Of a stretch of DNA of 61,958 nucleotides, positions 1-61,958 are shown one piece after another; within the stretch, counting starts at the first letter, position 1; every line of letters begins with the position of its first letter. The DNA is from a virus (lineage: Duplodnaviria; Caudoviricetes). Under the pieces are notes generated by a model, which was not told the origin of the DNA, ran no database searches, and saw nothing but the letters and a program-made list of their open reading frames with translations. Both the position numbers and the translations under genes were made by a program. The DNA is taken from positions 1 to 61,958 of the IMG/VR virus record IMGVR_UViG_3300015050_000522. One strand, written 5' to 3'.

Positions 1-123
1 CACAGGCACTGATTCGGTTTAGAAAAGGCGGGTTTATTCGTTTAGATACGGATGAACGCGATGAAGTACAAAGCTTTCGCCGCAAGAACGCATACTATTA
101 AGGTTACAACATGAGCATTGAAC
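1..123. repeat. Terminal direct repeat / circular assembly overlap (copy 1)
   Basis: 1-123 is identical to 61836-61958 and spans the TerL 3' end and the portal start. Confidence 0.97.
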
Positions 124-2588
124 AATCTCTTAATCCTCCCCCTTTGGGGCTTGATAGTCTTATGCAGGAGGATGGCCCGGATTTAGAAATTGAAATTGAG
201 AATCCAGATGGTGTGCGCCTAGATATGAATGGCGTAGAAATTGTTATTGAGAACGAGCCAGAGGATGTTGAATTTGGCGATAACTTGGCCGAAGAGCTTC
301 ATAAGTCAGAACTATCAATTATTGCCAATGACATATTGGAAATGGTTGATGCGGATATTAATAGTCGCAAAGACTGGGTAGAGATGTATGTCAAGGGCTT
401 GGAAGTCCTTGGTATGAAGTATGAAGAGCGTACTGAGCCGTGGCTTGGCGCTTGTGGTGTTTTCTCTACCGTACTAACTGAAGCCGCCGTTCGATTTCAG
501 AGTGAAACCATTCTTGAAACATTCCCGGCGCAAGGCCCGGTCAAGACGGAAATCATTGGCGCTATAGATAAGATGAAGGAAGAGGCGGCTGAGCGGGTTC
601 GTGAAGACATGAACTATCAGTTGACCGAAGAAATGCCAGAGTACAGGCCAGAGCATGAAAAGATGCTTTATTCACTTGGCTTGGCTGGATCTGCGTTTAA
701 GAAGGTGTACTACGACCCTTCAATGAAACGTCAAGCGGCGATGTTTATTCCCGCTGAAGACATGATTATCCCGTATGGCGCATCTAGCTTGATTAGTTCT
801 GAGCGCGTAACGCACATCATGCGTAAAACGAAGAACGACATCCGTAAATTGCAGGTGTCAGGCTTCTATCGGGATGTAGATTTGGGTGAACCAGTAATGA
901 TTCACACCGACATTGAGAAAAAGAAAGCTGAAGATGCTGGTTTTAGTCTGACAGACGATGACCGATACCAAATTCTTGAGGTTCAGATTGACTATGACCT
1001 TCCCGGCTTTGAAGATGATGACGGAATTGCCCTGCCATACGTCATTACTATTGACCGAAACACTCAAGAAGTGCTGGCAATCCGCCGTAACTATGATGAA
1101 GACGACGAAACACGGGCAAAACGTGAGCATTTTGTCCAATATACATACATTCCCGGCTTTGGAGCTTATGGCCTTGGCTTAATTGCACTGATTGGTGGCT
1201 ATGCACGGGCTGGTACGTCACTAATTCGCCAGTTGATTGACGCTGGAACGTTGTCTAACCTACCGGGTGGCCTTAAATCACGCGGTTTGCGTATCAAAGG
1301 TGACGATACACCGATTGCACCGGGCGAATTCCGCGATGTAGACGTTCCATCAGGTACGGTACGCGACAACATTATGGCTTTGCCATATAAAGAGCCGAGT
1401 GCTGTTTTGGCGGCACTGCTAGATAAGATTACCGACGAAGGCAGACGCTTGGGTTCTATTGCTGACATGAATGTTAGCGACATGAGCGCCAATTCCCCGG
1501 TTGGAACTACGCTGGCAATCCTTGAGCGACAGCTTAAAAATATGTCGGCAGTGCAGGCGCGAGTTCACTTCTCAATGAAACAGGAATTTAAGCTGCTCAA
1601 AGGAATTATTCGAGACTACACGCCAAAAGAATACGAATACAACCCACAAGGTAACAACCGTAAAGCCAAACAAAGCGACTACGACATTGTTGAAGTGATT
1701 CCAGTTAGCGATCCGAATAGCTCCACGATGGCGCAACGGATTATGCAGTACCAAGCAATCATTCAGTTGTCGCAGCAAGCACCGCAGATATATGATTTGC
1801 CTCAGTTGCACCGCCAGATGATTGAAGTGCTGGGCGTGAAGAATGCAGACAAACTGGTTCCAGTTGAAGATGATTTAACTCCACGAGATCCAGTTAGCGA
1901 GAACATGGCGTTCCTTACTGGCAAGCCTACTAAAGCGTTTATCTATCAAGACCACGATGCACACATTGCAGTGCATACGGCTTTGATGCAAGACCCTACT
2001 ATGGCTGCACAAATGGGACAAAACCCACAAGCGCAAAAAATGATGGCCTCTATTCAGGCGCACATAGCAGAGCATTTGGCCTTTGCATATCGCAAGAAAG
2101 TTGAAGAGCAGTTGGGCGTACCAATGCCAGCGCCTAACTCCAAACTGCCTGAAGAGGTTGAAGTTCAACTGTCCCGTGTTGTGGCTCAAGCTGCTCAACA
2201 AGTTTTGGCACAAAGCAAAGGCCAAGCTCAACAACAGGAAGCCCAGCAGCAAGCGCAAGACCCGTTGGTTCAAATGCAACAACAAGAGTTGCAGATTAAA
2301 CAAACAGAAGCTCAAGCCAAGATTGCAAAAACCCAAGGCGAATTAGAAATTAAGAAGCAGGAATTGCAGTTAAAGATGCAGCAAGGCAACCAAGCCAAGC
2401 CTGATAATTCACAAGCACTTGTGCAAAAGCAACAGGCTGAAATGCAAATGATGCTGCAACGTCATCAGCAGGAAATGGCTCAAAATGCACAAGCATTCCA
2501 GCAGCGCATGGATATTGAAAAACAGTCAGCAGAGCAGCGCAATCAAATTGCTTTGATGCAGGCTCAAAACATAAAAGGAAATGAATAA
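111..2588 (+). CDS. Portal protein (podovirus type, Gln-rich coiled-coil C-terminus)
   Basis: 825 aa directly after TerL; GSAFKKVYYD motif; long Q-rich tail resembling a portal barrel. Confidence 0.9.
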   Translation: MSIEQSLNPPPLGLDSLMQEDGPDLEIEIENPDGVRLDMNGVEIVIENEPEDVEFGDNLAEELHKSELSIIANDILEMVDADINSRKDWVEMYVKGLEVLGMKYEERTEPWLGACGVFSTVLTEAAVRFQSETILETFPAQGPVKTEIIGAIDKMKEEAAERVREDMNYQLTEEMPEYRPEHEKMLYSLGLAGSAFKKVYYDPSMKRQAAMFIPAEDMIIPYGASSLISSERVTHIMRKTKNDIRKLQVSGFYRDVDLGEPVMIHTDIEKKKAEDAGFSLTDDDRYQILEVQIDYDLPGFEDDDGIALPYVITIDRNTQEVLAIRRNYDEDDETRAKREHFVQYTYIPGFGAYGLGLIALIGGYARAGTSLIRQLIDAGTLSNLPGGLKSRGLRIKGDDTPIAPGEFRDVDVPSGTVRDNIMALPYKEPSAVLAALLDKITDEGRRLGSIADMNVSDMSANSPVGTTLAILERQLKNMSAVQARVHFSMKQEFKLLKGIIRDYTPKEYEYNPQGNNRKAKQSDYDIVEVIPVSDPNSSTMAQRIMQYQAIIQLSQQAPQIYDLPQLHRQMIEVLGVKNADKLVPVEDDLTPRDPVSENMAFLTGKPTKAFIYQDHDAHIAVHTALMQDPTMAAQMGQNPQAQKMMASIQAHIAEHLAFAYRKKVEEQLGVPMPAPNSKLPEEVEVQLSRVVAQAAQQVLAQSKGQAQQQEAQQQAQDPLVQMQQQELQIKQTEAQAKIAKTQGELEIKKQELQLKMQQGNQAKPDNSQALVQKQQAEMQMMLQRHQQEMAQNAQAFQQRMDIEKQSAEQRNQIALMQAQNIKGNE

Positions 2589-2782
2589 TGGAATCCAAAG
2601 TATTTGATATTGCTATCGGCAAACTTGACGAACATATCAAAAATTTGGTTGAGGTCTTGAGTGGTGGTGGAGCTAAATCCTACGACCACTATAAAGAACT
2701 GTGCGGGAAAATCCAAGGTTTCCAGACCGCGCAGTATGAACTTGGCGACCTTGTGCGTAGACTAAAGGAAAACGATGACTAA
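2588..2782 (+). CDS. Small conserved head-module protein
   Basis: Coupled to the portal stop; YDHYKELCGKIQG motif. Confidence 0.75.
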   Translation: MESKVFDIAIGKLDEHIKNLVEVLSGGGAKSYDHYKELCGKIQGFQTAQYELGDLVRRLKENDD

Positions 2783-3173
2783 ATTTGATCTTGGTGCGAT
2801 TGATCTTTCTGGTGTGCTAAATACCTCTCAGGAAGAGAAAGCCAAGCAAGTACCTGACCCAGTGACCTATCACATTCTTTGCGTGCTTCCGGATGCGGAA
2901 AAAGAGTATGAAGGTGGTTTGCTCAAAGCAAGCCAAACCATACAGTTTGAGGAATTACTTTCCCCTGTACTGTTTGTGGCAAAAATTGGCCCTGATGCCT
3001 TTAAAGATGAAAAGCGATTTCCATCTGGCCCGTCCTGCAAAGAAGGCGATTTTGTTTTAGTTAGACCCAATACTGGTACGCGAATGAAAATTCACGGACA
3101 GGAAATGCGTCTGATTAACGACGATAGCATTCAAGCAGTAGTTCAAGATCCTCGTGGCCTTCAACGGGTTTAA
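2775..3173 (+). CDS. GroES/Cpn10-like co-chaperonin
   Basis: Cpn10 pattern: EGGLL mobile loop, VAKIGPD, KEGDFVLV, RLINDDSIQAVV. Confidence 0.85.
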   Translation: MTKFDLGAIDLSGVLNTSQEEKAKQVPDPVTYHILCVLPDAEKEYEGGLLKASQTIQFEELLSPVLFVAKIGPDAFKDEKRFPSGPSCKEGDFVLVRPNTGTRMKIHGQEMRLINDDSIQAVVQDPRGLQRV

Positions 3174-3184
3174 AGGAATACATC

Positions 3185-4138
3185 ATGGCTGAATTTGAAA
3201 AAACAGAATTTGAGTTTCCTGACGAAAAGGAAGAGAAGGCTACAAAAGTAGCTGGTCGCGCCTCGGAGCAGGAAGAAGAGCCAGAAATTGAAGTGGTTGA
3301 TGACACGCCAGAACGTGATCGCAACCGCACCAAAATGGCTGAGCCGCCCAAAGAGTTTGCTGACGAAGAGTTGAATAAGTACGACGAGAGCGTACAGAAA
3401 CGAATCAAGCATTTTACTAAGGGTTATCACGAAGAGCGCCGTGCAAAAGAGGCAGTTCAACGTGAGAAGGATGAAGCTATTCGCTTTGCCCAAACGATGG
3501 TTGAAGAGAATAAGCGCCTAAAAGGTTCGGTTAATCAAGGCCAAACAGCTTTGATTGAACAAGCCAAAAAGGTAGTTGCTAGTGAGCTTGAAAAAGCAAA
3601 GCAGCAATATAAAGATGCTTATGAAGCGGGTGATTCAAATGCCTTGGTAGACGCTCAGGAAAATCTAACTAGCGTTAAAATGAAGGCAGAGCGGGTTAAT
3701 AACTTTAAACCTCCTGCTGTACAAGAAGACGAAACTGATGTACAAACGCTACAACAGAAGTTTAAAGAACCGCCAATTGATGATAAATTAGCGGCATGGC
3801 AGGAAAAGAATCCTTGGTTTGGTAAGAATAAACGGATGTCTGCTTACGCCCTTGGGCTGCATGAAGATTTGACTGAAGAAGGTATTACCACTGGAAGCGA
3901 CGAATACTATAAACGTATTGACGCTGACATGAAAGAAAGATTTTCGGAGCAGTTTGGAGCCGAAGAGAAAGTTGATGCGAAATCTCAACGAACTAAATCC
4001 AACGTTGTTGCACCTGCAACCCGTAGCACAGCGCCTCGAAAGATCGTGCTTACGCAGACACAGGTGAATCTCGCCAAACGGCTTGGTGTTCCATTGGAAC
4101 TCTACGCTCGTAAGGTTGCTGAAGAAATGAGGAAATGA
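3185..4138 (+). CDS. Putative capsid scaffolding protein
   Basis: Acidic coiled-coil, WQEKNPWFG motif, C-terminal helix hook; lies between portal and capsid genes. Confidence 0.75.
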   Translation: MAEFEKTEFEFPDEKEEKATKVAGRASEQEEEPEIEVVDDTPERDRNRTKMAEPPKEFADEELNKYDESVQKRIKHFTKGYHEERRAKEAVQREKDEAIRFAQTMVEENKRLKGSVNQGQTALIEQAKKVVASELEKAKQQYKDAYEAGDSNALVDAQENLTSVKMKAERVNNFKPPAVQEDETDVQTLQQKFKEPPIDDKLAAWQEKNPWFGKNKRMSAYALGLHEDLTEEGITTGSDEYYKRIDADMKERFSEQFGAEEKVDAKSQRTKSNVVAPATRSTAPRKIVLTQTQVNLAKRLGVPLELYARKVAEEMRK

Positions 4139-4593
4139 AAATGGCTGGAACACCCCGTATTACTCGTGAACTTGATACCCGCGAACTGATGGAGCGCCCT
4201 AAACAGTGGATGCCCCCTCAACTTCTGCCCGATCCGAATCCGGAACCGGGTTATGCTTTTCGCTGGATTCGTGTAAGCACGCTTAATAAGTCTGACCCGA
4301 CTAACATTTCATCGAAACTTCGTGAAGGCTGGGAACCTGTAAAGGCGATAGATCATCCTGAAATCCGTCTATTTGGAAAAGGCAATGCCGACTTTCCAGA
4401 TTGTGTGGAAGTAGGTGGCCTGTTGCTTTGTAAAACCCCAGTTGAGTTTACTGTGCAGCGTGACGCATATTATCGCCAACAAGCAGATGTGCAGATGCAA
4501 TCAGTAGATAGCAACTATATGCGCGAAAGCGATCCACGGATGCCGCTGTTTAAGGACAAACGCTCTGAGGTGACTTTCGGAAAAGGTCTTTAA
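4135..4593 (+). CDS. Conserved head-module hypothetical protein
   Basis: ATGA overlap; PGYAFRWIR...REGWEPV motif. Confidence 0.75.
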   Translation: MKMAGTPRITRELDTRELMERPKQWMPPQLLPDPNPEPGYAFRWIRVSTLNKSDPTNISSKLREGWEPVKAIDHPEIRLFGKGNADFPDCVEVGGLLLCKTPVEFTVQRDAYYRQQADVQMQSVDSNYMRESDPRMPLFKDKRSEVTFGKGL

Positions 4594-4609
4594 TTTTTAG
4601 GAGTCAAAT

Positions 4610-5227
4610 ATGGCATACCCTACGGTCAGCGCCCCATATGGGCTGAAGCCAATCAATTTGATTGGTGGTCAAGTGTTTGCGGGTTCAACCCGACTAATGG
4701 AAATTGCAAGCGGTTATAACGCTAACATTTTCTACGGCGATTTCGTCAAGCGCGTTATTGGTGGAACTATCGAAAAAGATACTGGCACAACGGCTAATAC
4801 CCCTTGTGGCGTGTTTCTTGGCGTTAGTTTTACCAGCGCATCTACTGGTCAAATCCAGCAACAGCAGTTTTATCCAGCTAGTCAAGCAATCAAGTCGGGG
4901 ACTAAAATCTTCGCCGTGGTCGCTGATGATCCAGATACGCTGTTCCAAGTTGCTGTTTGCTCGTCCGGTGTTGTGATGGCTACTGTGACTCAAAACGCTA
5001 TTGGTACGAATATGTCGATTCTGGCAACGGCTGGTTCTACGACTACTGGTAACTCTAGTTACTCAGTGTTGAGCACCTCGCCTGCTGTAACGGCTACTTT
5101 CCCAGTTCGCGTTATCGACGTTGTTCCAGCAACCGCTCCATCTGCTACTACGTACAGTGAAGTGATTGTGAAGATCAATTTTGGTATCCATCAGTACAAC
5201 AACGCCACTGGCTTGGCATACGCATAA
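4610..5227 (+). CDS. Putative capsid decoration/minor capsid protein
   Basis: AGGAG RBS; APYGLKP...IFYGDFV...VADDPD; beta-rich; precedes the major capsid gene. Confidence 0.65.
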   Translation: MAYPTVSAPYGLKPINLIGGQVFAGSTRLMEIASGYNANIFYGDFVKRVIGGTIEKDTGTTANTPCGVFLGVSFTSASTGQIQQQQFYPASQAIKSGTKIFAVVADDPDTLFQVAVCSSGVVMATVTQNAIGTNMSILATAGSTTTGNSSYSVLSTSPAVTATFPVRVIDVVPATAPSATTYSEVIVKINFGIHQYNNATGLAYA

Positions 5228-5238
5228 GGAGCTAAATC

Positions 5239-6150
5239 ATGGCTATTTCACGCGCACAACTACTTAAAGAACTGCTTCCCGGCCTGAACGCTTTGTTTGG
5301 TCTGGAGTATGCAAAATACGGCGAAGAGCATAAAGAAATCTACGAAACCGAATCTTCGGAGCGTAGTTTTGAAGAAGAAACCAAACTCTCTGGTTTCTCC
5401 GCTGCTCCAGTGAAGAACGAGGGTTCTGCCATTGCTTATGACAATGCACAGGAAGCTTGGACTGCACGTTACAACCACGAAACTATCGCAATGGGTTTTG
5501 CCATTACGGAAGAGGCTGTGGAAGACAACTTGTATGATTCACTGTCGTCACGTTATACCAAGGCTCTGGCCCGTGGTATGGCATACACCAAGCAAGTTAA
5601 AGCTGCTTCGATCTTGAACAACGCTTTTACCGCTGGTTATACCTACGGCGACGGTCAAGTTCTCTGCTCTACGGCTCACCCACTGGTTTCTGGTGGCGTT
5701 AACAGCAACCGCCCTTCTACTGGCGCTGACTTGAACGAAACTTCGTTGGAAAACGCAGTTATTCAAATCGCCGCTTGGACGGACGAGCGTGGTCTGCTGA
5801 TTGCTGCAAAACCAAAGAAGCTGGTTGTTCCTCCTTCGCTGATGTTCGTCGCCACTCGCTTGCTCGAAACGGAACTCCGTGTCGGCACGACTGATAACGA
5901 CATCAACGCATTGAAGAACAATGGTTCGATTCCAGAAGGTTACTGCGTTAACCACTTCTTGACCGATACCAACGGCTGGTTCTTGTTGACTGACGTTCCA
6001 AACGGTCTGAAGCATTTCATCCGTACTCCGCTGCAAAACAGCATGGATGGAGACTTCGACACCGGGAACGTTCGTTATAAAGCACGTGAACGGTACTCGT
6101 TTGGTGTCTCAGATCCTTTGGGCATATTCGGCTCGCCGGGGTCTAGTTAA
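5239..6150 (+). CDS. Major capsid protein (HK97 fold)
   Basis: MAISRAQLLKELLPGL start, PKKLVVPP, DFDTGNVRYKARERYSFG; strong RBS and strongly biased codons. Confidence 0.92.
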   Translation: MAISRAQLLKELLPGLNALFGLEYAKYGEEHKEIYETESSERSFEEETKLSGFSAAPVKNEGSAIAYDNAQEAWTARYNHETIAMGFAITEEAVEDNLYDSLSSRYTKALARGMAYTKQVKAASILNNAFTAGYTYGDGQVLCSTAHPLVSGGVNSNRPSTGADLNETSLENAVIQIAAWTDERGLLIAAKPKKLVVPPSLMFVATRLLETELRVGTTDNDINALKNNGSIPEGYCVNHFLTDTNGWFLLTDVPNGLKHFIRTPLQNSMDGDFDTGNVRYKARERYSFGVSDPLGIFGSPGSS

Positions 6151-6185
6151 GTCGCAGACCGCATCTAGCCTCGCTAGTTTGCTAT

Positions 6186-6213
6186 AAAAAGGGGAGCGTC
6201 GGCTCCCTTTTTT
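6186..6213 (+). terminator. Intrinsic terminator after the capsid gene
   Basis: GGGAGC-GTCG-GCTCCC stem flanked by A and T tracts. Confidence 0.85.
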
Positions 6214-6241
6214 ACGTCTAAAAATAAGTTTACTACAACTG

Positions 6242-6290
6242 TTGCGCGGAAAAATAAGGTGTGATATATTACCTGTAACTAAGTCACAGG
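6242..6290 (+). promoter_or_regulatory. Sigma70-like promoter plus RBS-sequestering hairpin for the HNH gene
   Basis: TTGCGC-17-TATATT with extended TG; CCTGTAACT-A-AGTCACAGG overlaps the AGGAG SD. Confidence 0.6.
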
Positions 6291-6297
6291 AGCATAT

Positions 6298-6888
6298 ATG
6301 GATACCGCCACACTACCTAAGACCCGCAGCAACGCCATCGCGGTGGGGGCTAAGTTCTACTTTACTGGTGAACCTTGCAAACACGGGCACATAGCGCCAC
6401 GCAAGACCAAAGGCGTATGTATTGAATGTATGAAGGCTGAGTGGGTAGACGCGGCAACTAAACGCGGCGACTATTTTGCAGCGTACAACAGGCGCAAGTC
6501 TGTCAAAGAGGCAAAGCACGACTGGTACTTAGAAAACCGAGAGCAAGTTATGGCTGCTGCAAAAACTTGCCCTATTGAAAAAAAACGTGAGTATCAAGCC
6601 AAGTGGAAAGCCAACAATAAAACATGGGTTCGAGCAGACACTAAAGCTCGGCGACGCAAGCATCGGGAGGCCACTCCACCTTGGCTAACACCCAAGCAAA
6701 AATCGGAAATACGGCAGCTTTACCAAATTGCCATAACCATGACCCAAACAACCGGGGAACAGTATGTTGTAGACCACATTGTCCCACTGCGTTCGGATAT
6801 TGTATGTGGCTTGCATGTAGCTTGGAATTTACGTGTAATTACCCGTGCAGAGAATTTACAAAAGTCAAATAAACACCTTGCACCCTAA
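6298..6888 (+). CDS. Free-standing HNH homing endonuclease
   Basis: YFTGEPCKHGH and CIEC; ATPPWLT; VDHIVPL...GLHVAWNLRVITRAENLQKSN. Confidence 0.9.
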   Translation: MDTATLPKTRSNAIAVGAKFYFTGEPCKHGHIAPRKTKGVCIECMKAEWVDAATKRGDYFAAYNRRKSVKEAKHDWYLENREQVMAAAKTCPIEKKREYQAKWKANNKTWVRADTKARRRKHREATPPWLTPKQKSEIRQLYQIAITMTQTTGEQYVVDHIVPLRSDIVCGLHVAWNLRVITRAENLQKSNKHLAP

Positions 6889-6906
6889 CTTGCAACATGG
6901 TATAAA
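6878..6906 (+). promoter_or_regulatory. Sigma70-like promoter
   Basis: TTGCAC-17-TATAAA with extended TG. Confidence 0.6.
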
Positions 6907-6915
6907 TACGTCAAT

Positions 6916-6990
6916 CCGGGCTTTCCGGTGCATCAAACTGTCCCGGCAGACAACATACTGATTGATGCACTTCACTTGTATGTAAGGAAA
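6916..6990 (+). ncRNA. Candidate structured 5' leader RNA with pseudoknots
   Basis: GTGCATCAA/TTGATGCAC stem; CCGGG/CCCGG and ACATAC/GTATGT crossing pairings. Confidence 0.5.
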
Positions 6991-6995
6991 TCATC

Positions 6996-7475
6996 ATGGG
7001 ATTCGCAACTCACCTCGGCCCTTGGCTGCTTGGAACTGTTAAAAACACCACTGGTACTACTGCTGGTACAGTTCAAAATACAGGCGCTTCTATCGTAGCC
7101 CAAACTTTTGATTTGACCGCTGCACAAGTTATTGCTATTGCAGCTACTCCAACTACTATCGGCTTTATTCCCGCTGGTGCTGCAATTACTTCTGTACAGT
7201 TTTTGACTACTACCTTGTTCGCTTCGGCTACAACTTTGAAAGCTAGTATTGCTGGTGTTGATGTAAATACCGCATCTACCATCACTACTGCAAATACAGT
7301 CGTAGTAACCAACAGCGCTACCTTTACTCCAGTTGCAGCCAATGTTGGCTCTACGGATGCTGCAATTCTTCTCACGGCTACTGGTGCTTCGGCTACTGGT
7401 GCAGTGACTGTTGTTATTGCTTACATTGTGCGCGATAGCAGCGGCGCAATGACTCCATCTCCACAGCAAGCTTAA
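6996..7475 (+). CDS. Putative virion structural protein
   Basis: AAGGA RBS; Thr/Ala-rich beta protein; capsid-like codon bias. Confidence 0.75.
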   Translation: MGFATHLGPWLLGTVKNTTGTTAGTVQNTGASIVAQTFDLTAAQVIAIAATPTTIGFIPAGAAITSVQFLTTTLFASATTLKASIAGVDVNTASTITTANTVVVTNSATFTPVAANVGSTDAAILLTATGASATGAVTVVIAYIVRDSSGAMTPSPQQA

Positions 7476-7481
7476 TTAATC

Positions 7482-7504
7482 TAGGGGGCTTCGGCCCCTA
7501 TTTT
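7482..7504 (+). terminator. Hairpin/terminator with UUCG loop
   Basis: TAGGGGGC-TTCG-GCCCCTA followed by TTTT. Confidence 0.65.
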
Positions 7505-7518
7505 CAAGGAGATTAATT

Positions 7519-7827
7519 ATGCGTCAGCAAATAGCAACCAAGACGGGTACTGGCTCTAGTAACGTACTGCCAATGGATTTGTACATCAGCCCCTTCAATG
7601 TGGGCTTTGGTGTGGTAGCTACAGGCACAGTAACGTACACCGTACAACACACTTTTGACGACCCGCAGACCGTGGCTTCGCCTGTGTGGTTCTCACATCC
7701 AACGATTGCAGCCAAGTCTGACAATCAAGATGGAAACTACGCTTTCCCAGTTGCAGCGATTAAGGTTTTGGTCACTGCTGGTGCTGGTACGGCCACCATG
7801 ACATTGATTCAGACCGGAGTCGCCTAA
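7519..7827 (+). CDS. Virion-associated hypothetical protein
   Basis: AAGGAG RBS; YTVQHTFDDP...YAFPVAAIKV. Confidence 0.75.
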   Translation: MRQQIATKTGTGSSNVLPMDLYISPFNVGFGVVATGTVTYTVQHTFDDPQTVASPVWFSHPTIAAKSDNQDGNYAFPVAAIKVLVTAGAGTATMTLIQTGVA

Positions 7828-8063
7828 TGCCTTACGTTGGCTACACAGGCGTTGCAAATCAAGCTCAGACTAGCGATGGGTTTGCTTTGGACGTTAGTGC
7901 AGCCAATGTTATTGGGGGTGTCCCCGGGAATGATGTAGGTGATGATGGTGTTGTAGATAGGTACGGTATTGCCACGATAGCTACGTTTTATATTGCTGAC
8001 GAAGGCGCACCGGGTTATGTCTTACAAGAGTCAGGTGACAAAATTGTATTGGAGTCTTCATAA
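7827..8063 (+). CDS. Hypothetical protein
   Basis: TAATG coupling; C-terminal LQESGDKIVLE motif typical of fibre-associated proteins. Confidence 0.7.
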   Translation: MPYVGYTGVANQAQTSDGFALDVSAANVIGGVPGNDVGDDGVVDRYGIATIATFYIADEGAPGYVLQESGDKIVLESS

Positions 8064-8665
8064 TGGCTGACCAAAAAATATCAGCAATGCCTTCAGCGAC
8101 TGTTCCACTTTCGGGGGCAGAACTTGTTCCTATGGTGCAAGGCGGGACTAACGTCCAATCAACAATGGCAAATTTTGGGTATTATGCTCGTACCCAATAT
8201 TTCAACCACGGCGGTTGGCAAGATACAACGACTCAAACTGGAAGTATTACTGCTGGGACACCATTTACATTTAATACCACAGACGTATTAGATGGCGTAA
8301 CGTTAGTTTCCGGATCACAGCTTACGGTTCCGCTTAATGGGGTGTACAACATCCAGTGGAGCGGCCAGTTTCAAAATCCAGAAAATACTATTGAAGAAGT
8401 TACGGTATGGGTGCGTATTAATGGTGTTGATGTTCCTAGTTCGGCTGGCGTTATCGCTTTGCCAGCACGTAAAAATCCATCAGTTTTAGGTAGAGTGATT
8501 ATTGGTTGGAATTACTTTTTGCCCCTAACTGCCGGTCAGTACGTGCAGATCGTATGGTTGCCAAGCACTGCAACAGTTACTGCAATAACCATTCCAGCCA
8601 GCGCAGTAGCCCCAATTCACCCCGCCGCAGCATCTATTATTGTGACGGTCAACCAAGTAGGGTAA
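8063..8665 (+). CDS. Fibre-like protein with C1q/BclA-like C-terminal domain
   Basis: MADQKISAMP head motif; GVYNIQWSGQ...LTAGQYVQIVW. Confidence 0.65.
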   Translation: MADQKISAMPSATVPLSGAELVPMVQGGTNVQSTMANFGYYARTQYFNHGGWQDTTTQTGSITAGTPFTFNTTDVLDGVTLVSGSQLTVPLNGVYNIQWSGQFQNPENTIEEVTVWVRINGVDVPSSAGVIALPARKNPSVLGRVIIGWNYFLPLTAGQYVQIVWLPSTATVTAITIPASAVAPIHPAAASIIVTVNQVG

Positions 8666-8667
8666 TC

Positions 8668-8925
8668 ATGGCTACCAAGAAAACTCCCTCACTTGCCGTT
8701 GGTCGTGGCGAAAAACTTCCTGCCTCAAAAGGGGCTGGGTTGACTGCCAAAGGCCGTGCAAAGTACAACGCTGCTACTGGCAGCAACCTCAAAGCCCCGC
8801 AACCTCAAGGCGGTAAGCGCAAGGATTCGTTCTGCGCCCGTATGAGCGGTATGCCGGGGCCGATGAAAGATGAGAAGGGTAAGCCGACCCGTAAGGCCGC
8901 ATCACTAGCAAGATGGAAATGCTGA
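8668..8925 (+). CDS. Conserved basic phage protein (start reassigned to MATKK)
   Basis: GLTAKGRAKYN...SFCARM...SLARWKC motif. Confidence 0.75.
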   Translation: MATKKTPSLAVGRGEKLPASKGAGLTAKGRAKYNAATGSNLKAPQPQGGKRKDSFCARMSGMPGPMKDEKGKPTRKAASLARWKC

Positions 8926-8926
8926 C

Positions 8927-9175
8927 ATGGAAATGATGTTGTGGAATGTAGTCCTCAGTACGATTGTTGCAATTATGGGGTTTTTACTTAAATCTAAATT
9001 TGAAGAGCTAGATAGGCTTGGCATTTTGCTAAACCGTACCCGTGAAGAAGTTGCGCGTGACCATATAACTCGTTCAGAGTTCCGTGCAGACATGCAGCAG
9101 TTGATGGATAGGTTTGACAGACTTGAGCGTAAGATTGACAGTTTAGGATCGCACAATGCCAAGCACTTCGATTAA
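8927..9175 (+). CDS. Small membrane-anchored coiled-coil protein
   Basis: N-terminal hydrophobic helix followed by a coiled-coil. Confidence 0.7.
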   Translation: MEMMLWNVVLSTIVAIMGFLLKSKFEELDRLGILLNRTREEVARDHITRSEFRADMQQLMDRFDRLERKIDSLGSHNAKHFD

Positions 9176-9569
9176 ACAAAGAAATTTCATGGCTGCGATT
9201 GCCCACTCGCCATCGTTTGCCAAGAAAGTAGGAGTCCCGCAGTCCGTGGGAAAAGATTTTAACGAGGCCGACAAAGGCCGTAAATTTTCAAAAGGCGGTG
9301 ACACTATGGCTTCTAAAATGAACCCCGGATTTATGGCGATGATGGCTAAGAAAAAAGGCGCTGACAAAATGGCTGCTTTTGAAAAGTCTGGCAAAGATGT
9401 TGAGAAAAAGGGCGTTAAAGAAGGCTCTAAAGCTGACATGGCAATGGACAAAAAACAGATGGCTATGAAAAAGGGTGGCATGACCAAAATGGCTAAAGGT
9501 GGCGGTATTGAGTCCAAGGGTAAAACCAAGGGTACGATGATTGCCATGAAGAAAGGCGGGAAGTGCTAA
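9156..9569 (+). CDS. Lys/Met-rich protein with xxxGG motifs
   Basis: MPSTSIKQRNFMAAIAH N-terminus; MKKGG repeats. Confidence 0.75.
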   Translation: MPSTSIKQRNFMAAIAHSPSFAKKVGVPQSVGKDFNEADKGRKFSKGGDTMASKMNPGFMAMMAKKKGADKMAAFEKSGKDVEKKGVKEGSKADMAMDKKQMAMKKGGMTKMAKGGGIESKGKTKGTMIAMKKGGKC

Positions 9570-10597
9570 TGGCTAAAAATCCTGAATCCATGAAAATGGA
9601 CAAAATGCAAGACAAGGCAATGATTAAAAAAGCCTTCAAACAGCATGATGCTCAAGAGCATAAAGGCAGCAAAGGTACGTCTTTGAAGCTGGCTAAAGGC
9701 GGAAAAGCTCGTAGGTTTGCTGAAGGCGGTATGACGGATGCAGATCAAGAAGCCGCTGATAAAGCCGCTGGCCTTGCAGCATCAAACAAAGAACCGTCTG
9801 CTGGATTCCTTGCACGCTTGAGGGCTGGCAATATTGATGAACCCGGTTCTGAAGCTTATGAGAAATACGGTGCTGGTCGTGGCAAAGCACTGCGTATGGC
9901 TTCTGCTCCTGTAGCACCTTCAGCATCGGCAAAGATGGAAAAAGGTTCTGATGAGGTATCGCTGCCAACGATGGGTGAAGATGAGCGTCCAGCAGCAAAA
10001 GGTATGGGTGCTGCAACCGTGCCTGCTCCTGCTAGAGCATCTGCACCAGCTAGGCCTGTTGCAAAACCAACACCAGAAGCATCTACTCCTGCAACACCAT
10101 ACCCAGCAGCGCTTGCGCCAAAGTCGTCAGCAATTGATGAGCTTAAAGCGTATGAAGACGCTAAAAAAGTTGAAAAAGATGCTGCAAAAGCTGCTGCTGC
10201 AAAGAAAGCATTTACGCCTCCTTCCGCAGAAGCTATTGACAAAGGCATGGAAGCCGCAGCAAATATGCTTGGTGGCGGGGCTAGTCTGAAGGCCATTCAA
10301 GCATTAGCCAAAAAACTTGCTTCAAGCGGTGATAAGGCTGTTACGCTGTCAAAGATTCCACGAGCAACCATGAGGGGTTCAGATACACCTCGGCTTGGGA
10401 ATACTCCAACTCAGTCAACTGCCCCTTATCTCAAAGAAATTGGCAATAGCCCCAAGCAAATTGGCAATAGCCAGCCCCAAATTGGTATGAAAAAAGGTGG
10501 CATGGCTAAAGGCGGTTATACAAATCAGTCATCACCAGCATCTAAGCGCGGTGATGGTATCGCCACTAAAGGCAAAACTCGTGGAAAGATGGTGTAA
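9569..10597 (+). CDS. Low-complexity putative internal head protein
   Basis: TAATG coupling at 9569 (track starts at 9563); FAEGG and MKKGG; ends RGDGIATKGKTRGKMV. Confidence 0.75.
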   Translation: MAKNPESMKMDKMQDKAMIKKAFKQHDAQEHKGSKGTSLKLAKGGKARRFAEGGMTDADQEAADKAAGLAASNKEPSAGFLARLRAGNIDEPGSEAYEKYGAGRGKALRMASAPVAPSASAKMEKGSDEVSLPTMGEDERPAAKGMGAATVPAPARASAPARPVAKPTPEASTPATPYPAALAPKSSAIDELKAYEDAKKVEKDAAKAAAAKKAFTPPSAEAIDKGMEAAANMLGGGASLKAIQALAKKLASSGDKAVTLSKIPRATMRGSDTPRLGNTPTQSTAPYLKEIGNSPKQIGNSQPQIGMKKGGMAKGGYTNQSSPASKRGDGIATKGKTRGKMV

Positions 10598-10599
10598 AT

Positions 10600-10872
10600 A
10601 TGCCCAACGAAAACGCTCAAGCCATTAAAGACGCAGATATGCGTGCTGCTAAAGCTCGTAAAGACGCTCAAACTGGTGGCACTGATGCACCTATGCCTGA
10701 CGATATAAAGCAGGAAATTGCTGACCGTAAGGCTCGTGAAGCTGCTACTAATGCGCCAACCACCAAGACTCAAATGGGTAAACCGTTTAAGTCCGGCGGC
10801 TCAGTGTCTTCAGCATCAAAGCGTGCTGATGGCTGTGCCACTAAAGGTAAGACTCGCGGAATGATGGTGTAA
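10600..10872 (+). CDS. Small putative internal head protein
   Basis: FKSGG...RADGCATKGKTRGMMV, paralogous to the previous C-terminus. Confidence 0.75.
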   Translation: MPNENAQAIKDADMRAAKARKDAQTGGTDAPMPDDIKQEIADRKAREAATNAPTTKTQMGKPFKSGGSVSSASKRADGCATKGKTRGMMV

Positions 10873-10874
10873 CC

Positions 10875-11132
10875 ATGTTAGCAAGTCGAGGTATGGGTGC
10901 AATGCTCCCAAGCAAAATGCCAAAGGGTAAAAAGTTAGCTAGGCGCGATGACACTGACTTTACGCAATATGCTAAAGGTGGTGAAGTCTGGGATAAGGCA
11001 AGGCCAAAAGACCTTGGCAAACCAAAGAAGTTAAGTTCTGCAAAAAAAGCTAGTGCAAAAAAGATGGCTAAAGCAGCAGGACGACCTTATCCAAATTTAG
11101 TCGATAACTTACGTGCGGCTGCAAAGAAATGA
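10875..11132 (+). CDS. Basic hypothetical protein
   Basis: SRGMGA, YAKGG, AGRPYPNLVDN motifs. Confidence 0.75.
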   Translation: MLASRGMGAMLPSKMPKGKKLARRDDTDFTQYAKGGEVWDKARPKDLGKPKKLSSAKKASAKKMAKAAGRPYPNLVDNLRAAAKK

Positions 11133-11578
11133 AAAAGTGCCCAGTTTGCTCAACTGAAAAAGAGGAAAATCAGTATTGGAAAGGCCAATATTTGTGTATT
11201 TCTTGCCAAAAAGAAAAGCAAAAAAATCACTGGGTTAGCCGTACTCCAAAGAAAAGACTTGAGCAGCACTTGAAGTATAAGTATGGTGTGTCTCATGCTG
11301 AATTTATGGAAAAATGGGAAAACCAAAAAGGATGTTGCTCAATTTGTGATGACAATCTTCCTGACTTAATGACTTATGAAAATAGAAAACGTGGTTATGC
11401 TATTGACCATAACCATGAGACTGGGAAGTTTCGAGGCATTCTTTGCTTGAACTGCAACTCTTTGCTGGGCATGGCTAAAGATTCTTCTGGGATTTTAAAA
11501 AAGGCCATCCAATATCTTGAAGAGCAAGGTTCGTATGGCGTTTATTTAGTTGATAACATGAGAGCTGCACAAAAATGA
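11129..11578 (+). CDS. Endonuclease VII-family (His-Me finger) free-standing endonuclease
   Basis: KYKYGV...QKGCCSIC...IDHNHETGKFRGILCLNCNSLLG. Confidence 0.9.
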   Translation: MKKCPVCSTEKEENQYWKGQYLCISCQKEKQKNHWVSRTPKKRLEQHLKYKYGVSHAEFMEKWENQKGCCSICDDNLPDLMTYENRKRGYAIDHNHETGKFRGILCLNCNSLLGMAKDSSGILKKAIQYLEEQGSYGVYLVDNMRAAQK

Positions 11579-12501
11579 CCACGACTGGTTCCTCGCTATT
11601 TAATTTAGAGTTCACTGAAATAGCAGAGGAAGCATGGGAGCGTGCGGGTCGTGAGATGCGCTCTGGTTATGACTTGCGTACTGCTCGTCGATCAATGAAT
11701 TTGATGACGATTGAATGGCAGAATCGCGGCATTAATATGTGGACAATGGATCAAGGCGTTATTACATTGACCCCCGGCCTGAGTACATATGCGCTACCTA
11801 CTGACACGATTGATTTACTTGAACACGTAGTACGCACAGGCCAAAACGTAGCATCAACGCAGGCTGACTTAACCATTTCTCGTATTAGTGTTTCCACCTA
11901 TGCGACCATTCCAAACAAACTGCAACAGGCTCGTCCTATTCAGGTTTGGATTCAGCGCATGTCTGGAGAAACAAACCCAACAACATCTACGCTTGTTGGC
12001 GCAATTAACTCCACTGCAACGACTATTACTCTAAGTTCAGTAACTGGTTTAGCAGGATCTGGTTTTATCAAACTTGACTCGGAGGTAATTTATTATGGAT
12101 ACCTTTCTGGGAATGTGTTGGGGGGAGTTTTCAGAGGGCAAAACAACACCACAGCCACAAGTCACATTAACGCAACGGCGGTCTATGTGCCACAACTGCC
12201 AGCCATCACAGTCTGGCCCACACCAGATAACAGTACAACCTACCAATTCGTGTATTGGAGACTCCGCAGAGTGCAAGATGCAGGAGCTGGTGTGGAAACG
12301 GCTGATATGAATTTCCGCTTCCTGCCCTGCGTAGTGGCGGGATTGGCGTATTACATTGCCGTAAAAGTGCCAGAACTGATGTCGCGCATTGATATGCTCA
12401 AGGCAATGTATGACGAGCAGTTTAATTTGGCGGCTGGCGAAGATCGTGAAAAAGCAGCAGTGAGATTCGTCCCACGCCAAATGTACATTGGTAGCTCATA
12501 A
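11575..12501 (+). CDS. Putative head-tail adaptor with an inserted small beta domain
   Basis: EEAWERAG...ARRSMNL...WQNRG; VWPTPD; insert TITLSSVTGL...RGQNNTTA. Confidence 0.65.
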   Translation: MTTTGSSLFNLEFTEIAEEAWERAGREMRSGYDLRTARRSMNLMTIEWQNRGINMWTMDQGVITLTPGLSTYALPTDTIDLLEHVVRTGQNVASTQADLTISRISVSTYATIPNKLQQARPIQVWIQRMSGETNPTTSTLVGAINSTATTITLSSVTGLAGSGFIKLDSEVIYYGYLSGNVLGGVFRGQNNTTATSHINATAVYVPQLPAITVWPTPDNSTTYQFVYWRLRRVQDAGAGVETADMNFRFLPCVVAGLAYYIAVKVPELMSRIDMLKAMYDEQFNLAAGEDREKAAVRFVPRQMYIGSS

Positions 12502-12890
12502 TGGGTAATCGGTTTGCATCTGGTAAAAGGGCGATTGCAGAATGTGATCGATGCGGAGGCCAATTTAAACTTAAAAAGCTTAAAACAGAAATTATTAAGC
12601 AGCGCAAGTATGAATTGTTGGTTTGCCCTGAATGCTGGGATCCAGACCAACCGCAGTTAATGCTAGGCACGTTTCCAGTTGACGACCCGCAGGCTTTAAG
12701 AAATCCACGCAGGGATACCACCTACTACACTTCAGGTGTAACGGTTACCGGATCGCTTAGTGGTGGTTCTAGGCAGTTTCAGTGGGCATGGAATCCAGTA
12801 GGCGGGGCTAGTGATTTTGATGCTGCTTTAACGCCAAACTATTTGACATCAATTAGTTCTATTGGCACAGTTACAGTTTTAACAACGTAA
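12501..12890 (+). CDS. Zn-finger structural-module protein
   Basis: CDRCG...VCPECWDPDQPQ. Confidence 0.75.
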   Translation: MGNRFASGKRAIAECDRCGGQFKLKKLKTEIIKQRKYELLVCPECWDPDQPQLMLGTFPVDDPQALRNPRRDTTYYTSGVTVTGSLSGGSRQFQWAWNPVGGASDFDAALTPNYLTSISSIGTVTVLTT

Positions 12891-12900
12891 GGAAATAATC

Positions 12901-13089
12901 ATGGCTTTTACAAAATCAGCAGACGGCATTGCCAAAAAAGGCAGAACAGATGTTCATAACTTTGGTGATAATGGCTCTACCGATAAAAAAATGGATGGCG
13001 GCAAGGGCAAAGGCAAAGGCAAAACCAATGCCGATATGAAGAAAATGGGTCGTAATTTGTCTAAAATTGCAGCACAGAATAGAGGTTAA
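12901..13089 (+). CDS. Small basic protein
   Basis: AAGGA RBS; ADGIAKKGRT; MKKMGRNLSK. Confidence 0.7.
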   Translation: MAFTKSADGIAKKGRTDVHNFGDNGSTDKKMDGGKGKGKGKTNADMKKMGRNLSKIAAQNRG

Positions 13090-13091
13090 TC

Positions 13092-13358
13092 ATGGCTACA
13101 TATAGCAAAAAAGTAATGGGTAAAGAGGTTGGTAGCGCCAATGTCTATGCCGTGCCACACACAATGACTGGCAAAGCAGCTCCTATGGAAGTCAATCCCG
13201 GAAAACTTCCAAACCGTAGCAAACTTGAAACCTATGATGTTAGCTTGGGCGCTATCAGCAAGTCGGCTGGCAATGAGCCTACTAAAACCAGCGGCATTAA
13301 AGTTCGTGGTACGGGTGCTGCAACCAAAGGCTTGATGGCTCGTGGGCCAATGGCATAA
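13092..13358 (+). CDS. Small basic protein
   Basis: GAGG RBS; RGTGAATKG motif. Confidence 0.7.
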   Translation: MATYSKKVMGKEVGSANVYAVPHTMTGKAAPMEVNPGKLPNRSKLETYDVSLGAISKSAGNEPTKTSGIKVRGTGAATKGLMARGPMA

Positions 13359-13361
13359 GCT

Positions 13362-14012
13362 ATGAATTACTCAGAGTTAAAAGTCAACATTTCAAACATC
13401 TGTGAGAACAATTTCACGGATGATGAATATGCTTTGTTTACGAGGCAGGCAGAACAGCGTATATACAACACTGTTCAAATTGCCAATTTGCGTAAAAATG
13501 TGACTGGCACTTTAACTCTCGGCAATAAATATCTTTCTGCTCCAGATGATTTTTTGTCAACATACTCTATTGCCATAGTATTGCCATCAGGCGAATACAA
13601 GTTCTTACTGAACAAAGATGTTAACTTTATACGTGAAGCCTATCCCACTCCTTCTAGCACTGGTTCACCAAAACACTATGCTTTGTTTGGCCCTCAGTCT
13701 TCCAACGTAAACGAATTAAGCATCATAGTCGGGCCTACGCCTGACGTTTCATATTCAGTTGAATTGCATTATTACTACTATCCTGAATCCATAGTTACCG
13801 CTGGAACAACTTGGCTTGGCGACAACTTTGATTCGGCATTGTTAAATGCAGCGCTGGTTGAAGCCATTCGCTATATGAAGGGCGAGGCTGATATGGTTAA
13901 GTTGTACCAAGATATGTACATACAATCAATTGCGCTTCTCAAGAACTTGGGTGATGGCAAACAAAGGGCAGATGCTTATCGTGATGGTCAAGTTCGCTTG
14001 CAGGTATCTTAA
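13362..14012 (+). CDS. Putative tail tubular/adaptor protein
   Basis: MNYSELK...QAEQRIYN; GSPKHYA; GPTPD; ALLNAALVEA. Confidence 0.7.
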   Translation: MNYSELKVNISNICENNFTDDEYALFTRQAEQRIYNTVQIANLRKNVTGTLTLGNKYLSAPDDFLSTYSIAIVLPSGEYKFLLNKDVNFIREAYPTPSSTGSPKHYALFGPQSSNVNELSIIVGPTPDVSYSVELHYYYYPESIVTAGTTWLGDNFDSALLNAALVEAIRYMKGEADMVKLYQDMYIQSIALLKNLGDGKQRADAYRDGQVRLQVS

Positions 14013-14431
14013 TGTCTATCCAGCAAACACTTACCACCAGCTTTAAGCAACAGATTTTGCAAGCCCAGCAAAATCTTTCTACGGACACGTTAAAGTTGGC
14101 TTTGTATACGGCAGCAGTTACGCTTGGCCCCAATACAACAATCTACGATACTAACAATGAAGTTGTTGGCACAGGCTACGCAGCAGGCGGAAACGTTTTA
14201 ACGGGCGTGACAATCAGTACATCAGAAAGTGGTGTGGTCTATATAAATTTTGCAGATTCTGTATGGAATCCAGCATCATTTACCTCTAGATGTGCTTTGA
14301 TTTACAACGCAAGCCAAGCCAATAAATCTATTGCTGTATTAGATTTTGGGGCTGATAAAACCTGCCAAGCTTCATTTACAGTGCAGATGCCACCAAATAC
14401 CGCCAATGCTGCGCTAATACGCTTTAATTAA
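14012..14431 (+). CDS. Tail/structural protein (paralog 1)
   Basis: SFKQQIL...KLALYT...GYAAGG...ALIYN...AVLDFGADKT. Confidence 0.75.
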   Translation: MSIQQTLTTSFKQQILQAQQNLSTDTLKLALYTAAVTLGPNTTIYDTNNEVVGTGYAAGGNVLTGVTISTSESGVVYINFADSVWNPASFTSRCALIYNASQANKSIAVLDFGADKTCQASFTVQMPPNTANAALIRFN

Positions 14432-14440
14432 GGAAATATC

Positions 14441-14896
14441 ATGGCAATCACGCAAGCAATGTGCAGTTCGTTCAAGCAGCAGCTTCTTAAAGGGGAGCAT
14501 GACTTTGATGTGGACACGTTTAAAATTGCACTATATACATCATTGGCTACGCTGAGTGACGCAACAACCGCCTACACAGCACCAGCAAATCCTGCGGCTA
14601 ACCCGACTAGCACAAACGAAGTTACTGAAACTGGCACTAATTACACTGCTGGCGGTAACACTTTAACCGGGGTGACGGTTAGCTTGACTGGGACAACTGC
14701 GTTCGTAGATTTTTCAGACACCACATGGACATTAGCCACTATCACGGCTCGTGGTGCTTTAATTTACAACAGTTCACAATCAAATAAAGCAGTAGCAGTT
14801 TTAGATTTTGGTTCGGACAAAACAAGCACCTCTGGCAGTTTTACAATCCAGATGCCTGCAAACGACGCGACCAATGCAATAATTCGCATCGCTTAA
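14441..14896 (+). CDS. Tail/structural protein (paralog 2)
   Basis: Same motifs as 14012-14431. Confidence 0.78.
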   Translation: MAITQAMCSSFKQQLLKGEHDFDVDTFKIALYTSLATLSDATTAYTAPANPAANPTSTNEVTETGTNYTAGGNTLTGVTVSLTGTTAFVDFSDTTWTLATITARGALIYNSSQSNKAVAVLDFGSDKTSTSGSFTIQMPANDATNAIIRIA

Positions 14897-14906
14897 TGGT
14901 ACACAG

Positions 14907-15413
14907 GTGGCAAATGCAATAGTAGCCTTTGAAGGATGGAACGCTTCCGGTGTAGGCTGGGGCGATCAAGGCTGGGGTGTTGGTCACGCAAATGTTACCG
15001 GGACAACCCAGCTTGGTACGGTATTTGTCCAAGGAGTAACAACTGCATTTGCCATAGGGGTACAAACTACCGGAAGTATTGGCGATGTAGATGTTATCGG
15101 TGATGCCAACATAGCAGTTTCTGGAAATCAAGGAACAACAGCGCTTGGCACTGTAACAGTCGAACTTATAACTACTGTATTGGTTACTGGCGTTAATGCT
15201 ATTGGGTATCTTGGTTTTGTAACAGTTCGAGGAAATGCAACAGTTTTTGTTACCGGAGTTCAAGCCACCGGATATATTGGGCAGGTAAATGTTTGGGGTT
15301 TAATAGATGACAATCAGACCGCAAACTGGCAAAATATCAATGGCACACAAACACCAACTTGGGTGGCTGTGAATGACGCGCAATCAGCAAATTGGCAGCA
15401 GCTTGCTGCGTAA
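14907..15413 (+). CDS. Structural protein with VTGV-type repeats
   Basis: GTG start; GWG motifs and repeated V.GV.ATG.IG.V. Confidence 0.7.
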   Translation: MANAIVAFEGWNASGVGWGDQGWGVGHANVTGTTQLGTVFVQGVTTAFAIGVQTTGSIGDVDVIGDANIAVSGNQGTTALGTVTVELITTVLVTGVNAIGYLGFVTVRGNATVFVTGVQATGYIGQVNVWGLIDDNQTANWQNINGTQTPTWVAVNDAQSANWQQLAA

Positions 15414-15422
15414 GGAAAGAGA

Positions 15423-16154
15423 ATGACAACAGCATATACATCCCTTCTTGGCTTGGCTCTTCCTGTTACCGGAGAGCTTTCGGGTTCTTGGGGAAATACC
15501 GTTAATGATGAAATCACATCATTGACTGATGCAGCGATTGCTGGCTCTACCAGCCTAAGCACAGATGCCGATGTCACCTTGACTACTACGCAAGGTGCAG
15601 CCAACCAATCCCGTCAGGCTATCCTATTGTGTAGCGGAGCAAGAACTGCAATCCGCACAATTACAGCCCCAGCACGCAGTAAGGTGTATGTGGTAATCAA
15701 TGCCACCACGGGCGGATACCCAGTTATTGTGAATGCTGTTGGCCCTACAACGGGCGTAAGCATTCCTGCTGGCGTTCGAGCACTGATTGCTTGGAACGGC
15801 ACAGATTTTGTTATTTTGTCTTTGTCCTCGCCTCGCGTGACGGTTATTACAGACGCAACATCTATTACGGTTAATGCAGATACCACGGATATTGCCACGC
15901 AAGCAAACACGCAGGCAGCGGGTTCGTTAACAGTCAATGCCCCTACGGGAACGCCAATTAACGGTCAAAAATTTATCTTGCGCCTCAACAGCACCAACAT
16001 TCAGACCTTTTCGTTTAATGCGGTATTCCAAGGTTCTACAGACATTGGCTTGCCTACCGCATCAAGCGGCGGTGGTTTGTATGACTACATTGGTTTCATC
16101 TACAACAGCACTTCAGCAAAATGGCAAATGATTGCCAAAGTCTTTGGTTTTTAA
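15423..16154 (+). CDS. Tail fibre-associated protein
   Basis: GELSGSWGNTVN head motif; fibre-type C-terminus. Confidence 0.7.
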   Translation: MTTAYTSLLGLALPVTGELSGSWGNTVNDEITSLTDAAIAGSTSLSTDADVTLTTTQGAANQSRQAILLCSGARTAIRTITAPARSKVYVVINATTGGYPVIVNAVGPTTGVSIPAGVRALIAWNGTDFVILSLSSPRVTVITDATSITVNADTTDIATQANTQAAGSLTVNAPTGTPINGQKFILRLNSTNIQTFSFNAVFQGSTDIGLPTASSGGGLYDYIGFIYNSTSAKWQMIAKVFGF

Positions 16155-16163
16155 GGAACTGAC

Positions 16164-16334
16164 ATGATTAAAATTGACTTTGAAATCAATGGCTTTCGTG
16201 ATGCCTTGTATTTGGCAGACAATCATGGCCTGACGGATGCTGAAATTGAGGCTATGAAACAAGCCCGTTACGACAAATGGGATGCCTTCATAAAAAACCC
16301 CCTCGTGGTCACTGATGCACCTACTGAGGAATAA
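16164..16334 (+). CDS. Small hypothetical protein (56 aa, not in the ORF track)
   Basis: AAGGA RBS; MIKIDFEINGFRDAL...; fills the gap between neighbours. Confidence 0.7.
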   Translation: MIKIDFEINGFRDALYLADNHGLTDAEIEAMKQARYDKWDAFIKNPLVVTDAPTEE

Positions 16335-16336
16335 GC

Positions 16337-19300
16337 ATGGCAGCAAGATTTTGGGTAACAGGCGGTACGGGTAACTGGAACAGTACAACCAACTGGTCGG
16401 CAACTTCTGGTGGCGCTTCTGGCGCGTCTGTTCCCGGCTCTGCTGATACTGCTGCGTTAAACGCATCTTCTGGCTCAGGCACAATCACACTTGATATTAG
16501 CCCAACGATTCAAACCCTAACCTGCACAGGTTTTACGGGTACGCTGGCATTTGGCACAAACACAATTTCGCTGAACAGCACAGGCACAATTTTTACTGGC
16601 GTTACGACCATGACGGTCACTGGTACGCCATTGATTATTTGCACCAACTCAAGTGCAACAGCGAGAACAATTACGCCTACGGCAGTCACTGAGGCCAACA
16701 GCATTTCATTTAGGATTACTGCGGGTACAGGCACGTTAACTTTAACTAATGGAGGTTACCGTGATGTAGATTTGACAGATGGCGTAAATCCAACAGGATA
16801 CGCTGGAGCAGCCACTATTGGCATTACTATTTATGGAAATTTAAAAGCATCAACAGGGATGACAACGGCTGCTGGTACGGTTGCTTTGACTTTTGCTGCT
16901 ACATCTGGAACAAAGACAATTAACACTGCGGGTGTAACGTTTGATCGCCCATTCATTTTCAACGGTGTAGGTGGCACTTTTCAGCTTGCTTCCGCGCTGA
17001 CTTCTGGGGCTACCCGTACAGCCACACTGACCAACGGCACATTGGATTTAGCAAGCTACACGCTGACTACGGGATTGTTTAGTTCAACCAATACCAACAC
17101 TCGCACATTGGCTTTTGGCACGGGCAAGATAGTTGTAACCGGGACAAATGCAACCATTTATACGACAGCTACAGCAACCGGACTTACAGTTACAGGTTCA
17201 AAAACAGTTGAATTTACTGGTAGTGGTTTAGCAGGTGAGCAAAGAACTATTAACAGCGGCTCAACAGGCGCAGGCGGCACTGCGGCCAATGCCCCTAATA
17301 TTTATATTAAAGCTGGCGTTGACACTATTAGTCTTGGTACTATTGCCCGAGTATTTGGAACAGTGGACTTTACTGGTTTTTCTGGATCCACTGTCACAAA
17401 CACAACGCCAATTATTTACGGAAATTTGGTGCTGTCTACTGGAATGACGGTTACAGCCGGAACAGGCGCTTGGACTTTTGGTGCAACCACTTCGCAAACC
17501 ATTACATCAAATGGCAGAACACTTGATGTTCCAGTAATATTAAACGGAGTTGGCGGCACATGGGATTTACAAGATGCTTTAACGATTGGTTCAACCCGTA
17601 CATTAAGTTTGACCAATGGCACATTAACAACTAATGGTTACGCAGTTACTACTGGACTTTTTGCATCAAGCAACACTAATGCCCGAACGCTAAACCTTGG
17701 CGCAAGCACGTTTACCGTTACAAGCACAGGCACTCCTTGGGACATTACAACGTCAACCAACATGACGTTGAATTCTGGAACATCAACAGTTACAACGTCT
17801 GGAAATACTGCACAACTTACATTTAGCGGCGGTGGTTTAACTTATTACAATGTAACTTTTGGGGCAACGTACTACAACACCACTCTTAGTGGGATAAACA
17901 CATTTAACAACTTAACTCTAGCGTCACCTGCTAGTGTTGGTCATCGCTCACTTGTTTTTAGTGCTAATCAAACTATTAATGGAACATTAACAGTAGCAGG
18001 TTCTGCTGCAAATTCACGACCAGAACTTGTTGGTGCGTTCACAGGAACCACGCTTACCGCCGCATCGGTATCGCTTTTAAATGCTGACTTCTGCGCCATT
18101 ATTGCTGCTGGAGCTTCATCCCCTTGGTCTGGCACTCGGCTTGGTAATGGAGGAAACAATACCAACATTACATTTGCAACGCCAAAAACGGTTTATTGGA
18201 ATCAGCCAGCAGGCGGAAATTGGGCAGATACTGCATGGGCAACTTCTTCGGGTGGAGCAGTAAATATAAATAACTTTCCGTTAGGCCAAGACACAGCAAT
18301 TCTTGACAATACTGGAGTTAGCGCATCATCTAACATTACGATTAATTATGATTTTTTGCTTCCTTCGCTTAGTGCTGGCTCATTAACAAATTTACTTACT
18401 CTTCAGTGGAGTTTGTTTGCGGGTTCTGCCATATTTTATGGAAATATTACGCTGTCAAGTTCAATGACTTTGGCACTTGTAAATGGAGCTACGGGATTTT
18501 CTCCACTTAGTAACGGATCAATTACTTCTGCTGGCGTTGCATTCCCAATGTCATTTACGTTTAGCTCTTCTGGTAATGTAATGACGCTAAATGACGCATT
18601 TACCAGCACGGCAAATACAGTTACTTTAGAAAGCGGAACAATTAACCTAAACGGTAAAACGTTAAGCTGCGTAGTGTTTGATGGAACTACTACAGACCTT
18701 GCAGTTCGCTCCATTGCCTTTAATAGCGGCCAAATAAACGTCACTGGTTTTAACTCTACCGTGTGGGCTTGGGAAAACCTGACCAACTTTAGTTATACGG
18801 GAACACCAACGGTAAATTTTACATACAGCGGTAGCACTGGGACTCGGACAATTATTAATGGAACAACTGCTGGTGGTACTGAGACAAATGCAGTTGATTT
18901 CAATGTCGTTGCTGGCAGTGATAGTTTTGGAATTAATAATGGATCAGTTGTACGTGACTTTACAGTTCAGCCAGCATTTACAGGGCAAACTGGATTTTTT
19001 GTTAATGGCTTTATTTACGGCAATTTGTTGTTGTCTCCAAGCCAAACAATATCATCAAGCACAGGAACGACCACATTTGCCGCTACCTCTGGAACAAAGA
19101 CTATCACTACAAATGGGATAACGATTGATAGATCTATAACATTTAATGGCATTGGCGGAACTTGGTCTTTGCAAGATGCGTTGACCACTGGCTCTACGAA
19201 ACTCATGTCTCATTACGCAGGCACAATAACGACAAATGGGTATGCCGTTATTGTGGGTAAATTTGGAAGCGCTGGAACTGTAGCAACTGGAAACAGAACT

Positions 19301-19858
19301 TTAAATCTTGGAGCCAGTTCGTTTACATGTTTAGGTGGATCAGTAACTTCTGACCAAGCTTGGCAGATTGAAGACGGATCGTTTTCTTATACCGTAAATG
19401 CCGGAACTTCAACTATTTATCTGTCTGAACCATTCACTGGCACATCAACGCAAAACTTTGGTGGCGGCGGCAAGACGTATTACAACGTGGTGTATACCAC
19501 TACCCAGCCGGGTGGATTTTATTTCAGCAATACTTTTAATAGCATTAGCAGTACTGCCCAGCCGCTTACTTTAACTTTTGAGGCTGGCACAACGCAGACG
19601 GTTAATAATTTTAACGTGTCCGGCACTTCTGGAAACCTTGTGACCATGATGAGTTCTATTCCCGGTACTCAATGGAGTCTTGCTAAAGCAACTGGTGGTA
19701 AGGTTTTGGTAAGTTACGATTCAATTACAGACTCTGCTGTTACACCTGCTGGGTATTGGTTTGCTCCAACATCCCAAGGCAACGTAAATGGCGGTAATAA
19801 CACTGGCTGGAACTTTGGCACAACTGGCGGTGCTGGCGGCTTCCTACCCTTCTTTTAA
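16337..19858 (+). CDS. Tail spike/fibre, beta-solenoid adhesin-like
   Basis: 1173 aa, T/G/N-rich; internal repeats (FAATSGTKTI...FNG.GGT x3; GNW...W...SGG x2). Confidence 0.75.
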   Translation: MAARFWVTGGTGNWNSTTNWSATSGGASGASVPGSADTAALNASSGSGTITLDISPTIQTLTCTGFTGTLAFGTNTISLNSTGTIFTGVTTMTVTGTPLIICTNSSATARTITPTAVTEANSISFRITAGTGTLTLTNGGYRDVDLTDGVNPTGYAGAATIGITIYGNLKASTGMTTAAGTVALTFAATSGTKTINTAGVTFDRPFIFNGVGGTFQLASALTSGATRTATLTNGTLDLASYTLTTGLFSSTNTNTRTLAFGTGKIVVTGTNATIYTTATATGLTVTGSKTVEFTGSGLAGEQRTINSGSTGAGGTAANAPNIYIKAGVDTISLGTIARVFGTVDFTGFSGSTVTNTTPIIYGNLVLSTGMTVTAGTGAWTFGATTSQTITSNGRTLDVPVILNGVGGTWDLQDALTIGSTRTLSLTNGTLTTNGYAVTTGLFASSNTNARTLNLGASTFTVTSTGTPWDITTSTNMTLNSGTSTVTTSGNTAQLTFSGGGLTYYNVTFGATYYNTTLSGINTFNNLTLASPASVGHRSLVFSANQTINGTLTVAGSAANSRPELVGAFTGTTLTAASVSLLNADFCAIIAAGASSPWSGTRLGNGGNNTNITFATPKTVYWNQPAGGNWADTAWATSSGGAVNINNFPLGQDTAILDNTGVSASSNITINYDFLLPSLSAGSLTNLLTLQWSLFAGSAIFYGNITLSSSMTLALVNGATGFSPLSNGSITSAGVAFPMSFTFSSSGNVMTLNDAFTSTANTVTLESGTINLNGKTLSCVVFDGTTTDLAVRSIAFNSGQINVTGFNSTVWAWENLTNFSYTGTPTVNFTYSGSTGTRTIINGTTAGGTETNAVDFNVVAGSDSFGINNGSVVRDFTVQPAFTGQTGFFVNGFIYGNLLLSPSQTISSSTGTTTFAATSGTKTITTNGITIDRSITFNGIGGTWSLQDALTTGSTKLMSHYAGTITTNGYAVIVGKFGSAGTVATGNRTLNLGASSFTCLGGSVTSDQAWQIEDGSFSYTVNAGTSTIYLSEPFTGTSTQNFGGGGKTYYNVVYTTTQPGGFYFSNTFNSISSTAQPLTLTFEAGTTQTVNNFNVSGTSGNLVTMMSSIPGTQWSLAKATGGKVLVSYDSITDSAVTPAGYWFAPTSQGNVNGGNNTGWNFGTTGGAGGFLPFF

Positions 19859-19867
19859 GAAACCACA

Positions 19868-20350
19868 ATGCCAATACCAGCGCTTATTGTCCCCCTTCTC
19901 GCACAAGGACTTCAATTAATTAGTAATGCTGTGATGGCTAAGGGAAAAGAATGGGTGGAAGAAAAAACTGGTGTAAATTTGGATCAGCCTTTGTCGCAGG
20001 AGGACATACTCAAATTACGCCAATTTGAAATGAGCCACGAAGAAGAATTGCTGCGCCTGCGCGTCGAAGAAAAACGAATTGACTTGGCTGATGTGCAAAG
20101 TGCGCGGGATATGAATACCCATATTAACGAAAGTGCAAATGCTGCGTGGTTACCCAAAAACGTAGCAGCAATTCTTGCGCTTACGGTTATTGGCGCTGGG
20201 TTTATTTTGCTAGGAACTACCAAAGATGCAGATGTACGAACTGCTGTAGTTGGTTTGATGACTCTGGTGCTGGGATTTTATTTTGGTAGCTCATCGTCAA
20301 ATCGAAGCAAAGACGAAATTATTAAGTCACTGAGCGGGAGTGCGCGATGA
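19868..20350 (+). CDS. Putative holin
   Basis: ADVQSARDM, two TM helices, GFYFGSS; next to the endolysin. Confidence 0.7.
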   Translation: MPIPALIVPLLAQGLQLISNAVMAKGKEWVEEKTGVNLDQPLSQEDILKLRQFEMSHEEELLRLRVEEKRIDLADVQSARDMNTHINESANAAWLPKNVAAILALTVIGAGFILLGTTKDADVRTAVVGLMTLVLGFYFGSSSSNRSKDEIIKSLSGSAR

Positions 20351-20685
20351 GCCTTAGTGAAGAACAAGCTGCATTTTTGCTGGATGCCTGTAAACTGATT
20401 CAACACGCCACCGAGCAGGGTTGGATGATTACAGGTGGCGAACTATATCGCACGGTTGAACAGCAGGAGATTTATCTCAAGACTGGGAGATCCAAAACAA
20501 TGTTAAGCAATCATTTAAAACGTTGCGCCATAGACCTTAACTTTTTTAGGGGTGGTCAATTGGTCTGGGACAAGGCAAAATTAGCACCATTGGGGCAGTT
20601 TTGGGAATCATTGAACCCAAAAAATCGGTGGGGTGGAAATTTTAATTCGCTGGTTGATGTCCCCCACTTTGAACGAAATGTCTAA
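20347..20685 (+). CDS. Endolysin, peptidase M15 family
   Basis: YRTVEQQ; SNHLKRCAIDL; WGGNF; DVPHFE. Confidence 0.88.
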   Translation: MSLSEEQAAFLLDACKLIQHATEQGWMITGGELYRTVEQQEIYLKTGRSKTMLSNHLKRCAIDLNFFRGGQLVWDKAKLAPLGQFWESLNPKNRWGGNFNSLVDVPHFERNV

Positions 20686-20687
20686 CC

Positions 20688-22547
20688 ATGCCACTAAAGA
20701 AACTGCTACTCAAGGCCGGGGTAAACCGTGAAAACACCCGGTACACCAATGAGAATGGGTGGTATGAGTGCGACAAAATTCGATTTCGCCAAGGTACGCC
20801 CGAAAAGCTAGGCGGCTGGGCAAGGCTGTCATCTTCTAAATTTATTGGAGTTTGCCGTTCTTTGTGGAACTGGGTTACGCTTGCCAATCAAAACCTTTTG
20901 GGTGTTGGCACTAATGACAAATTCTATTTGGAATATGGCGGTGCATATTACGATATAACGCCCATCAGGGACACCGCTACCCTGACAAATCCTTTTGCCA
21001 CTACAAACGGACTAACCTTAGTCACGGTAACTGACGTAGCGCATGGCTGCATAAGTGGTGACTATGTAACGTTCAGTGGCGCTTCCACTGTTGGTGGCCT
21101 TGATTTAAACGAAGAGTTTCAAGTCACCGTAATTAACAATAATTCTTACACCATTACCGCAGCTAGTGCGGCCACTTCCACGGCTACTGGTGGCGGGACG
21201 GTTACGGCCGCATACCAGATTAATGTCGGCCCTAGTTTTGTTGTACCGTTAACCGGGTGGGGTGCAGGCCCGTGGGGTTTTGGGGCATGGGGAATTGGAG
21301 AAACTACCAATGAATCTTTGAGAGTTTGGAGTCAAAAAAACTTTGGGCAAGATTTGATTTTTGGCCCTCGTGGTGGAGCCATTTACTACTGGGATGCCGC
21401 ACTTGGCATTACAACTCGTGCTATTGAGTTATCAGCTAGGCTGGGCGCTACAGGTGTGCCTATCCAACAAAACTATTTACTAATATCTGATACAAGTCGG
21501 TTTGTATTTGCGTTTGGGTGCAACGATTACTTGTCTACAGATGTTGACCCCATGCTGGTTCGCTGGTCGGATCAAGAAGATGCGTTGAACTGGGTGCAAT
21601 CTGCAACAAACCAAGCGGGGTCACTGCGGCTATCGTTAGGCTCACAAATTGTCACTTCCCTTCAATCGCGCCAAGAGATTTTGGTGTGGACTGATTCTTC
21701 GCTGTACTCGCTGCAATACGTAGGGCCACCGATTGTTTGGGGCGCACAGCTTATGGGCGACAACATATCCATCGCAGGACAAAATGCCGCAACTTACGCC
21801 AATGGTGTGGCATATTGGATGGGTAAGGATAAGTTTTACAAATACGATGGCCGTATACAAACATTAAATTGCGACTTACGCAAATTTGTTTTTGAGGATA
21901 TTAATACCGTCCAATACGAGCAGGTTTTTGCGGGAACCAATGAAGGATTTAATGAAATTTGGTGGTTCTACTGCTCAGCAAATTCCAATTCGGTAGACAG
22001 GTATGTTGTGTATAACTATTTTGACAATATCTGGTACTACGGTACTATGGCGCGAACCGCTTGGTTGGATTCAGGCATTCGTAACTATCCAATTGCCGCT
22101 ACATACGAGCACAACATTGTTAATCACGAGCAGGGTGTAGATGACAACGTTCTAGGGACTCCACTCCCTATTACGTCATATATTTCGTCTGCGGAGTTTG
22201 ACTTGGATGATGGGCATCAGTTTTCTTTTATTTGGCGGGTGTTGCCAGACATTACATTCTCAGGGTCGCAGGTCGAAAACCCATCGGTCACCATGTATCT
22301 CCTGCCCATGAAAAACTCAGGCTCTGGGTATAACGTACCAGACGAAAATGCAAATCAATCGGTTGGTGGTAATAGTTATAAACCCGTAACCCGTACAGCA
22401 GTTTTGCCAATTGAACAATTCACTGGACAGATTTTTACTCGGGTGCGGGGTCGGCAACTAATTATCAAGGTAGAGTCTACGGCTCTTGGAGTAAATTGGC
22501 AGCTTGGCGCTCCACGACTTGATATACGCGCAGACGGAAGACGCTAA
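20688..22547 (+). CDS. Tail nozzle / stabilisation protein
   Basis: IRFRQGTPEKLGGW; VRWSDQE; RVRGRQ...WQLG..RLDIRADGRR. Confidence 0.75.
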   Translation: MPLKKLLLKAGVNRENTRYTNENGWYECDKIRFRQGTPEKLGGWARLSSSKFIGVCRSLWNWVTLANQNLLGVGTNDKFYLEYGGAYYDITPIRDTATLTNPFATTNGLTLVTVTDVAHGCISGDYVTFSGASTVGGLDLNEEFQVTVINNNSYTITAASAATSTATGGGTVTAAYQINVGPSFVVPLTGWGAGPWGFGAWGIGETTNESLRVWSQKNFGQDLIFGPRGGAIYYWDAALGITTRAIELSARLGATGVPIQQNYLLISDTSRFVFAFGCNDYLSTDVDPMLVRWSDQEDALNWVQSATNQAGSLRLSLGSQIVTSLQSRQEILVWTDSSLYSLQYVGPPIVWGAQLMGDNISIAGQNAATYANGVAYWMGKDKFYKYDGRIQTLNCDLRKFVFEDINTVQYEQVFAGTNEGFNEIWWFYCSANSNSVDRYVVYNYFDNIWYYGTMARTAWLDSGIRNYPIAATYEHNIVNHEQGVDDNVLGTPLPITSYISSAEFDLDDGHQFSFIWRVLPDITFSGSQVENPSVTMYLLPMKNSGSGYNVPDENANQSVGGNSYKPVTRTAVLPIEQFTGQIFTRVRGRQLIIKVESTALGVNWQLGAPRLDIRADGRR

Positions 22548-22891
22548 TGTTTGTAGTTACGTCAACTCCATTCCAAGGGGTCGCCCCCCCTGCTTTACCG
22601 CAAGCAACGTTAGAATATGAGCGAGCTTACCAAGATCAGTTGAACGCAGTGCTACGGATTTACTTCAACCGTTTGCAAGGTCTTATGGCTCAGATAGACT
22701 CTGAGGGCAATATCATTCCGCCAACAACGGTTTATACCGTGGCTACACTGCCAAGTGCCGTAACGTCAGGGGTCGGAGCTAGAGGGTTTGTATCCAATGC
22801 ACTTGCCCCGTCTTTTGGGGTGAATGTAGCTGGAGGTGGTGCAGTAGCAGTTCCTGTTTATTCAGATGGTACAAATTGGAAAGTAGGCTGA
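22547..22891 (+). CDS. Tail-associated hypothetical protein
   Basis: Coupled; YTVATLP...VPVYSDGTNW. Confidence 0.72.
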   Translation: MFVVTSTPFQGVAPPALPQATLEYERAYQDQLNAVLRIYFNRLQGLMAQIDSEGNIIPPTTVYTVATLPSAVTSGVGARGFVSNALAPSFGVNVAGGGAVAVPVYSDGTNWKVG

Positions 22892-22892
22892 T

Positions 22893-23315
22893 ATGGCGGA
22901 GCAAGCAGTAAACGAACAAGAGAACGAAAAAATCGTACAAATTGCGTTCGACTACTTTAAAAAAGAAACTGGTTCCGACAAAAAAGCTAAAGAAATGCTT
23001 GGCAAACTTGTCCTTACTGTAAAGGATGAAGGCGCTAAACTTATTCACCTTGGAAATGTGTTGTTTCTTACTATGGTTCGCGGCAAAGGCGTAGTTGAAA
23101 TTCACACGATTGGTAATGAAGCGCAACCTCGTATGCTGGCTGATGACTTCAAAAAACTAGCGGCATACCTCAAGAATATTGGGGTTAAGACGGCCTACAC
23201 CTATACGCCTGACAACAGGTATGGACGGCTTTCACAGATGACGGGGCTTCCTATAAAAACGTTCAAAATTGATGTCAAAGGCAAGCCAATGACTGCATAT
23301 GTGATGGAGTTCTGA
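22893..23315 (+). CDS. Hypothetical protein, possibly GNAT-like
   Basis: Position before the ejection genes; alpha/beta pattern. Confidence 0.5.
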   Translation: MAEQAVNEQENEKIVQIAFDYFKKETGSDKKAKEMLGKLVLTVKDEGAKLIHLGNVLFLTMVRGKGVVEIHTIGNEAQPRMLADDFKKLAAYLKNIGVKTAYTYTPDNRYGRLSQMTGLPIKTFKIDVKGKPMTAYVMEF

Positions 23316-23316
23316 T

Positions 23317-26300
23317 ATGCCAGCAGCCGCTCTATTTGTTGGATATTTAGCCGTTGAAACTGGTATAGCTGCCACTATTGGCGCTGCACTTGTCGGGGCT
23401 ACTGGACTATCTGTTGCCGGGGCTGGAGTTGCAGCATCGCTTGCAGCAGGTACTGTTTCAGCAGCAGTTGCTACTGCGGTAGGTGTAGGTGCGGTTTCTG
23501 CTGGTTTATCTGTAGCACAAGGAGCCTCAGTCAGTGATGCGCTTAAAAGTGCAGTAATAGGTGGTGTAACTTCTTTTATAGGAGGCTCCATTGCAGGCGA
23601 TGTGACTAAAGCAATTACCGCATCAGCATCAGACTTGGGACTTACCTCAATTGCGGGAAACATTGGAAAAGTTGCTGGGGCTATGGCTGCCGGGGGAACG
23701 CAAGCATCGCTTACTTCTGTTCTGACTGGTAAGGGCGACCCGATTGAAGCGCTCATTAAAGGTGGCTTAACCGCAGGACTTGCCTCTGGTGCAATGCAAG
23801 GTGTAAACGCAGTTACCTCAAGCATCCCCGGATTTAATGACTTGGGAAAAGATTATGGTACGGCAGGCTCTGCTGCACAACGCGCAGTTAACGCAGCATT
23901 GACCGCAGGTGTAATGGGTAAAGATGTCGATACAGCAGTTTTAAACTCTGTAATTCAAGGCGCATTTAAAGACAATAAAGAATCACTTAATAGTGCCTTT
24001 AAAGATTTTACCCAACCGTTAAAAGATGCTTGGAATGAAGTAACCCAAACAAGTACAGCGTTTGACGGTAATGTAAGCCGTCAAAATGCAATTGTTGAAG
24101 ATTACCAATCAACTGTTAATTCTATTGAAGCAAGCCGCGCTACTATAAAATCAAACTATGATAACTATGAATTTTACAAAAAACGCGCCGATGATATGCT
24201 TAGTTACGCATACAGCGGAGCAGAAGATTCATATTTGGCAGGTGGTTGGCAAAGCGAAGCTATAGAAAATGCAAACAAATATGCCACGCTTGTTAATAAT
24301 GCAATGCCCGATTATGAATCGGCACGCACTGCTGCTGAAACAAAACTTACTGGCTTATCTACCGAGCTAGATAAATTAAAATCAAACATTCCTGAACTTG
24401 AAAAAACTTTAATTACTCAAAAAACAACGCTAGATACTAATCTTGCCGACTTCGAAAAACAAGAAGAAGCTAACGCGCAAAGTATTGCTAAGACATACAA
24501 CGATACGATAGTAGCAAAGGCTTCTGTTGAAAAAGCCACTGGTAAACCGCTAAGCCAAGAACAGCTTGATACGTTTATAAAGACGGGTGATGTAACTACT
24601 GCGGCCAAAAAATATATTGAAGCGGAAACAGGTAGCTCAAAAGCTGCGGCAGACGCGATAGTAAAAGCAATTGCTGATGCTGCTTTACCAAATCCTATCA
24701 ATGATTTACGTGCATCTATTAATAATGACCAAACAATAAGCGAAAGCGATAAAACATATTTATTAAAAGGTTTGCAAGACGATACTTTAGCTCAAGCATT
24801 GCCTTCTTCTATACCTGCTACAGATGCAGGTAGTGTGGTAAACAGATTGGGTTCGGCTTTTGCAGCCAATGACCCAAGGATTTCAGCAATATTGGCAAAA
24901 AGCCCAAGCTTAATGCCAAAGATTAGCGAATATACAAATACTTATGGCTTTGCCGCACAAGATGAAAACTATTTAAAAATGCTACTTGCCGCAAAGCAAG
25001 AGGCAAGTAAAGACGATCAAGGTATATTTGAAAATGAGATTAATAAAGTTGTTAAACGCAGTCCATCATTATCATCATATCTTGCTGGCACAAGTGAAGC
25101 AGGTGGTGGACGAGGTGTTGTAAATCCACCAAATGTAATTCCATCACCCGCTCCCGCACCAAGTCCTACTCCTTCACCAGCTACTTCTGCTCCAGCAGTA
25201 CCTGCAAGGCCAGAAGATTATTCAGATACGACCGAGGAAATTCAGCCTTGGCAAAATATTCCTTCAGAAAATTTTCCTGAAGAAGTTATAGCACCAGTAA
25301 AACCAACCCCTACTCCAGCGCCAGCAACTAACATTGAGACTGCGATTAACCCGACCATAAAGGCTGAAGCTGAAGCTCGGGCTTCTTTGCAAGCAATCGG
25401 AATTGCCAATCCAACAGATGCACAAATTAAAGATGTTGTCGCACAAACTGTTGCCGCGCCTGCTCCAGTACCTACTCTTGCACCGACTCCTGCTCCAGCA
25501 CCAGCACCAGCACCTGCGCCTGCGCCGACACCAGCCCCTGCACCTATTCCGGTTCCAACGCCAGCGCCAGCACCAGTAAGCCCAACAACTCCTGCAATAA
25601 CTACTTCTCAAATAGAAAAAGATATTCTTGCTCAAGTAGCTATCAACGAAAAAGCGGGAATGAGCCGTGATGCTGCATTGCAAAAAGCTATTAGCACGGT
25701 AGCAGCTACACAGAAAACTGATACTGCAACGCTAACCAAAAGCATTAGCGGCCTTAATACAACGCTGAGCAAAGAGATTAATGCCGTCCAAGCTGACCTT
25801 GACCAAACAGAAAAAGCTATTCTCGCGCAGGTAGCTATTAATGAGAAGGCTGGTTTAAGCCGCGATACTGCACTACAAAAAGCCATCAGTACAGTTGCTG
25901 CTGCACAAAAAACAGACGCTGCCTCGCTTACATCAAAAATAAGCGGTTTAGGCACAACGCTTGGCAAAGAGATTGGCGCTGTACAGGCAGAACTTGCTCA
26001 AACTGAAAAGGACATCCTAGCTCAAGTAGCCAAAAACGAAGCTGCTGGAATGACCAGAGATGCTGCACTTCAAAAGGCCATCAACACGGTTGCAACTAGC
26101 CAGAAAACGGACACCGCAACTCTGACGGCAAAAATAAGCGGACTGAGTACTTCCCTTACCAAAGAGATTGATGCCGTCCAAGCTGATCTGGCGCAAACAG
26201 AAAAAGACATTCTTGCACAGGTGGCGAAGAACGAGGCCGCTGGACTAGGCCGTGATGCTGCATTGCAAAAAGCAATTAGCACAGTTGCAGCGGCTCAGAA

Positions 26301-29085
26301 GACAGATACTGCAACCATATTAACAAAGCTAAATACAACTACGGCTGGCCTTGATACAAAGATAGCTGGCGTTCAAAAAGAGCTTGCCCAAACAGAAAAA
26401 GATATTCTTGCTCAAGTTGCGGTAAATGAAAAAGCTGGCATGGGTCGTGATGCTGCTCTTCAGTCTGCTATCAGCACAGTTGCTGCTGCACAAAAAACAG
26501 ACACTGCGACACTGACAAAAAACATCAGCGCACTTGGCACAACGCTCGGCAAAGAAATTACTGCTGTGCAAGCTGATCTGGCGCAAACAGAAAAAGACAT
26601 CCTTGCACAAGTAGCGAAGAACGAAGCTGCTGGCATGGGTCGTGATGTCGCGCTACAGAAAGCTATCAGCACAGTTGCGGCCACCCAAAAGACTGACACT
26701 GCTACGCTTACATCCAAAATTAGTGGTTTAAGCACAAGTCTTACCAAAGAGATTGATGCCGTCCAAGCTGACCTCGCTCAAACTGAAAAGGACATTCTTG
26801 CCGAAGTAGCGAAGAATGAAAAAGCCGGATTAGGCCGCGATGTCGCGCTCCAAAAAGCTATTGATACAGTAGCTGCTGCTCAGAAAAAGTCTTCAACAGA
26901 TATTCTGGCAAAGCTGAATACAACTTCATCTGGTCTTAACACTAAGATTGATGCGGTACAGGCTGACCTTGCTCAGACTGAAAAAGATATTCTTGCTGAA
27001 GTAGCAAAGAACGAAGCTGCGGGAATGAACCGCGATGCCGCGCTTCAAAAGGCAATCAATACTGTAGCAGCCACTCAGAAAAAAGATGTTGCAACTCTGA
27101 CCAATAGCATCAGTGGTCTTGGCACGGTATTGGGTAACGACATTAAAGCGTTGCAAACTGATTTAGCCCAGACAGAAAAAGACATTCTGGCAGAAGTTTC
27201 AAAAAATGAAGCTGCTGGTCTAAGTCGTGATGCTGCACTTCAAAAAGCCATAAACACAGTAGCAGCTACGCAGAAGACCGATGTTGCGTCAATATTGACA
27301 AAACTCAGTACAAGTACGTCAGGGCTAAAAACAGAAATTGCTGGCGTAACAGCTACTGTCACCGCTACAAAACTAGCTTTAGAAAAAGCAATTAGTGAAG
27401 CAAAGGCTACTGGATTGGCTGGTGATGCGGCCTTAAAAGAAGCTATTGATACAGTTGCTCGGCAGCAAAATACCAATGCAACCTCACTGCTTTCTAAAAT
27501 TGGAGCTACTGAAACAAGCCTGAAAACAGAATTTGCTGCTGGCTTAACAGGAGTATCGACAAAAATTGATGCAGTTAAATCTGCGTTGTCGGCTGAAATA
27601 CAAGCAGCAAAAGATATTGGATTACAAGGTGATGCCGCCCTCCAAGCTGGACTAAATAGCTTAGCTGGGAAAATGGGTGTAAACCAAGCCAACTTATTAA
27701 ACCAGTTAGGCGCAACAGCAGAAGGTTTAAAAACAGAATTTGCTGCTAGTTTATCTGGCGTTTCAAAAGACTTCCAAGCACAACTTGCCTTGGCTGACGC
27801 AGCTACACAAGCACGGTTTAACCAATTAACAAATGCACAAAAAGCACAAGCTGAACAACTTGCCGCCAGCACAGGTAATTTACAGAATTCAATAACACAA
27901 GCCGCAGCTACTACTGCTACGCAAATTGCCGATGTAAAAACAGACGTTGAAAAAACACGCACTGCTCTTGAGGCGGCAGTTCAGGCGGCTAAAGATATTG
28001 GGCTACAAGGTGATGCCGCTTTGCAGGCTGGTTTAACAGACCTAGCTGCAAAAATGGGTGTAAATCAAGCTGATATATTGACTCAATTGGGTACAACGGC
28101 TGAAGGCTTAAAAACTCAGTTTGCTACAAGCTTGACTAATATTGCTAGTGATTTCACTGCAAAGTTAGCCGCCTCCGATGCAGCCACCCAAGCAGCATTT
28201 GGCAAATTAACTGCGGCTCAAAAAGCCCAAGCGGAGCAATTAGCCACTTCCACTGGAAACCTGCAAGGCGCTATTAATCAAGCCGCAGCCAATACTGCCA
28301 CCCAGATTACTGGCATAAAAACAGATGTAGAAGCTACGCGGATTGCGCTTCAAGATGCTATTCAAGCTGCTAAAGACATTGGCTTGCAGGGGGATGCGGC
28401 CTTACAAGCAGCCATTAATTCGGTTGCCATAGACCAAAAACTGAGCAAAGAACAGGTATTGGCTCAGCTTGGAACAACGGCTGAAGGGATACGTTCAGAA
28501 TTTGCTACTGGCTTGGCAAATGTTTCTGCTACGACACAAGCGCAATATAAAGCACTGACGGCAGCACAGCAGAAGACGGCTGATGATTTGATTGCACAGG
28601 GTAAATCTACACAAGATGCTATCAGTGCAGCCTCGGCAGGCATATACAAGACGTTTTCCGATCAAGAAGCGGCTCGACTTAGGGATGCTGCTGAAGCTAA
28701 AACTGCACAAGAAGAAGCTGCAAGACAAGCAGCAGCTATAGCCGCAAGCAATGCAGCCGCTGCAAAAGCGCAAGCTGCTACTAATGCTAGAAATGCCCAA
28801 ATACAGACAGCCGGAACAGCGGCGGCGACGGCTATGCAGCAGTTTGCTGGTACAGCCCCTTCGTTATTACAACAAGCCACGCAAGTAACAAATAACCCAA
28901 TTTACGGAAAAGCAGTCAACGAGTTTGATTTTGAGCAGCCGCTTAACTTCAATTTGTTTAAACCAAGCGATGAAAAACTTGGCACAAAAGCAACACAACC
29001 AACTAAAATCGCTACTGGTGGGTATCTGGATGACCTACTAGCTGAGCCTATGTCGGTAGACGATCTACTGAACCTCTTACGCTAA
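23317..29085 (+). CDS. Large putative internal virion (ejection) protein with tandem helical repeats
   Basis: 1922 aa; hydrophobic G/A-rich N-terminus, PA linkers, repeats, C-terminal IATGG. Confidence 0.75.
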   Translation: MPAAALFVGYLAVETGIAATIGAALVGATGLSVAGAGVAASLAAGTVSAAVATAVGVGAVSAGLSVAQGASVSDALKSAVIGGVTSFIGGSIAGDVTKAITASASDLGLTSIAGNIGKVAGAMAAGGTQASLTSVLTGKGDPIEALIKGGLTAGLASGAMQGVNAVTSSIPGFNDLGKDYGTAGSAAQRAVNAALTAGVMGKDVDTAVLNSVIQGAFKDNKESLNSAFKDFTQPLKDAWNEVTQTSTAFDGNVSRQNAIVEDYQSTVNSIEASRATIKSNYDNYEFYKKRADDMLSYAYSGAEDSYLAGGWQSEAIENANKYATLVNNAMPDYESARTAAETKLTGLSTELDKLKSNIPELEKTLITQKTTLDTNLADFEKQEEANAQSIAKTYNDTIVAKASVEKATGKPLSQEQLDTFIKTGDVTTAAKKYIEAETGSSKAAADAIVKAIADAALPNPINDLRASINNDQTISESDKTYLLKGLQDDTLAQALPSSIPATDAGSVVNRLGSAFAANDPRISAILAKSPSLMPKISEYTNTYGFAAQDENYLKMLLAAKQEASKDDQGIFENEINKVVKRSPSLSSYLAGTSEAGGGRGVVNPPNVIPSPAPAPSPTPSPATSAPAVPARPEDYSDTTEEIQPWQNIPSENFPEEVIAPVKPTPTPAPATNIETAINPTIKAEAEARASLQAIGIANPTDAQIKDVVAQTVAAPAPVPTLAPTPAPAPAPAPAPAPTPAPAPIPVPTPAPAPVSPTTPAITTSQIEKDILAQVAINEKAGMSRDAALQKAISTVAATQKTDTATLTKSISGLNTTLSKEINAVQADLDQTEKAILAQVAINEKAGLSRDTALQKAISTVAAAQKTDAASLTSKISGLGTTLGKEIGAVQAELAQTEKDILAQVAKNEAAGMTRDAALQKAINTVATSQKTDTATLTAKISGLSTSLTKEIDAVQADLAQTEKDILAQVAKNEAAGLGRDAALQKAISTVAAAQKTDTATILTKLNTTTAGLDTKIAGVQKELAQTEKDILAQVAVNEKAGMGRDAALQSAISTVAAAQKTDTATLTKNISALGTTLGKEITAVQADLAQTEKDILAQVAKNEAAGMGRDVALQKAISTVAATQKTDTATLTSKISGLSTSLTKEIDAVQADLAQTEKDILAEVAKNEKAGLGRDVALQKAIDTVAAAQKKSSTDILAKLNTTSSGLNTKIDAVQADLAQTEKDILAEVAKNEAAGMNRDAALQKAINTVAATQKKDVATLTNSISGLGTVLGNDIKALQTDLAQTEKDILAEVSKNEAAGLSRDAALQKAINTVAATQKTDVASILTKLSTSTSGLKTEIAGVTATVTATKLALEKAISEAKATGLAGDAALKEAIDTVARQQNTNATSLLSKIGATETSLKTEFAAGLTGVSTKIDAVKSALSAEIQAAKDIGLQGDAALQAGLNSLAGKMGVNQANLLNQLGATAEGLKTEFAASLSGVSKDFQAQLALADAATQARFNQLTNAQKAQAEQLAASTGNLQNSITQAAATTATQIADVKTDVEKTRTALEAAVQAAKDIGLQGDAALQAGLTDLAAKMGVNQADILTQLGTTAEGLKTQFATSLTNIASDFTAKLAASDAATQAAFGKLTAAQKAQAEQLATSTGNLQGAINQAAANTATQITGIKTDVEATRIALQDAIQAAKDIGLQGDAALQAAINSVAIDQKLSKEQVLAQLGTTAEGIRSEFATGLANVSATTQAQYKALTAAQQKTADDLIAQGKSTQDAISAASAGIYKTFSDQEAARLRDAAEAKTAQEEAARQAAAIAASNAAAAKAQAATNARNAQIQTAGTAAATAMQQFAGTAPSLLQQATQVTNNPIYGKAVNEFDFEQPLNFNLFKPSDEKLGTKATQPTKIATGGYLDDLLAEPMSVDDLLNLLR
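25609..27363 (+). repeat. Nine 195-bp (65-aa) coding tandem repeats
   Basis: EKDILA-type codons recur at 25615, 25810, 26005 ... 27175. Confidence 0.92.
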
Positions 29086-29095
29086 AGGAATAGAT

Positions 29096-30943
29096 ATGGA
29101 AGACGATACCTTATTTGATTTACCCGTAGATACATCGCAAGCTGATACTACTGCCGATGCGCCATTTGACTATACACAGTTTTATAATGACTATGGCAAT
29201 GTTGGTGGCGAATATGATCCGGCATCAGCGCCCACCGAAAAAGATGTGCTTGACGCTATAAACACTGGAACATCAGATAATCCAGTAATCAAAAAATTTA
29301 TTGATGCTCTTGGAAGCAAAGCTGATGATTTCTTAAAAAAGAACTTTTACGACCCCGCTACTGGCAAAGTTAATCTTGCTGGTCTTGGTACTGCTGCGAT
29401 GGCCCTCTACGGCGCAGTAGCTCCAAAGACGGGTGCAATATCAAACCAAAAGCCTATTCCGGTATTAACGGCTTCGCGTCAGCAAGTTCAATATACCGAT
29501 CCAAACCGTCAACCGGGTTCGCAGGGTAGGCAGTATTTCACCGACATGAAATACGACGGCACATCAGGTGATGCACAAGCTCAAGGTATTTTGGCTGCAT
29601 ACAATCCTGCCCCCGCTCCCGCTCCAAACCCTTATGCTGGACAAATGGCTATGAACTACAACAAAGCACCGATGCCTGCTGCTGCTCCAGTTAACCCTGC
29701 ATCTGATGTGGCAAGAATGATGCCAGTTCCGAATTTAGAAAACAAAATGGCTCACGGTGGTATTGCTGCTTTGGCTCGTGGTGGTCGGTACTTGTCTGGC
29801 TCTACAGATGGCATGGAGGATAAGATTCCTACAACCATTGACGGTAAACAGCCTGCTGCTTTAAGTCATGGTGAATTCGTCATTCCTGCTGACGTTGTTT
29901 CCCATTTGGGTAATGGAAACTCTGACGCTGGCGCAAACAAGCTTTATGAAATGATGGCGCGTGTGCGTAAGGCGCGTACAGGAAACCCTAAACAAGGCAA
30001 ACAAATTGATGCCAACCAATTTTTGTCGGGTGGCTTGGCTACGTATGCTGCTGGTGGTGGCGTAATGGGTTTTGCTGCTGGTGACCTTGTTCCTGCCGCT
30101 ACTGCGCCTGCTACATCAGCAGGCATTACTCCAGATAAAACAGTAACGCAAACCTTAGCACCTTACGCAAGTGATTACATAACTACTGCTCTAGGCCAAG
30201 GCGCTGCTGCGGCTGATGCCCCACGGGAAGTTTACAAAGGCCCATTAACGGCTGGCCCGTCTAATTTGCAACAACAATCATTTGCAGGGATAAGTGATGT
30301 TGCCAAGGGTGGCTATAACCCAACAACATTTACATCCAATACGTTTGGCTCTGAACAAGCTCAGCAGTACATGAACCCGTACCTGAAGAATGTTCTTGAC
30401 CCGCAAATGGCTGAACTCAAACGGCAAAATGACATTACGCAACAGCAAACTAATGCTCAGTTAACCAAAGCTGGTGCATTTGGTGGTAGCCGTCAAGCCA
30501 TTATGAATGCTGAAAATAACCGTAATTTGTTGAATGCACAAAATGTGGCACTGGGTCAAGGTTACTCTAATGCCTATGACAAAGCGATGGGTCAATTCAA
30601 TACCGAGCAAAGTCGTGGGCTGGATACACAAAGAGCTACTGAAGCCTCGCGCCAATATAGTTCTGATTTTGGTCTTAAATCATTGGCCGATTTGTCTCAG
30701 CAAGGCGCTATACAAAGAGGGATTACGTCTGAAGGATTGGCTGCTGACAAAGCCCAGTTTGAAGAACAACGTGATTACCCAATGAAAGCCGCGCAGTACA
30801 AGCTGAACTTGCTACAAGGTATACCAGTAGCCAGCACAACTACATCCAGTGATGCGGGTGCATTGGGCAATCTGACATCTCAGATTTCCGGTTTAAGTGC
30901 GCTGTACAAAACACTGGAAAACCTTGGTGTTACACCAAAATAA
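29096..30943 (+). CDS. Putative internal virion/ejection protein
   Basis: DGMEDKIP...LSHGEFVIPADVV domain; YMNPY; GAFGGSRQ. Confidence 0.75.
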   Translation: MEDDTLFDLPVDTSQADTTADAPFDYTQFYNDYGNVGGEYDPASAPTEKDVLDAINTGTSDNPVIKKFIDALGSKADDFLKKNFYDPATGKVNLAGLGTAAMALYGAVAPKTGAISNQKPIPVLTASRQQVQYTDPNRQPGSQGRQYFTDMKYDGTSGDAQAQGILAAYNPAPAPAPNPYAGQMAMNYNKAPMPAAAPVNPASDVARMMPVPNLENKMAHGGIAALARGGRYLSGSTDGMEDKIPTTIDGKQPAALSHGEFVIPADVVSHLGNGNSDAGANKLYEMMARVRKARTGNPKQGKQIDANQFLSGGLATYAAGGGVMGFAAGDLVPAATAPATSAGITPDKTVTQTLAPYASDYITTALGQGAAAADAPREVYKGPLTAGPSNLQQQSFAGISDVAKGGYNPTTFTSNTFGSEQAQQYMNPYLKNVLDPQMAELKRQNDITQQQTNAQLTKAGAFGGSRQAIMNAENNRNLLNAQNVALGQGYSNAYDKAMGQFNTEQSRGLDTQRATEASRQYSSDFGLKSLADLSQQGAIQRGITSEGLAADKAQFEEQRDYPMKAAQYKLNLLQGIPVASTTTSSDAGALGNLTSQISGLSALYKTLENLGVTPK

Positions 30944-30972
30944 TGATTAAGCTATAAATTGAAAGTAATCGT

Positions 30973-32577
30973 ATGAACCTCGTCAAAGCACAAGAGTTAG
31001 CCAAAGACCTTTCAATTCAAGAATTGCAAAAGTACGCTAACGGTTTTAACCCTGCAATGATGCCGCCCTACATTGCGCTTGGTGCTTTGCAGGCAAAAGA
31101 AGCAATGCAGAAAAAGATGGCTGCACTTCAAGGTGGCGCTCAGGGTGAACAACCTAGTGTCAAAGAACAGATTGAGCAAAAAGCTGGACTGATGGCGCTG
31201 CAACAGCAACAGCAAAATCAAGCTCAGCAGCAGATGGCACAGCAGGCTCAGAAGATGCCTATGCCAGCACCTGAAGGTATACCAGAGCCTGTAGCCCAGC
31301 CAGAACCAGAGCAGTCTATGGATGCTCCTATGGGCATGGCTCAAGGCGGAATTACACGGTTGCCTGTGCAGTTCAACTTTGACGAAGGCGGGATTATTGG
31401 CTACGCTGAAGGCGAACTAGTTGAAGACCCTCAAGTTAGTGCGGCAAAAGAAGCGGCTATTCGTTACTCTGGTCGTCCGATGTCTACTGAACAAGTCGAA
31501 AGGCTTAAAGCTTTAATAGAAAGCCGAAAAAGAGAAAGGGCTATGGGCGAGGCTTCTGCCGCAAGAGGTGATATGTATCCTCCAACCATGAGACAAGCAG
31601 AAGCAGAACCCGTGCCTGAAGTACAGCCTATGGCAGAACAGCTCAGCCCATCAGATAAGGCTTTGCGCTCTGCTCCTGCTGGTTTGGCTGGAGCTATACA
31701 AAAACCGCCAGTTGATAAAGTAGCCTCACTTCTGCAAGCACCCAAACCCGCTGGACTGCCTTTAGCAGCGGCTCCAGCAGAACCAGCAGCAATGAATATG
31801 TCTCCCAATCAAGACCAATTGATTGCAGAAGAGGCTGCTCGTCGCAAAGCATTTGGCATTACTGGTGAAGCTGGTGCTGGTGCTGAAGGACGGATGGCTG
31901 CACGCCGCGCCCAGTACGAAGCTGCAAAACCGTCTGGTTTAGATGACCTGATTCGTGTATTTGGACAGGCCGGACAGTACAAAGGATTAAGTGGCCTTGG
32001 CCCCGCTTACACTTCAAATGAAGACCGTAAACGCGCACAACAGGCTGCGTTTGAAGCTCAAATGGAAGAGCAACAAACTGGAATTGAAAGCGCACGCCGC
32101 GCTGAAGGTGCAAGTCGAGCCGGAACAATTGGCACTGAACTTGGCAAATCCCGTGAGTTGGCGCAAAAAGAGAAAGAAGCACGCGAACGGAATCTTACGC
32201 TGGTTGAAGTTGCAAATATTCAAGCTGCAACAGCTAGTCGTCCGGGTGAAACAGAACGGATGATGGCAGAATACAGTCGCCTTAAAGCATCAAATCCTAC
32301 CGCTGCTGAGCAATATATGCAAAATATTATGCGTATTAAGTCTGGCGTGTCTGGTGATCGACAGGATTTGGCAGAGTTGAAAAATCTTCAGGCTTACTAT
32401 AAAGATAGACTAGATTTAGTCAAAGGCGCTACTGTAAGCAAAGAAGATAAAGCTGATGCAGCAAAGAAGTTAAACGAAATTAACAATAAGATTGCTTCAA
32501 TGGCTGGCATTGGTGGAGCTACCAATCCAACTGCTACACGTATAAAATTTGACGCTGCGGGTAATCCGATTAAATAA
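30973..32577 (+). CDS. Putative internal virion/ejection protein
   Basis: MAQGG and FDEGG motifs; ends RIKFDAAGNPIK. Confidence 0.7.
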   Translation: MNLVKAQELAKDLSIQELQKYANGFNPAMMPPYIALGALQAKEAMQKKMAALQGGAQGEQPSVKEQIEQKAGLMALQQQQQNQAQQQMAQQAQKMPMPAPEGIPEPVAQPEPEQSMDAPMGMAQGGITRLPVQFNFDEGGIIGYAEGELVEDPQVSAAKEAAIRYSGRPMSTEQVERLKALIESRKRERAMGEASAARGDMYPPTMRQAEAEPVPEVQPMAEQLSPSDKALRSAPAGLAGAIQKPPVDKVASLLQAPKPAGLPLAAAPAEPAAMNMSPNQDQLIAEEAARRKAFGITGEAGAGAEGRMAARRAQYEAAKPSGLDDLIRVFGQAGQYKGLSGLGPAYTSNEDRKRAQQAAFEAQMEEQQTGIESARRAEGASRAGTIGTELGKSRELAQKEKEARERNLTLVEVANIQAATASRPGETERMMAEYSRLKASNPTAAEQYMQNIMRIKSGVSGDRQDLAELKNLQAYYKDRLDLVKGATVSKEDKADAAKKLNEINNKIASMAGIGGATNPTATRIKFDAAGNPIK

Positions 32578-32585
32578 GGAAATGT

Positions 32586-35500
32586 ATGACGATAGAAGCA
32601 GAATTGGCCGATGGAAGGATTCTTGAGTTTCCAGACGGCACTGATCCAAGCGTCATACAAGCTACCGTCAAGAGAATGATTACCCCCGTTCCATCAAAGG
32701 AGCGGACATATGGCGAAGCGATTAAAGATATAGGCGCTGGAGCGGTTTCCGGTGTTGGTTCGCTCGTTCAAGTTCCGGGTCAGATATATGGTTTGGCTAC
32801 TGGAAACATGGATAACACTGGCACTCTTGGTGCTGGCAAAGCTATATCCGAGTACGGCGAAGCAATGAAGTCTGAGGGTTTAAAAGCTCGTGAAGCTGAA
32901 CGCGCTCAGAAAATTGCTGAGTCGGCTAAAGAAGGTCAGATTCCCGCTTTCAAAACTGCATTGGCTGAAACCGTTAAAGACCCCGGCCTACTGTTTAGTT
33001 TCATTGCTGAGCAAGCCCCTCAACTATTAATTCCTTTTGGTGCTGGTCGTGCAGGTTCTCTTGTGGCTCGTGTTGGTGGTGCTGGCGCAGAAGCTGCTGG
33101 CATTGCTGGTACTAGGGCCGCTGTTGGTGCTGGTGTTGTTCAACAGGGTGCAGATGTTGGTGCTGGCGCATATGAAAACATTTATAAAGAACTGAAAACA
33201 AAAGGCGCAGGTGATGCGGAGGCTGCTGAAGGTACGCTTAATTTAGCTCGTGCTGCTGGCGCAAGCGGTGCTTTAATTTCCTTTTTGACGAACAAGCTCC
33301 CCGGAGCGCAGATGCTAGAGAAAACACTAGCTGGTGTGCCGGGTACTGGTTCTCGTCTTGCTATGGGCGCAAAAACATTGGCTGGTGAAATTGCCAGTGA
33401 AGTGCCTGAAGAAGTCGGCGGGAAGATGTCTCAAAACTTGGCGATGAAAGAAGTCAAGCCAGAGCAATCAATTATGGAAGGTACTGGAGAGACAGCAGCT
33501 ATGGCTGCTCTTGGTGCTGGTGCATTAGGTGGGGTAACTGGGTTAGCTAGTGGTCGTAGCGCACCGGAAACTCCTGTGCCGCCTGCTGAGCCTGTACCGA
33601 AAGTACCTGCTGCACCTGCCTTGCCAGAATTGCCAGCACTGCCAAAAGCTAATGAGTTTAGTAAGCTGCCGCTATTGGGTGCGCCAAACGAAGTGCCACA
33701 ACTCGGCAAACCTACTGAGCCAGAAGCGCCCGTACCTGAAACGCCAGTACCAGAGACTCCTGCGCCGGATATGGGAATTCCCATAACGCCTGCTGCACCG
33801 CCAGTTTCTAAATTTACACCTGAAGAAGAGGCGGCTTTAGCAGACTACACGAATGGTTTGCCTGCTGAATCAGCTAACGTACTTGACGTTTTACAAAACC
33901 GTGACCGCGCTACACCTGCGTCTATCGGTCAGATGCTGAACATTAAAACCACGCCTGACTATGGGCGGTTGAAGTCTTCACCTGATTTCTCAAATGGCGC
34001 TCCTGTCGTTATGAGTGATGTGCAACTACCCAGCGAAAATATGGGTGTGACTGAATTGGTGACTGCTACTGATGGTAGAAAGATACCAGTTCAATATGCT
34101 GTCATTGATGCAAACGATGTATTTACTTCACACGATACCAATGGTAGCCCTCTGCCAGACTATGCCGATGCCAGCAAACAAGGCGTTCGAGCAGTAGCTG
34201 GCAATGGTCGCGTTGCGGGATTGCAGGCTTCTTATGTAAACGGTACAGCGTCTAAATACAGCAATGCGCTTTCTGGTGATACGCAGCACGGCATTTCGCC
34301 TGAAGCCATTGCAAAGATACAGAATCCAATTCTTGTACGTATCATGCCAAAAGCATACGTTACCAAAGACATTGGTGATGTATCTAATGCGCCTGCTGGT
34401 CTTGACTTCAACCCCGTTGAAAAAGCTAAGAACGATGCAAACAGGTTTGATTTAAGTGGCTTGAGCTTTGTTGAAAATGCAGACGGCTCACTGTCAATCA
34501 ACGATGCTACAGCCATGCAGTTTGTTCTATCAATGCCAAAGAACGAGCAGGCCGGGATGTTGGACGGTAAAGGCAGACCAAATTCAGTGGCAATGACGCG
34601 CCTGAATAATGCTATCTTTCATAAGGCTTACAACAGCGACACGCTGATTAACTTGTTTGCCTCGGCTACAGACCCTGAAGCACGCTTGATACTGACGGCT
34701 ATGCAAAAAGCAGCTCCCGGTATGGCTAAGCTAGATGGTGCTGGTGAATATGACATCCGAAAAAATGTGATTGATGCGGCTGAGCTTGCGGTAAATGCTA
34801 GGCGCGACAACATTTCACTGAAGAAATATGTTCAGCAAGGAATGATTGGAGTTGATCCAAACACCTTGGCGGCTCTAGAAATGTTTGCGGAGCATGGGCG
34901 CTCTGGTGTTCGCATGGGCAAGATTCTGAGTGAGCTTGCTGACAATGCGTATAAGCAGTCGCAGTCTGGCGAAGATATGTTTGGAGCTGTTCCAAAGACA
35001 CCAGTGAGTGATTTGTTCAAGTTTCCAAAGAATGAGAAGCCCGAAGAGGATACTGTTCCGCCACCAGTAAAGCCTGCTACGCCACCGCCGCCTGCTCCCC
35101 CTCCAACTAAGCCGCCAACGCCGCCAAAACCTCCTGTGCCGCCTACAAAGCCGCAGGAGCCTACGGACTTTGTTGGCAATAAGTCAATGGAGCAAATTGC
35201 TAAGGAGCTTCAAGGGTTGACGATTCCACAAGCCGCTCAGTGGGCGGTAGACAACGCGCCCAATAGTGCAGCTAAAGAAATTGCAACTAAAGTTTTGGCT
35301 CGTTTAAAAGAGTTTGATGCAAAAGGTTTGCTGCCAAACAAAATCTTAATTTTGAATGATGGGCGACGAAATACAAAAGGTGTTCGTGGTGCAGTAAAAA
35401 CTACGTATCGTGCATATAGCGGCGTTGCAATTACTATGCAACTTAATGGTTTGCTTAAAGGCAAAGCAGATAGTCTTACGGGTACAAGATACATTACAGT

Positions 35501-38500
35501 TTTGCATGAACTGACACATGCTGCAACTGCATTACAAATTAGCAATTCGCCAAATAGCAAAGCTGTTAACGACCTTAAAGTTTTATACAAGAAAGTTAAA
35601 GCGCAAATTGAAGCCGACATAAAAGCAGGGAAAAAAGATAAAATTTTGAGCCGAATTTCTCTTGGCGCAAACACAATTCAAAATGAACATGAGTTGTTGG
35701 CTTGGGGTTTTACAGAACCTGCATTCCATGAATACCTAGCGACAATAAAAATTGGTGATACGAATGCGCTTGGTCGGCTTGTCACCATCGTTAGAAACCT
35801 GCTTGGTCTAAACCAAAAATATGAAACTGCCCTTGAAGGTGTTATGCGTATTGGTGAAGACCTGCTTACCACGCCATTAGCTCAGCTTGAAAATGAATTA
35901 AATTCAAACATTGCATTGCGCCGAATGAAGCAGCAGGAGGGCAAAACAGATGATGTTGTTGAATCGGTTTCAGAAAGCAACATAGGAGAAATGGCTGAGA
36001 AGGCCACTGCTGCCGTCAGCCAAGCTATGCAGAAGCGCAAGCCCATTGCCAAAGAAGCTCTGACGGATGTTAACCCAGACTATGTGAATGCACTTGGCAA
36101 AGTCTTCAATCCGCAAAGCGACACGTTCATTGATAAAGTAGCTTCAATGAAAGACGGCTTCTGGCGGCGTGCTGCACAGGGTATAGCTGACCAGTACCGT
36201 ACCATCAAAGACTACTCTGAAGAGTCGTATATGTTGGCGCGTATGTCAAAAACCATTGACGGCGCACTGGAAGGATTGCTGTTCCACGGTCACGTTAAAG
36301 ATGACGGCGGCGCTTTGAACATTGATACGAGCAAAAAGGGTTTGTTGGATGTGCTGAAACCAGTTGGTCAGGAGACAGACCGCTACATGATGTGGATTGC
36401 CTTGAACCGTGAGGCGCGTCTACCCCTTGATAAGCGTTCGCCAACGATGGCTGATTTGCTGGCTGACAGAAACTCTTTGGCTGAAGGCAACCTTAATGGT
36501 AAGTCACGCCTAGAGGTTTATCGTCAAGTTCAAAAGGACATGAACGCCATCAATAAGTCTGTCCTTGATATTGCCTTGCAAAAAGGTTTGATTAATTCGT
36601 CTGAGAAAGACATTGCAGCGCTGCGAGAGCGTACTGATTTAAGTCCAAAGGAAATATCAGACCGCATTGCTGAGCTTGAAAGAAATCCGGGTGCTTATGA
36701 ACGGTTCTCTAGAGACATCTTCTATGTGCCCTTTTACAGGCAAATGGAAAGCGGTGACCTACAAGGTGCATCCACTGCTTCTGGGTTGACCAGCCAAGAG
36801 TTTAGTAAGCAACTGGAGGGTAAGAACGACAAGCCCTTTGGTGACTTGATGGAAAATACGCTGCGGAACTGGTCGCATATCTTGTCTGCGTCAATGAAGA
36901 ATGCTGCGTCAAATTCCACGCTTAATGCCGCCATGAAAATGGATGCTGCCATTCCAAACCTCAAGCCTCAGTATGCTTGGCAAGATGGTCAGGTAGTTTC
37001 AGCCAAGACTGGCGAAGTGGTTGGTGATGGCAGCTTGCAGTTTGGTCAGACTAAATCTGGCAAGGGCGCAGTCAAGACAATGGTGAATGGTTCACCTGCG
37101 TACTTTGAAGTGCTTGACCCTATGCTGCTTGATTCCATTTCAGCCATTGGATACACCGGGCCAAAGTCTAAATTCCTTGATGTCTCCCGTGACTTCAAAA
37201 ACATGCTTCAGTTTGGCGTTACGCTGGCTCCCGGTTTTAAGGTGCGAAACTTAATCCGTGACTCCATTTCTGCCATAGCTGTATCTGGACTAAAGAAGAA
37301 CCCAGTTGCCAACGTGATTGAAGGTTTGTCTATTTCCAACAAAGACAGCCCCATGTACATATCTGCACTGGCTGGTGGCGGTATCTTTAATTTTGGCTCT
37401 ACTTACGAGGGAGATCAGGCAAAACTGGTTAAGCGTCTTCTCGAAAAGGGTGTTAAGCCAAATGAAATTTTGGACACACCAGACAAGATTAAAGCTGGAT
37501 TACGGGCGGCATATGACGCTTATCAGGAACTTGGCAATAAGTCTGAAGCTGCTAACCGTCTGGCGCTTTATAAGCAGATGCGCGACAAAGGTATGAGTCA
37601 CCTTGAGGCTACGTTCTATGCCCGTGACTTGCTTGATTTCTCTATGCAAGGTTCGTGGCCTGCTTTCCGCCTGCTTACTCAGGTCGTGCCGTTTATGAAT
37701 GCACGTATCCAAGGCTTGTACAAGCTAGGTCGTGATGGTATCTTACCTACCGCTAGGGTTGTATATAACACAGCAACAGGCAAAGAGATTGAAGGAAGCG
37801 ATAGGCAAAAGGCACAAGCATTCAGTATTGTTACATCTGCTGTTGCACTAGCTTCATTGGCGTTGTACTTCGCCTTTAAAGATGATGAAGACTTTAAAGC
37901 CCGTGACGAGTGGGATAGGGATAACTTCTGGTGGTTCAAACTGCCGGGTATGGATGCAGCTTTCCGCATTCCCAAGCCATTTGAGATTGGTGCATTTGGA
38001 ACATTGGCAGAGCGTGTAGCTGAACAAATCTTTGACCAAGGTGCAGAGGGTAAACAGATTGAAGACAGCATGAAACGTATGATTTCCGATACGTTCTCGC
38101 TTAATCCAATACCGCAAATCATAAAGCCAATGGTTGATTTGTACGCCAATAAGGATAGCTTTTCTGGTGCGCCAATTGAGTCAGCGGGTATGGAGCGCTT
38201 GTCAAAGCAGGAGCGCATTACTGATAACACAAGTCCTCTGGCTATCTTGCTGGGCGGTATTGCTAACGTTGCCTTGCCAGAAAGCACTGAAATGTCGCCC
38301 GTCCAAGTGGACTACGCAATCAAAGCGTACTTTGGCTGGCTAGGCGGCTCTGCATCGTTTATGTCTCACTATGCTACCCTGCCATTTAAAGATGGGGCTA
38401 AGCCAGATAACAACTGGTCTGAAACTATGAGTATGGGTTTTATTAAAGACCTTCCCTCAAATCAGTCCAAGTACGTCACTGCTTTCTACGAACACTCCAA

Positions 38501-38792
38501 GGAAATTAATCAGGCGTATGCTGATATGCGCCACTTTGCTGAGATTGGTGACGCTGCAAAGGTAGAGAAAATCATCACCGAAAAGGGTGAATTGATTGCG
38601 ATGGAGAAGTTCTACGACAAAACGGCAAAAGACTTGGCACAGATCCGGGTAGCCATTCGCGTGATTACCAATGACAAAGAAAAGCCGGGTGACCAAAAAA
38701 GTGAAGAGATTGGCCGCCTAAAGATTCTTCTTGGGCTTATTACTGAACAAGCTGAAAATATCCGCAAGGAAGTTAAACGGAACAAAACTTAA
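32586..38792 (+). CDS. Large polyvalent ejection protein (DdrB-type ParB-like domain, HExxH metallopeptidase, LPD38-like C-terminus)
   Basis: LQNRDR...GAPVV...AGNGR; VLHELTHAAT...NEHE; WFKLPG...RIPKPFEIG. Confidence 0.75.
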   Translation: MTIEAELADGRILEFPDGTDPSVIQATVKRMITPVPSKERTYGEAIKDIGAGAVSGVGSLVQVPGQIYGLATGNMDNTGTLGAGKAISEYGEAMKSEGLKAREAERAQKIAESAKEGQIPAFKTALAETVKDPGLLFSFIAEQAPQLLIPFGAGRAGSLVARVGGAGAEAAGIAGTRAAVGAGVVQQGADVGAGAYENIYKELKTKGAGDAEAAEGTLNLARAAGASGALISFLTNKLPGAQMLEKTLAGVPGTGSRLAMGAKTLAGEIASEVPEEVGGKMSQNLAMKEVKPEQSIMEGTGETAAMAALGAGALGGVTGLASGRSAPETPVPPAEPVPKVPAAPALPELPALPKANEFSKLPLLGAPNEVPQLGKPTEPEAPVPETPVPETPAPDMGIPITPAAPPVSKFTPEEEAALADYTNGLPAESANVLDVLQNRDRATPASIGQMLNIKTTPDYGRLKSSPDFSNGAPVVMSDVQLPSENMGVTELVTATDGRKIPVQYAVIDANDVFTSHDTNGSPLPDYADASKQGVRAVAGNGRVAGLQASYVNGTASKYSNALSGDTQHGISPEAIAKIQNPILVRIMPKAYVTKDIGDVSNAPAGLDFNPVEKAKNDANRFDLSGLSFVENADGSLSINDATAMQFVLSMPKNEQAGMLDGKGRPNSVAMTRLNNAIFHKAYNSDTLINLFASATDPEARLILTAMQKAAPGMAKLDGAGEYDIRKNVIDAAELAVNARRDNISLKKYVQQGMIGVDPNTLAALEMFAEHGRSGVRMGKILSELADNAYKQSQSGEDMFGAVPKTPVSDLFKFPKNEKPEEDTVPPPVKPATPPPPAPPPTKPPTPPKPPVPPTKPQEPTDFVGNKSMEQIAKELQGLTIPQAAQWAVDNAPNSAAKEIATKVLARLKEFDAKGLLPNKILILNDGRRNTKGVRGAVKTTYRAYSGVAITMQLNGLLKGKADSLTGTRYITVLHELTHAATALQISNSPNSKAVNDLKVLYKKVKAQIEADIKAGKKDKILSRISLGANTIQNEHELLAWGFTEPAFHEYLATIKIGDTNALGRLVTIVRNLLGLNQKYETALEGVMRIGEDLLTTPLAQLENELNSNIALRRMKQQEGKTDDVVESVSESNIGEMAEKATAAVSQAMQKRKPIAKEALTDVNPDYVNALGKVFNPQSDTFIDKVASMKDGFWRRAAQGIADQYRTIKDYSEESYMLARMSKTIDGALEGLLFHGHVKDDGGALNIDTSKKGLLDVLKPVGQETDRYMMWIALNREARLPLDKRSPTMADLLADRNSLAEGNLNGKSRLEVYRQVQKDMNAINKSVLDIALQKGLINSSEKDIAALRERTDLSPKEISDRIAELERNPGAYERFSRDIFYVPFYRQMESGDLQGASTASGLTSQEFSKQLEGKNDKPFGDLMENTLRNWSHILSASMKNAASNSTLNAAMKMDAAIPNLKPQYAWQDGQVVSAKTGEVVGDGSLQFGQTKSGKGAVKTMVNGSPAYFEVLDPMLLDSISAIGYTGPKSKFLDVSRDFKNMLQFGVTLAPGFKVRNLIRDSISAIAVSGLKKNPVANVIEGLSISNKDSPMYISALAGGGIFNFGSTYEGDQAKLVKRLLEKGVKPNEILDTPDKIKAGLRAAYDAYQELGNKSEAANRLALYKQMRDKGMSHLEATFYARDLLDFSMQGSWPAFRLLTQVVPFMNARIQGLYKLGRDGILPTARVVYNTATGKEIEGSDRQKAQAFSIVTSAVALASLALYFAFKDDEDFKARDEWDRDNFWWFKLPGMDAAFRIPKPFEIGAFGTLAERVAEQIFDQGAEGKQIEDSMKRMISDTFSLNPIPQIIKPMVDLYANKDSFSGAPIESAGMERLSKQERITDNTSPLAILLGGIANVALPESTEMSPVQVDYAIKAYFGWLGGSASFMSHYATLPFKDGAKPDNNWSETMSMGFIKDLPSNQSKYVTAFYEHSKEINQAYADMRHFAEIGDAAKVEKIITEKGELIAMEKFYDKTAKDLAQIRVAIRVITNDKEKPGDQKSEEIGRLKILLGLITEQAENIRKEVKRNKT

Positions 38793-38793
38793 G

Positions 38794-38817
38794 AGGGGGG
38801 TAACTAGTTACCCCCCT
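38794..38817. repeat. Perfect 24-bp palindrome between convergent operons
   Basis: AGGGGGGTAACTAGTTACCCCCCT; the 18-bp core recurs at 60123. Confidence 0.9.
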
Positions 38818-38827
38818 AACTAAAGTA

Positions 38828-39130
38828 TTACTTTGCATTAATTAATTCAAGACACTCAGACAGTAATTCAGATTGTTTCCCGTAGGCTTGCTCAAACCGT
38901 GCCTTCCAAGGGTGAACAGCCACCAACCCCGGTATGCCTGTACCGTCTTGGTGGTGACCAGCACAAAGCGGCAAAACCTTTTGGTGTGCTCCCGGTTTAG
39001 TTCTGCCGTCAATGTGATGGATGCTGACTTGATGGTTGGTGTTTCCATCTTTCCAGCAAGCAATACAACCAAGCTGCGCCATAGCATTCCATAAATGCTT
39101 ATCGCCTTTGCTTGGGGTTGTACCTTTCAT
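38828..39130 (-). CDS. ref: Ref-like RecA-dependent HNH nuclease
   Basis: GCIAC...IHHIDGRTKPGAH..VLPLCAGHHQ. Confidence 0.82.
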   Translation of the reverse strand: MKGTTPSKGDKHLWNAMAQLGCIACWKDGNTNHQVSIHHIDGRTKPGAHQKVLPLCAGHHQDGTGIPGLVAVHPWKARFEQAYGKQSELLSECLELINAK

Positions 39131-39291
39131 TTGTCAGGGTTGTTTTTAGTCCAAGTCAAAGTATCGTACAAAGAGTCAATTGCTTCATAAATCTCATCTT
39201 TAATACCTTCATGGCGCTTATGTAACAGCTTGTCCTCAATTGAACGTAGCAGTTTTTCAACGTTGATTAGGTGGGTTGACCAGTCGTTCAT
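39127..39291 (-). CDS. Small hypothetical protein (54 aa)
   Basis: MNDWSTHL...; ATGA overlaps at both ends. Confidence 0.6.
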   Translation of the reverse strand: MNDWSTHLINVEKLLRSIEDKLLHKRHEGIKDEIYEAIDSLYDTLTWTKNNPDK

Positions 39292-39449
39292 TTGTTTCGT
39301 GCCTCTATAAGTTTGTCTGCCAGTTCATATACATGATCGCCAAATTCATCTGCCCACATTCCGACTTCGTTAATGAAACCGCGAACTAGGGCAATGGCAA
39401 ATTCATCGCGTAAACCAATTACGTCTTTCTCTTCTTTGTTTTCACTCAT
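39288..39449 (-). CDS. Small LRDxFA-family protein (53 aa)
   Basis: GLRDEFAIA...YELADKLIEAR. Confidence 0.65.
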   Translation of the reverse strand: MSENKEEKDVIGLRDEFAIALVRGFINEVGMWADEFGDHVYELADKLIEARNK

Positions 39450-39652
39450 AACATTCTCTTTTCTCGTTCTGCCAGCATAGCTTCAGCCCGGTCAAAGGCT
39501 TCTTTTGCTGATTGCGCTGGCGTTGACATGGTTGATGTAGATAAAGAAGCAAAGCCTGCAAACCAATCTAACATCGTAATTTCCTGAATTGAAGCGTACT
39601 CAGGTGTTTGTACAAGAGAGGATATACCTTCAGCCTTTCGTTTTGTTGCCAC
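39446..39652 (-). CDS. Small LRDxFA-family protein
   Basis: MLDWFAGFA...AFDRAEAMLAER. Confidence 0.68.
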   Translation of the reverse strand: MATKRKAEGISSLVQTPEYASIQEITMLDWFAGFASLSTSTMSTPAQSAKEAFDRAEAMLAEREKRML

Positions 39653-39953
39653 GGGGTTTACCTTTAATGTTTTGAACTACAAGCATGGGTAGAACTTGTT
39701 CCTGTAAATAATACGCAATGCTCTGGCCTTCAATGCCAAGCACCTTGCACCACTGGTCATCATGGAACACAGATATAACATCACGGATAGCTTTGTTATA
39801 GCCTGCATTAAAGGCATCATCGCCTTCAATAATCATAGTGATGGCATCACGGACTAAGCCGCTGGCTTTACGGTTTCCTGCTGCTTCCTTGAGCTTTGCG
39901 TGTATATGCTCTGGCAAATGCACAGAGTATGGGATTAAACGTTTTGCTTCCAT
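39630..39953 (-). CDS. Ribbon-helix-helix DNA-binding protein
   Basis: YSVHLPEHIHAKLK...SGLVRDAI; AGGAG RBS before MEAKR. Confidence 0.6.
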   Translation of the reverse strand: MEAKRLIPYSVHLPEHIHAKLKEAAGNRKASGLVRDAITMIIEGDDAFNAGYNKAIRDVISVFHDDQWCKVLGIEGQSIAYYLQEQVLPMLVVQNIKGKPRGNKTKG

Positions 39954-40363
39954 TGCATGAACTCCTGATAAATAAACCAAAACTGCTTGGCGGCTTCTCT
40001 GTTTTCTTTTAGCTCGGCGCGAGAAGAAATTTGTAGTTCTTCTCTAAGCCAGTCAGTTATGTCTGACTCTGTAAAAACATCAAACGTCTGGGCGGTATCA
40101 AACAAGAACCTGCCAAACTCTTTGTCTTTGCACAAGATTGCCGACATACGTACTGGATCGCGTGCGTACTCTTGATCGCGGTTCATGGGCGTGTCACCAT
40201 CTGACAGTCTTACCATGACTACCTGATAACGAGCTCCAACAAAGTCCTTCAACATTTCAGAAGGAGCTTCGTCGGGATGCACATTAAGGGTCAAGATAAA
40301 TCCTGACCGATCTTGCCGCATCGCAATCTTGATAGCTTCAAATTGCAATGTTTGCATGGTCAC
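39935..40363 (-). CDS. Conserved hypothetical protein
   Basis: QFEAIKIAMRQD...VGARYQVVMV...ISSRAEL. Confidence 0.75.
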   Translation of the reverse strand: MTMQTLQFEAIKIAMRQDRSGFILTLNVHPDEAPSEMLKDFVGARYQVVMVRLSDGDTPMNRDQEYARDPVRMSAILCKDKEFGRFLFDTAQTFDVFTESDITDWLREELQISSRAELKENREAAKQFWFIYQEFMQWKQNV

Positions 40364-40833
40364 TCATAAATTGCTTTGTTTTCTCTGTGCCATTGCTTGT
40401 GGCATTTCTCACAGAGCCAACGAACGTCCAAAGGTTTTGTATAGTCATCATGGTGTCCTTCAATTTTTACAGTAGAACTACAAAAAGAGCAGCAAGACGA
40501 TGGAATTAACTTTCCATCTCTCACGTAATTTCTAGTGATTATGTGAGCAGCATATTTCATTGGGTATCTTGCGTGATACGCGCTTATTGCTTTTTTCTTT
40601 GTCAGCTTGCCTGCTTCAGTTTTTGCATAATCTCTAATTGCTTGCAAACGATGCGGTTTTTTAGACCTCATTTTGTCGTAAGCTGTTACTTTCTCAAGAT
40701 TGTTTTGCCTATGCTTTATGACACGCAGTTTGACGCATTCAATACACTTGTTTAAGTGACCGTCTGCCATTTCCTTGTGAACATAAAACTCAGACAAAAG
40801 CTTTTCCTTTTGACACTCTCGGCATACCTTCAT
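40360..40833 (-). CDS. Free-standing HNH-like endonuclease
   Basis: CREC...CIEC; HHDDYTKPLDVRWLCEKCH. Confidence 0.82.
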   Translation of the reverse strand: MKVCRECQKEKLLSEFYVHKEMADGHLNKCIECVKLRVIKHRQNNLEKVTAYDKMRSKKPHRLQAIRDYAKTEAGKLTKKKAISAYHARYPMKYAAHIITRNYVRDGKLIPSSCCSFCSSTVKIEGHHDDYTKPLDVRWLCEKCHKQWHRENKAIYE

Positions 40834-40871
40834 GATTACTCCTTAAAACGGTATGCTTTGAGTATACCATT

Positions 40872-41267
40872 TTAGAATGGTACGTCATCCGAATCGTCAT
40901 CAAGAATTTCGTCAACCGTATGCTGCTTGGCTGGAGGTCGGTACTCTTCTGGCTCTGCTGATTCTTTGCGTCCACCCTGTAAGGCTACGTCATTCACACG
41001 AATCTTCATGGTCTTGCGCTTGTTGCCGTCTTTATCAGTCCATTCATTTTCAGAGATGGAACCAGATACTGCAACGGCTTGGCCTTTGGTCAAATACCGC
41101 GACAGTGAATCAGCACGCTTGCCCCACAGTTCACAGTTCCACCAGATAGTTCCCTTGTCGCGTCCGGCAGAATCAGCTACAGAAAAGGAAGCTACTGACT
41201 CTCCGTTGTTGAGTGATTTAAGTTCGCAATCACGGCCCAGAGTGCCTGCTATCGTTATTGAATTCAT
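40872..41267 (-). CDS. ssb: Single-stranded DNA-binding protein
   Basis: IAGTLGRD; WGKRA..LSRYLTKGQ.V.VSG; acidic tail DDVPF. Confidence 0.93.
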   Translation of the reverse strand: MNSITIAGTLGRDCELKSLNNGESVASFSVADSAGRDKGTIWWNCELWGKRADSLSRYLTKGQAVAVSGSISENEWTDKDGNKRKTMKIRVNDVALQGGRKESAEPEEYRPPAKQHTVDEILDDDSDDVPF

Positions 41268-41995
41268 ACTTGTTCCTCTTCTTTCCTAAATCTAAGTTTT
41301 GCTTTCTTGAACTCATCCATTACGTCGTCGTAAAACTTTGGCGTAAGCTTCTTCAATTCATCGAACACGTTGCGGTTTACTTTAAAGATTGCCATGACAT
41401 CGGCTTCAGATCCTGCGGCATCTAGCGCCATAACCGTAACATCCATAACTGTCTGACCCCACACTTCAGGGTCGTTATCTGGGTTCGTCGTAATGACCAA
41501 CTGCCAAGGAACATCTTTACCTGCAATCTTTGCTGGCAGCTTAGGTGGCATTGCTGGAGCAGGAGTAGGTGGTGGTGCTGCTGGGCGCGGTGCTAATTCA
41601 AGCGGCTTTGCTGGTGTTTTAGGCTTTGATGCTGCATTGCCGTCATCGTCCTCGGGGGCAATGCCACAAGCGGACATCAGACTGTAACGCCGTGCATAAG
41701 TCAACGCTGAACCATACCCCTGCGCGTCATGCTTGGTCGCGGGTACGTGCAGCTTGCCACTGCTCAGTTGCTCACCTGATTCGTGGATAAAAACAGTCTC
41801 AACAATAACGCCGTTATCGCATTCGTGAGTAGGCTGCATCAAGAAGATGCCGTTGTTATTGAGAGCATCAACTACCGCCTCTACGCAAGCCGACAAGTTG
41901 GCGTACTTTGAACGAAACGCTGGGTTCGTGTGAGTCTTGAGCGCTGGCCCAAATTCCTTTTGGGCTTTCACCAAAGCTGCTGATATTTTTATCAT
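41264..41995 (-). CDS. erf: ERF-family single-strand annealing protein
   Basis: NPAFRSKYANL; AQGYGSALTYARRYSL; EDDDGN. Confidence 0.93.
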   Translation of the reverse strand: MIKISAALVKAQKEFGPALKTHTNPAFRSKYANLSACVEAVVDALNNNGIFLMQPTHECDNGVIVETVFIHESGEQLSSGKLHVPATKHDAQGYGSALTYARRYSLMSACGIAPEDDDGNAASKPKTPAKPLELAPRPAAPPPTPAPAMPPKLPAKIAGKDVPWQLVITTNPDNDPEVWGQTVMDVTVMALDAAGSEADVMAIFKVNRNVFDELKKLTPKFYDDVMDEFKKAKLRFRKEEEQV

Positions 41996-42012
41996 GTGTT
42001 TCCTTTTGGTTA

Positions 42013-42360
42013 TTATTTAGAGATTGCACGCAATGATTCAGGAACAACCTCGCCCAACTTTTCATATAAGTGAACGAGATGTTTTGCAATGACTCGGCTT
42101 GAGTTTTTATCATAGCCAGAACGAGCTTCACGCATTCCAAGCTTGATGCCAAGCGCGTTTGAAGCACCATAAATATTTGCGGCAGTCACTGGAAAGCCAA
42201 GGGTCTTCTCGGCCATCTCCGCAATTTTAGGTTGCGTTAGCTTGTCTAATTGTTCTTTGTTGGTGTCAATCCAACTTGTCAGCTTGTACGATTTTGCTTT
42301 GTCCAAGTTGTTCTTTGTGTGTGAAGAAATTGGTTTACGGGTTGCAAAAGGACTTGTCAT
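42013..42360 (-). CDS. Hypothetical protein, possibly HTH
   Basis: AAGGA RBS before MTSPF; LTQPKIAEMAEKTLGFPVT. Confidence 0.6.
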   Translation of the reverse strand: MTSPFATRKPISSHTKNNLDKAKSYKLTSWIDTNKEQLDKLTQPKIAEMAEKTLGFPVTAANIYGASNALGIKLGMREARSGYDKNSSRVIAKHLVHLYEKLGEVVPESLRAISK

Positions 42361-42361
42361 T

Positions 42362-43234
42362 TCATTGTTCCTTGGTTGATAAATAGTCTTGATACTGAGA
42401 ACAAAATCCGCTGACTTGGCAAAACGATTCACATCGCGTTCGTGCGCCGGGACGGTGTTCTATGAAGTAGCCTTTTGAGGGCATTGAGATTTCGGCTTCA
42501 TCCAGCGTCTTGTGAACGCTCTTGGCACGGACTCCACCCTCTTTCTTGACAGCAAAAGATTCGGGTTTTGCCCACATCTCTTCGTCAGTGCAATCTGGCA
42601 TTTCGCCATCTGTTTCTATTTCAAACAAAGCTTCGCCATGCAGTTTGATACGTGCATGAATATAGTTTGTACGGTCTTCCATCGACCATAGAGGGATGTC
42701 AATAGTCACGATAGGTGCTTGTGGGTAACCTTCCTTTGTCGTGGCTTCACGGCGGCTCCAGTCACGCACAATGGCAATGATTTGTAGCCTCTTGACTGTT
42801 ACCTTCTTGGCGTGTTCAACCAAAAACGCATAGCTGTTTAACTGGTTGTGCCAGTCTTGCTTCTCATTCATTACCGCCCATGCGCTTGTAGTCTTGTAGT
42901 CCGACACAATGATGCCGTCTTCCTCAACTTCTTGTAGGTCAATAGCTCCACTGATACTCATGCCGTCGATGTTGGCATGGATCCGCTCTTCAACGATGTG
43001 GTTCTCTCCTTTGCCATGTTCCAGTACGCCGTGAATAGCTGTACCAAAAATAGACCAGACCATATCGGCTGCGTCTTCTTCTAAAGAATCCCAGTTCTTA
43101 CGCTTGAGTTGAACGATGCGGGGGCTGTTAAGCAGTTCAGTCACCGACATATTCGCCTTACCCTTGCTATATGTGGGGCGCTTTATCACATTCAGGATGG
43201 TCTGCGGAAGACCAAATTTGTTAGTGAGTTTCAT
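42362..43234 (-). CDS. PD-(D/E)XK exonuclease (Cas4/RecB-like)
   Basis: GTAIH; SGAIDL; SDYKTT; QLNSYA; C-terminal RCESFC. Confidence 0.85.
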   Translation of the reverse strand: MKLTNKFGLPQTILNVIKRPTYSKGKANMSVTELLNSPRIVQLKRKNWDSLEEDAADMVWSIFGTAIHGVLEHGKGENHIVEERIHANIDGMSISGAIDLQEVEEDGIIVSDYKTTSAWAVMNEKQDWHNQLNSYAFLVEHAKKVTVKRLQIIAIVRDWSRREATTKEGYPQAPIVTIDIPLWSMEDRTNYIHARIKLHGEALFEIETDGEMPDCTDEEMWAKPESFAVKKEGGVRAKSVHKTLDEAEISMPSKGYFIEHRPGARTRCESFCQVSGFCSQYQDYLSTKEQ

Positions 43235-43236
43235 AG

Positions 43237-43473
43237 TTAGTGGGCTTTCGAGCTTACGTTAGCTTGCTTGTAAAAACTAGCAAGTAGTTCAATGGCTACA
43301 GGCAAAGGCATACCAATAGATGCTGCGCCAGTGGCAAATCCAATACCCATTGCCATTACCCCCACTCCAACACCGACGCCCAATTCCTCCATGTCTCCGC
43401 AAATCATGTTGGCTACTTTCACAGCTTCATCAAGCTGCTCTTGCACTTCTATCAATGTTTTATTAGTTTCCAT
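43237..43473 (-). CDS. Hypothetical protein
   Basis: AGGAG RBS; first gene after the promoter. Confidence 0.65.
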   Translation of the reverse strand: METNKTLIEVQEQLDEAVKVANMICGDMEELGVGVGVGVMAMGIGFATGAASIGMPLPVAIELLASFYKQANVSSKAH

Positions 43474-43503
43474 TTCTTACTCCTATGTGGTTGAAGAGCC
43501 TCC

Positions 43504-43532
43504 AATGTACCTGATGACTTGCTACCTGTCAA
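43504..43532 (-). promoter_or_regulatory. Sigma70 promoter of the recombination operon
   Basis: TTGACA-17-TACATT on the minus strand. Confidence 0.75.
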
Positions 43533-43575
43533 CACTCTATGTGATATAACTGGTGAAATATTTGTAGGGGAAACC

Positions 43576-43860
43576 ATGAGAGCAGCAAGACGCGATGACA
43601 ACGAATCGGAAATTGTTAAAGCTCTTCGTGCGTGTGGTGCTAAGGTAAGAATCATCACTCAGGGCGATGGAATACCTGACTTACTAGTTTCTTACAACGG
43701 GTACACCATACTTCTTGAAGTGAAAGATGGGAATAAACCGCCATCGGCAAGAAAGCTAACTGAGGCAGAGCAAAAGTTCTTTGATGAATGGACGGGCGGG
43801 ATACTGGCTAAGGTGGAATCAGTCCAAGAAGCTCTGGACATTCTGAAGTCCTGCGGTTAA
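43576..43860 (+). CDS. VRR-NUC/resolvase-like PD-(D/E)XK nuclease
   Basis: RAARRDDNESEIV; GIPDLLV; LLEVK; LTEAEQKF. Confidence 0.82.
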   Translation: MRAARRDDNESEIVKALRACGAKVRIITQGDGIPDLLVSYNGYTILLEVKDGNKPPSARKLTEAEQKFFDEWTGGILAKVESVQEALDILKSCG

Positions 43861-43863
43861 ACT
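43835..43863 (+). promoter_or_regulatory. Candidate promoter for a small RNA
   Basis: TGGACA-17-TAAACT. Confidence 0.5.
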
Positions 43864-43869
43864 ACCCTT

Positions 43870-43936
43870 GAAGGTGTCATTTCCCTTCTCCTTGTAAAGT
43901 TGATTTGCCCCTGCCTAAAAAACAGGGGCTTTTTTT
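43870..43936 (+). ncRNA. Candidate ~65-nt anti-Shine-Dalgarno sRNA
   Basis: Promoter, then CATTTCCCTTCTCCTTGT, then terminator. Confidence 0.5.
43907..43936 (+). terminator. Intrinsic terminator
   Basis: GCCCCTG/CAGGGGC stem plus T7. Confidence 0.85.
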
Positions 43937-43938
43937 GC

Positions 43939-43967
43939 TTGACGAGTTTTGAAAGTGGTGGTACATT
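43939..43967 (+). promoter_or_regulatory. Sigma70 promoter
   Basis: TTGACG-17-TACATT. Confidence 0.75.
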
Positions 43968-43973
43968 GGAGTT

Positions 43974-44094
43974 GTTGCTGTGATGGGTGACAAAGTTAGA
44001 GGCCGTTTACACATGCGTTCCGCCTTACCTAATGCTTTCTGTGGGAGAGATATTAGGCAAGGCCATCACCGGGCGCAGTTGTAAGCGGCTTTTT
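43974..44094 (+). ncRNA. C4/CI-like antisense RNA element
   Basis: Nested stems GCCGTTTAC/GTAAGCGGC and TGCGTTC/GGGCGCA; bulged CCATCAC complementary to upstream GTGATGG. Confidence 0.55.
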
Positions 44095-44099
44095 CGTTT

Positions 44100-44530
44100 G
44101 TGCCTTTCTACGCCGACCAATGCAAGAGTCTATCGGGAAGGATCTCATACCGAGGGTAAGGAAGCTAGTAATCGCAGTGCGTCATTGCAGCGATGAAAGT
44201 GTAGTCCCCTAGGAGCAGGATCACTACAGTTCTGGCTTGTATTGAACCCCGGACAGAAGCCTCTCCGACCGGGCGCACAGGGATAGAGTGACTGTAGAGT
44301 AGCTATACCAATCCAGCCCTTCATTGAGGCGGTACACGGTGGCAAGGGTAAAGTCGCCTTCTGGCGGTGTGGTTAGAGAATGCGGCACGTTGAGCCGATA
44401 ACGCTAGAAGATAGGGTGTGACGAACAACTTTACACACCCCCTGAATGTTGCGAACGAACGAGCGACGAATCAGGTAATGCTATAGGTGGAGGCTGTGTC
44501 CTCCCCTAGGCATACCTTTGCCTGATGAAG
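44100..44530 (+). ncRNA. Candidate large structured RNA or origin region
   Basis: No credible ORF; several stems of 6-9 bp. Confidence 0.4.
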
Positions 44531-45121
44531 CTCACTTACTCACTCGGAATCAGCATGAACTTTAATGGATTGATAGTTAAGCAAACCTACCTGACTAGGT
44601 ACTGTAAGAGCAGGCTTGGTTACGCATCAAAGAACGGTGTCAAGATTAAAGATCTTGTCTGCATGGCGCTTGAGGTGGACGGTATGCAAAGGCCGATGGA
44701 TAAAACTAGCAATGAGTGGATTAAGGAATGTATTACTCACATAGTCGGGAAAAACAAAAGCGAAAAACTTCAAAGCTGTACCAAACAGAGATCTTCTGAA
44801 GTTAAGCTTCTTGCTCAAATAAAGCTATACGACAAATCTGCAAGGGTGAAAAGCGTTTTTCCAAAAGGGAATGTTGCATCCGATTCATTTTTGTCTAGCT
44901 ATGAATGGCGCAAAGTACGGATGGTGGCTTTAAAGATGTATGGGCCTAAGTGCCAATGCTGCGGGGCTACTCCTGCTGACGGCGCGGTTATGAATGTTGA
45001 CCATATCAAACCAAGAAAACTTTACCCTAGCCTTGCCCTTGATGTTAAAAATCTTCAAGTGCTTTGCCACTCCTGCAACCACGGCAAAGGCAACTGGGAT
45101 CAAACGGATTGGCGAACGTAA
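44525..45121 (+). CDS. HNH endonuclease with uncharacterised N-terminus (start may be 44555)
   Basis: EWRKVR; CQCCG; VDHIKP; NLQVLCHSCNHGK. Confidence 0.88.
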   Translation: MKLTYSLGISMNFNGLIVKQTYLTRYCKSRLGYASKNGVKIKDLVCMALEVDGMQRPMDKTSNEWIKECITHIVGKNKSEKLQSCTKQRSSEVKLLAQIKLYDKSARVKSVFPKGNVASDSFLSSYEWRKVRMVALKMYGPKCQCCGATPADGAVMNVDHIKPRKLYPSLALDVKNLQVLCHSCNHGKGNWDQTDWRT

Positions 45122-45147
45122 AAAAACCTGCTGGTTTAGGGCAGGTT
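45120..45147 (-). terminator. Terminator between convergent genes
   Basis: AACCTGC/GCAGGTT stem with a U tract on the minus strand. Confidence 0.65.
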
Positions 45148-45152
45148 GTAGT

Positions 45153-45320
45153 TCATGTGTTCTTACTCCTTAACTTGGCTTCAACTGCCCGTGTGTATTC
45201 TTCTTCCCACCCGCAGCAAGAGTTAAATCCAATTTCGTTGTCTATGAGTTTGCTGACCTCTTCGTCTGTCAGCCCAACCCATTGGCGCTTGTAGTCTTGG
45301 ACATCATCGTCTTCATCCAC
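45153..45320 (-). CDS. Small WVGLT-family protein (GTG start, 55 aa)
   Basis: RQWVGLTDEE...AVEAKLRSKNT; AAGGAG RBS. Confidence 0.65.
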   Translation of the reverse strand: MDEDDDVQDYKRQWVGLTDEEVSKLIDNEIGFNSCCGWEEEYTRAVEAKLRSKNT

Positions 45321-45540
45321 AATTTTTCTCCTTCAGTTTGGCTTCAATCTTTCTAGCTACGACTTCTTCATAGCAGCCAGCGTATTGACAAATGCTGTCA
45401 ATCTCTGTTCTGACTTCCTTGTCCGTCAGCCTCACCCATTGGCGCTGCTCTAAACGTTTATTCAAATCAATTATCTTATCGTTCGCTTCCTGTGCAAACT
45501 TGGCTAGATTCTCTTGTGTCCATTCAGCAAAATTTGTCAT
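45313..45540 (-). CDS. WVGLT-family protein
   Basis: QRQWVRLTDKE...IEAKLKEKN. Confidence 0.7.
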   Translation of the reverse strand: MTNFAEWTQENLAKFAQEANDKIIDLNKRLEQRQWVRLTDKEVRTEIDSICQYAGCYEEVVARKIEAKLKEKNCG

Positions 45541-45734
45541 CAGTCTTCCTTTTTAAGTTTTGGTAGGGGGCACCAGTGTGTCCAGAACGGGTCACCAAAG
45601 TACGTTCCGTAGTGGGCAATATTTCCAGCACCGAGTAGCTGCACCTTAACACCTCGCGGCGCTGTGTCGATGGTTTGCCAGTACACGTCGGTTGCTACGG
45701 CTACCGTGCCTGCTGAGTTGATTGTGTGTGTCAT
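45540..45734 (-). CDS. DUF551-like protein
   Basis: WQTIDTAP...THWCPLP. Confidence 0.7.
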   Translation of the reverse strand: MTHTINSAGTVAVATDVYWQTIDTAPRGVKVQLLGAGNIAHYGTYFGDPFWTHWCPLPKLKKED

Positions 45735-45738
45735 GGGT

Positions 45739-46182
45739 TTACCTTCTCCGCATCTTTATGTTGGACGGCCCCTTAACCACGTTCCAATTTGTCGCGTCGT
45801 TCCTGTTAAGGCGTTTGGTTTTATTGAACTCTACAACGGCTTTTGCTTTGTGCATCTCTTGGTATAGCTTGACTTTCTCTTGGTCTGGTAGGATGCAAGT
45901 CTCCGTAGCGGCTGTCATCTTCGACAGGCTTAACTTCTTCAGCAGCGTTGTGTCGTGCTCTGGCCCACACTTATTTAGCCAGACTGATACCCTTGGCAGG
46001 CGACTGGCTACAAACCCCCGAACCTCCGTCGCGTATTTCCCTTGCGGGGTGCGTAGTAGCGTAGAGTTGTGTGCATCAATACCTGTGATAGACCGAAATC
46101 CATGCAATACCTCGTTCATCGTCTGGAACTTACGCCAACCTCGTATCAGCAGGGCATCCCAGTATGCTTGGTTATCGGTCAT
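45739..46182 (-). CDS. Hypothetical protein
   Basis: ATGA overlap within the operon. Confidence 0.65.
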   Translation of the reverse strand: MTDNQAYWDALLIRGWRKFQTMNEVLHGFRSITGIDAHNSTLLRTPQGKYATEVRGFVASRLPRVSVWLNKCGPEHDTTLLKKLSLSKMTAATETCILPDQEKVKLYQEMHKAKAVVEFNKTKRLNRNDATNWNVVKGPSNIKMRRR

Positions 46183-46385
46183 GCTTGCCTCTCTCTCAGC
46201 ATTGCGTCTGCCACTATGTAGGCGGCTTGAATGAGGGCGGGTATGTTTGTTTCGTTGTTCGCAAGCATCCCCTGCATCGCCTTCGCCGCAAAGTAGTCGC
46301 GTAATAACATACCTTTTGAATAATTCAATTCATCCCCCACGCCGTTGTAGGGGAACGCTTGTGGGACTTTGTGGTCTTTGCTCAT
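46179..46385 (-). CDS. LRDYFA-family protein
   Basis: AFP...GMLLRDYFAAKAMQG...AYIVADAMLRER. Confidence 0.78.
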   Translation of the reverse strand: MSKDHKVPQAFPYNGVGDELNYSKGMLLRDYFAAKAMQGMLANNETNIPALIQAAYIVADAMLRERQA

Positions 46386-46472
46386 CTTCTTTCTCCTTAG
46401 TTAGGTGCTGTCTCTCCAGCAGTCACGCATTTGCCGCTTGCGTTTAGCGCACTTTCCCCGCCCCGTTGGAAA

Positions 46473-46892
46473 TCACAGGAAAAGCCTTGGGGCAGGTTGC
46501 AATCTATCTTTCAAAGCGTAGCCCATCAGCGGCCAGATTTTTTGCTCCGCGTTTTGCCGTGCAATCTTACGGCCTAATTCGGGGTCAAAGTTCTCTGGGC
46601 TGGCGCAGGCTGATTCACCAGTAACAGTGAAGCCATTACCCAAAACTAGCACGCAGAAAGTCAGCAACTCTAGTGGTTCTAAATCACTGTTGTTGGCACT
46701 AGGTTTTTCTCGGCCTACGTAAGTGTCGTTGTCCAATGCCCCGCGCCGCCCATCAGCCGCCGTGAAGTAATGCTCACTCACAATATTGGCTTGCAAGTCA
46801 GCAGGTGTTACTCGTGGTGCGGTCTTGCCTTTGGCTTGAATCTCGCGCTCAATGGCGCTGTCCGTTGTATCAGGTGAGTTAATGTGGTTCAT
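46473..46892 (-). CDS. N4 Gp49/Sf6 Gp66-family protein
   Basis: APRVTP; NGFTVTGESACASPENFD. Confidence 0.85.
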   Translation of the reverse strand: MNHINSPDTTDSAIEREIQAKGKTAPRVTPADLQANIVSEHYFTAADGRRGALDNDTYVGREKPSANNSDLEPLELLTFCVLVLGNGFTVTGESACASPENFDPELGRKIARQNAEQKIWPLMGYALKDRLQPAPRLFL

Positions 46893-46946
46893 AGGTTCTC
46901 CAAGTAGTTGCACCCTTTGCCGGGGCTGCTCGGCATCAATAAATTC

Positions 46947-47186
46947 TTATCTCCACGCACTAAATGCGTCATGGTTAGTGACCGTCGCACTGGGTTTTGT
47001 CTCAGCGCGTTTTGCAATCTTATCTGGCCTTTCTCGCTTCATCACGATAGACGCATCGGGTACTTCACGGGTGAAGAAGCCTTTACCGCAGTGACCACAG
47101 GCACGCTTGCGAATGATTGAGTCTTCCTGCTTGCGAGTCTCCAGCACAACCCCTTTGCTTTCGTTGTGACAGTGGGGACAGTTCAT
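46947..47186 (-). CDS. NrdR-like Zn-ribbon protein
   Basis: MNCPHC...VLETR...RKRACGHCGKGFFTRE. Confidence 0.72.
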   Translation of the reverse strand: MNCPHCHNESKGVVLETRKQEDSIIRKRACGHCGKGFFTREVPDASIVMKRERPDKIAKRAETKPSATVTNHDAFSAWR

Positions 47187-47521
47187 TCGTTTTTATCTTT
47201 CAGCTTGGCTTCAATGGCTCGGGCAAATGCTCGATGTGCTGCATAAATCGGCTTATCGCCGCGTGACCCCCACTGGGCGTCGGTGACAGCATCCATTTCC
47301 GCATCTGTCAGCCCTACCCATTGGCGCTGTGGTGGTGTGGTGTAGAGGGGCAAAGCCTGTTGTCCGTCAGTAATATCCGTTGGGTTATCCGTAACGTAAA
47401 CAGACATACCATCTTTTGTGTAGACCATCCATGCAACCGGAGCGTCTGTTGACTGCTCGACATCTTCGCGTTTGCATACCTTGCCGCAGAATCCACCGCA
47501 GCTTGAACATTGTTTGGTCAT
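47183..47521 (-). CDS. WVGLT-family protein
   Basis: PVAWM...PLYTTPPQRQWVGLTD...FARAIEAKLK. Confidence 0.75.
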   Translation of the reverse strand: MTKQCSSCGGFCGKVCKREDVEQSTDAPVAWMVYTKDGMSVYVTDNPTDITDGQQALPLYTTPPQRQWVGLTDAEMDAVTDAQWGSRGDKPIYAAHRAFARAIEAKLKDKNE

Positions 47522-47736
47522 GTGTTGCGCTCCTTTAGCTTGGCCTCGACTAATGCTGTCACATAACCGGCGTGGGTCGGGTCACAGCCTTTCCATATTT
47601 CGTGCCGTTCCGCATCCGTCAGCCCTACCCACGGGCGCTGTGGTGTTGTAGTTACTCCTTGCAGTTGCGGTATGTCGTAGTGGCGGCTGACGTAGACCAC
47701 CTTGTCGGGGTCGGTGGGGTGTGGTTTAACTGGCAT
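47518..47736 (-). CDS. WVGLT-family protein
   Basis: PQRPWVGLTD...VEAKLKERNT. Confidence 0.72.
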   Translation of the reverse strand: MPVKPHPTDPDKVVYVSRHYDIPQLQGVTTTPQRPWVGLTDAERHEIWKGCDPTHAGYVTALVEAKLKERNT

Positions 47737-47849
47737 TGTTCTTCTCCGGTGCTGGTTTTAGCCGCTTAAACGCTGCTTTCAGGCGCTGCTTTATAGCTTG
47801 AAGTCGCAGGCTTTCTTTTAAGGTTTTGAGGCTCATGTGTTCTTCTCCT

Positions 47850-48002
47850 TTAGTTTGGCTTCAATGGCTCGGGCAAAGTTTGTGTGATAAAGCGCACAGC
47901 AGTGTCGCCATCTTTGAGTAGCACAGTAACTGTTGCGGCTCGCAAATCACTGCCGTATATCAGCATCAGTGCTTCCATGATTCTTTGGGTTTCGTTGTTC
48001 AT
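47850..48002 (-). CDS. Hypothetical protein
   Basis: AAGGA RBS before MNNETQR. Confidence 0.55.
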   Translation of the reverse strand: MNNETQRIMEALMLIYGSDLRAATVTVLLKDGDTAVRFITQTLPEPLKPN

Positions 48003-48053
48003 TTTTTTCCTTTGTATAAAACGCCTCAAAATCAGCGCGCATTTGTTCATTGG

Positions 48054-48392
48054 TCATGGCTGGCCTTTATTGCAGTGTTCAATGACGGCTCGTGCTGCGG
48101 CTCTTTCGGGGGTATCGCTGTCAAAATACCTATCCGCTACTTTTAAAGTCCACCAATTACAAATGGAATCTGATGCACGTCTCGGAAAGCAATCAAACTT
48201 TTTCGCAATAGGCCAGATCACCTCCGGGTCTGCGTGGTTAAAAAGCTGCCAGCCTTCGTAGTCCATCGGGCCATCGCATCGGGCGCGGTTATTCAATACG
48301 TAAACAGTCTCGAGAATTAGACTTATCCACACCCTGTCCGGCGTGTACCCAATAGCTAGTGCCAACGTGTAATCAATTTCTTGGTTTGTCAT
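48054..48392 (-). CDS. NinX-like protein (divergent)
   Basis: MTNQEID..LALAIG...IWPIA...TPERAAA. Confidence 0.55.
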   Translation of the reverse strand: MTNQEIDYTLALAIGYTPDRVWISLILETVYVLNNRARCDGPMDYEGWQLFNHADPEVIWPIAKKFDCFPRRASDSICNWWTLKVADRYFDSDTPERAAARAVIEHCNKGQP

Positions 48393-48682
48393 GTCAATCC
48401 TTTTGTGTTGTAAGCGGCTTCAAGCGCATCAGCAGCGTCATCACACAAACCGACTAAGTGGGCGTTGGCTTGGCGCACTGTCATGTCAGGAATGATGTCG
48501 GTTTTGTCGCGTAGCCTGTCAATCAGCTCCGCGATGTATGGGTCTGGCTGGCTGGCTGCGGCAATGGCTGCGAGTGCGTAGGCTTTCATTTGTTCTGCGC
48601 TGTAGCTCCAGCAATCCAAGCCTGTGTCTTCGTCAAAGCAGTGCGTGTCAGGCTTGGGCAGCTCTGGCATTGGTGTTGTCAT
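48389..48682 (-). CDS. Hypothetical protein
   Basis: PELPKP...YSAEQMKAYA; ATGA overlaps. Confidence 0.68.
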   Translation of the reverse strand: MTTPMPELPKPDTHCFDEDTGLDCWSYSAEQMKAYALAAIAAASQPDPYIAELIDRLRDKTDIIPDMTVRQANAHLVGLCDDAADALEAAYNTKGLT

Positions 48683-49419
48683 ACCGCACCTCCCACACCA
48701 CGGGCTGCGTCGATGGCTTCGTTAAGGTCGTCGCCACTCCAGCCCTCTAATCCGCACCCCGTTACCTTTGCGACGGTTAGCTGTGGAATGAGACTCATGC
48801 TGTCGCAATGTTCGCGCAACCACCGATACCGCTCAGCATCTACGCTTACTGGCTCTGCTTGGGCTACAGGTTGCCGCTTAACCGAATTAATCAGTGAATC
48901 GTAATTTGCCTGCGGGTAGTCCTCCGGCGACTTAATCGCCGCCATGATCTTCGGGATGTTCAGCCACCCGCCATCGGTACGGTACGTGTTCGGGTCAAGA
49001 CGCAGCGCTTTCAGTAGTTGATCTGCTTCGTTGCTGGCTGGCTGGGGTGTGGTGATGTGCCAAGTTTGAACGTCGGGCAACGGGTCATGGTGAATACCGC
49101 GTGTGTTGAAAAACTCTTTGATGGCCTCGGCAACTGGCCCTGCTTCGTCGTGACCTGATGCTATTACTTGAGTGCTTCGCGTAGTCAGAAAACCCGCGAA
49201 GTCGTACACCGCGCCCATGCCGATTGAAAGGCGGCTGTCGCCTACAGGCTCACCCTGCACAGCTTCAAGCTCGGTGCGTAGTGCGGCTTCAAAAGCCTGC
49301 CTGCTTTCATTAACGACTGATTGACCAGACAAACCTTCGTAAAAGCTGGCAGTACTGTCCGCCATTATTTGCGCCATCGCCATCAGCCGCGCTACTTTTG
49401 CATCAATAGATTCAGTCAT
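48679..49419 (-). CDS. Mosaic hypothetical protein (Ead/Ea22-like DAERYRWLR tail)
   Basis: DAERYRWLR...LNEAIDAA. Confidence 0.7.
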   Translation of the reverse strand: MTESIDAKVARLMAMAQIMADSTASFYEGLSGQSVVNESRQAFEAALRTELEAVQGEPVGDSRLSIGMGAVYDFAGFLTTRSTQVIASGHDEAGPVAEAIKEFFNTRGIHHDPLPDVQTWHITTPQPASNEADQLLKALRLDPNTYRTDGGWLNIPKIMAAIKSPEDYPQANYDSLINSVKRQPVAQAEPVSVDAERYRWLREHCDSMSLIPQLTVAKVTGCGLEGWSGDDLNEAIDAARGVGGAV

Positions 49420-49583
49420 AGTAGTGCCTTCCATTTGGTCTTAGGCTCATTAGCCCGTTCAACATAAAAGTGAATCAAGAAATTAAATAACTGCACGTAG
49501 GTCATCTCTACGCCAGTGTCCTGCTTAAGCCGCGCCCGTATCTTGTCGATGTCGGGGCTGATGGGTACGGTGATGCGTTTCAT
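49416..49583 (-). CDS. Small RHH-like protein
   Basis: MKRITVPIS...MTYVQLFNFLI. Confidence 0.6.
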   Translation of the reverse strand: MKRITVPISPDIDKIRARLKQDTGVEMTYVQLFNFLIHFYVERANEPKTKWKALL

Positions 49584-49729
49584 TTCAAACTTCCAGTCAA
49601 GAAAATATAAACAAGAAAGCAAAAGCAAACAAGAGTCAGCCCCAGACACACGGTTTCGAAATTACGCATCCACCTGTCAACGCATTCAAAAAATGCCTCT
49701 GCTTTAAAGATTTCGTCATCGTCTTTCAT
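49580..49729 (-). CDS. Small membrane protein (49 aa)
   Basis: MKDDDEIF...C-terminal TM helix; ATGA overlaps at both ends. Confidence 0.55.
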   Translation of the reverse strand: MKDDDEIFKAEAFFECVDRWMRNFETVCLGLTLVCFCFLVYIFLTGSLK

Positions 49730-49920
49730 GCGCTCTCCCGTATCAAATAAGTATTCAATCGCGCTATGCGGTTACGGTTATATTCCGCAACGGCACTGGC
49801 GAACTCCACACCTGTCTCCGCCTTCAATAGTTCCAGCTTCGCTTCGGCAAGCTCTTCAGCGGCAATTACCATTGGTGTCGGCATCTTAAAAAAGCGGAAC
49901 AAATCAGTCAGTATATTCAT
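49726..49920 (-). CDS. Hypothetical protein
   Basis: AAGGAG RBS; PTP..IAAEELAEA...YNRNRIARL. Confidence 0.7.
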   Translation of the reverse strand: MNILTDLFRFFKMPTPMVIAAEELAEAKLELLKAETGVEFASAVAEYNRNRIARLNTYLIRESA

Positions 49921-50062
49921 CGTCTTCTCCTTGTGGTTTACAAAATTCACAGCCGGGATGAGCAGGGTCGCGGCAGTCTGGATTCCTTTTCAAAGCAGCT
50001 TCGCTACCCCTTTCATAACTGTCATCTTCACGGCAACTTTCCATTTCTTCGGGTGTTAGCAT
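49904..50062 (-). CDS. Hypothetical protein
   Basis: AAGGA RBS; PDCRDPAHPGCEFC. Confidence 0.6.
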   Translation of the reverse strand: MLTPEEMESCREDDSYERGSEAALKRNPDCRDPAHPGCEFCKPQGEDDEYTD

Positions 50063-50133
50063 CTGTTTTCCTTGAATGGGTACAAGTAATTTAACACAGT
50101 ATGTACCAGACAGCAAGGGGGTAAACCTACCTG

Positions 50134-50161
50134 TTGACAAAAAAGATTTGTGGTGTACAGT
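50134..50161 (+). promoter_or_regulatory. Sigma70 promoter of the replication operon
   Basis: TTGACA-16-TACAGT. Confidence 0.55.
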
Positions 50162-50218
50162 TGCGCTACGATTTGCAGATGGGCAGCTCGAAAATTGGAA
50201 AATTTATAAAAGGAAAAC

Positions 50219-50410
50219 ATGACTTATTGGGCAGGCTCAAACATTAGAAAGAGCAAAAGCAATGACTTTAGCTGGAAAGATGCTGGTAGTGGACTAATGA
50301 AAGGTGAGTCAATGAAGCGGATAGATACAGCAAATCGAGTGAAGCAAAAAAATATAGAGCCTAAATATTCAGGCATTGTTTTATCAACACAAAGGAAGCT
50401 AAATGCTTAA
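50219..50410 (+). CDS. Hypothetical protein
   Basis: AAGGA RBS. Confidence 0.55.
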   Translation: MTYWAGSNIRKSKSNDFSWKDAGSGLMKGESMKRIDTANRVKQKNIEPKYSGIVLSTQRKLNA

Positions 50411-51215
50411 AGGAACATCTAAGGTTTTAAACATTCAAAACATTTGCATTGATGCAGGTACGCAAGTACGTTCTGCCATTGATGAACAAGTGGTTATGAA
50501 TTACGCTGAAAGCATGAACGACGGTGCAGTTTTCCCCGCTATTGAGGTTGTCTTTGATGGGGTGGAGAACTACTTAACCGATGGCTTTCACCGCTACCAC
50601 GCTCACTTAAAAAACGGCAAGGCCAGCATTGAAGCGTTTGTGATTAACGGTACGCTGCGTGATGCAAAGCTGCTGTCATATCGCGCCAATACTATGCACG
50701 GTCTGACGCTATCGGCAGCAGATAAGCGCAAAGCTGTACTGGCAATGCTGGATGACATGGAGTACTGTGAATGGAGCAACAAGGCGATTGCTCGTCATTG
50801 CAATGTTTCGGGTGCGTGGGTAGGCAGGCTTCGGACTGAACTTGAGAACCCAAAACCAAAGTCTAGTGCAAAGACAAGCTCGGGTGATAAACCAATCAAA
50901 GAAGAGCCAAAGGCCGACCTTCCGCCAGAAAAGCAGCCGGACGAGCCAGCGGATACCAGAGAAAACGATGCCCTGTTAATGTTGTCAGAGGAAAACGACA
51001 ATCTTACACAGCGTTTAGCGGTTGCTGCGATGGATGCTACGGATGAAGAAAAGGCAATGGCAACTACGCTGATTGCTGATTACGTGGAACAAATCCGTTT
51101 ACTCAAAATTGATTTGGTTGCCGTAAAAGTTAGTCGTGACCAGTACCAGAATGAGAATGCTGAATTGAAAAAGCAGGTAGCAAGCCTACAGCGCCAACTC
51201 AAAAAACAATCTTAA
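50403..51215 (+). CDS. ParB-like N-terminal domain protein with HTH and coiled-coil
   Basis: GTQVR; FPAIEV; LTDGFHRY; ANTMHGL; WSNKAIARHCNVS. Confidence 0.82.
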   Translation: MLKGTSKVLNIQNICIDAGTQVRSAIDEQVVMNYAESMNDGAVFPAIEVVFDGVENYLTDGFHRYHAHLKNGKASIEAFVINGTLRDAKLLSYRANTMHGLTLSAADKRKAVLAMLDDMEYCEWSNKAIARHCNVSGAWVGRLRTELENPKPKSSAKTSSGDKPIKEEPKADLPPEKQPDEPADTRENDALLMLSEENDNLTQRLAVAAMDATDEEKAMATTLIADYVEQIRLLKIDLVAVKVSRDQYQNENAELKKQVASLQRQLKKQS

Positions 51216-51220
51216 TCAAT

Positions 51221-51249
51221 CGCCCAAGCTGACGGGCGTGTATGTCAGC
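51221..51249 (+). promoter_or_regulatory. H-type pseudoknot before the helicase RBS
   Basis: S1 CGCCC/GGGCG; S2 GCTGAC/GTCAGC. Confidence 0.65.
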
Positions 51250-51260
51250 GGAAGGATTTT

Positions 51261-53639
51261 ATGAGCTTAAATTTAAGAGCGTATCAAACGCAGTCGATAG
51301 AGGGTTTGCGTGCTGGGTTTGCAGCAGGCCACCGTTCACAGATTCTGTATGCCCCTACAGGGGCTGGAAAAACTGAAATGGCGATTGCTTTACTTGCGGC
51401 AACCAAGACTAAGGGCAACAAAGCTGCAATGATTCTGGACAGGATTATTCTTTGTGACCAGACAAGCCAGCGACTACAGAAGTACGACATCGACCACGGC
51501 GTTCTACAGTCTGGACACTGGCGGTATAGGCCATACGAAGCAATCCAAGTATGCAGCGCCCAAACACTAGAAAAGCGCGGCTCTTATCCGGGTCTGACAT
51601 TGATGATTGTTGACGAATGCCATGCGCTCCGCAAGCAAACCATCGACTTCATAAAGGCAAACCCTGATATAAAGGTTGTTGGCTTGAGTGCTACGCCATT
51701 TACTAAAGGGCTGGGTAAGGTCTATGAAAACGTTGTAAGCACGGTCACCACCGATGACTTGGTGAAGTCAAAGGTGTTGTCTCCGCTACGAGTATTCATA
51801 GCCAAAGAAATCAACATGGAGGGCGCTAAGAAGGTGGCTGGAGAATGGAGTCAAGCTGAATCCACCGAGCGCGGCATGAAGATTACGGGTGACATAGTAA
51901 GTGAATGGATTAGCAAGACGCATGAGATTTTTGGTAAGCCACGCAAGACGATTGTGTTCTGCTCTGGTGTAGAGCATGGTGCTGACTTGGCTAAGAAGTT
52001 TGCAGCAGCCGGGTATAACTTCATAAGCATCAGCTACAAAGATGATGAACAGTTTAAGAAGGATGTTATTGAGGATTTCTCAAAACCGGATACCGAGATT
52101 CATGGGTTGATTGCTACTGATATTTTGACCAAAGGATTTGACTGCGTACTTGAAGGCTCGCGCGTTTTGACAGATCGTGGACTTGTTGCCGTTGACAAAA
52201 TTTTGTTGAGTGATAAGATATGGGATGGTGTCGAATACGTTTCGCACGGCGGAGCAATTTACAAAGGGATTAAAAATGTCATTACTTATGCGGGACTCAC
52301 AGCAACAGAAGACCACCAAGTTAAAACAGCCAAGGGATGGCTCGCATTTGGAGAGTGCGCCAGATTTGGAATTCAAATTGTCACCACAGGAAATGGTCAA
52401 TCGCCAATTCAAGAACATGAAGGTTGTTTCAGAGGAAATTTATTTGGCAAATCGCAAGACAAATCGACATCAACTGAAATGTCAGTGCCAAAATTGCGGT
52501 CACATAGAGTTGGTGCTTTTGTCAATGCTGCTTGCGCCTCAATGGGCAGGATGCACATCTTGCACAGCACCCCAATGGTTGGTTCGTCGATGCAACGCTC
52601 AACAAGCTCGATGCACGAATCCATTGCACGCATCGTATCAGGACTACGGAGCAAGAGGAATTCAATTCAACTTTCAAAATCCTCGCGTAGCAGCGCAATG
52701 GGTAAAGGAAAATCTTGGTTTGCCGGAAAATATATCCATAAACATCCATCTGGACAGAATCAACAACAATGGTCATTACGAAGCTGGGAACTTGCGCTGG
52801 TCAACGCGCAAAGAAAACAATTCGCATACGCGAAGAAGCAAATACGTCGAGCGTTTTCATTTATTTCGAGCAGCCTATCCGAAAATACGTTATTCCGACA
52901 AAACGCTGAGAAATTTGATGGGATGTGGTCTAACGGATGCGCAGATCATCGAAAGATTTCAACGCCCATCCGACAAACCCAAGGGCATGTATGGGACGTT
53001 CTCAATTGCGGACCAAGAAATAGTTTCACTTGCGAGGGGTTGTTAATCCACAATTGCGCAGACGTAATGATTGGGGTATCAGCCAGACCGTTCAGTAAAT
53101 CCCTGTCCTACCATATACAACAAATGGGTAGAGTAATGCGTGGTCACGAAGGAAAAGAGTATGCAGTTTGGTTAGATTTTTCGGGTAACTACTTACGATT
53201 TCAGGAAGAGTGGGAACAGATATACGAAACTGGTGTGCAGCAGTTAGATGACACCAAAGAAAAAGCTAAGAAGGAAAAGACTGAGAAGGAAAAGGAAGCA
53301 GCCAAGTGTCCAAAGTGTGGTGCATTCTGGCCTAGTAAATCCGATACTTGTTTGCACTGCGGTCATGTGCGCCAGCGTCAAAACAAGGTGCAGAACGTTT
53401 CCGGTGAAATGCAAGAGCTAATTAAGGGAGTTGGTCGAGGCGACAAACAAGACTGGTGGAGTATGTGCCAGTACAAAGTAAAGTATTCGGGCTGGTCGGC
53501 TGGTCGTGCAGCACACACCTACAAAGATAAGTTTGGGAGCTGGCCTAGAGGCTTGGTCGATGTACCAACTGCGCCCAATGCTGTCTTTGACAAGGCGGTA
53601 AAGGCTGCGCTTATGAAGTTCATAAAGGGGAAAAGGTAA
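51261..53639 (+). CDS. SF2 DEAD/DEAH-like helicase with C-terminal Zn ribbon, intein-containing
   Basis: APTGAGKT, DECH, LSATP, TKGFD|C, QQMGRVMR, CPKC..CLHC. Confidence 0.92.
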   Translation: MSLNLRAYQTQSIEGLRAGFAAGHRSQILYAPTGAGKTEMAIALLAATKTKGNKAAMILDRIILCDQTSQRLQKYDIDHGVLQSGHWRYRPYEAIQVCSAQTLEKRGSYPGLTLMIVDECHALRKQTIDFIKANPDIKVVGLSATPFTKGLGKVYENVVSTVTTDDLVKSKVLSPLRVFIAKEINMEGAKKVAGEWSQAESTERGMKITGDIVSEWISKTHEIFGKPRKTIVFCSGVEHGADLAKKFAAAGYNFISISYKDDEQFKKDVIEDFSKPDTEIHGLIATDILTKGFDCVLEGSRVLTDRGLVAVDKILLSDKIWDGVEYVSHGGAIYKGIKNVITYAGLTATEDHQVKTAKGWLAFGECARFGIQIVTTGNGQSPIQEHEGCFRGNLFGKSQDKSTSTEMSVPKLRSHRVGAFVNAACASMGRMHILHSTPMVGSSMQRSTSSMHESIARIVSGLRSKRNSIQLSKSSRSSAMGKGKSWFAGKYIHKHPSGQNQQQWSLRSWELALVNAQRKQFAYAKKQIRRAFSFISSSLSENTLFRQNAEKFDGMWSNGCADHRKISTPIRQTQGHVWDVLNCGPRNSFTCEGLLIHNCADVMIGVSARPFSKSLSYHIQQMGRVMRGHEGKEYAVWLDFSGNYLRFQEEWEQIYETGVQQLDDTKEKAKKEKTEKEKEAAKCPKCGAFWPSKSDTCLHCGHVRQRQNKVQNVSGEMQELIKGVGRGDKQDWWSMCQYKVKYSGWSAGRAAHTYKDKFGSWPRGLVDVPTAPNAVFDKAVKAALMKFIKGKR
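52143..53054 (+). mobile_element. Intein (304 aa, Cys...His-Asn|Cys) in helicase motif V
   Basis: Block A CVLEGSRVLTDRG; block B TATEDHQV; blocks F/G VWDVLN...FTCEGLLIHN|C. Confidence 0.93.
52210..53046 (+). CDS. HNH homing endonuclease nested out-of-frame inside the intein (start uncertain: 52276 ATG or 52366 TTG)
   Basis: KCQCQNCG..GCTSC; RCTNP..YQDYGARGI; LDRINNNGHYEAGNLRWSTRKEN. Confidence 0.85.
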   Translation: MIRYGMVSNTFRTAEQFTKGLKMSLLMRDSQQQKTTKLKQPRDGSHLESAPDLEFKLSPQEMVNRQFKNMKVVSEEIYLANRKTNRHQLKCQCQNCGHIELVLLSMLLAPQWAGCTSCTAPQWLVRRCNAQQARCTNPLHASYQDYGARGIQFNFQNPRVAAQWVKENLGLPENISINIHLDRINNNGHYEAGNLRWSTRKENNSHTRRSKYVERFHLFRAAYPKIRYSDKTLRNLMGCGLTDAQIIERFQRPSDKPKGMYGTFSIADQEIVSLARGC

Positions 53640-53809
53640 TGATGACAAAAAAAGAACTGTTGCAAATGGACACCTTACGCGCTCAGTTGGCGGCAGAACG
53701 AAAGCGCTCAGAGGAGGCTATTGATGCGTACCGTGTGTACCTGTACGAATTGGTAGATTGCAGGATAAAACTTGAACGAATACAAAAAGTGTTTGAGGGT
53801 AAAGAGTAA
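53639..53809 (+). CDS. Small coiled-coil protein (56 aa)
   Basis: TAATG coupling at both ends. Confidence 0.6.
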   Translation: MMTKKELLQMDTLRAQLAAERKRSEEAIDAYRVYLYELVDCRIKLERIQKVFEGKE

Positions 53810-54642
53810 TGGATTTGATTACTTTTTGTAGGCTGCATGGCATTCTGATAACTCAGTTACCCCCCATTGGCGTGTGGAAGCGTTACCCGACAGAAGACCA
53901 TCCCCGCAGTTCAAACGGCGCGGTTAAGTTCATGGGCAACTTTGCTCACGTTCAAAACCATGCCGTGATGTTAGAGCCTGTGACTTGGCAAGCAGAAGAC
54001 GGGCAAAAGATTGACCTGCAAAAAATTGTCAAGCTGGCAAAAGTGCAGGAGGACAAGACAGCCAAGCTACAAGCAGAAGCAGCAAGTAAGGCGGCGTGGA
54101 TTGTCAATCAGTGTCAGGTAGGCAAGCATGAGTATCTCCAAGCCAAAGGATTCCCAGACGAGCAGGGTTTAGTCTGGGCATCAAAGGAATCAAAGCTGCT
54201 AGTCATCCCGATGCGAATTGACAATCGGCTGGTGGGTTGCCAGTTAATTGATACCGATGGAAGTAAGAAGTTTTTGTTCGGGCAAAAGACTTCGGGTGCA
54301 GCTATGGTGTTTGACAACAAGGGCATCAACATTCTTTGTGAGGGCTACGCTACTGGCCTTAGCATCAAAGAAGTTCTGAAAAACTTAAAACGACGGTACA
54401 CAGTCCATGTTTGTTTTAGCGCCGGGAACATGGTGAAGGTAGCAAAGACCCTACCAGCAGGGTTTGTGGTTGCCGACCATGACAAGCCCAATCCCCAAAA
54501 CGGGACAAGGGCTGGTCATGTGGCGGTTGACAGTATCGGCTGGCCTTTCTGGATAAGTGATATGGAAGGTGAGGATGCCAATGACTTTCATCAGCGAGCT
54601 GGTCTATTCAGATTCTCGCAAAGCATTGGTCGCTCCATCTAA
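53809..54642 (+). CDS. Toprim-domain primase-like protein
   Basis: HEYLQAKG; LVIPM; CEGYATGLSI; VADHD; EDANDF. Confidence 0.85.
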   Translation: MDLITFCRLHGILITQLPPIGVWKRYPTEDHPRSSNGAVKFMGNFAHVQNHAVMLEPVTWQAEDGQKIDLQKIVKLAKVQEDKTAKLQAEAASKAAWIVNQCQVGKHEYLQAKGFPDEQGLVWASKESKLLVIPMRIDNRLVGCQLIDTDGSKKFLFGQKTSGAAMVFDNKGINILCEGYATGLSIKEVLKNLKRRYTVHVCFSAGNMVKVAKTLPAGFVVADHDKPNPQNGTRAGHVAVDSIGWPFWISDMEGEDANDFHQRAGLFRFSQSIGRSI

Positions 54643-54804
54643 TAAGCATTCGGCTGCAAGCTGGCAAGCAGCTATGAGCATAGGTGTTTTCCCTACCTCT
54701 AGTTGCTTTGCTAGTTTCATTGCCGACATCATTTCATTATGGGTCGTGGCCTTTGAGCCAAGTACATAAGCGTGGGTCAGTGAATTGTCTAGTTCAGGGA
54801 ACAT
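54604..54804 (-). CDS. Early-region hypothetical protein
   Basis: Overlapping operon member. Confidence 0.45.
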   Translation of the reverse strand: MFPELDNSLTHAYVLGSKATTHNEMMSAMKLAKQLEVGKTPMLIAACQLAAECLLDGATNALRESE

Positions 54805-55081
54805 GAATTTCCAATACGGGTTTGCTCTCGCCTACTATTTGGCCTTCTTCTTGCGTCACCTTGCGTAGTGCGACTATGGCCTCACGGACATATTTTGGCA
54901 CTCTTCGGGATTGATCGTGGGCTTCTACTAGCCTTTGTTTGCCTGTATCACAAATGCTTTTCTCTCCAATCTTGGCAACAACGTCCTGCACAGTTTTTAC
55001 CATGTCATCAGGGCTTTGGCCTACCTCGCAATCCACCCAAGCTATCAAGCGGCGCAAATGGTTTATGTCTGAGCGTTTCAT
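54794..55081 (-). CDS. Early-region hypothetical protein
   Basis: GAGG RBS, ATGA overlap. Confidence 0.62.
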   Translation of the reverse strand: MKRSDINHLRRLIAWVDCEVGQSPDDMVKTVQDVVAKIGEKSICDTGKQRLVEAHDQSRRVPKYVREAIVALRKVTQEEGQIVGESKPVLEIHVP

Positions 55082-55248
55082 ACCAATTCACCTCTTGGAT
55101 AGCACTTGCAGTAAAACTCATTACCAAACTGGTCAACGAAGTATAGGTTTTCTTGGCCTGTATCGGTCAGGGTGATTACGCCATTGGCAAGCCAAGCGTC
55201 CATAGTCCTCTCTTCAATCTTAGTGATTTTGGGTAGGTGTTTAAGCAT
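55078..55248 (-). CDS. Early-region hypothetical protein
   Basis: GGAGAAAACCATG RBS. Confidence 0.6.
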   Translation of the reverse strand: MLKHLPKITKIEERTMDAWLANGVITLTDTGQENLYFVDQFGNEFYCKCYPRGELV

Positions 55249-55277
55249 GGTTTTCTCCCGTAGTCTCGTAGTCAGCA

Positions 55278-55370
55278 TTAAGTTCTCCAAATTAAAAGGT
55301 CAAGGGCAATAATAATTAGCGTGACTAAAAGCACCACGCGCTCCACTATTTCAACTCGGGTCAGTTTCAT
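55278..55370 (-). CDS. Small membrane peptide (30 aa)
   Basis: GGAGG RBS; ...IIALDLLIWR. Confidence 0.55.
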   Translation of the reverse strand: MKLTRVEIVERVVLLVTLIIIALDLLIWRT

Positions 55371-55597
55371 CTCAAATCCTCCGGATAGTGGTGTAATTGG
55401 TTGCACTTCTTGCAGTACAGCATCTGGTCTTTGAGGTAGGCATCCTCGCCCACGTCTGACTTCTCCCACTTCTCAGTGGTGGGGTTGTACTTGGTGCTGC
55501 CAAAGTATTGGCTAACGGTTTCATATAGGTAGGAAAACTCGTCGTGTCCGCACTCCGCGCATCGGTTATCGACCAAGTTCTTTCTGCGGTTTTTCAT
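55367..55597 (-). CDS. Zn-finger hypothetical protein
   Basis: CAECG...CKKC. Confidence 0.65.
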   Translation of the reverse strand: MKNRRKNLVDNRCAECGHDEFSYLYETVSQYFGSTKYNPTTEKWEKSDVGEDAYLKDQMLYCKKCNQLHHYPEDLR

Positions 55598-55869
55598 GTC
55601 AGCTCCTCGGGTTTATCGTGCCGCAAGCAGTCATCGGAGCTACACTCTCCAGTCTTTAGCTCGTCATCTTCTAAGGTGCGATAGCAGTGGGGGCATTCTG
55701 CTTCATTCTCCTCAATGTCTTGCACGATAGGGTCGTTCTCGCTGGTAGTTTCCCAGTTTTGCCATTGCGGGTTGTCCGTTGCTTCCTTTACCGCAGCTTC
55801 ACTGCTGTCTGCCTCGACATGCGCCCACTGCACCGTAGTCACGATTCGCGTTACTCGAAATGATTTCAT
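55594..55869 (-). CDS. Hypothetical protein
   Basis: VEADSSEAA motif plus Cys cluster. Confidence 0.65.
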   Translation of the reverse strand: MKSFRVTRIVTTVQWAHVEADSSEAAVKEATDNPQWQNWETTSENDPIVQDIEENEAECPHCYRTLEDDELKTGECSSDDCLRHDKPEELT

Positions 55870-56249
55870 GTCAACTCCTCTGGTATTTCAACTTCATCGC
55901 CCAGCTTTGAAGCTACTAGACAGCGCATAGCTGCGATGAGTGGGGTGGAGCCATATTCCATGCGCCCCTTCTTTTCAGCGCACCACGGACGAGTAAACTC
56001 ATAAAAAACGTGGTCATACGGGGAGTGGCTGATCGTCATGCCTTCCCGCTCAATGATTGGCCCGCCCTGTGACCAGTCAGTTGAGTAGCGCAGCGAACTG
56101 GCATGTTCACAAGCCATAACTCCGCGTTTGTTTATCCGTTCAACAATTCGAGCGCGCACCTTGGGGTCGCTGTGATTGGTCGGCACCCACCCTTCGCACT
56201 TCGCCACCGCCCAGTTAAGGGCAGCGTCCGTCAATTCTGATGTAAGCAT
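55866..56249 (-). CDS. NinX-family protein
   Basis: LNWAVAKCEG; YSTDWSQGGPIIERE; TPLIAAMRC. Confidence 0.85.
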   Translation of the reverse strand: MLTSELTDAALNWAVAKCEGWVPTNHSDPKVRARIVERINKRGVMACEHASSLRYSTDWSQGGPIIEREGMTISHSPYDHVFYEFTRPWCAEKKGRMEYGSTPLIAAMRCLVASKLGDEVEIPEELT

Positions 56250-56263
56250 TGTTTTCTCCTTGT

Positions 56264-56316
56264 CGGGACTATTCCCGCGAAAACCCTCGGTGTAAGGGTT
56301 TCCACTGATACAGTCA
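56264..56316 (-). repeat. Intergenic hairpin element, copy 1
   Basis: AAACCCT-N7-AGGGTTT core in a ~21-bp imperfect stem. Confidence 0.7.
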
Positions 56317-56490
56317 GTATTCGTCGGCGTAGTCTTCCAAGCTGGTAATCAGTCCGTCAAAATCCTCGCTCTCTCCCAGCAAGTCAGCCATTGCATAAAC
56401 TGCGCTGCGGTCGTACTCTTGGCAAAGTGATTCAAGATAGTCGCGGCGGTTCTCGTAACCATTGGCGGTATAAGCGTTATGTTCATTCAT
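56314..56490 (-). CDS. Small acidic protein (58 aa)
   Basis: AAGGAG RBS; NGYENRRDYLESL...EDFDGLI. Confidence 0.7.
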   Translation of the reverse strand: MNEHNAYTANGYENRRDYLESLCQEYDRSAVYAMADLLGESEDFDGLITSLEDYADEY

Positions 56491-56500
56491 GGTTTTCTCC

Positions 56501-56641
56501 TTAAAGTGAAATGTTTTCTATGTCTCGAAACTCGTTAAAGGGCCAGCGATCAAACCCTCCTAGCGAGTAATAAAAACCGTCCTTATCGGTCACCCTGATA
56601 ACGGTGTATCCGTCTTTCGTGGTTACTTGAATGCAAAGCAT
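56501..56641 (-). CDS. Hypothetical protein
   Basis: AAGGAGAAAACCATG RBS. Confidence 0.55.
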   Translation of the reverse strand: MLCIQVTTKDGYTVIRVTDKDGFYYSLGGFDRWPFNEFRDIENISL

Positions 56642-56651
56642 GGTTTTCTCC

Positions 56652-56828
56652 TTAATAGTTGGAACGGGCTTCTTTGCGGCCTTGTTCAATTAAGTAACGA
56701 GCTTCTGAGCGCTCGTCAATCTTTTCTGATTCAAGCATTCGCCGGATTATTTCGGCTTGTGCTGTGGCTGTCTTGGCCTTCTCGTAGTTGTAACCTGCGG
56801 TGATGTAATCGACTGGTGCGTAGTTCAT
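56652..56828 (-). CDS. Hypothetical protein
   Basis: YITAGYNYE...LIEQGRKEAR. Confidence 0.6.
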   Translation of the reverse strand: MNYAPVDYITAGYNYEKAKTATAQAEIIRRMLESEKIDERSEARYLIEQGRKEARSNY

Positions 56829-56839
56829 GGTTCTGGCTT

Positions 56840-57118
56840 TCAAAATAATGGGTTTTGTGAGGTGGTGCTGCGGGGTTGGTTCTGGGTGTGCGTCAGGCTA
56901 AAAGCTGCGGCCTCTGCTGCTTGGTGTGGGTCAGTCGGATAAAGCGGCTTGAATTCTCCCGCTTCGCCGTCCCAATAATCCGGGGCGGGTTTGAGCTTGT
57001 AAAAAGCTGCACATCTTTCAGCCTCTACCAGCGTTCCATTTTTGCAGCATGGCATACCCTGATGTATTAAGCTCCATTCCCCACGCCCGTGGCTGTAATA
57101 AGTGGTTGGCTCGGTCAT
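56840..57118 (-). CDS. Hypothetical protein
   Basis: ATGA overlap. Confidence 0.55.
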   Translation of the reverse strand: MTEPTTYYSHGRGEWSLIHQGMPCCKNGTLVEAERCAAFYKLKPAPDYWDGEAGEFKPLYPTDPHQAAEAAAFSLTHTQNQPRSTTSQNPLF

Positions 57119-57567
57119 ACTGCCACCTGCGCGGCTGCGTCATATAAATCCTCGGCTTCGCGGGTCATCCTGTCAGCCTTTGATTTAAGCTTTTCCGCAT
57201 AGTGGGCGGCTGCGTCAATCGTGAACGTTGCTTTGTAGGCTTTCCGAGCGGCCGCGCTGGTGGCTTTCATACCGTCCAGCGTGGGACGGTAAACGGTTTC
57301 ACCAAATACATCAAATACGACAACCCGGAAACCTCTGGCGGTGTTGTGCATATCACGGCTGCTGCTCTCCATGATTTCAAAAAACAACCCTTCCATAATG
57401 GGGCTTGCTGCGGTAATCCGAGAATGAAAATATTTCAAAGTCGAATCGTCAACATAGTGCGTCAAGCCGCTTAAAGCCTCTTGCGCTTCGTGCTTGGCCT
57501 GGCTGAAATAACGCTCTTGAAAAGTGCAGACGTTTGCTGCGTGAAGTGCTTTTTTAATCGTTTCCAT
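57115..57567 (-). CDS. Hypothetical protein
   Basis: AAGG RBS before METIKK; TLKYFHSRI motif. Confidence 0.68.
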   Translation of the reverse strand: METIKKALHAANVCTFQERYFSQAKHEAQEALSGLTHYVDDSTLKYFHSRITAASPIMEGLFFEIMESSSRDMHNTARGFRVVVFDVFGETVYRPTLDGMKATSAAARKAYKATFTIDAAAHYAEKLKSKADRMTREAEDLYDAAAQVAV

Positions 57568-57586
57568 TTTGTTACCTTGTAAGTTT

Positions 57587-57633
57587 GGCGTAATTGCCCG
57601 TAAACCCTCGGCTGGAGGGCTTACAGTCAATCA
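57587..57633 (-). repeat. Intergenic hairpin element, copy 2
   Basis: TAAGCCCT-N7-AGGGTTTA core; GGGCAATTACGCC tail. Confidence 0.7.
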
Positions 57634-57813
57634 ATCAGGTGTTGTGTCGTCTGCCCCTAAGTAATCGGGTTCGTTATAAGTTGGCGCAAAAACCCGTGCA
57701 TGGTCGCCATCTTTGAACCCTTCTAAATAATTGGCGTTGTTGGGGTATTTTTTAATCCCACGGTCGCCACCATTGTTGTAACCGTGCTGATAACCTAAAT
57801 CAAAATCACTCAT
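57631..57813 (-). CDS. Hypothetical protein
   Basis: FDLGYQHG...YLEGFKDG. Confidence 0.6.
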   Translation of the reverse strand: MSDFDLGYQHGYNNGGDRGIKKYPNNANYLEGFKDGDHARVFAPTYNEPDYLGADDTTPD

Positions 57814-57815
57814 TT

Positions 57816-58199
57816 TTATTGCTCCATGTATTTGGCGAATAAGTCGGCAAAGCTGGCGCGAAGTATTGCGGCATTGCTGCTGTCTGCTCTGAAATAAGCG
57901 TCAGCGATAGCGGCGGCAAAACCTCCACCGCTTTCTTGCATTTTTTCAGCGGCTGAAAAGTATTTAGAACGCTCCACATTAGTCCAAACCTCAGCCGTGG
58001 CGGGTTGCTTTGCTATGGCTTCAATTTGGGCGGCTACAGTGTTTAAAACCACATAAATCGCGGAATAGACTGCTGGTGCATTTTTGCCTGATAAGTCAGC
58101 AATAGCGGTGGCATAGGCTAAAGCTTCGATAATCGTTGGACGGTCAGCAAATAATTTAAGCTTCAAGCTAGCGGCTAGTTTCAATAATTCGGTTTTCAT
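57816..58199 (-). CDS. Hypothetical protein
   Basis: AAGGAG RBS; GGGFAAAIADAYFRADSSN. Confidence 0.68.
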   Translation of the reverse strand: MKTELLKLAASLKLKLFADRPTIIEALAYATAIADLSGKNAPAVYSAIYVVLNTVAAQIEAIAKQPATAEVWTNVERSKYFSAAEKMQESGGGFAAAIADAYFRADSSNAAILRASFADLFAKYMEQ

Positions 58200-58218
58200 T
58201 TCGTTTACTCCTTGTTTA

Positions 58219-58264
58219 GGCATGATTGCCCGATAACCCTCTGCGAAGGGTTACCAGTCCGTCA
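58219..58264 (-). repeat. Intergenic hairpin element, copy 3
   Basis: TAACCCT-N6-AGGGTTA core; GGGCAATCATGCC tail. Confidence 0.7.
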
Positions 58265-58474
58265 CGCTGGTTGTACAAAACAACGTTGTTCTATGTCCTG
58301 CATCACTTGATCTAAAACCTTTTGCTTTGTGCCCTTGTAACCCTCTGCTTTTAGGATTGCATAGCATGAGCGGCCACGGCTCATTTGCATGCCTTTGATT
58401 TCAAGGCGCAAACCTGTGCGCAGGGTCATCAGGCGGCAAAGGTCTATTTGTTCTGGTGTAGTCAATGCGTTCAT
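58262..58474 (-). CDS. Hypothetical protein
   Basis: GLRLEIKGMQMSRGRS motif; AAGGA RBS. Confidence 0.68.
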   Translation of the reverse strand: MNALTTPEQIDLCRLMTLRTGLRLEIKGMQMSRGRSCYAILKAEGYKGTKQKVLDQVMQDIEQRCFVQPA

Positions 58475-58514
58475 TTTGTAATTTCCTTTTGTTTAGGCTT
58501 GGCCTCTAGCCTGA

Positions 58515-58712
58515 TCACAGGCCTGAAATACGGGCTTGCTCCGCACTCTTGGCGCAGCTCCGTTCAAGCTCCGCGCACCGAGCTTGTGCCCAGGCATTCT
58601 CACCCGAATCTGACAGGGGGTCTTTGAGCACTCGTTGCTCGCATATCCAGCGCGGGTCTGTTTCATACCCTTGGCGAATCTCGTTGTAACGGGCGTGTTG
58701 TTGTGCGTTCAT
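58515..58712 (-). CDS. Hypothetical protein
   Basis: AAGGAG RBS. Confidence 0.55.
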   Translation of the reverse strand: MNAQQHARYNEIRQGYETDPRWICEQRVLKDPLSDSGENAWAQARCAELERSCAKSAEQARISGL

Positions 58713-58735
58713 GTCGGTAGCTCCTTGGTGGTGAA

Positions 58736-58933
58736 TTAAATCGATGCCTTGCTTAACCAGCTTGGGCCTAATTGGTTTCGCACCTGCCGCAGCAAGTGGC
58801 CATCAGTTTGGCTTGCATCCTTTCCACAAAGCCACTGGTTCAACAGTTCGCTTTTCCAGTTGCGCCCGTGTTGTGACTTAAAAGCCTGTAGGCGTATCAG
58901 TTGCTCGGTGTTAGGTTGTGCGGTAGTTTTCAT
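58736..58933 (-). CDS. Hypothetical protein
   Basis: HGRNWKSEL...LRQVRNQLGPSWL; AAGGAG RBS. Confidence 0.7.
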   Translation of the reverse strand: MKTTAQPNTEQLIRLQAFKSQHGRNWKSELLNQWLCGKDASQTDGHLLRQVRNQLGPSWLSKASI

Positions 58934-58946
58934 TTCGGTTGCTCCT

Positions 58947-59150
58947 TTAAGCTTTTAAATATTTGCGCTGTGCTGCTGAATCAAAACGTGCGCCAGTGAT
59001 GCCGTTCTGGGCAAGTTGGGCAACCAGATCGGCTTTGTCGCTTGCTGCGGTCATCAGCCAGCCTTGGGCGTGATAGACCTCAAAGCGGTTCACGTTATAA
59101 GTGACTGCACAATTAAGGCGGTCGGTAGCAGTGAGATTTAAATATTTCAT
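58947..59150 (-). CDS. First early-region hypothetical protein
   Basis: AGGAG RBS. Confidence 0.6.
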   Translation of the reverse strand: MKYLNLTATDRLNCAVTYNVNRFEVYHAQGWLMTAASDKADLVAQLAQNGITGARFDSAAQRKYLKA

Positions 59151-59218
59151 GTCGTGCGCTCCTGTAGGGGTTAATTAAACTTACCCTTCAATTTTCGGGG
59201 CTGTTTTCAGTTAATCAA

Positions 59219-59319
59219 ATGAATCTTTTCTATACAAAAACGACATTCAATAGGCTCAGGCTATCGGCTGGCAATAGGCCAAAACTATAGATATTGGAAG
59301 GTCGATAGCCGGGGGCTTG
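59219..59319. promoter_or_regulatory. OxyR/LysR-like operator array
   Basis: ATAG-N7-CTAT at 59250-59264 and 59274-59288, plus two flanking half-matches. Confidence 0.5.
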
Positions 59320-59345
59320 CAGTTCTTGTTGTGTTCTCTCATAAT
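59317..59345 (+). promoter_or_regulatory. Candidate TerS promoter (leaderless)
   Basis: TTGCAG-17-CATAAT, ending 6 nt before the ATG. Confidence 0.5.
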
Positions 59346-59351
59346 CGCACC

Positions 59352-59999
59352 ATGAACGAAACAACCAAACCCATTAAGCTATCCCGCAAGCAAATAAAGG
59401 AAGGACTAGAGCAAGTGCCTGTGGAACATCTGTTTGCTAAATCCGTTTCCCGTGAGCTAACACATAAGCAAAAGGCGTTTGCGCTTGAAGTTGCGAAGGG
59501 TTCTACGGGTGCTGGTGCTTATCGCAAGACGTATGACACACAAGCCAGTAAGACAACTCAAGGCAATAATGCAAGCCGCATGAAAGCCGATAGCAGAATT
59601 AAAGCTGAGATACAAGCCTACTCTCTAGCGATTGAGGCTGAGAAATACCGCTCCCCTGCTGCTCTCCGTGCTTTGGTCATACAGTCCCTCGTTCAAGTGG
59701 TTATAGACCCAGACGCTAAACAAGCTACAAAGGTAGCTGCCGCCAAGGTTCTAGGCACTGTCACTGAAGTAGCTGCCTTCACAGAACGTAAAGAAGTTCG
59801 CACCATTACTAGCAGTGAAGACGCTAGGGCAAAGGTAATGGGTGAGCTTAAACGGCTCATGTCGGCCAATGCTACTGATGCAACTGTGATTGATGCTGAT
59901 GCCGACTCACTACTAACTGAGTTAGCCCAGCCAGCCAGCCAGTCGGAAGAAAGCCAGCTAGACGAAGGCCACCCATCCCCCATGCCCCCAGAAACATGA
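59352..59999 (+). CDS. terS: Terminase small subunit
   Basis: LTHKQKAFA...GAYRKTY...ASRM HTH; upstream of TerL. Confidence 0.75.
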   Translation: MNETTKPIKLSRKQIKEGLEQVPVEHLFAKSVSRELTHKQKAFALEVAKGSTGAGAYRKTYDTQASKTTQGNNASRMKADSRIKAEIQAYSLAIEAEKYRSPAALRALVIQSLVQVVIDPDAKQATKVAAAKVLGTVTEVAAFTERKEVRTITSSEDARAKVMGELKRLMSANATDATVIDADADSLLTELAQPASQSEESQLDEGHPSPMPPET

Positions 60000-60122
60000 G
60001 CTTGCGCCCAGATGCTACGACATACTATTCCACTCAAAGTGTCTTAAAAAAAGTCCGTTTATCTATCCAGCAAAAAATATTCCACAAAAATTTCTACAAA
60101 AAAATAATCCAAACCATAGGGT

Positions 60123-60140
60123 GGGGTAACTAGTTACCCC
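60123..60140. repeat. 18-bp palindrome, copy 2
   Basis: GGGGTAACTAGTTACCCC. Confidence 0.9.
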
Positions 60141-60212
60141 TAAAACGTGATTATGAATATATTAAAGAACAAAAAGATAAGGAAAAGTTATGAAGAATGT
60201 ATGGAGGTTGGT

Positions 60213-60437
60213 ATGAGTCCAGCGCAGAAAGAGGTGTTTCTGGTCATTGATGAGTGGTGGAAGAAGTTTGGGTATTCGCCGTCATTGAGGGAGATTGCTT
60301 ATGTGCGTGGCAAGATGGGGTTAGCGAACACTCACAAGATTGTGGAGAGGTTAGTTAAGCTTGGCGTGTTGAAGAAGATAGATGGCGCGGGTCGGACGAT
60401 TCGGCCTACGTATATACAGTTTAGGAATCTTGAGTGA
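60213..60437 (+). CDS. LexA-like winged-helix DNA-binding protein lacking a peptidase domain
   Basis: GGAGG RBS; MSPAQKEV...FGYSPSLREIA...LVKLGVL (track starts at 60147). Confidence 0.78.
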   Translation: MSPAQKEVFLVIDEWWKKFGYSPSLREIAYVRGKMGLANTHKIVERLVKLGVLKKIDGAGRTIRPTYIQFRNLE

Positions 60438-61936
60438 ACGACTTTACGAGTATTGAGAAGTTGATGGCTGGGTTGCCTATACAGGAGCAGGAGATACTTC
60501 TGGCTCAGGTGGAAGAGTACAGGATGGCGCTGGAGCGGGAAGAGGCTCAGAAGAGTTTTATGGCTTACGTGAAGATGATGTGGCCTAGTTTTGTGCATGG
60601 TAGGCATCATGCGGTAATGGCAAAAAAGTTTGAGGCTATCGCCAATGGGACGCTAAAGAGGCTGATTATTAATATGCCGCCGCGACATACTAAGTCTGAG
60701 TTTGCGTCTTACTTGCTGCCGTCGTGGTTTTTGGGACGGTATCCGGGTAAGAAGATTATTCAGTCATCGAACACTGGCGACTTGGCGGTTAACTTTGGGC
60801 GTAAGGTTCGGAACTTGGTGGATAGTGAAACGTATGCCAAGGTATTTCCCGGCGTGGCTTTGAGGCAGGATAGTAAGGCTGCGGGTAGGTGGGCTACTAA
60901 TCACAATGGCGAGTATTTTGCTATTGGTGTTGGCGGTACGGTAACTGGCAAGGGTGCGGATCTATTGATTATTGATGACCCGCATTCTGAGCAGGAAGCT
61001 TCTATGGCTGCTGGCGACCCTACTGTATTTGATAAGACGTATGAATGGTATACGTCAGGCCCACGCCAGCGACTGCAACCGGGCGGGGCTATTGTTGTAA
61101 TTATGACGAGGTGGGGGCAGAAAGATTTAGTAGGCCGGATTATTAAAGATGCGGCAATGCGGGATAAGTCTGAAGAGTGGGAGGTAATTGAGTTTCCCGC
61201 CATCATGCCTAGTGGTAATCCCTTATGGCCTGAGTTCTGGTCGTTGGATGAATTAGAAGCACTGCGGGAAGAACTGCCACCTGCCAAGTGGAATGCTCAG
61301 TACCAGCAAGCACCTACTGGCGAAGAGGGGGCTTTGGTTAAGCGGGAATGGTGGAAGGTCTGGGAGGGTGAGAAGCCGCCTAGATGTGAATTTATTATTC
61401 AGTCATGGGATACGGCGTTTACCAAGTCGGAGCGGTCTGACTATTCGGCGTGTACGACATGGGGTGTATTTCATATGAATGAAGACCCTAATAATGTGAA
61501 TATCATTTTGCTGGATGCTTTTAAGAAACGGATGGAGTTTCCTGAGTTGAAAGATAAGGCTGTAGAGATGTATAAGGAGTGGGAGCCTGATGCCTGCGTG
61601 GTTGAGGCTAAGGCTTCTGGAGCGCCGTTAATATTTGAATTACGGGCAATGGGAATACCTGTACAGGATTTCACACCTAGTAGGGGCAATGATAAATTTG
61701 TGCGATTAAATTCAGTGACTGATTTATTCCGCAGTGGTAAAGTGTGGTGTCCTGAGACAAGATGGGCTAGTGAGGTTATTGAAGAACTGGCAGCATTCCC
61801 AAATGGGGAGCATGATGACCTTGTAGACTCAAGTACACAGGCACTGATTCGGTTTAGAAAAGGCGGGTTTATTCGTTTAGATACGGATGAACGCGATGAA
61901 GTACAAAGCTTTCGCCGCAAGAACGCATACTATTAA
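60434..61936 (+). CDS. terL: Terminase large subunit
   Basis: INMPPRHTKSE; IIDDP; IMTRW; SWDTA; HDDLVDS. Confidence 0.95.
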   Translation: MNDFTSIEKLMAGLPIQEQEILLAQVEEYRMALEREEAQKSFMAYVKMMWPSFVHGRHHAVMAKKFEAIANGTLKRLIINMPPRHTKSEFASYLLPSWFLGRYPGKKIIQSSNTGDLAVNFGRKVRNLVDSETYAKVFPGVALRQDSKAAGRWATNHNGEYFAIGVGGTVTGKGADLLIIDDPHSEQEASMAAGDPTVFDKTYEWYTSGPRQRLQPGGAIVVIMTRWGQKDLVGRIIKDAAMRDKSEEWEVIEFPAIMPSGNPLWPEFWSLDELEALREELPPAKWNAQYQQAPTGEEGALVKREWWKVWEGEKPPRCEFIIQSWDTAFTKSERSDYSACTTWGVFHMNEDPNNVNIILLDAFKKRMEFPELKDKAVEMYKEWEPDACVVEAKASGAPLIFELRAMGIPVQDFTPSRGNDKFVRLNSVTDLFRSGKVWCPETRWASEVIEELAAFPNGEHDDLVDSSTQALIRFRKGGFIRLDTDERDEVQSFRRKNAYY

Positions 61937-61958
61937 GGTTACAACATGAGCATTGAAC
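61836..61958. repeat. Terminal direct repeat / circular assembly overlap (copy 2)
   Basis: Identical to 1-123. Confidence 0.97.

Follow-up and report, generated by a model that had tools for sequence, protein, structure and literature searches.

A short unit at the 3' end of a small endonuclease gene most likely represents a new family of small RNAs (sRNAs), conserved in a group of uncultured phages, as judged from comparison of their sequences. The unit combines a predicted promoter lying across the end of the gene, a CU-rich tract that is complementary to Shine-Dalgarno (SD) sequences, and an intrinsic terminator, and this predicted anatomy is conserved, with all three parts, in about 54 distinct relatives. 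A discrete RNA is likely to be made from it. With less confidence, we lean towards the whole reading, in which a small-RNA gene on the 3' end of the nuclease gene would carry an anti-SD seed that blocks translation in trans.

The genomic setting of the unit

The window, that is the whole stretch of DNA analysed here, is a complete virus record of 61,958 bp with direct terminal repeats at its ends and a G+C content of 46.6%. Its gene products include a portal, a terminase, a helicase and an exonuclease. Relatives of the terminase and of the small nuclease are spread over metagenome bins of many phyla and are thus uninformative on the host. A nucleotide search with positions 43400-44600 found no match in deposited phage records, near or distant. 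At the protein level, only distant homologues of the nuclease (<50% identity) were found in phage records, and a Pfam search with the 94-aa product gave no hit. A search of sequencing runs listed no RNA run with this sequence, and a single DNA run contained a 0.07 share of the sequence words. The features of the region are collected in Table 1.

Table 1. Features of the nuclease 3' end and the adjoining unit (window coordinates)
Feature	Position	Strand	Remarks
Endonuclease gene, 94 aa	43576..43860	+	ORF; PHROG 93 endonuclease, E 1.8e-7; VRR-NUC-like by eye
Predicted -35, TGGACA	43835..43840	+	inside nuclease codons Leu-Asp-Ile
Predicted -10, TAAACT	43858..43863	+	17 nt after the -35; its TAA is the nuclease stop codon
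Putative transcript start (~43870) and weak 5' hairpin, GAAGG.G/C.CCUUC	43870..43888	+	start placed from -10 spacing; hairpin in MFE folds
CU-rich anti-SD/anti-start seed, CATTTCCCTTCTCCTTGT	43878..43895	+	3' part from ~43889 unpaired in the predicted fold
A/U-rich spacer, AAAGTTGATTT	43896..43906	+	GTTGATT or GTTGGATT recurs in relatives
Intrinsic terminator: GCCCCTG (43907-43913), 9-nt loop, CAGGGGC (43923-43929), seven T (43930-43936)	43907..43936	+	7-bp GC-rich stem
Predicted promoter 3' of the terminator, TTGACG-17-TACATT, with upstream TG	43939..43967	+	found in 3-kb promoter scan

Conservation among related phages

With the nuclease protein as query, 121 relatives were found in viral contigs, and the best 80 of these 121 were taken for analysis. 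The same layout is present in 63 of 64 loci (the window and L002-L064), in which the nuclease is 62-90% identical. The conserved order is the nuclease stop codon, then 31-66 nt, a hairpin and a T run; in the single exception, L060, the locus is cut off by the contig end. The 63 loci reduce to 54 unique sequences, which are the base of all family counts given here. Among the best 80 of 121, one further locus (L071) also has the layout and was excluded from all counts, and the layout is absent from the other 16 (L065-L070 and L072-L081, nuclease at most 58% identical). It recurs in L171, a contig from a different collection.

The rest of the untranslated region (UTR) is poorly conserved, with a mean column identity of 41%. 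No second copy was detected in the window, where our model R1 scored at most 12.8 bits elsewhere, compared to 37.9 bits at the locus, itself a member of the training set. The features of the window taken alone lie within chance; the evidence for the unit comes from the relatives. These sequences are related, and counts on the 54 are therefore not counts of independent events. The flanking sequence has nevertheless diverged enough that conserved counts indicate selection, and it is on this ground that the promoter is accepted below.

A predicted promoter across the nuclease stop codon

The promoter-like TGGACA-17-TAAACT reported in the initial annotation is exact in the sequence, at 43835-43840 and 43858-43863. 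A point that went beyond that observation is the overlap of the -10 hexamer with the nuclease stop codon, which places the -35 within coding sequence and makes the unit double as the nuclease 3' UTR. By itself the window promoter is weak (9/12), its -35 overlaps a conserved protein motif, and promoter-like sites are no rarer than chance in a 3-kb scan (5, compared to 3.7±2.0 in shuffles).

The relatives provide a different level of evidence. Between a point 60 nt before the nuclease stop codon and the terminator, a promoter-like site by the rule of the scanning tool occurs in 28 of the 54 unique relatives, compared to 3.0±1.7 in shuffles. Placement is identical in 22 of those 28 (22/54 overall), with a -35 whose first base lies 23 nt ahead of the nuclease stop codon, a 17-nt spacer, and a -10 that opens with the stop codon. 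The best promoters of the family are those of L032 and L063. Of the unique relatives, 43 end the nuclease gene with TAA or TAG; in 37 of these, T is found at +6, and in 25, A at +5 together with T at +6, against a background rate for TAnnnT of 0.011 per position. The middle positions of the hexamer vary among relatives (TAAGAT, TAGAAT, TAATAT, TAGCAT), as they do in -10 elements. At the other end, the -35 overlaps a conserved Leu-Asp/Glu-Ile motif of the nuclease in the relatives as well. The Leu codon at this place is CTT in 27 of 32 cases with a CTN codon, versus 78 of 274 for the other CTN codons of the same genes. This choice of CTT creates the TTG of the -35, and so amounts to a bias at a synonymous site. 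Given this pattern in the relatives, we accept the initially annotated promoter as a conserved, though predicted, element.

The CU-rich tract and its possible readings

The core CATTTCCCTTCTCCTTGT is present at 43878-43895, exact to the base, and so are the seven complementarities to ribosome-binding sites (RBSs) of minus-strand genes that had been listed for it (11 nt at 49924, 10 nt at 56254, 9 nt at 47842, and 8 nt at 45326, 46391, 56495 and 56646). All seven matched sites are minus-strand RBSs with the pattern CAT-N7-8-TTCTCCTT, and what they have in common is the RBS consensus of the phage, which reads TTCTCCTT on the plus strand. Any consensus anti-SD would produce matches of this kind.

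The initial annotation had raised the prospect that the seed is not conserved, which would have spoken against a functional RNA. Instead, 47 of the 54 unique relatives retain, no more than 35 nt ahead of the terminator stem, a stretch of 5 nt or longer that matches the 3' tail of 16S rRNA exactly, compared to 9.1±2.6 (maximum 16) in 200 shuffles; the template for scoring was a 13-nt motif that we take to be that of the 16S 3' tail. The distance from the end of the seed to the terminator stem has a median of 12 nt and a range of 2-22 (n=49). The seed is complementary to SD/start regions and exposed in the predicted fold, as in the class of trans-acting anti-SD (CU-seed) sRNAs. A clear CU tract is absent from the spacer in seven of the 54.

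Perhaps the tract acts only in cis, with the unit serving as the 3' UTR and terminator of the nuclease gene, the pyrimidines being kept for some local reason (terminator efficiency, stability or insulation), and the internal promoter being possibly inconsequential. The unit is, after all, physically the 3' UTR of ORF 43576-43860; the CU tract forms the 3' half of the terminator stem itself in L041 and L043 and sits inside the terminator loop in L063; and the duplex, cross-genome and ortholog comparisons described below gave no target specificity. However, the tract is rare at the other predicted terminators of the same loci (5 of 32, versus 47 of 54 here), and it is difficult to see what role a conserved -10 on the stop codon and a synonymous bias in the -35 would have in a 3' UTR and nothing more. 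Base-pairing to the SD of the nuclease gene itself is excluded as a general rule (see below). We therefore consider a purely cis-acting element rather unlikely, and continue to favor a trans-acting RNA.

The same tract can also be read on the opposite strand, as a working or relic RBS and ATG of a minus-strand gene or mini-ORF. The core cannot be distinguished from the real minus-strand RBSs of the phage, a CAT stands at RBS spacing in 21 of the 54 unique relatives, and the reverse complement in L011 and L036 looks like several genuine start regions of the respective phage, ATG included. Yet 24 of the 54 have no start codon, three have only CAC or CAA, and six have no tract. The ORFs that begin at the CAT range from 4 to 108 aa, differ in frame, and run antisense to the nuclease gene; the one in the window is indeed the 7-codon ORF of the initial annotation (MTPSRVV, from the ATG at 43880-43878). 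Moreover, no minus-strand promoter-like site was found within 43937-45018, the flanking promoter and terminator are both plus-oriented, and the hairpin read on the minus strand has no U run. A relic RBS of a deleted gene had been named at the outset as the reading that would undo the sRNA; with the minus-strand CAT restricted to a minority of the sequences that share the CU tract, and with its ORF not conserved, that reading fails, and we judge a minus-strand origin very improbable. A plus-strand mini-ORF at TAAnATG was considered as well and rejected, being present in only 17 of the 54, with lengths (4-44 aa) that are not conserved.

The terminator and the predicted RNA

The strong terminator of the initial annotation is present, as a hairpin at 43907-43929 (RNAfold -12.2 kcal/mol) followed by seven T. 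An automated scan missed it because its rule admits loops of 3-8 nt only and this loop is 9 nt. Compensatory changes occur at all 7 stem pairs among the 54 sequences. The terminator is directional, since the minus strand has AAATCAAC after the hairpin in place of a U run.

The predicted RNA of the window runs from ~43870 to 43936, about 67 nt, and those of the relatives have a median length of 70 nt (range 52-82), with the start placed about 7 nt after the -10. The plus-strand unit of ~65 nt proposed initially is thereby borne out as a sequence arrangement, its promoter, seed and terminator each appearing conserved in the relatives. In single-sequence folds, most members are predicted to form a 5' hairpin, a mostly unpaired CU tract between two hairpins, a U-rich spacer and the terminator. 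The 5' hairpin of the window is weak (-5.6 kcal/mol for the upstream part, z -0.78); it pairs the CCCUUC part of the seed and leaves UCCUUGUAAAGUUGAUUU free. The corresponding hairpins of the relatives are mostly stronger, with stems that differ by clade (GCGGUAA/UUGCCGC, GCAAC/GUUGC, CAACUG/CAGUUG, CCAG/CUGG), and an AGTTGC motif is recurrent. A consensus fold recovers the terminator only.

Antitermination cassettes such as PR'-6S RNA-tR' of phage lambda have a similar anatomy, with a promoter and, about 70 nt further on, a strong terminator. Could the unit be a leader or attenuator, in which promoter and terminator act as a switch for downstream plus-strand genes and the short RNA is a by-product? 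Co-oriented genes or tRNA genes do lie downstream in several relatives. On the other hand, a separate strong promoter directly follows the terminator in the window and in at least seven relatives (L002, L025, L041, L046, L054, L056 and L171), and in the window, this promoter (43939-43967) means that the unit 3' of the terminator needs no read-through. That downstream plus-strand unit ends after an HNH gene, facing convergent genes on the opposite strand. A leader would also give no reason for the conserved anti-SD tract, and we find this explanation unlikely in comparison with an sRNA gene.

Relationship to known small RNAs

At the gathering threshold, Rfam detected nothing in the window and only tRNAs in 20 related loci. 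A permissive search matched 43875-43936 to the full length of RF02278 (model positions 1-64) at 30.2 bits, versus a cut-off of 50 (E = 8e-5 for 121 nt, 1e-5 per genome), and this was the sole match to the model in the genome.

The original description of RF02278 is that of Kimelman 2012, as referred to in citing papers. According to the accounts cited here, its members include ncS03, ncS05, NcS27/BdhR1 and ncS62 of Burkholderia cenocepacia and S17S of Bordetella pertussis (PMC5688073, PMC4603805, PMC11722255). RNAs of this type are described as double hairpins of 57-92 nt in which CU-rich segments, left unpaired, read as the reverse complement of RBSs; more than half of the interactions predicted for them fall on start regions, and overexpression slows growth while masking of the CU regions has the opposite effect (PMC5688073, PMC4603805). 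S17S is reported to depend on Hfq and to repress a reporter directly (PMC11722255).

The unit resembles these RNAs in its length range, in ending with a terminator, and in its RBS-complementary CU tract, and it may well work as the betaproteobacterial toxic or double-hairpin sRNAs do. Is it then a true homolog, captured from a host? The alignment over the full model shares UGUC...UCC...UCUCCU...GU.GAUU and the terminator, with the spacer AAAGTTGATTT aligned to UGGAUU of the RF02278 consensus, and, as noted, the genome holds no other match. However, the score stays below the cut-off, so that the unit is not a demonstrable member, and none of 50 records of relatives passes the cut-off: the only scores are those of L032 (25.4 bits), L054 (18.8), L002 (16.6) and L023 (13.1), the places of these matches being assigned by coordinate conversion. 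Weak matches also turn up in 10-13 of 14 control genomes. In the window, the first helix of the model would consist of non-standard pairs and is not formed. Two hairpins are nevertheless predicted; the CU tract lies in the 3' half of hairpin 1 and in the linker, and RF02278 has its CU-rich motifs 5'-terminally and in the hairpin 1 loop. The setting is different too, RF02278 consisting of chromosomal genes of Betaproteobacteria and the present unit lying at the end of a nuclease gene in a complete virus record with terminal repeats. Finally, unrelated CU-seed sRNAs were matched in the same permissive search (ncS16 at 22.8, PsrR1 at 19.3 and anti-hemB at 17.5 bits, all far below their cut-offs). 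We consider true homology with RF02278 improbable.

PsrR1 of cyanobacteria (RF02701), ncS16 and anti-hemB of Burkholderia, and NmsR of Neisseria, for which unpaired, CU-rich regions complementary to RBSs have been described (PMC5688073), share with the unit an exposed UUCUCCU-type seed followed by a terminator. These lineages are unrelated, and the likeness is therefore one of architecture only.

For the position of the gene, the closest parallel among the RNAs compared is DapZ, which is enterobacterial and has a GcvB-like G/U-rich seed. The DapZ promoter is placed just upstream of the dapB stop codon (PMC9438474). The arrangement predicted here is similar, the promoter falling in the last part of the upstream gene, next to its stop codon, and the terminator being held in common with the mRNA; in the window, a single plus-strand terminator lies between the nuclease stop codon and the next promoter. 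The present unit differs in its phage setting, in its CU-rich anti-SD seed, and in a -10 that overlaps the stop codon itself.

Base-pairing sRNAs carried by phages and acting on specific host genes have been demonstrated experimentally, according to reports on a lambda sRNA (10.1101/2024.10.31.621285) and a prophage sRNA (PMC13502914). In contrast to those, the unit belongs to an uncultured phage family and is predicted to be of a generic anti-SD type. Our literature search on phage-encoded anti-SD sRNAs found no such family described for lytic or uncultured phages.

Possible targets

Which messages, of the phage or of a host, would such an RNA pair with? The initial annotation had proposed an RNA able to silence many genes of the phage itself. 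This part of the proposal is not supported: it derives from generic SD complementarity, and controls with shuffled seeds, other genomes and orthologs do about as well. Three complementary matches of at least 10 nt occur in the window outside the locus; since match counts of this length include each locus's own antisense match, the count is 4, a number reached by 90 of 200 shuffled seeds. The mean duplex energy of the seed with 104 predicted start regions is -12.4 kcal/mol, compared to -11.3±0.7 for shuffled seeds. The best target in the window was the start of the minus-strand gene at 42013-42360 (-23.0 kcal/mol, or -24.2 with a seed longer by five bases, in three helices that include GAAATGACA). 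It was rejected, with 26 of 100 shuffled seeds and 40 of 100 flank-only shuffles matching that energy; the 9-nt helix with this start is not conserved in L002, which has a different gene downstream.

Similar comparisons were made across 13 genomes. Only L036, L011 and L002 have more matches of ≥10 nt than shuffling would lead one to expect, their counts being attained in 1, 0 and 4 of 200 shuffles, respectively; in the remaining ten, 21-151 of 200 shuffles reach the observed count. The matches of L036 and L011 cover the SD, spacer, AUG and first codons of several of their own small genes. Matches of at least 11 nt number 20 in all for seeds in their own genomes versus 13.3 for the average other genome, and when own and other genomes are compared by word length, 9-mers are pure noise and 10- and 11-mers have a slight excess only. 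Most of the matching of the L036 and L011 type is thus shown to be generic.

Orthologs tell the same story. For the translation initiation regions (TIRs) of 24 genes with orthologs in at least 8 genomes, cognate pairs average -12.9 and non-cognate pairs -12.6 kcal/mol. Among cognate partners, the TIR of the nuclease binds most weakly (-10.6 versus -13.0 kcal/mol for non-cognate pairs), and pairing with the nuclease's own SD was discarded as a general rule, many relatives having no SD before the nuclease start. The small early genes at 45153-50140 and 54794-58474, which had been named as targets, have few orthologs in the 12 further genomes, and the orthology test of these genes was therefore confined to L002. 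Nor do the RBSs clearly follow the seed: the AAGGAA:AAGGAG ratio by seed type (CUCC or UUCCUU) is 62:88 versus 41:39, in counts that take in internal ATGs. Across the 13 genomes, the excess in L036, L011 and L002 aside, no target emerged whose complementarity extends beyond the generic SD, and cognate pairings were not preferred overall. An RNA of this kind would be able to pair with nearly every SD. The phage's own genes carry strong SDs, so that an unspecific anti-SD RNA would hit the phage too.

Proposed action and implications

The steps that we propose are as follows. A sigma-70-type promoter, with its -35 in the last nuclease codons and its -10 on the stop, would start an RNA near 43870, and this RNA would end at the terminator to give a transcript of about 67 nt whose sequence is also part of the nuclease mRNA as its 3' UTR. 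The RNA would consist of a short 5' hairpin, an exposed CU tract mirroring an SD and start codon, a U-rich spacer, and the terminator hairpin with its U tail. The exposed tract would then pair with SD/start regions of mRNAs and block ribosome loading, as CU-seed sRNAs do. Of the possible mechanisms, the exposed anti-SD seed lends most support to translational repression in trans, and we infer transcription, action in trans and repression on these grounds. Of the trans-acting repressor originally suggested, what survives is the unit and its conserved anti-SD seed; tuning to the phage's own genes is not supported.

A more speculative view concerns the origin and use of the family. The family may have arisen when a translation-start region of a phage was copied in inverted orientation and became a transcribed anti-start RNA under a host-type promoter, a mimic of the mRNA-docking tail of the ribosome. 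The L036 and L011 RNAs are complementary to the SD, spacer, AUG and first codons of several small genes of their own phages. Such an RNA might time the shut-off of variable small early genes or damp host mRNAs, and would be a convergent or captured counterpart of the betaproteobacterial toxic sRNAs. We offer this account tentatively, as a possibility that we would not ourselves bet on.

Regulatory RNAs are almost unannotated in lytic and uncultured phages. Here, a short protein-free unit is kept at one place in dozens of diverged phage genomes, with apparent selection even on a synonymous position of the neighboring gene. If the RNA is made and blocks RBSs, it would be a cheap, protein-free means for a phage to reshape translation, and this would suggest that anti-SD sRNAs, known from a few bacterial groups, recur as a tool of phages. 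From promoter to terminator, the unit measures about 100 bp.

Region downstream of the terminator of the candidate sRNA

The predicted terminator that closes the sRNA unit is followed in the window by a strong promoter and then by a long interval leading directly to an HNH endonuclease gene (see the table below). The approximately 550 nt between this promoter and the HNH gene contain no convincing ORF, and a search of Rfam with the non-coding stretch returned no match. The predicted fold of the stretch reaches -205 kcal/mol (z -3.94), a stability that was equaled in 0 of 100 shuffled sequences, and comparison with the related viral locus L002 uncovers conserved blocks arranged in a mosaic pattern. 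This stretch may be a large structured RNA.

Features of the window and of the relative L141
Feature	Position	Strand	Details
290-aa PD-(D/E)XK exonuclease	window 42362-43234	-	PHROG 2139, E 1.3e-48
Back-to-back divergent promoters	window 43504-43575		also at the corresponding place in relatives
94-aa endonuclease	window 43576-43860	+	
Strong promoter	window 43939-43967	+	TTGACG-17-TACATT, upstream TG
Non-coding stretch, promoter to HNH gene	window 43939-44524		~550 nt beyond promoter
HNH endonuclease gene	window 44525-45121		directly after non-coding stretch
Three small genes with GGAGAAGAACACATGA start	L141 near 10115, 12893, 13356	-	

Of 134 loci, 18 (L004, L007, L009-L011, L017, L022, L026, L030, L036, L038, L044, L045, L051, L053, L057, L062 and L071) share a different element, the conserved motif ACGCATGGGGATTG, located 3' of the sRNA terminator in one to three copies each. 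It is often accompanied by GGGTTAGCGCC close by and by tRNA genes downstream. ACGCATGGGGATTG was not found in the window, where 4 matches at 3 mismatches compare with 5.0 expected.

Paired nucleases and divergent promoters

The divergent promoter region is flanked by two nucleases, and this pairing is retained in relatives, with an opposite-strand ORF of about 290 aa in six of the nine loci inspected. A conserved TGTCAAC on the plus strand corresponds to the -35 element (TTGACA) of the leftward operon, while the extended -10 element, TGaTATAAC in the window, belongs to the 94-aa nuclease gene. Because the predicted ATG of this gene lies only 2-8 nt past the -10 element in many relatives, and lacks an SD, some of their nuclease mRNAs may be leaderless.

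Recurrent and variant elements in relatives

Three small genes of L141 (record G009, the genome containing L011), which encode proteins of 50, 110 and 81 aa, have a near-identical start region in common, GGAGAAGAACACATGA, which suggests that the small genes in this phage group carry repeated start-region cassettes.

Variant designs of the sRNA element were also seen 3' of the nuclease gene in four loci. In L041, L043 and L046 the terminator stem consists of AAGGAGGG paired with CCCTCCTT, that is, an SD with its own anti-SD, and in L063 the terminator loop contains the CU tract, CCCTTCTCC.

What the first reader, a model, noticed from the sequence alone, without database searches (positions are those of the whole stretch)
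52143..53054. Dual-coding intein: the homing endonuclease is hidden in an overlapping reading frame
Seen: the helicase is interrupted in motif V (TKGFD|C) by a 304-aa intein with canonical blocks A, B, F and G. Its ~200-aa middle has no LAGLIDADG or HNH motif and reads like off-frame sequence (S/R/Q-rich), yet it has no stop codon. The +1 frame (52210-53046, entirely inside the intein) encodes a coherent HNH nuclease: CQC..CG and CxxC, RCTNP..YQDYGARGI, LDRINNNGHYEAGNLRWSTRKEN. Two SD-like starts are available (AAGGGA..ATG 52276; GGAG..TTG 52366). Established: intein endonucleases are normally in-frame between blocks B and F. Inference: the intein makes the insertion harmless at protein level while the nuclease is translated separately or by a frameshift, which uncouples homing from splicing. 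Standard gene callers would miss it. I recall a loosely similar hidden HNH in a phage methylase insertion, so novelty needs a literature check.
Basis: partly seen in the sequence, partly recalled or inferred. Interest (0 to 1): 0.92.

Follow-up and report, generated by a model that had tools for sequence, protein, structure and literature searches.

The report
Intein with out-of-frame endonuclease gene
A phage helicase gene carries a self-splicing intein whose middle is only a stop-free spacer in the helicase frame, while a complete homing-endonuclease-like gene sits in the +1 frame; the arrangement is real and widespread, but similar designs were described in 2025-2026.

Summary
Window 51261-53639 encodes a 792-aa SF2 helicase. 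A 304-codon intein (52143-53054) interrupts it after LTKGFD, and intein-free alleles are 488 aa. In frame 0 only intein codons 1-99 and 272-304 fold (Hint fold, matching solved mini-inteins). Codons 100-271 are modelled as disordered.

A 217-codon ORF in the +1 frame (ATG 52393 to TAA 53046) folds confidently (pLDDT 84.8) and matches PHROG "HNH endonuclease" families (E about 1e-18).

In the window's own clade the middle evolves under purifying selection in +1 (omega 0.07) and not in frame 0 (omega about 2). Frame 0 has 0 stops where synonymous shuffles expect 6-16 (0 of 2000 shuffles reach zero in 19 of 20 loci).

The same nesting occurs in 97 distinct loci: helicases at three or more sites, and family A polymerases. 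Related nestings occur in Jerseyvirus (+2) and APSE (+1) polymerase inteins. Closest exteins are intein-free and intein similarity exceeds extein similarity, which indicates homing.

Caveats: the "HNH" module has Arg where HNH_3 has the catalytic His, no Pfam hit and only a weak PacI fold match, so nuclease activity is inferred. No properly spaced Shine-Dalgarno motif precedes the conserved start.

Out-of-frame intein endonucleases were already published in 2025-2026 and, as those papers cite, in 1998. This is a new, very widespread member of a known kind.

The parts
51261..52142 (+). N-extein of the SF2 helicase (residues 1-294, ends ...ATDILTKGFD, motif V by established helicase knowledge)
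   Evidence: Pfam ResIII 4.7e-18, DEAD 1.6e-09, and Helicase_C 2.1e-05 cut off at residue 294. PHROG phrog_16 DNA helicase 8.3e-66. Intein-free 488-aa alleles align across the junction.
52143..53054 (+). Intein, 304 codons in the helicase frame (Cys1 ... His303-Asn304, followed by Cys +1)
   Evidence: The insertion is absent from 76 of the 119 helicase relatives classified. C1, T55, H58, H303 and N304 are invariant in 23 of 23 aligned inteins. The AF2 model's Foldseek matches are mini-inteins.
52143..52439 (+). N-terminal splicing domain (intein codons 1-99; blocks A and B)
   Evidence: Mean pLDDT per 10-residue block is 95-68 over residues 1-100. Frame-0 omega is 0.07-0.12, and substitutions peak at frame-0 codon position 3, e.g. 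[12,8,33].
52440..52955 (+). Frame-0 linker (intein codons 100-271): stop-free, unconserved, predicted disordered
   Evidence: pLDDT is below 50 for residues 100-271. Frame-0 amino-acid identity is 0.45 with omega about 2. No Pfam or PHROG hit beyond the N-terminal block. This stretch is deleted in the mini-inteins P0037 (148 aa) and L036 (157 aa).
52956..53054 (+). C-terminal splicing domain (intein codons 272-304; blocks F and G), overlapped by the 3' end of the nested ORF
   Evidence: pLDDT is 65-94. Selection returns to frame 0 from about codon 281. Frame-0 omega is 0.04-0.16.
52393..53046 (+). Nested ORF in the +1 frame: 217 codons plus TAA (53044-53046). Homing-endonuclease-like protein with an N-terminal beta-barrel and Cys4 zinc ribbon, a YGARGI / D-R-I-N-N-N-G-H-Y-E-x-G-N-L-R-W core, and a C-terminal helical domain.
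   Evidence: PHROG HNH families at E 1e-17 to 1e-18. AF2 mean pLDDT 84.8. +1 amino-acid identity 0.75, pN 0.16, pS 0.76, omega 0.07. The start codon is conserved in 78 of 80 loci. Free-standing homologues begin at the aligned Met or Leu.
52486..52563 (+). Cys-x2-Cys ... Cys-x2-Cys zinc ribbon of the nested protein (C32, C35, C54, C57)
   Evidence: Invariant in 24 of 24 family members.
52753..52818 (+). beta-beta-alpha-like core of the nested protein (D121 R122 ... Y129 E130 ... N133 ... N142)
52210..52392 (+).
   Evidence: +1 omega is about 1 in codons 1-80. ATG 52276 is conserved in the five site-a inteins, where it overlies the conserved frame-0 Y-K-G..[N/D]-V codons; that it is a by-product of those codons is my inference. 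No ATG is visible at that spot in the PolA inteins (read from the alignment, not tested by a call). The GGAGAG before TTG 52366 is not conserved.
53055..53639 (+). C-extein of the helicase, starting with the +1 Cys (TGC 53055-53057); includes a C-terminal zinc ribbon
   Evidence: The junction reads GAC|TGCGCA here against GAC|GTTTCA (D|VS) in the intein-free allele L203. Weak Pfam zinc-ribbon hits fall at residues 679-707.

Best explanation
This is a two-gene mobile element inside a phage replicative helicase gene.

In the helicase frame it is an intein. The N-terminal (about 99 codons) and C-terminal (about 33 codons) Hint-fold halves are joined by a roughly 170-residue stop-free, unstructured linker. 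After translation the intein splices out and restores the 488-aa helicase (inferred from conserved splice residues and fold).

The DNA of the linker and of the C-terminal splicing block is at the same time a complete gene of a free-standing type in the +1 frame (ATG 52393 to TAA 53046). Its 217-aa product is a zinc-ribbon plus beta-beta-alpha-like DNA enzyme, related to phage proteins annotated as HNH homing endonucleases.

That product most likely cuts or nicks intein-free helicase alleles near GAC|GTT, so that repair copies the whole module in (inferred).

Selection on the nested gene sets the sequence of the middle. Selection on the helicase only forbids stops in frame 0. That costs the nested protein nothing, because a frame-0 stop arises only from a T-ending +1 codon followed by a codon starting AA, AG or GA.

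The nested protein is most likely made by independent internal initiation at the conserved ATG/TTG/GTG (about 0.65). It probably arose when a free-standing homing gene invaded a mini-intein.
For: Shown:
- Hint fold at both ends, disordered middle in frame 0.
- Confident fold of the +1 product.
- PHROG HNH families at E 1e-17 to 1e-18, and 76 BFVD phage proteins at E<=1e-3 labelled HNH endonuclease, homing endonuclease or AP2.
- Window clade (WIN, L197, L117, L118; gap-free 304 codons): in the middle, +1 amino-acid identity is 0.75-0.86 and omega 0.07; frame-0 identity is 0.44-0.56 and omega 1.9-2.2; differences by frame-0 codon position are [89,47,23]. The splicing blocks show the reverse.
- The switch in selection falls at codons 81-100 and about 281.
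- PolA clade, 10 inteins and 45 pairs: middle [4955,2639,1930], +1 identity 0.64 against frame-0 0.30.
- Stop avoidance: 0 observed against 5.9-15.6 expected in 20 loci; 0 of 2000 shuffles reach zero in 19 loci and 1 of 2000 in L063. Ten free-standing relatives carry 2-32 stops in the equivalent frame.
- 97 distinct nested loci. In the 80 with mapped boundaries, 78 have ATG (66), TTG (8) or GTG (4) at the aligned codon, all at +1.
- Free-standing homologues start at that codon.
- Mobility: the seven closest exteins (0.94-0.80 identity) are intein-free. P0004's intein is 0.84 identical to the window's while the exteins are 0.70 identical. Homologous inteins sit at three sites of the same helicase and in PolA.
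- The mini-inteins P0037 and L036 lack the middle.
Against: - There is no invariant His. Arg occupies the position after the conserved Asp.
- In P0226 the shared module lies beside a separate genuine HNH_3 domain. The module could therefore be a DNA-binding or degenerate domain, and catalysis is unproven.
- None of the 78 loci has an SD-like motif at -16..-5. A GGAG/GGAA abuts the start at spacing 0-1, so how translation starts is open.
- Decayed copies exist: L087 has one stop in the nested ORF, L019 has lost the C-terminal block, and L125 and P0225 carry single indels.
- There is no expression, splicing or cleavage data.
Confidence: 0.85

Rival explanations
1. The nested protein is not made from its own start. 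It is made by a programmed +1 ribosomal frameshift from the helicase/intein frame, giving an N-extein / intein-N / endonuclease fusion that ends at the +1 stop. The conserved GGAG/GGAA just upstream would act as an internal SD-like stimulator, as in prfB.
For: A GGAG/GGAA element directly abuts the conserved codon in nearly all loci, and no SD sits at initiation spacing. The +1 frame is open 36-74 codons upstream of the conserved ATG.
Against: The aligned codon is always a legitimate start (ATG, TTG or GTG in 78 of 78 intact loci). Free-standing homologues begin exactly there. +1 selection begins at that codon, and the upstream +1 peptide is unconstrained (omega about 1). Reading the sequence, there is no frame-0 stop or evident slippery or hungry codon at the site. 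The GGA-RAT-GG is also explained by the conserved frame-0 T-G-[N/D]-G. A fusion would lack the C-extein and waste a helicase.
Confidence: 0.06
2. The nested ORF encodes a sequence-specific DNA-binding protein without nuclease activity: a degenerate, His-less HNH_3-like or AP2-like module. It promotes spread of the intein by recruiting another nuclease, by nicking poorly, or by some other benefit to the element or phage.
For: There is no invariant His, and Arg replaces the expected general base. Pfam HNH models are not matched. In P0226 the module is paired with a genuine HNH_3 domain. BFVD neighbours include proteins labelled AP2/ERF or DNA-binding domain. An Atlas neighbour cluster carries I-HmuI_NUMOD-like in 26% of its members.
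Against: About 200-aa free-standing relatives carry only this module. They are widespread in phages, in places typical of homing genes. The strand-strand-helix arrangement and conserved D, N, Y, E residues fit a variant beta-beta-alpha-metal site. PacI, the best fold match, is recalled (not seen here) to use Tyr instead of His. Intein mobility across sites and genes needs a break at the target (established homing model).
Confidence: 0.2
3. The arrangement is a passing accident. An originally in-frame endonuclease was knocked out of frame by compensating indels (or by sequencing error) and is decaying. The intein is effectively a mini-intein with junk.
For: Single-indel and nonsense variants exist: L125, P0225, L087. 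Mini-inteins exist.
Against: The same frame relation holds in 97 distinct loci from many assemblies and lineages. +1 omega is 0.07 with saturated synonymous change. +1 amino-acid identity is kept down to 25-40% across clades. No in-frame version appeared among the 2 longer proteins found (weak evidence, as the tool itself says). Stop avoidance is maintained in all 20 loci tested.
Confidence: 0.02
4. The insertion is not a splicing intein. It is an in-frame tolerated loop, like the ShiLan domain of mycobacteriophage methylases, that merely carries a hidden endonuclease gene.
For: Published precedent for a non-intein in-frame insertion with an out-of-frame HNH (PMC11855218: abstract and passages).
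Against: C1, T-x-x-H, H-N and the +1 Cys/Ser are invariant. The Hint fold is confident, with mini-intein matches at probability 1.00. The insertion splits helicase motif V, and at other sites splits conserved blocks. The +1 residue differs between intein-bearing (Cys) and intein-free (Val) alleles.
Confidence: 0.02

Closest known systems
[quoted passage not shown]
   Same: Splicing domains are in the host frame. A complete secondary ORF on the same strand lies in another frame between the splicing blocks. The in-frame middle gives no recognisable structure. The authors proposed origin by invasion of an intein by a free-standing homing gene, and noted that annotation pipelines miss these ORFs.
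Cyanobacterial dnaX intein with a LAGLIDADG endonuclease in a +2 ORF (Phillips, DeSimone, Gogarten, bioRxiv 10.64898/2026.09.14.751524; abstract and sections 10 and 17 read). It cites Gorbalenya 1998, 'Non-canonical inteins' (not held).
   Same: Disordered in-frame middle and a confidently folded alternate-frame product. Frame-dependent dN/dS, low in the alternate ORF and raised in the host frame. Mini, full and intein-free alleles coexist. Secondary invasion was proposed.
   Different: LAGLIDADG rather than HNH-like, +2 rather than +1, and a cellular gene rather than a phage gene. They report putative SD motifs upstream; here none sits at canonical spacing.
ShiLan domain: hidden out-of-frame HNH in mycobacteriophage DNA methylase (Arsenault et al. 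2025, PMC11855218; abstract, passages and section 4.3 read)
   Same: An in-frame, stop-free insertion whose alternate frame encodes an HNH-type endonuclease. The start lies just inside the insertion and the stop within its last bases. The translation route is unknown.
   Different: ShiLan has no intein splicing motifs or fold and is thought to stay as a loop. Here the insertion is a bona fide intein by residues and fold. The 6 mycobacteriophage rows shown, of 39 matching records, were in 153-158 kb genomes under 'hypothetical protein' or 'HNH endonuclease', none under a methylase.
Fractured genes: split inteins flanking a free-standing homing endonuclease gene (Dassa et al. 2009, PMC2677866; abstract start and passages seen)
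   Same: A free-standing-type endonuclease gene sits between the intein halves. Its 3' end overlaps the downstream intein-C coding region by 6-69 bp.
   Different: There the host gene is physically split into two ORFs and spliced in trans. Here frame 0 stays open across the endonuclease gene, so the intein is contiguous and cis-splicing.
[quoted passage not shown] 1997, known to me only as cited)
   Same: An intein plus an HNH-type homing function in phage genes.
   Different: In those the endonuclease is a domain of the intein polypeptide. Here it is a separate gene product, and no in-frame form of this family was found.

Membership tests
Intein (Hint-fold protein-splicing element) | Nucleophilic Cys/Ser at position 1 | tested here: met
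   Cys1 is invariant in 23 of 23 aligned inteins. Window TGC 52143-52145.
Intein (Hint-fold protein-splicing element) | Block B T-x-x-H | tested here: met
   T55 and H58 are invariant in 23 of 23. The window reads TATEDH.
Intein (Hint-fold protein-splicing element) | C-terminal His-Asn followed by Cys/Ser/Thr in the C-extein | tested here: met
   H303 and N304 are invariant. The +1 residue is Cys or Ser in all loci with mapped boundaries. The intein-free allele has Val at that codon.
Intein (Hint-fold protein-splicing element) | Hint fold formed by the N- and C-terminal parts | tested here: met
   AF2 pLDDT is 90 or more over most of residues 1-99 and 272-304. Foldseek matches Mtu RecA (5.6e-05), DnaX, gp41-1 and Ssp DnaB mini-inteins at probability 1.00; 16 matches at E<=1e-3.
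Intein (Hint-fold protein-splicing element) | In-frame insertion at a conserved site, absent from close orthologues | tested here: met
   76 of the 119 classified relatives lack any insertion, including the seven with the most similar exteins. L203 junction.
Intein (Hint-fold protein-splicing element) | Protein splicing activity | not testable with these tools
   Needs expression of the precursor and detection of a 488-aa product.
HNH / His-Me finger (beta-beta-alpha-metal) endonuclease | Match to a curated HNH profile at its threshold | tested here: not met
   Pfam: no HNH family for the window protein. HNH_3 is touched by 2 of 24 family members at E 0.0034, below threshold. NCBIfam: none. 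PHROG families annotated HNH endonuclease are matched at 1e-17 to 1e-18, but those names are annotation only.
HNH / His-Me finger (beta-beta-alpha-metal) endonuclease | beta-beta-alpha-metal fold | tested here: inconclusive
HNH / His-Me finger (beta-beta-alpha-metal) endonuclease | Conserved general-base His at the end of strand 1 | tested here: not met
   No invariant or nearly invariant His in 24 sequences. The residue after the conserved Asp is Arg in 24 of 24. In P0226 a separate genuine HNH_3 domain follows this module.
HNH / His-Me finger (beta-beta-alpha-metal) endonuclease | Conserved Asn on strand 2 and a metal-ligand Asn/His on the helix | tested here: met
   N133 is invariant in 24 of 24. 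N142 is invariant only in the 3-sequence alignment.
HNH / His-Me finger (beta-beta-alpha-metal) endonuclease | DNA cleavage | not testable with these tools
   Needs a cleavage assay on an intein-free allele.
Non-canonical intein with a homing endonuclease in a separate reading frame (Gosselin et al. 2025; Phillips et al. 2026) | Complete endonuclease-like ORF in another frame within the intein, with the in-frame middle unstructured | tested here: met
Non-canonical intein with a homing endonuclease in a separate reading frame (Gosselin et al. 2025; Phillips et al. 2026) | Purifying selection on the alternate frame, relaxed in the host frame over the overlap | tested here: met
Non-canonical intein with a homing endonuclease in a separate reading frame (Gosselin et al. 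2025; Phillips et al. 2026) | Sporadic distribution or horizontal transfer of the intein | tested here: met
   extein/intein incongruence; several sites and genes. No formal tree test was run.

The most novel reading that the evidence does not exclude
One family of small, His-less, zinc-ribbon plus beta-beta-alpha-like phage homing genes has repeatedly settled out of frame inside mini-inteins: +1 in the helicase, Firmicutes/Actinobacteria PolA and APSE lineages, and +2 in Jerseyvirus. Together they form a widespread two-gene drive-plus-insurance module. The module has retargeted to at least three sites within 42 codons of one helicase and to family A polymerases. Its endonuclease is translated from an SD-less internal start inside an actively translated gene. 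If so, it is a natural series for studying how homing specificity jumps between sites, and how an internal ORF is initiated in the middle of another frame.
Probability: 0.45. Interest if true: 0.62.

Novelty: new member of a known kind. Interest (0 to 1): 0.5.

Why it matters
Annotation. Hundreds of public phage and prophage records carry an unannotated gene inside an "intein-containing DNA polymerase" or helicase. These include Jerseyvirus Salmonella phages, Javan Streptococcus prophages, Gardnerella prophages, the APSE phage and freshwater phages. Some records split the host gene into three (SS3e). The nested protein is missing from a 5.8-billion-protein database except where short contigs truncate the host gene.

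Intein evolution. This is the best-populated case I have seen for "mini-intein invaded by a free-standing homing gene". All stages are present: full, nonsense-mutated, indel-bearing, mini and empty alleles.

Tractability. The same module sits at three neighbouring sites of one helicase and in another gene, so retargeting can be studied.

Overlapping genes. Keeping frame 0 open costs the nested protein nothing, which explains why such nestings can persist.

Open points that could hold something new: the non-canonical active site (Arg for His) and the SD-less internal start.

Tried and rejected
Sequencing error or compensating indels: rejected. The same frames hold in 97 distinct loci and selection per frame is clean.

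L125 looked like an in-frame N-extein/HNH fusion. Six-frame reading shows a single indel near 2856-2872 that shifts both ORFs together. P0225 is the same kind of variant.

ATG 52276 is conserved only in the five site-a helicase inteins, where it overlies the frame-0 Y-K-G..[N/D]-V codons. TTG 52366 and its GGAGAG are not conserved.

A single-sequence scan of viral contigs with P0002 found nothing. Alignments were needed.

A megablast of the gene against the phage collection found nothing.

MAFFT of all long helicases misplaced the inserts. Pairwise alignment to an intein-free allele replaced it.

Fold and profile searches for the nested protein that gave nothing clear:
- Foldseek PDB.
- PDB sequence profile, 0 hits.
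- NCBIfam.
- VIA-align, which did not list T4 endonuclease VII or I-HmuI among its 50 rows. That excludes nothing.

The search for longer in-frame fusions gave only 2 proteins, and the tool warns that this is weak evidence.

Literature. Searches found no report of a +1 HNH-like ORF in helicase, PolA, Jerseyvirus or APSE inteins. The library lacks most subscription journals and Gorbalenya 1998. Supplements were closed and not opened. The supplementary tables of 10.1101/2025.01.02.630785 and Table 1 of PMC11855218 (only its caption seen) may list related elements.

Papers as seen:
- 10.64898/2026.09.14.751524: abstract, sections 10 and 17.
- PMC11855218: abstract, passages, section 4.3.
- 10.1101/2025.01.02.630785: passages only.
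- PMC2677866: passages only.
- PMC12613952: listing and start of abstract.
- PMC549080 and 10.1101/2020.03.17.996009: one passage each.
- Shen et al. 2010 on PacI: recalled, not seen.

Not done: no formal phylogenetic incongruence test, no read mapping, no complex prediction, no search of the window's own genome.

Full report
WHAT IS THERE

The window is a tailed-phage genome of 61,958 bases. It has a portal gene at the start and a terminase at the end, with ParB-like and primase genes beside the locus. It holds one copy of the element.

ORF 51261..53639 (+) encodes a 792-aa SF2 helicase: Pfam ResIII, DEAD and Helicase_C, and PHROG phrog_16. The Helicase_C match stops at residue 294.

Pairwise alignment to an intein-free 488-aa relative puts a 304-residue insertion exactly after LTKGFD. 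It begins with Cys, ends with His-Asn and is followed by Cys. A second ORF, 52210..53046, lies wholly inside it in the +1 frame.

THE TWO FRAMES

The in-frame middle has no family hit. The +1 product hits PHROG families annotated HNH endonuclease: phrog_374 at 4.8e-18, phrog_3377 at 1.3e-17, phrog_8790 at 1.3e-13 and phrog_2081 at 1.4e-10.

Frame 0, AlphaFold2 with a 23-sequence alignment:
- Residues 1-99 and 272-304 are mostly at pLDDT 90 or more.
- Residues 100-271 are below 50, with block means of 24-34.
- The model's Foldseek matches are solved mini-inteins (Mtu RecA, DnaX, gp41-1, Ssp DnaB) at probability 1.00, with 16 matches at E<=1e-3.

The 217-aa +1 product from ATG 52393, with a 24-sequence alignment, has mean pLDDT 84.8 and no segment below 50.

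IT IS CONSERVED, NOT AN ERROR

The best tblastn hits of the +1 protein in annotated phages fall inside "DNA polymerase I" genes of Streptococcus Javan prophages and a Gardnerella phage. There too the match is +1 relative to the annotated CDS, and the polymerase frame runs through it as junk-like sequence.

Profile-guided scans of viral, genome and metagenome contigs gave 276 loci in all. After removing identical host ORFs, 97 distinct loci have the endonuclease-like match nested inside a longer open frame of more than 400 codons.

Host genes are SF2 helicases and family A DNA polymerases.

Of 16 intein-bearing helicase loci, 15 are intact. L125 carries one indel that shifts both ORFs together.

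Other decayed copies:
- L087: one stop in the nested ORF, intein frame intact.
- L019: C-terminal block lost.
- P0225: a single indel.

SELECTION PER FRAME

The window and its three closest DNA relatives (L197, L117, L118) have gap-free 304-codon inteins.

Over intein codons 88-270:
- Frame 0: amino-acid identity 0.44-0.56 and omega 1.9-2.2.
- +1 frame: identity 0.75-0.86, pN 0.08-0.16 and pS 0.59-0.76, with omega 0.07 where dS is not saturated.
- Substitutions peak at frame-0 codon position 1, which is position 3 of the +1 frame, e.g. [89,47,23].

In the splicing blocks the pattern reverses: frame-0 omega is 0.04-0.16 and differences are [12,8,33].

A sliding window puts the switch at codons 81-100 and back at about codon 281.

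Ten PolA inteins (45 pairs) show the same. In the middle, differences are [4955,2639,1930], with +1 identity 0.64 against frame-0 0.30.

STOP AVOIDANCE

In 20 nested ORFs from different lineages frame 0 has 0 stops. Synonymous-codon shuffles expect 5.9-15.6. No shuffle of 2000 reaches zero in 19 loci, and 1 of 2000 does in L063. The third frame carries about the expected number.

Ten free-standing relatives carry 2-32 stops in the equivalent frame.

From the geometry of the frames, a frame-0 stop needs a T-ending +1 codon before a codon starting AA, AG or GA. The frame can therefore be kept open by synonymous choice alone.

EXTENT AND START OF THE NESTED GENE

In 80 loci with both intein boundaries mapped, 78 have ATG (66), TTG (8) or GTG (4) at one aligned codon, all at +1. 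The other two are a decayed copy and a mini-intein. Free-standing homologues begin at that codon, and +1 selection starts there.

In the window this codon is ATG 52393, and the stop TAA 53044-53046 lies 8 nt before the intein end. In other loci the stop lies 50 nt before the intein end or 22-31 nt past it. The gene therefore overlaps the whole C-terminal splicing block, and about 15 codons of the N-terminal domain that the mini-intein L036 retains.

No SD-like motif lies at -16..-5 in any of the 78 loci. A GGAG or GGAA abuts the start, and this is also the conserved frame-0 T-G-[N/D]-G.

The peptide between it and 52393 is unconstrained. It may still be used. A gene caller chose its equivalent in P0123.

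MOBILITY

Among 119 classified helicase relatives:
- 76 have no insertion.
- 10 have this intein after LTKGFD (site a).
- 25 have it after EYAVWL (site b).
- 6 have it after AVWLDH (site c).
- 2 have an unrelated intein at DE|CH.

The seven exteins most like the window's (0.94-0.80 identity) are intein-free. P0004's intein is 0.84 identical to the window's, and 0.93-0.96 in the splicing blocks, while the exteins are only 0.70 identical.

The intein-free allele L203 reads GAC|GTTTCA (D|VS) where the window reads GAC|TGCGCA (D|CA) around the insertion.

Mini-inteins at the same sites, P0037 (148 aa) and L036 (157 aa), lack the middle.

These are the expected stages of a homing cycle. I ran no formal tree test.

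WHAT THE NESTED PROTEIN IS

It has:
- an N-terminal beta-barrel with a Cys4 ribbon (C32, C35, C54, C57);
- a core R-C-x-N-P ... Y-G-G-R-G-I ... D-R-I-[D/N]-x-x-G-x-Y-E-x-G-N-x-R;
- a helical tail.

It belongs to a large phage family. 76 BFVD models match at E<=1e-3, labelled HNH endonuclease, HTH homing endonuclease, AP2/ERF or uncharacterised. Matches occur in 421 phage records.

The HNH label is not secure, for these reasons:
- No Pfam HNH hit.
- No NCBIfam hit or PDB sequence hit.
- Foldseek against PDB gives nothing clear.
- There is no conserved His.
- In P0226 the module sits beside a separate genuine HNH_3 domain.

I therefore call it HNH-like and treat nuclease activity as an inference, from family context and from the element's behaviour.

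WIDER OCCURRENCE

The same ORF family is nested in other intein lineages:
- Jerseyvirus polymerase inteins, in the +2 frame. In L277 the CDS is 681..3779 and the nested ORF 2114..2857. The SS3e record annotates three genes instead.
- The APSE-4 P45 polymerase intein, in the +1 frame. In L279 the nested ORF is 1367..2017.

KNOWN OR NEW

Out-of-frame or antisense endonuclease genes in inteins are in print:
- Actinophage inteins with an endonuclease VII-like ORF in frame 3 (passages).
- The cyanobacterial dnaX intein with a LAGLIDADG +2 ORF and frame-dependent dN/dS. That paper credits Gorbalenya 1998.

A non-intein analogue, ShiLan, is also published.

My six searches found no report of this family, frame or hosts. 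An APSE paper notes loss of the polymerase intein without mentioning a nested ORF in the one passage seen.

I therefore rate it a new and unusually widespread member of a known kind. It is well supported and of moderate interest, with two open mechanistic points: the active site and the initiation route.

Noticed in passing
P0012-P0119 (proteins); L119-L124, L200-L202, L037-L038 (loci): Homologous intein-plus-nested-ORF modules occupy three sites within 42 codons of the same helicase family: after LTKGFD, after EYAVWL, and after AVWLDH with a Ser +1. At sites b and c the nested ORF starts with TTG or GTG instead of ATG.
   Followed up: partly
P0071, P0103 (proteins): A different, unrelated 275-aa intein with precomputed Pfam intein-type domains sits in the DE|CH (motif II) site of the same helicase family.
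   Followed up: no
L205:1474-4728: The helicase frame is 1085 codons here. That is long enough for two insertions in one gene: the site-c module plus another of about 280 codons.
   Followed up: no
L277:2114-2857 (Salmonella phage vB_SenS_Psm105) and L278 (phage SS3e): The Jerseyvirus polymerase intein carries an ORF of the same family in the +2 frame. The SS3e RefSeq record annotates the region as three separate genes (polymerase, HNH endonuclease, polymerase). 131 Salmonella phage records match the window protein.
   Followed up: partly
L279:1367-2017 (Bacteriophage APSE-4 P45): The DNA polymerase intein of the aphid-symbiont phage APSE holds a 216-aa ORF of the same family in the +1 frame. 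It is unannotated in the record.
   Followed up: partly
P0226 residues 236-320 and 336-374: A 406-aa protein has the D-R type module directly followed by a genuine Pfam HNH_3 domain (E 1.7e-11). This suggests the module may be a degenerate duplicate or a DNA-binding partner of a true HNH.
   Followed up: partly
L097:3-2531: A weak match to the endonuclease-like family (62 bits) lies inside an 843-codon open frame that carries a Pfam InPase domain. This may be another nested case in a third kind of host gene.
   Followed up: no
H10 (Staphylococcus phage PT94, 46104-46616): The match to the nested protein lies under a feature annotated dUTPase. This may be another nesting or a mis-annotation.
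   Followed up: no
window 53637-53641: The helicase stop TAA overlaps the ATG of the next small ORF (53639..53809) in a TAATG arrangement, which suggests translational coupling. SD-like motifs precede the helicase start and the ORF at 53809, so the host appears to use SD-led initiation. That makes the SD-less nested start stand out.
   Followed up: no
window 1-2588 and 60434-61936: The portal gene is at the left end and the large terminase at the right end of the 61,958-base window. Relatives sit on 60-70 kb contigs, so the window is probably a complete or nearly complete phage genome.
   Followed up: partly
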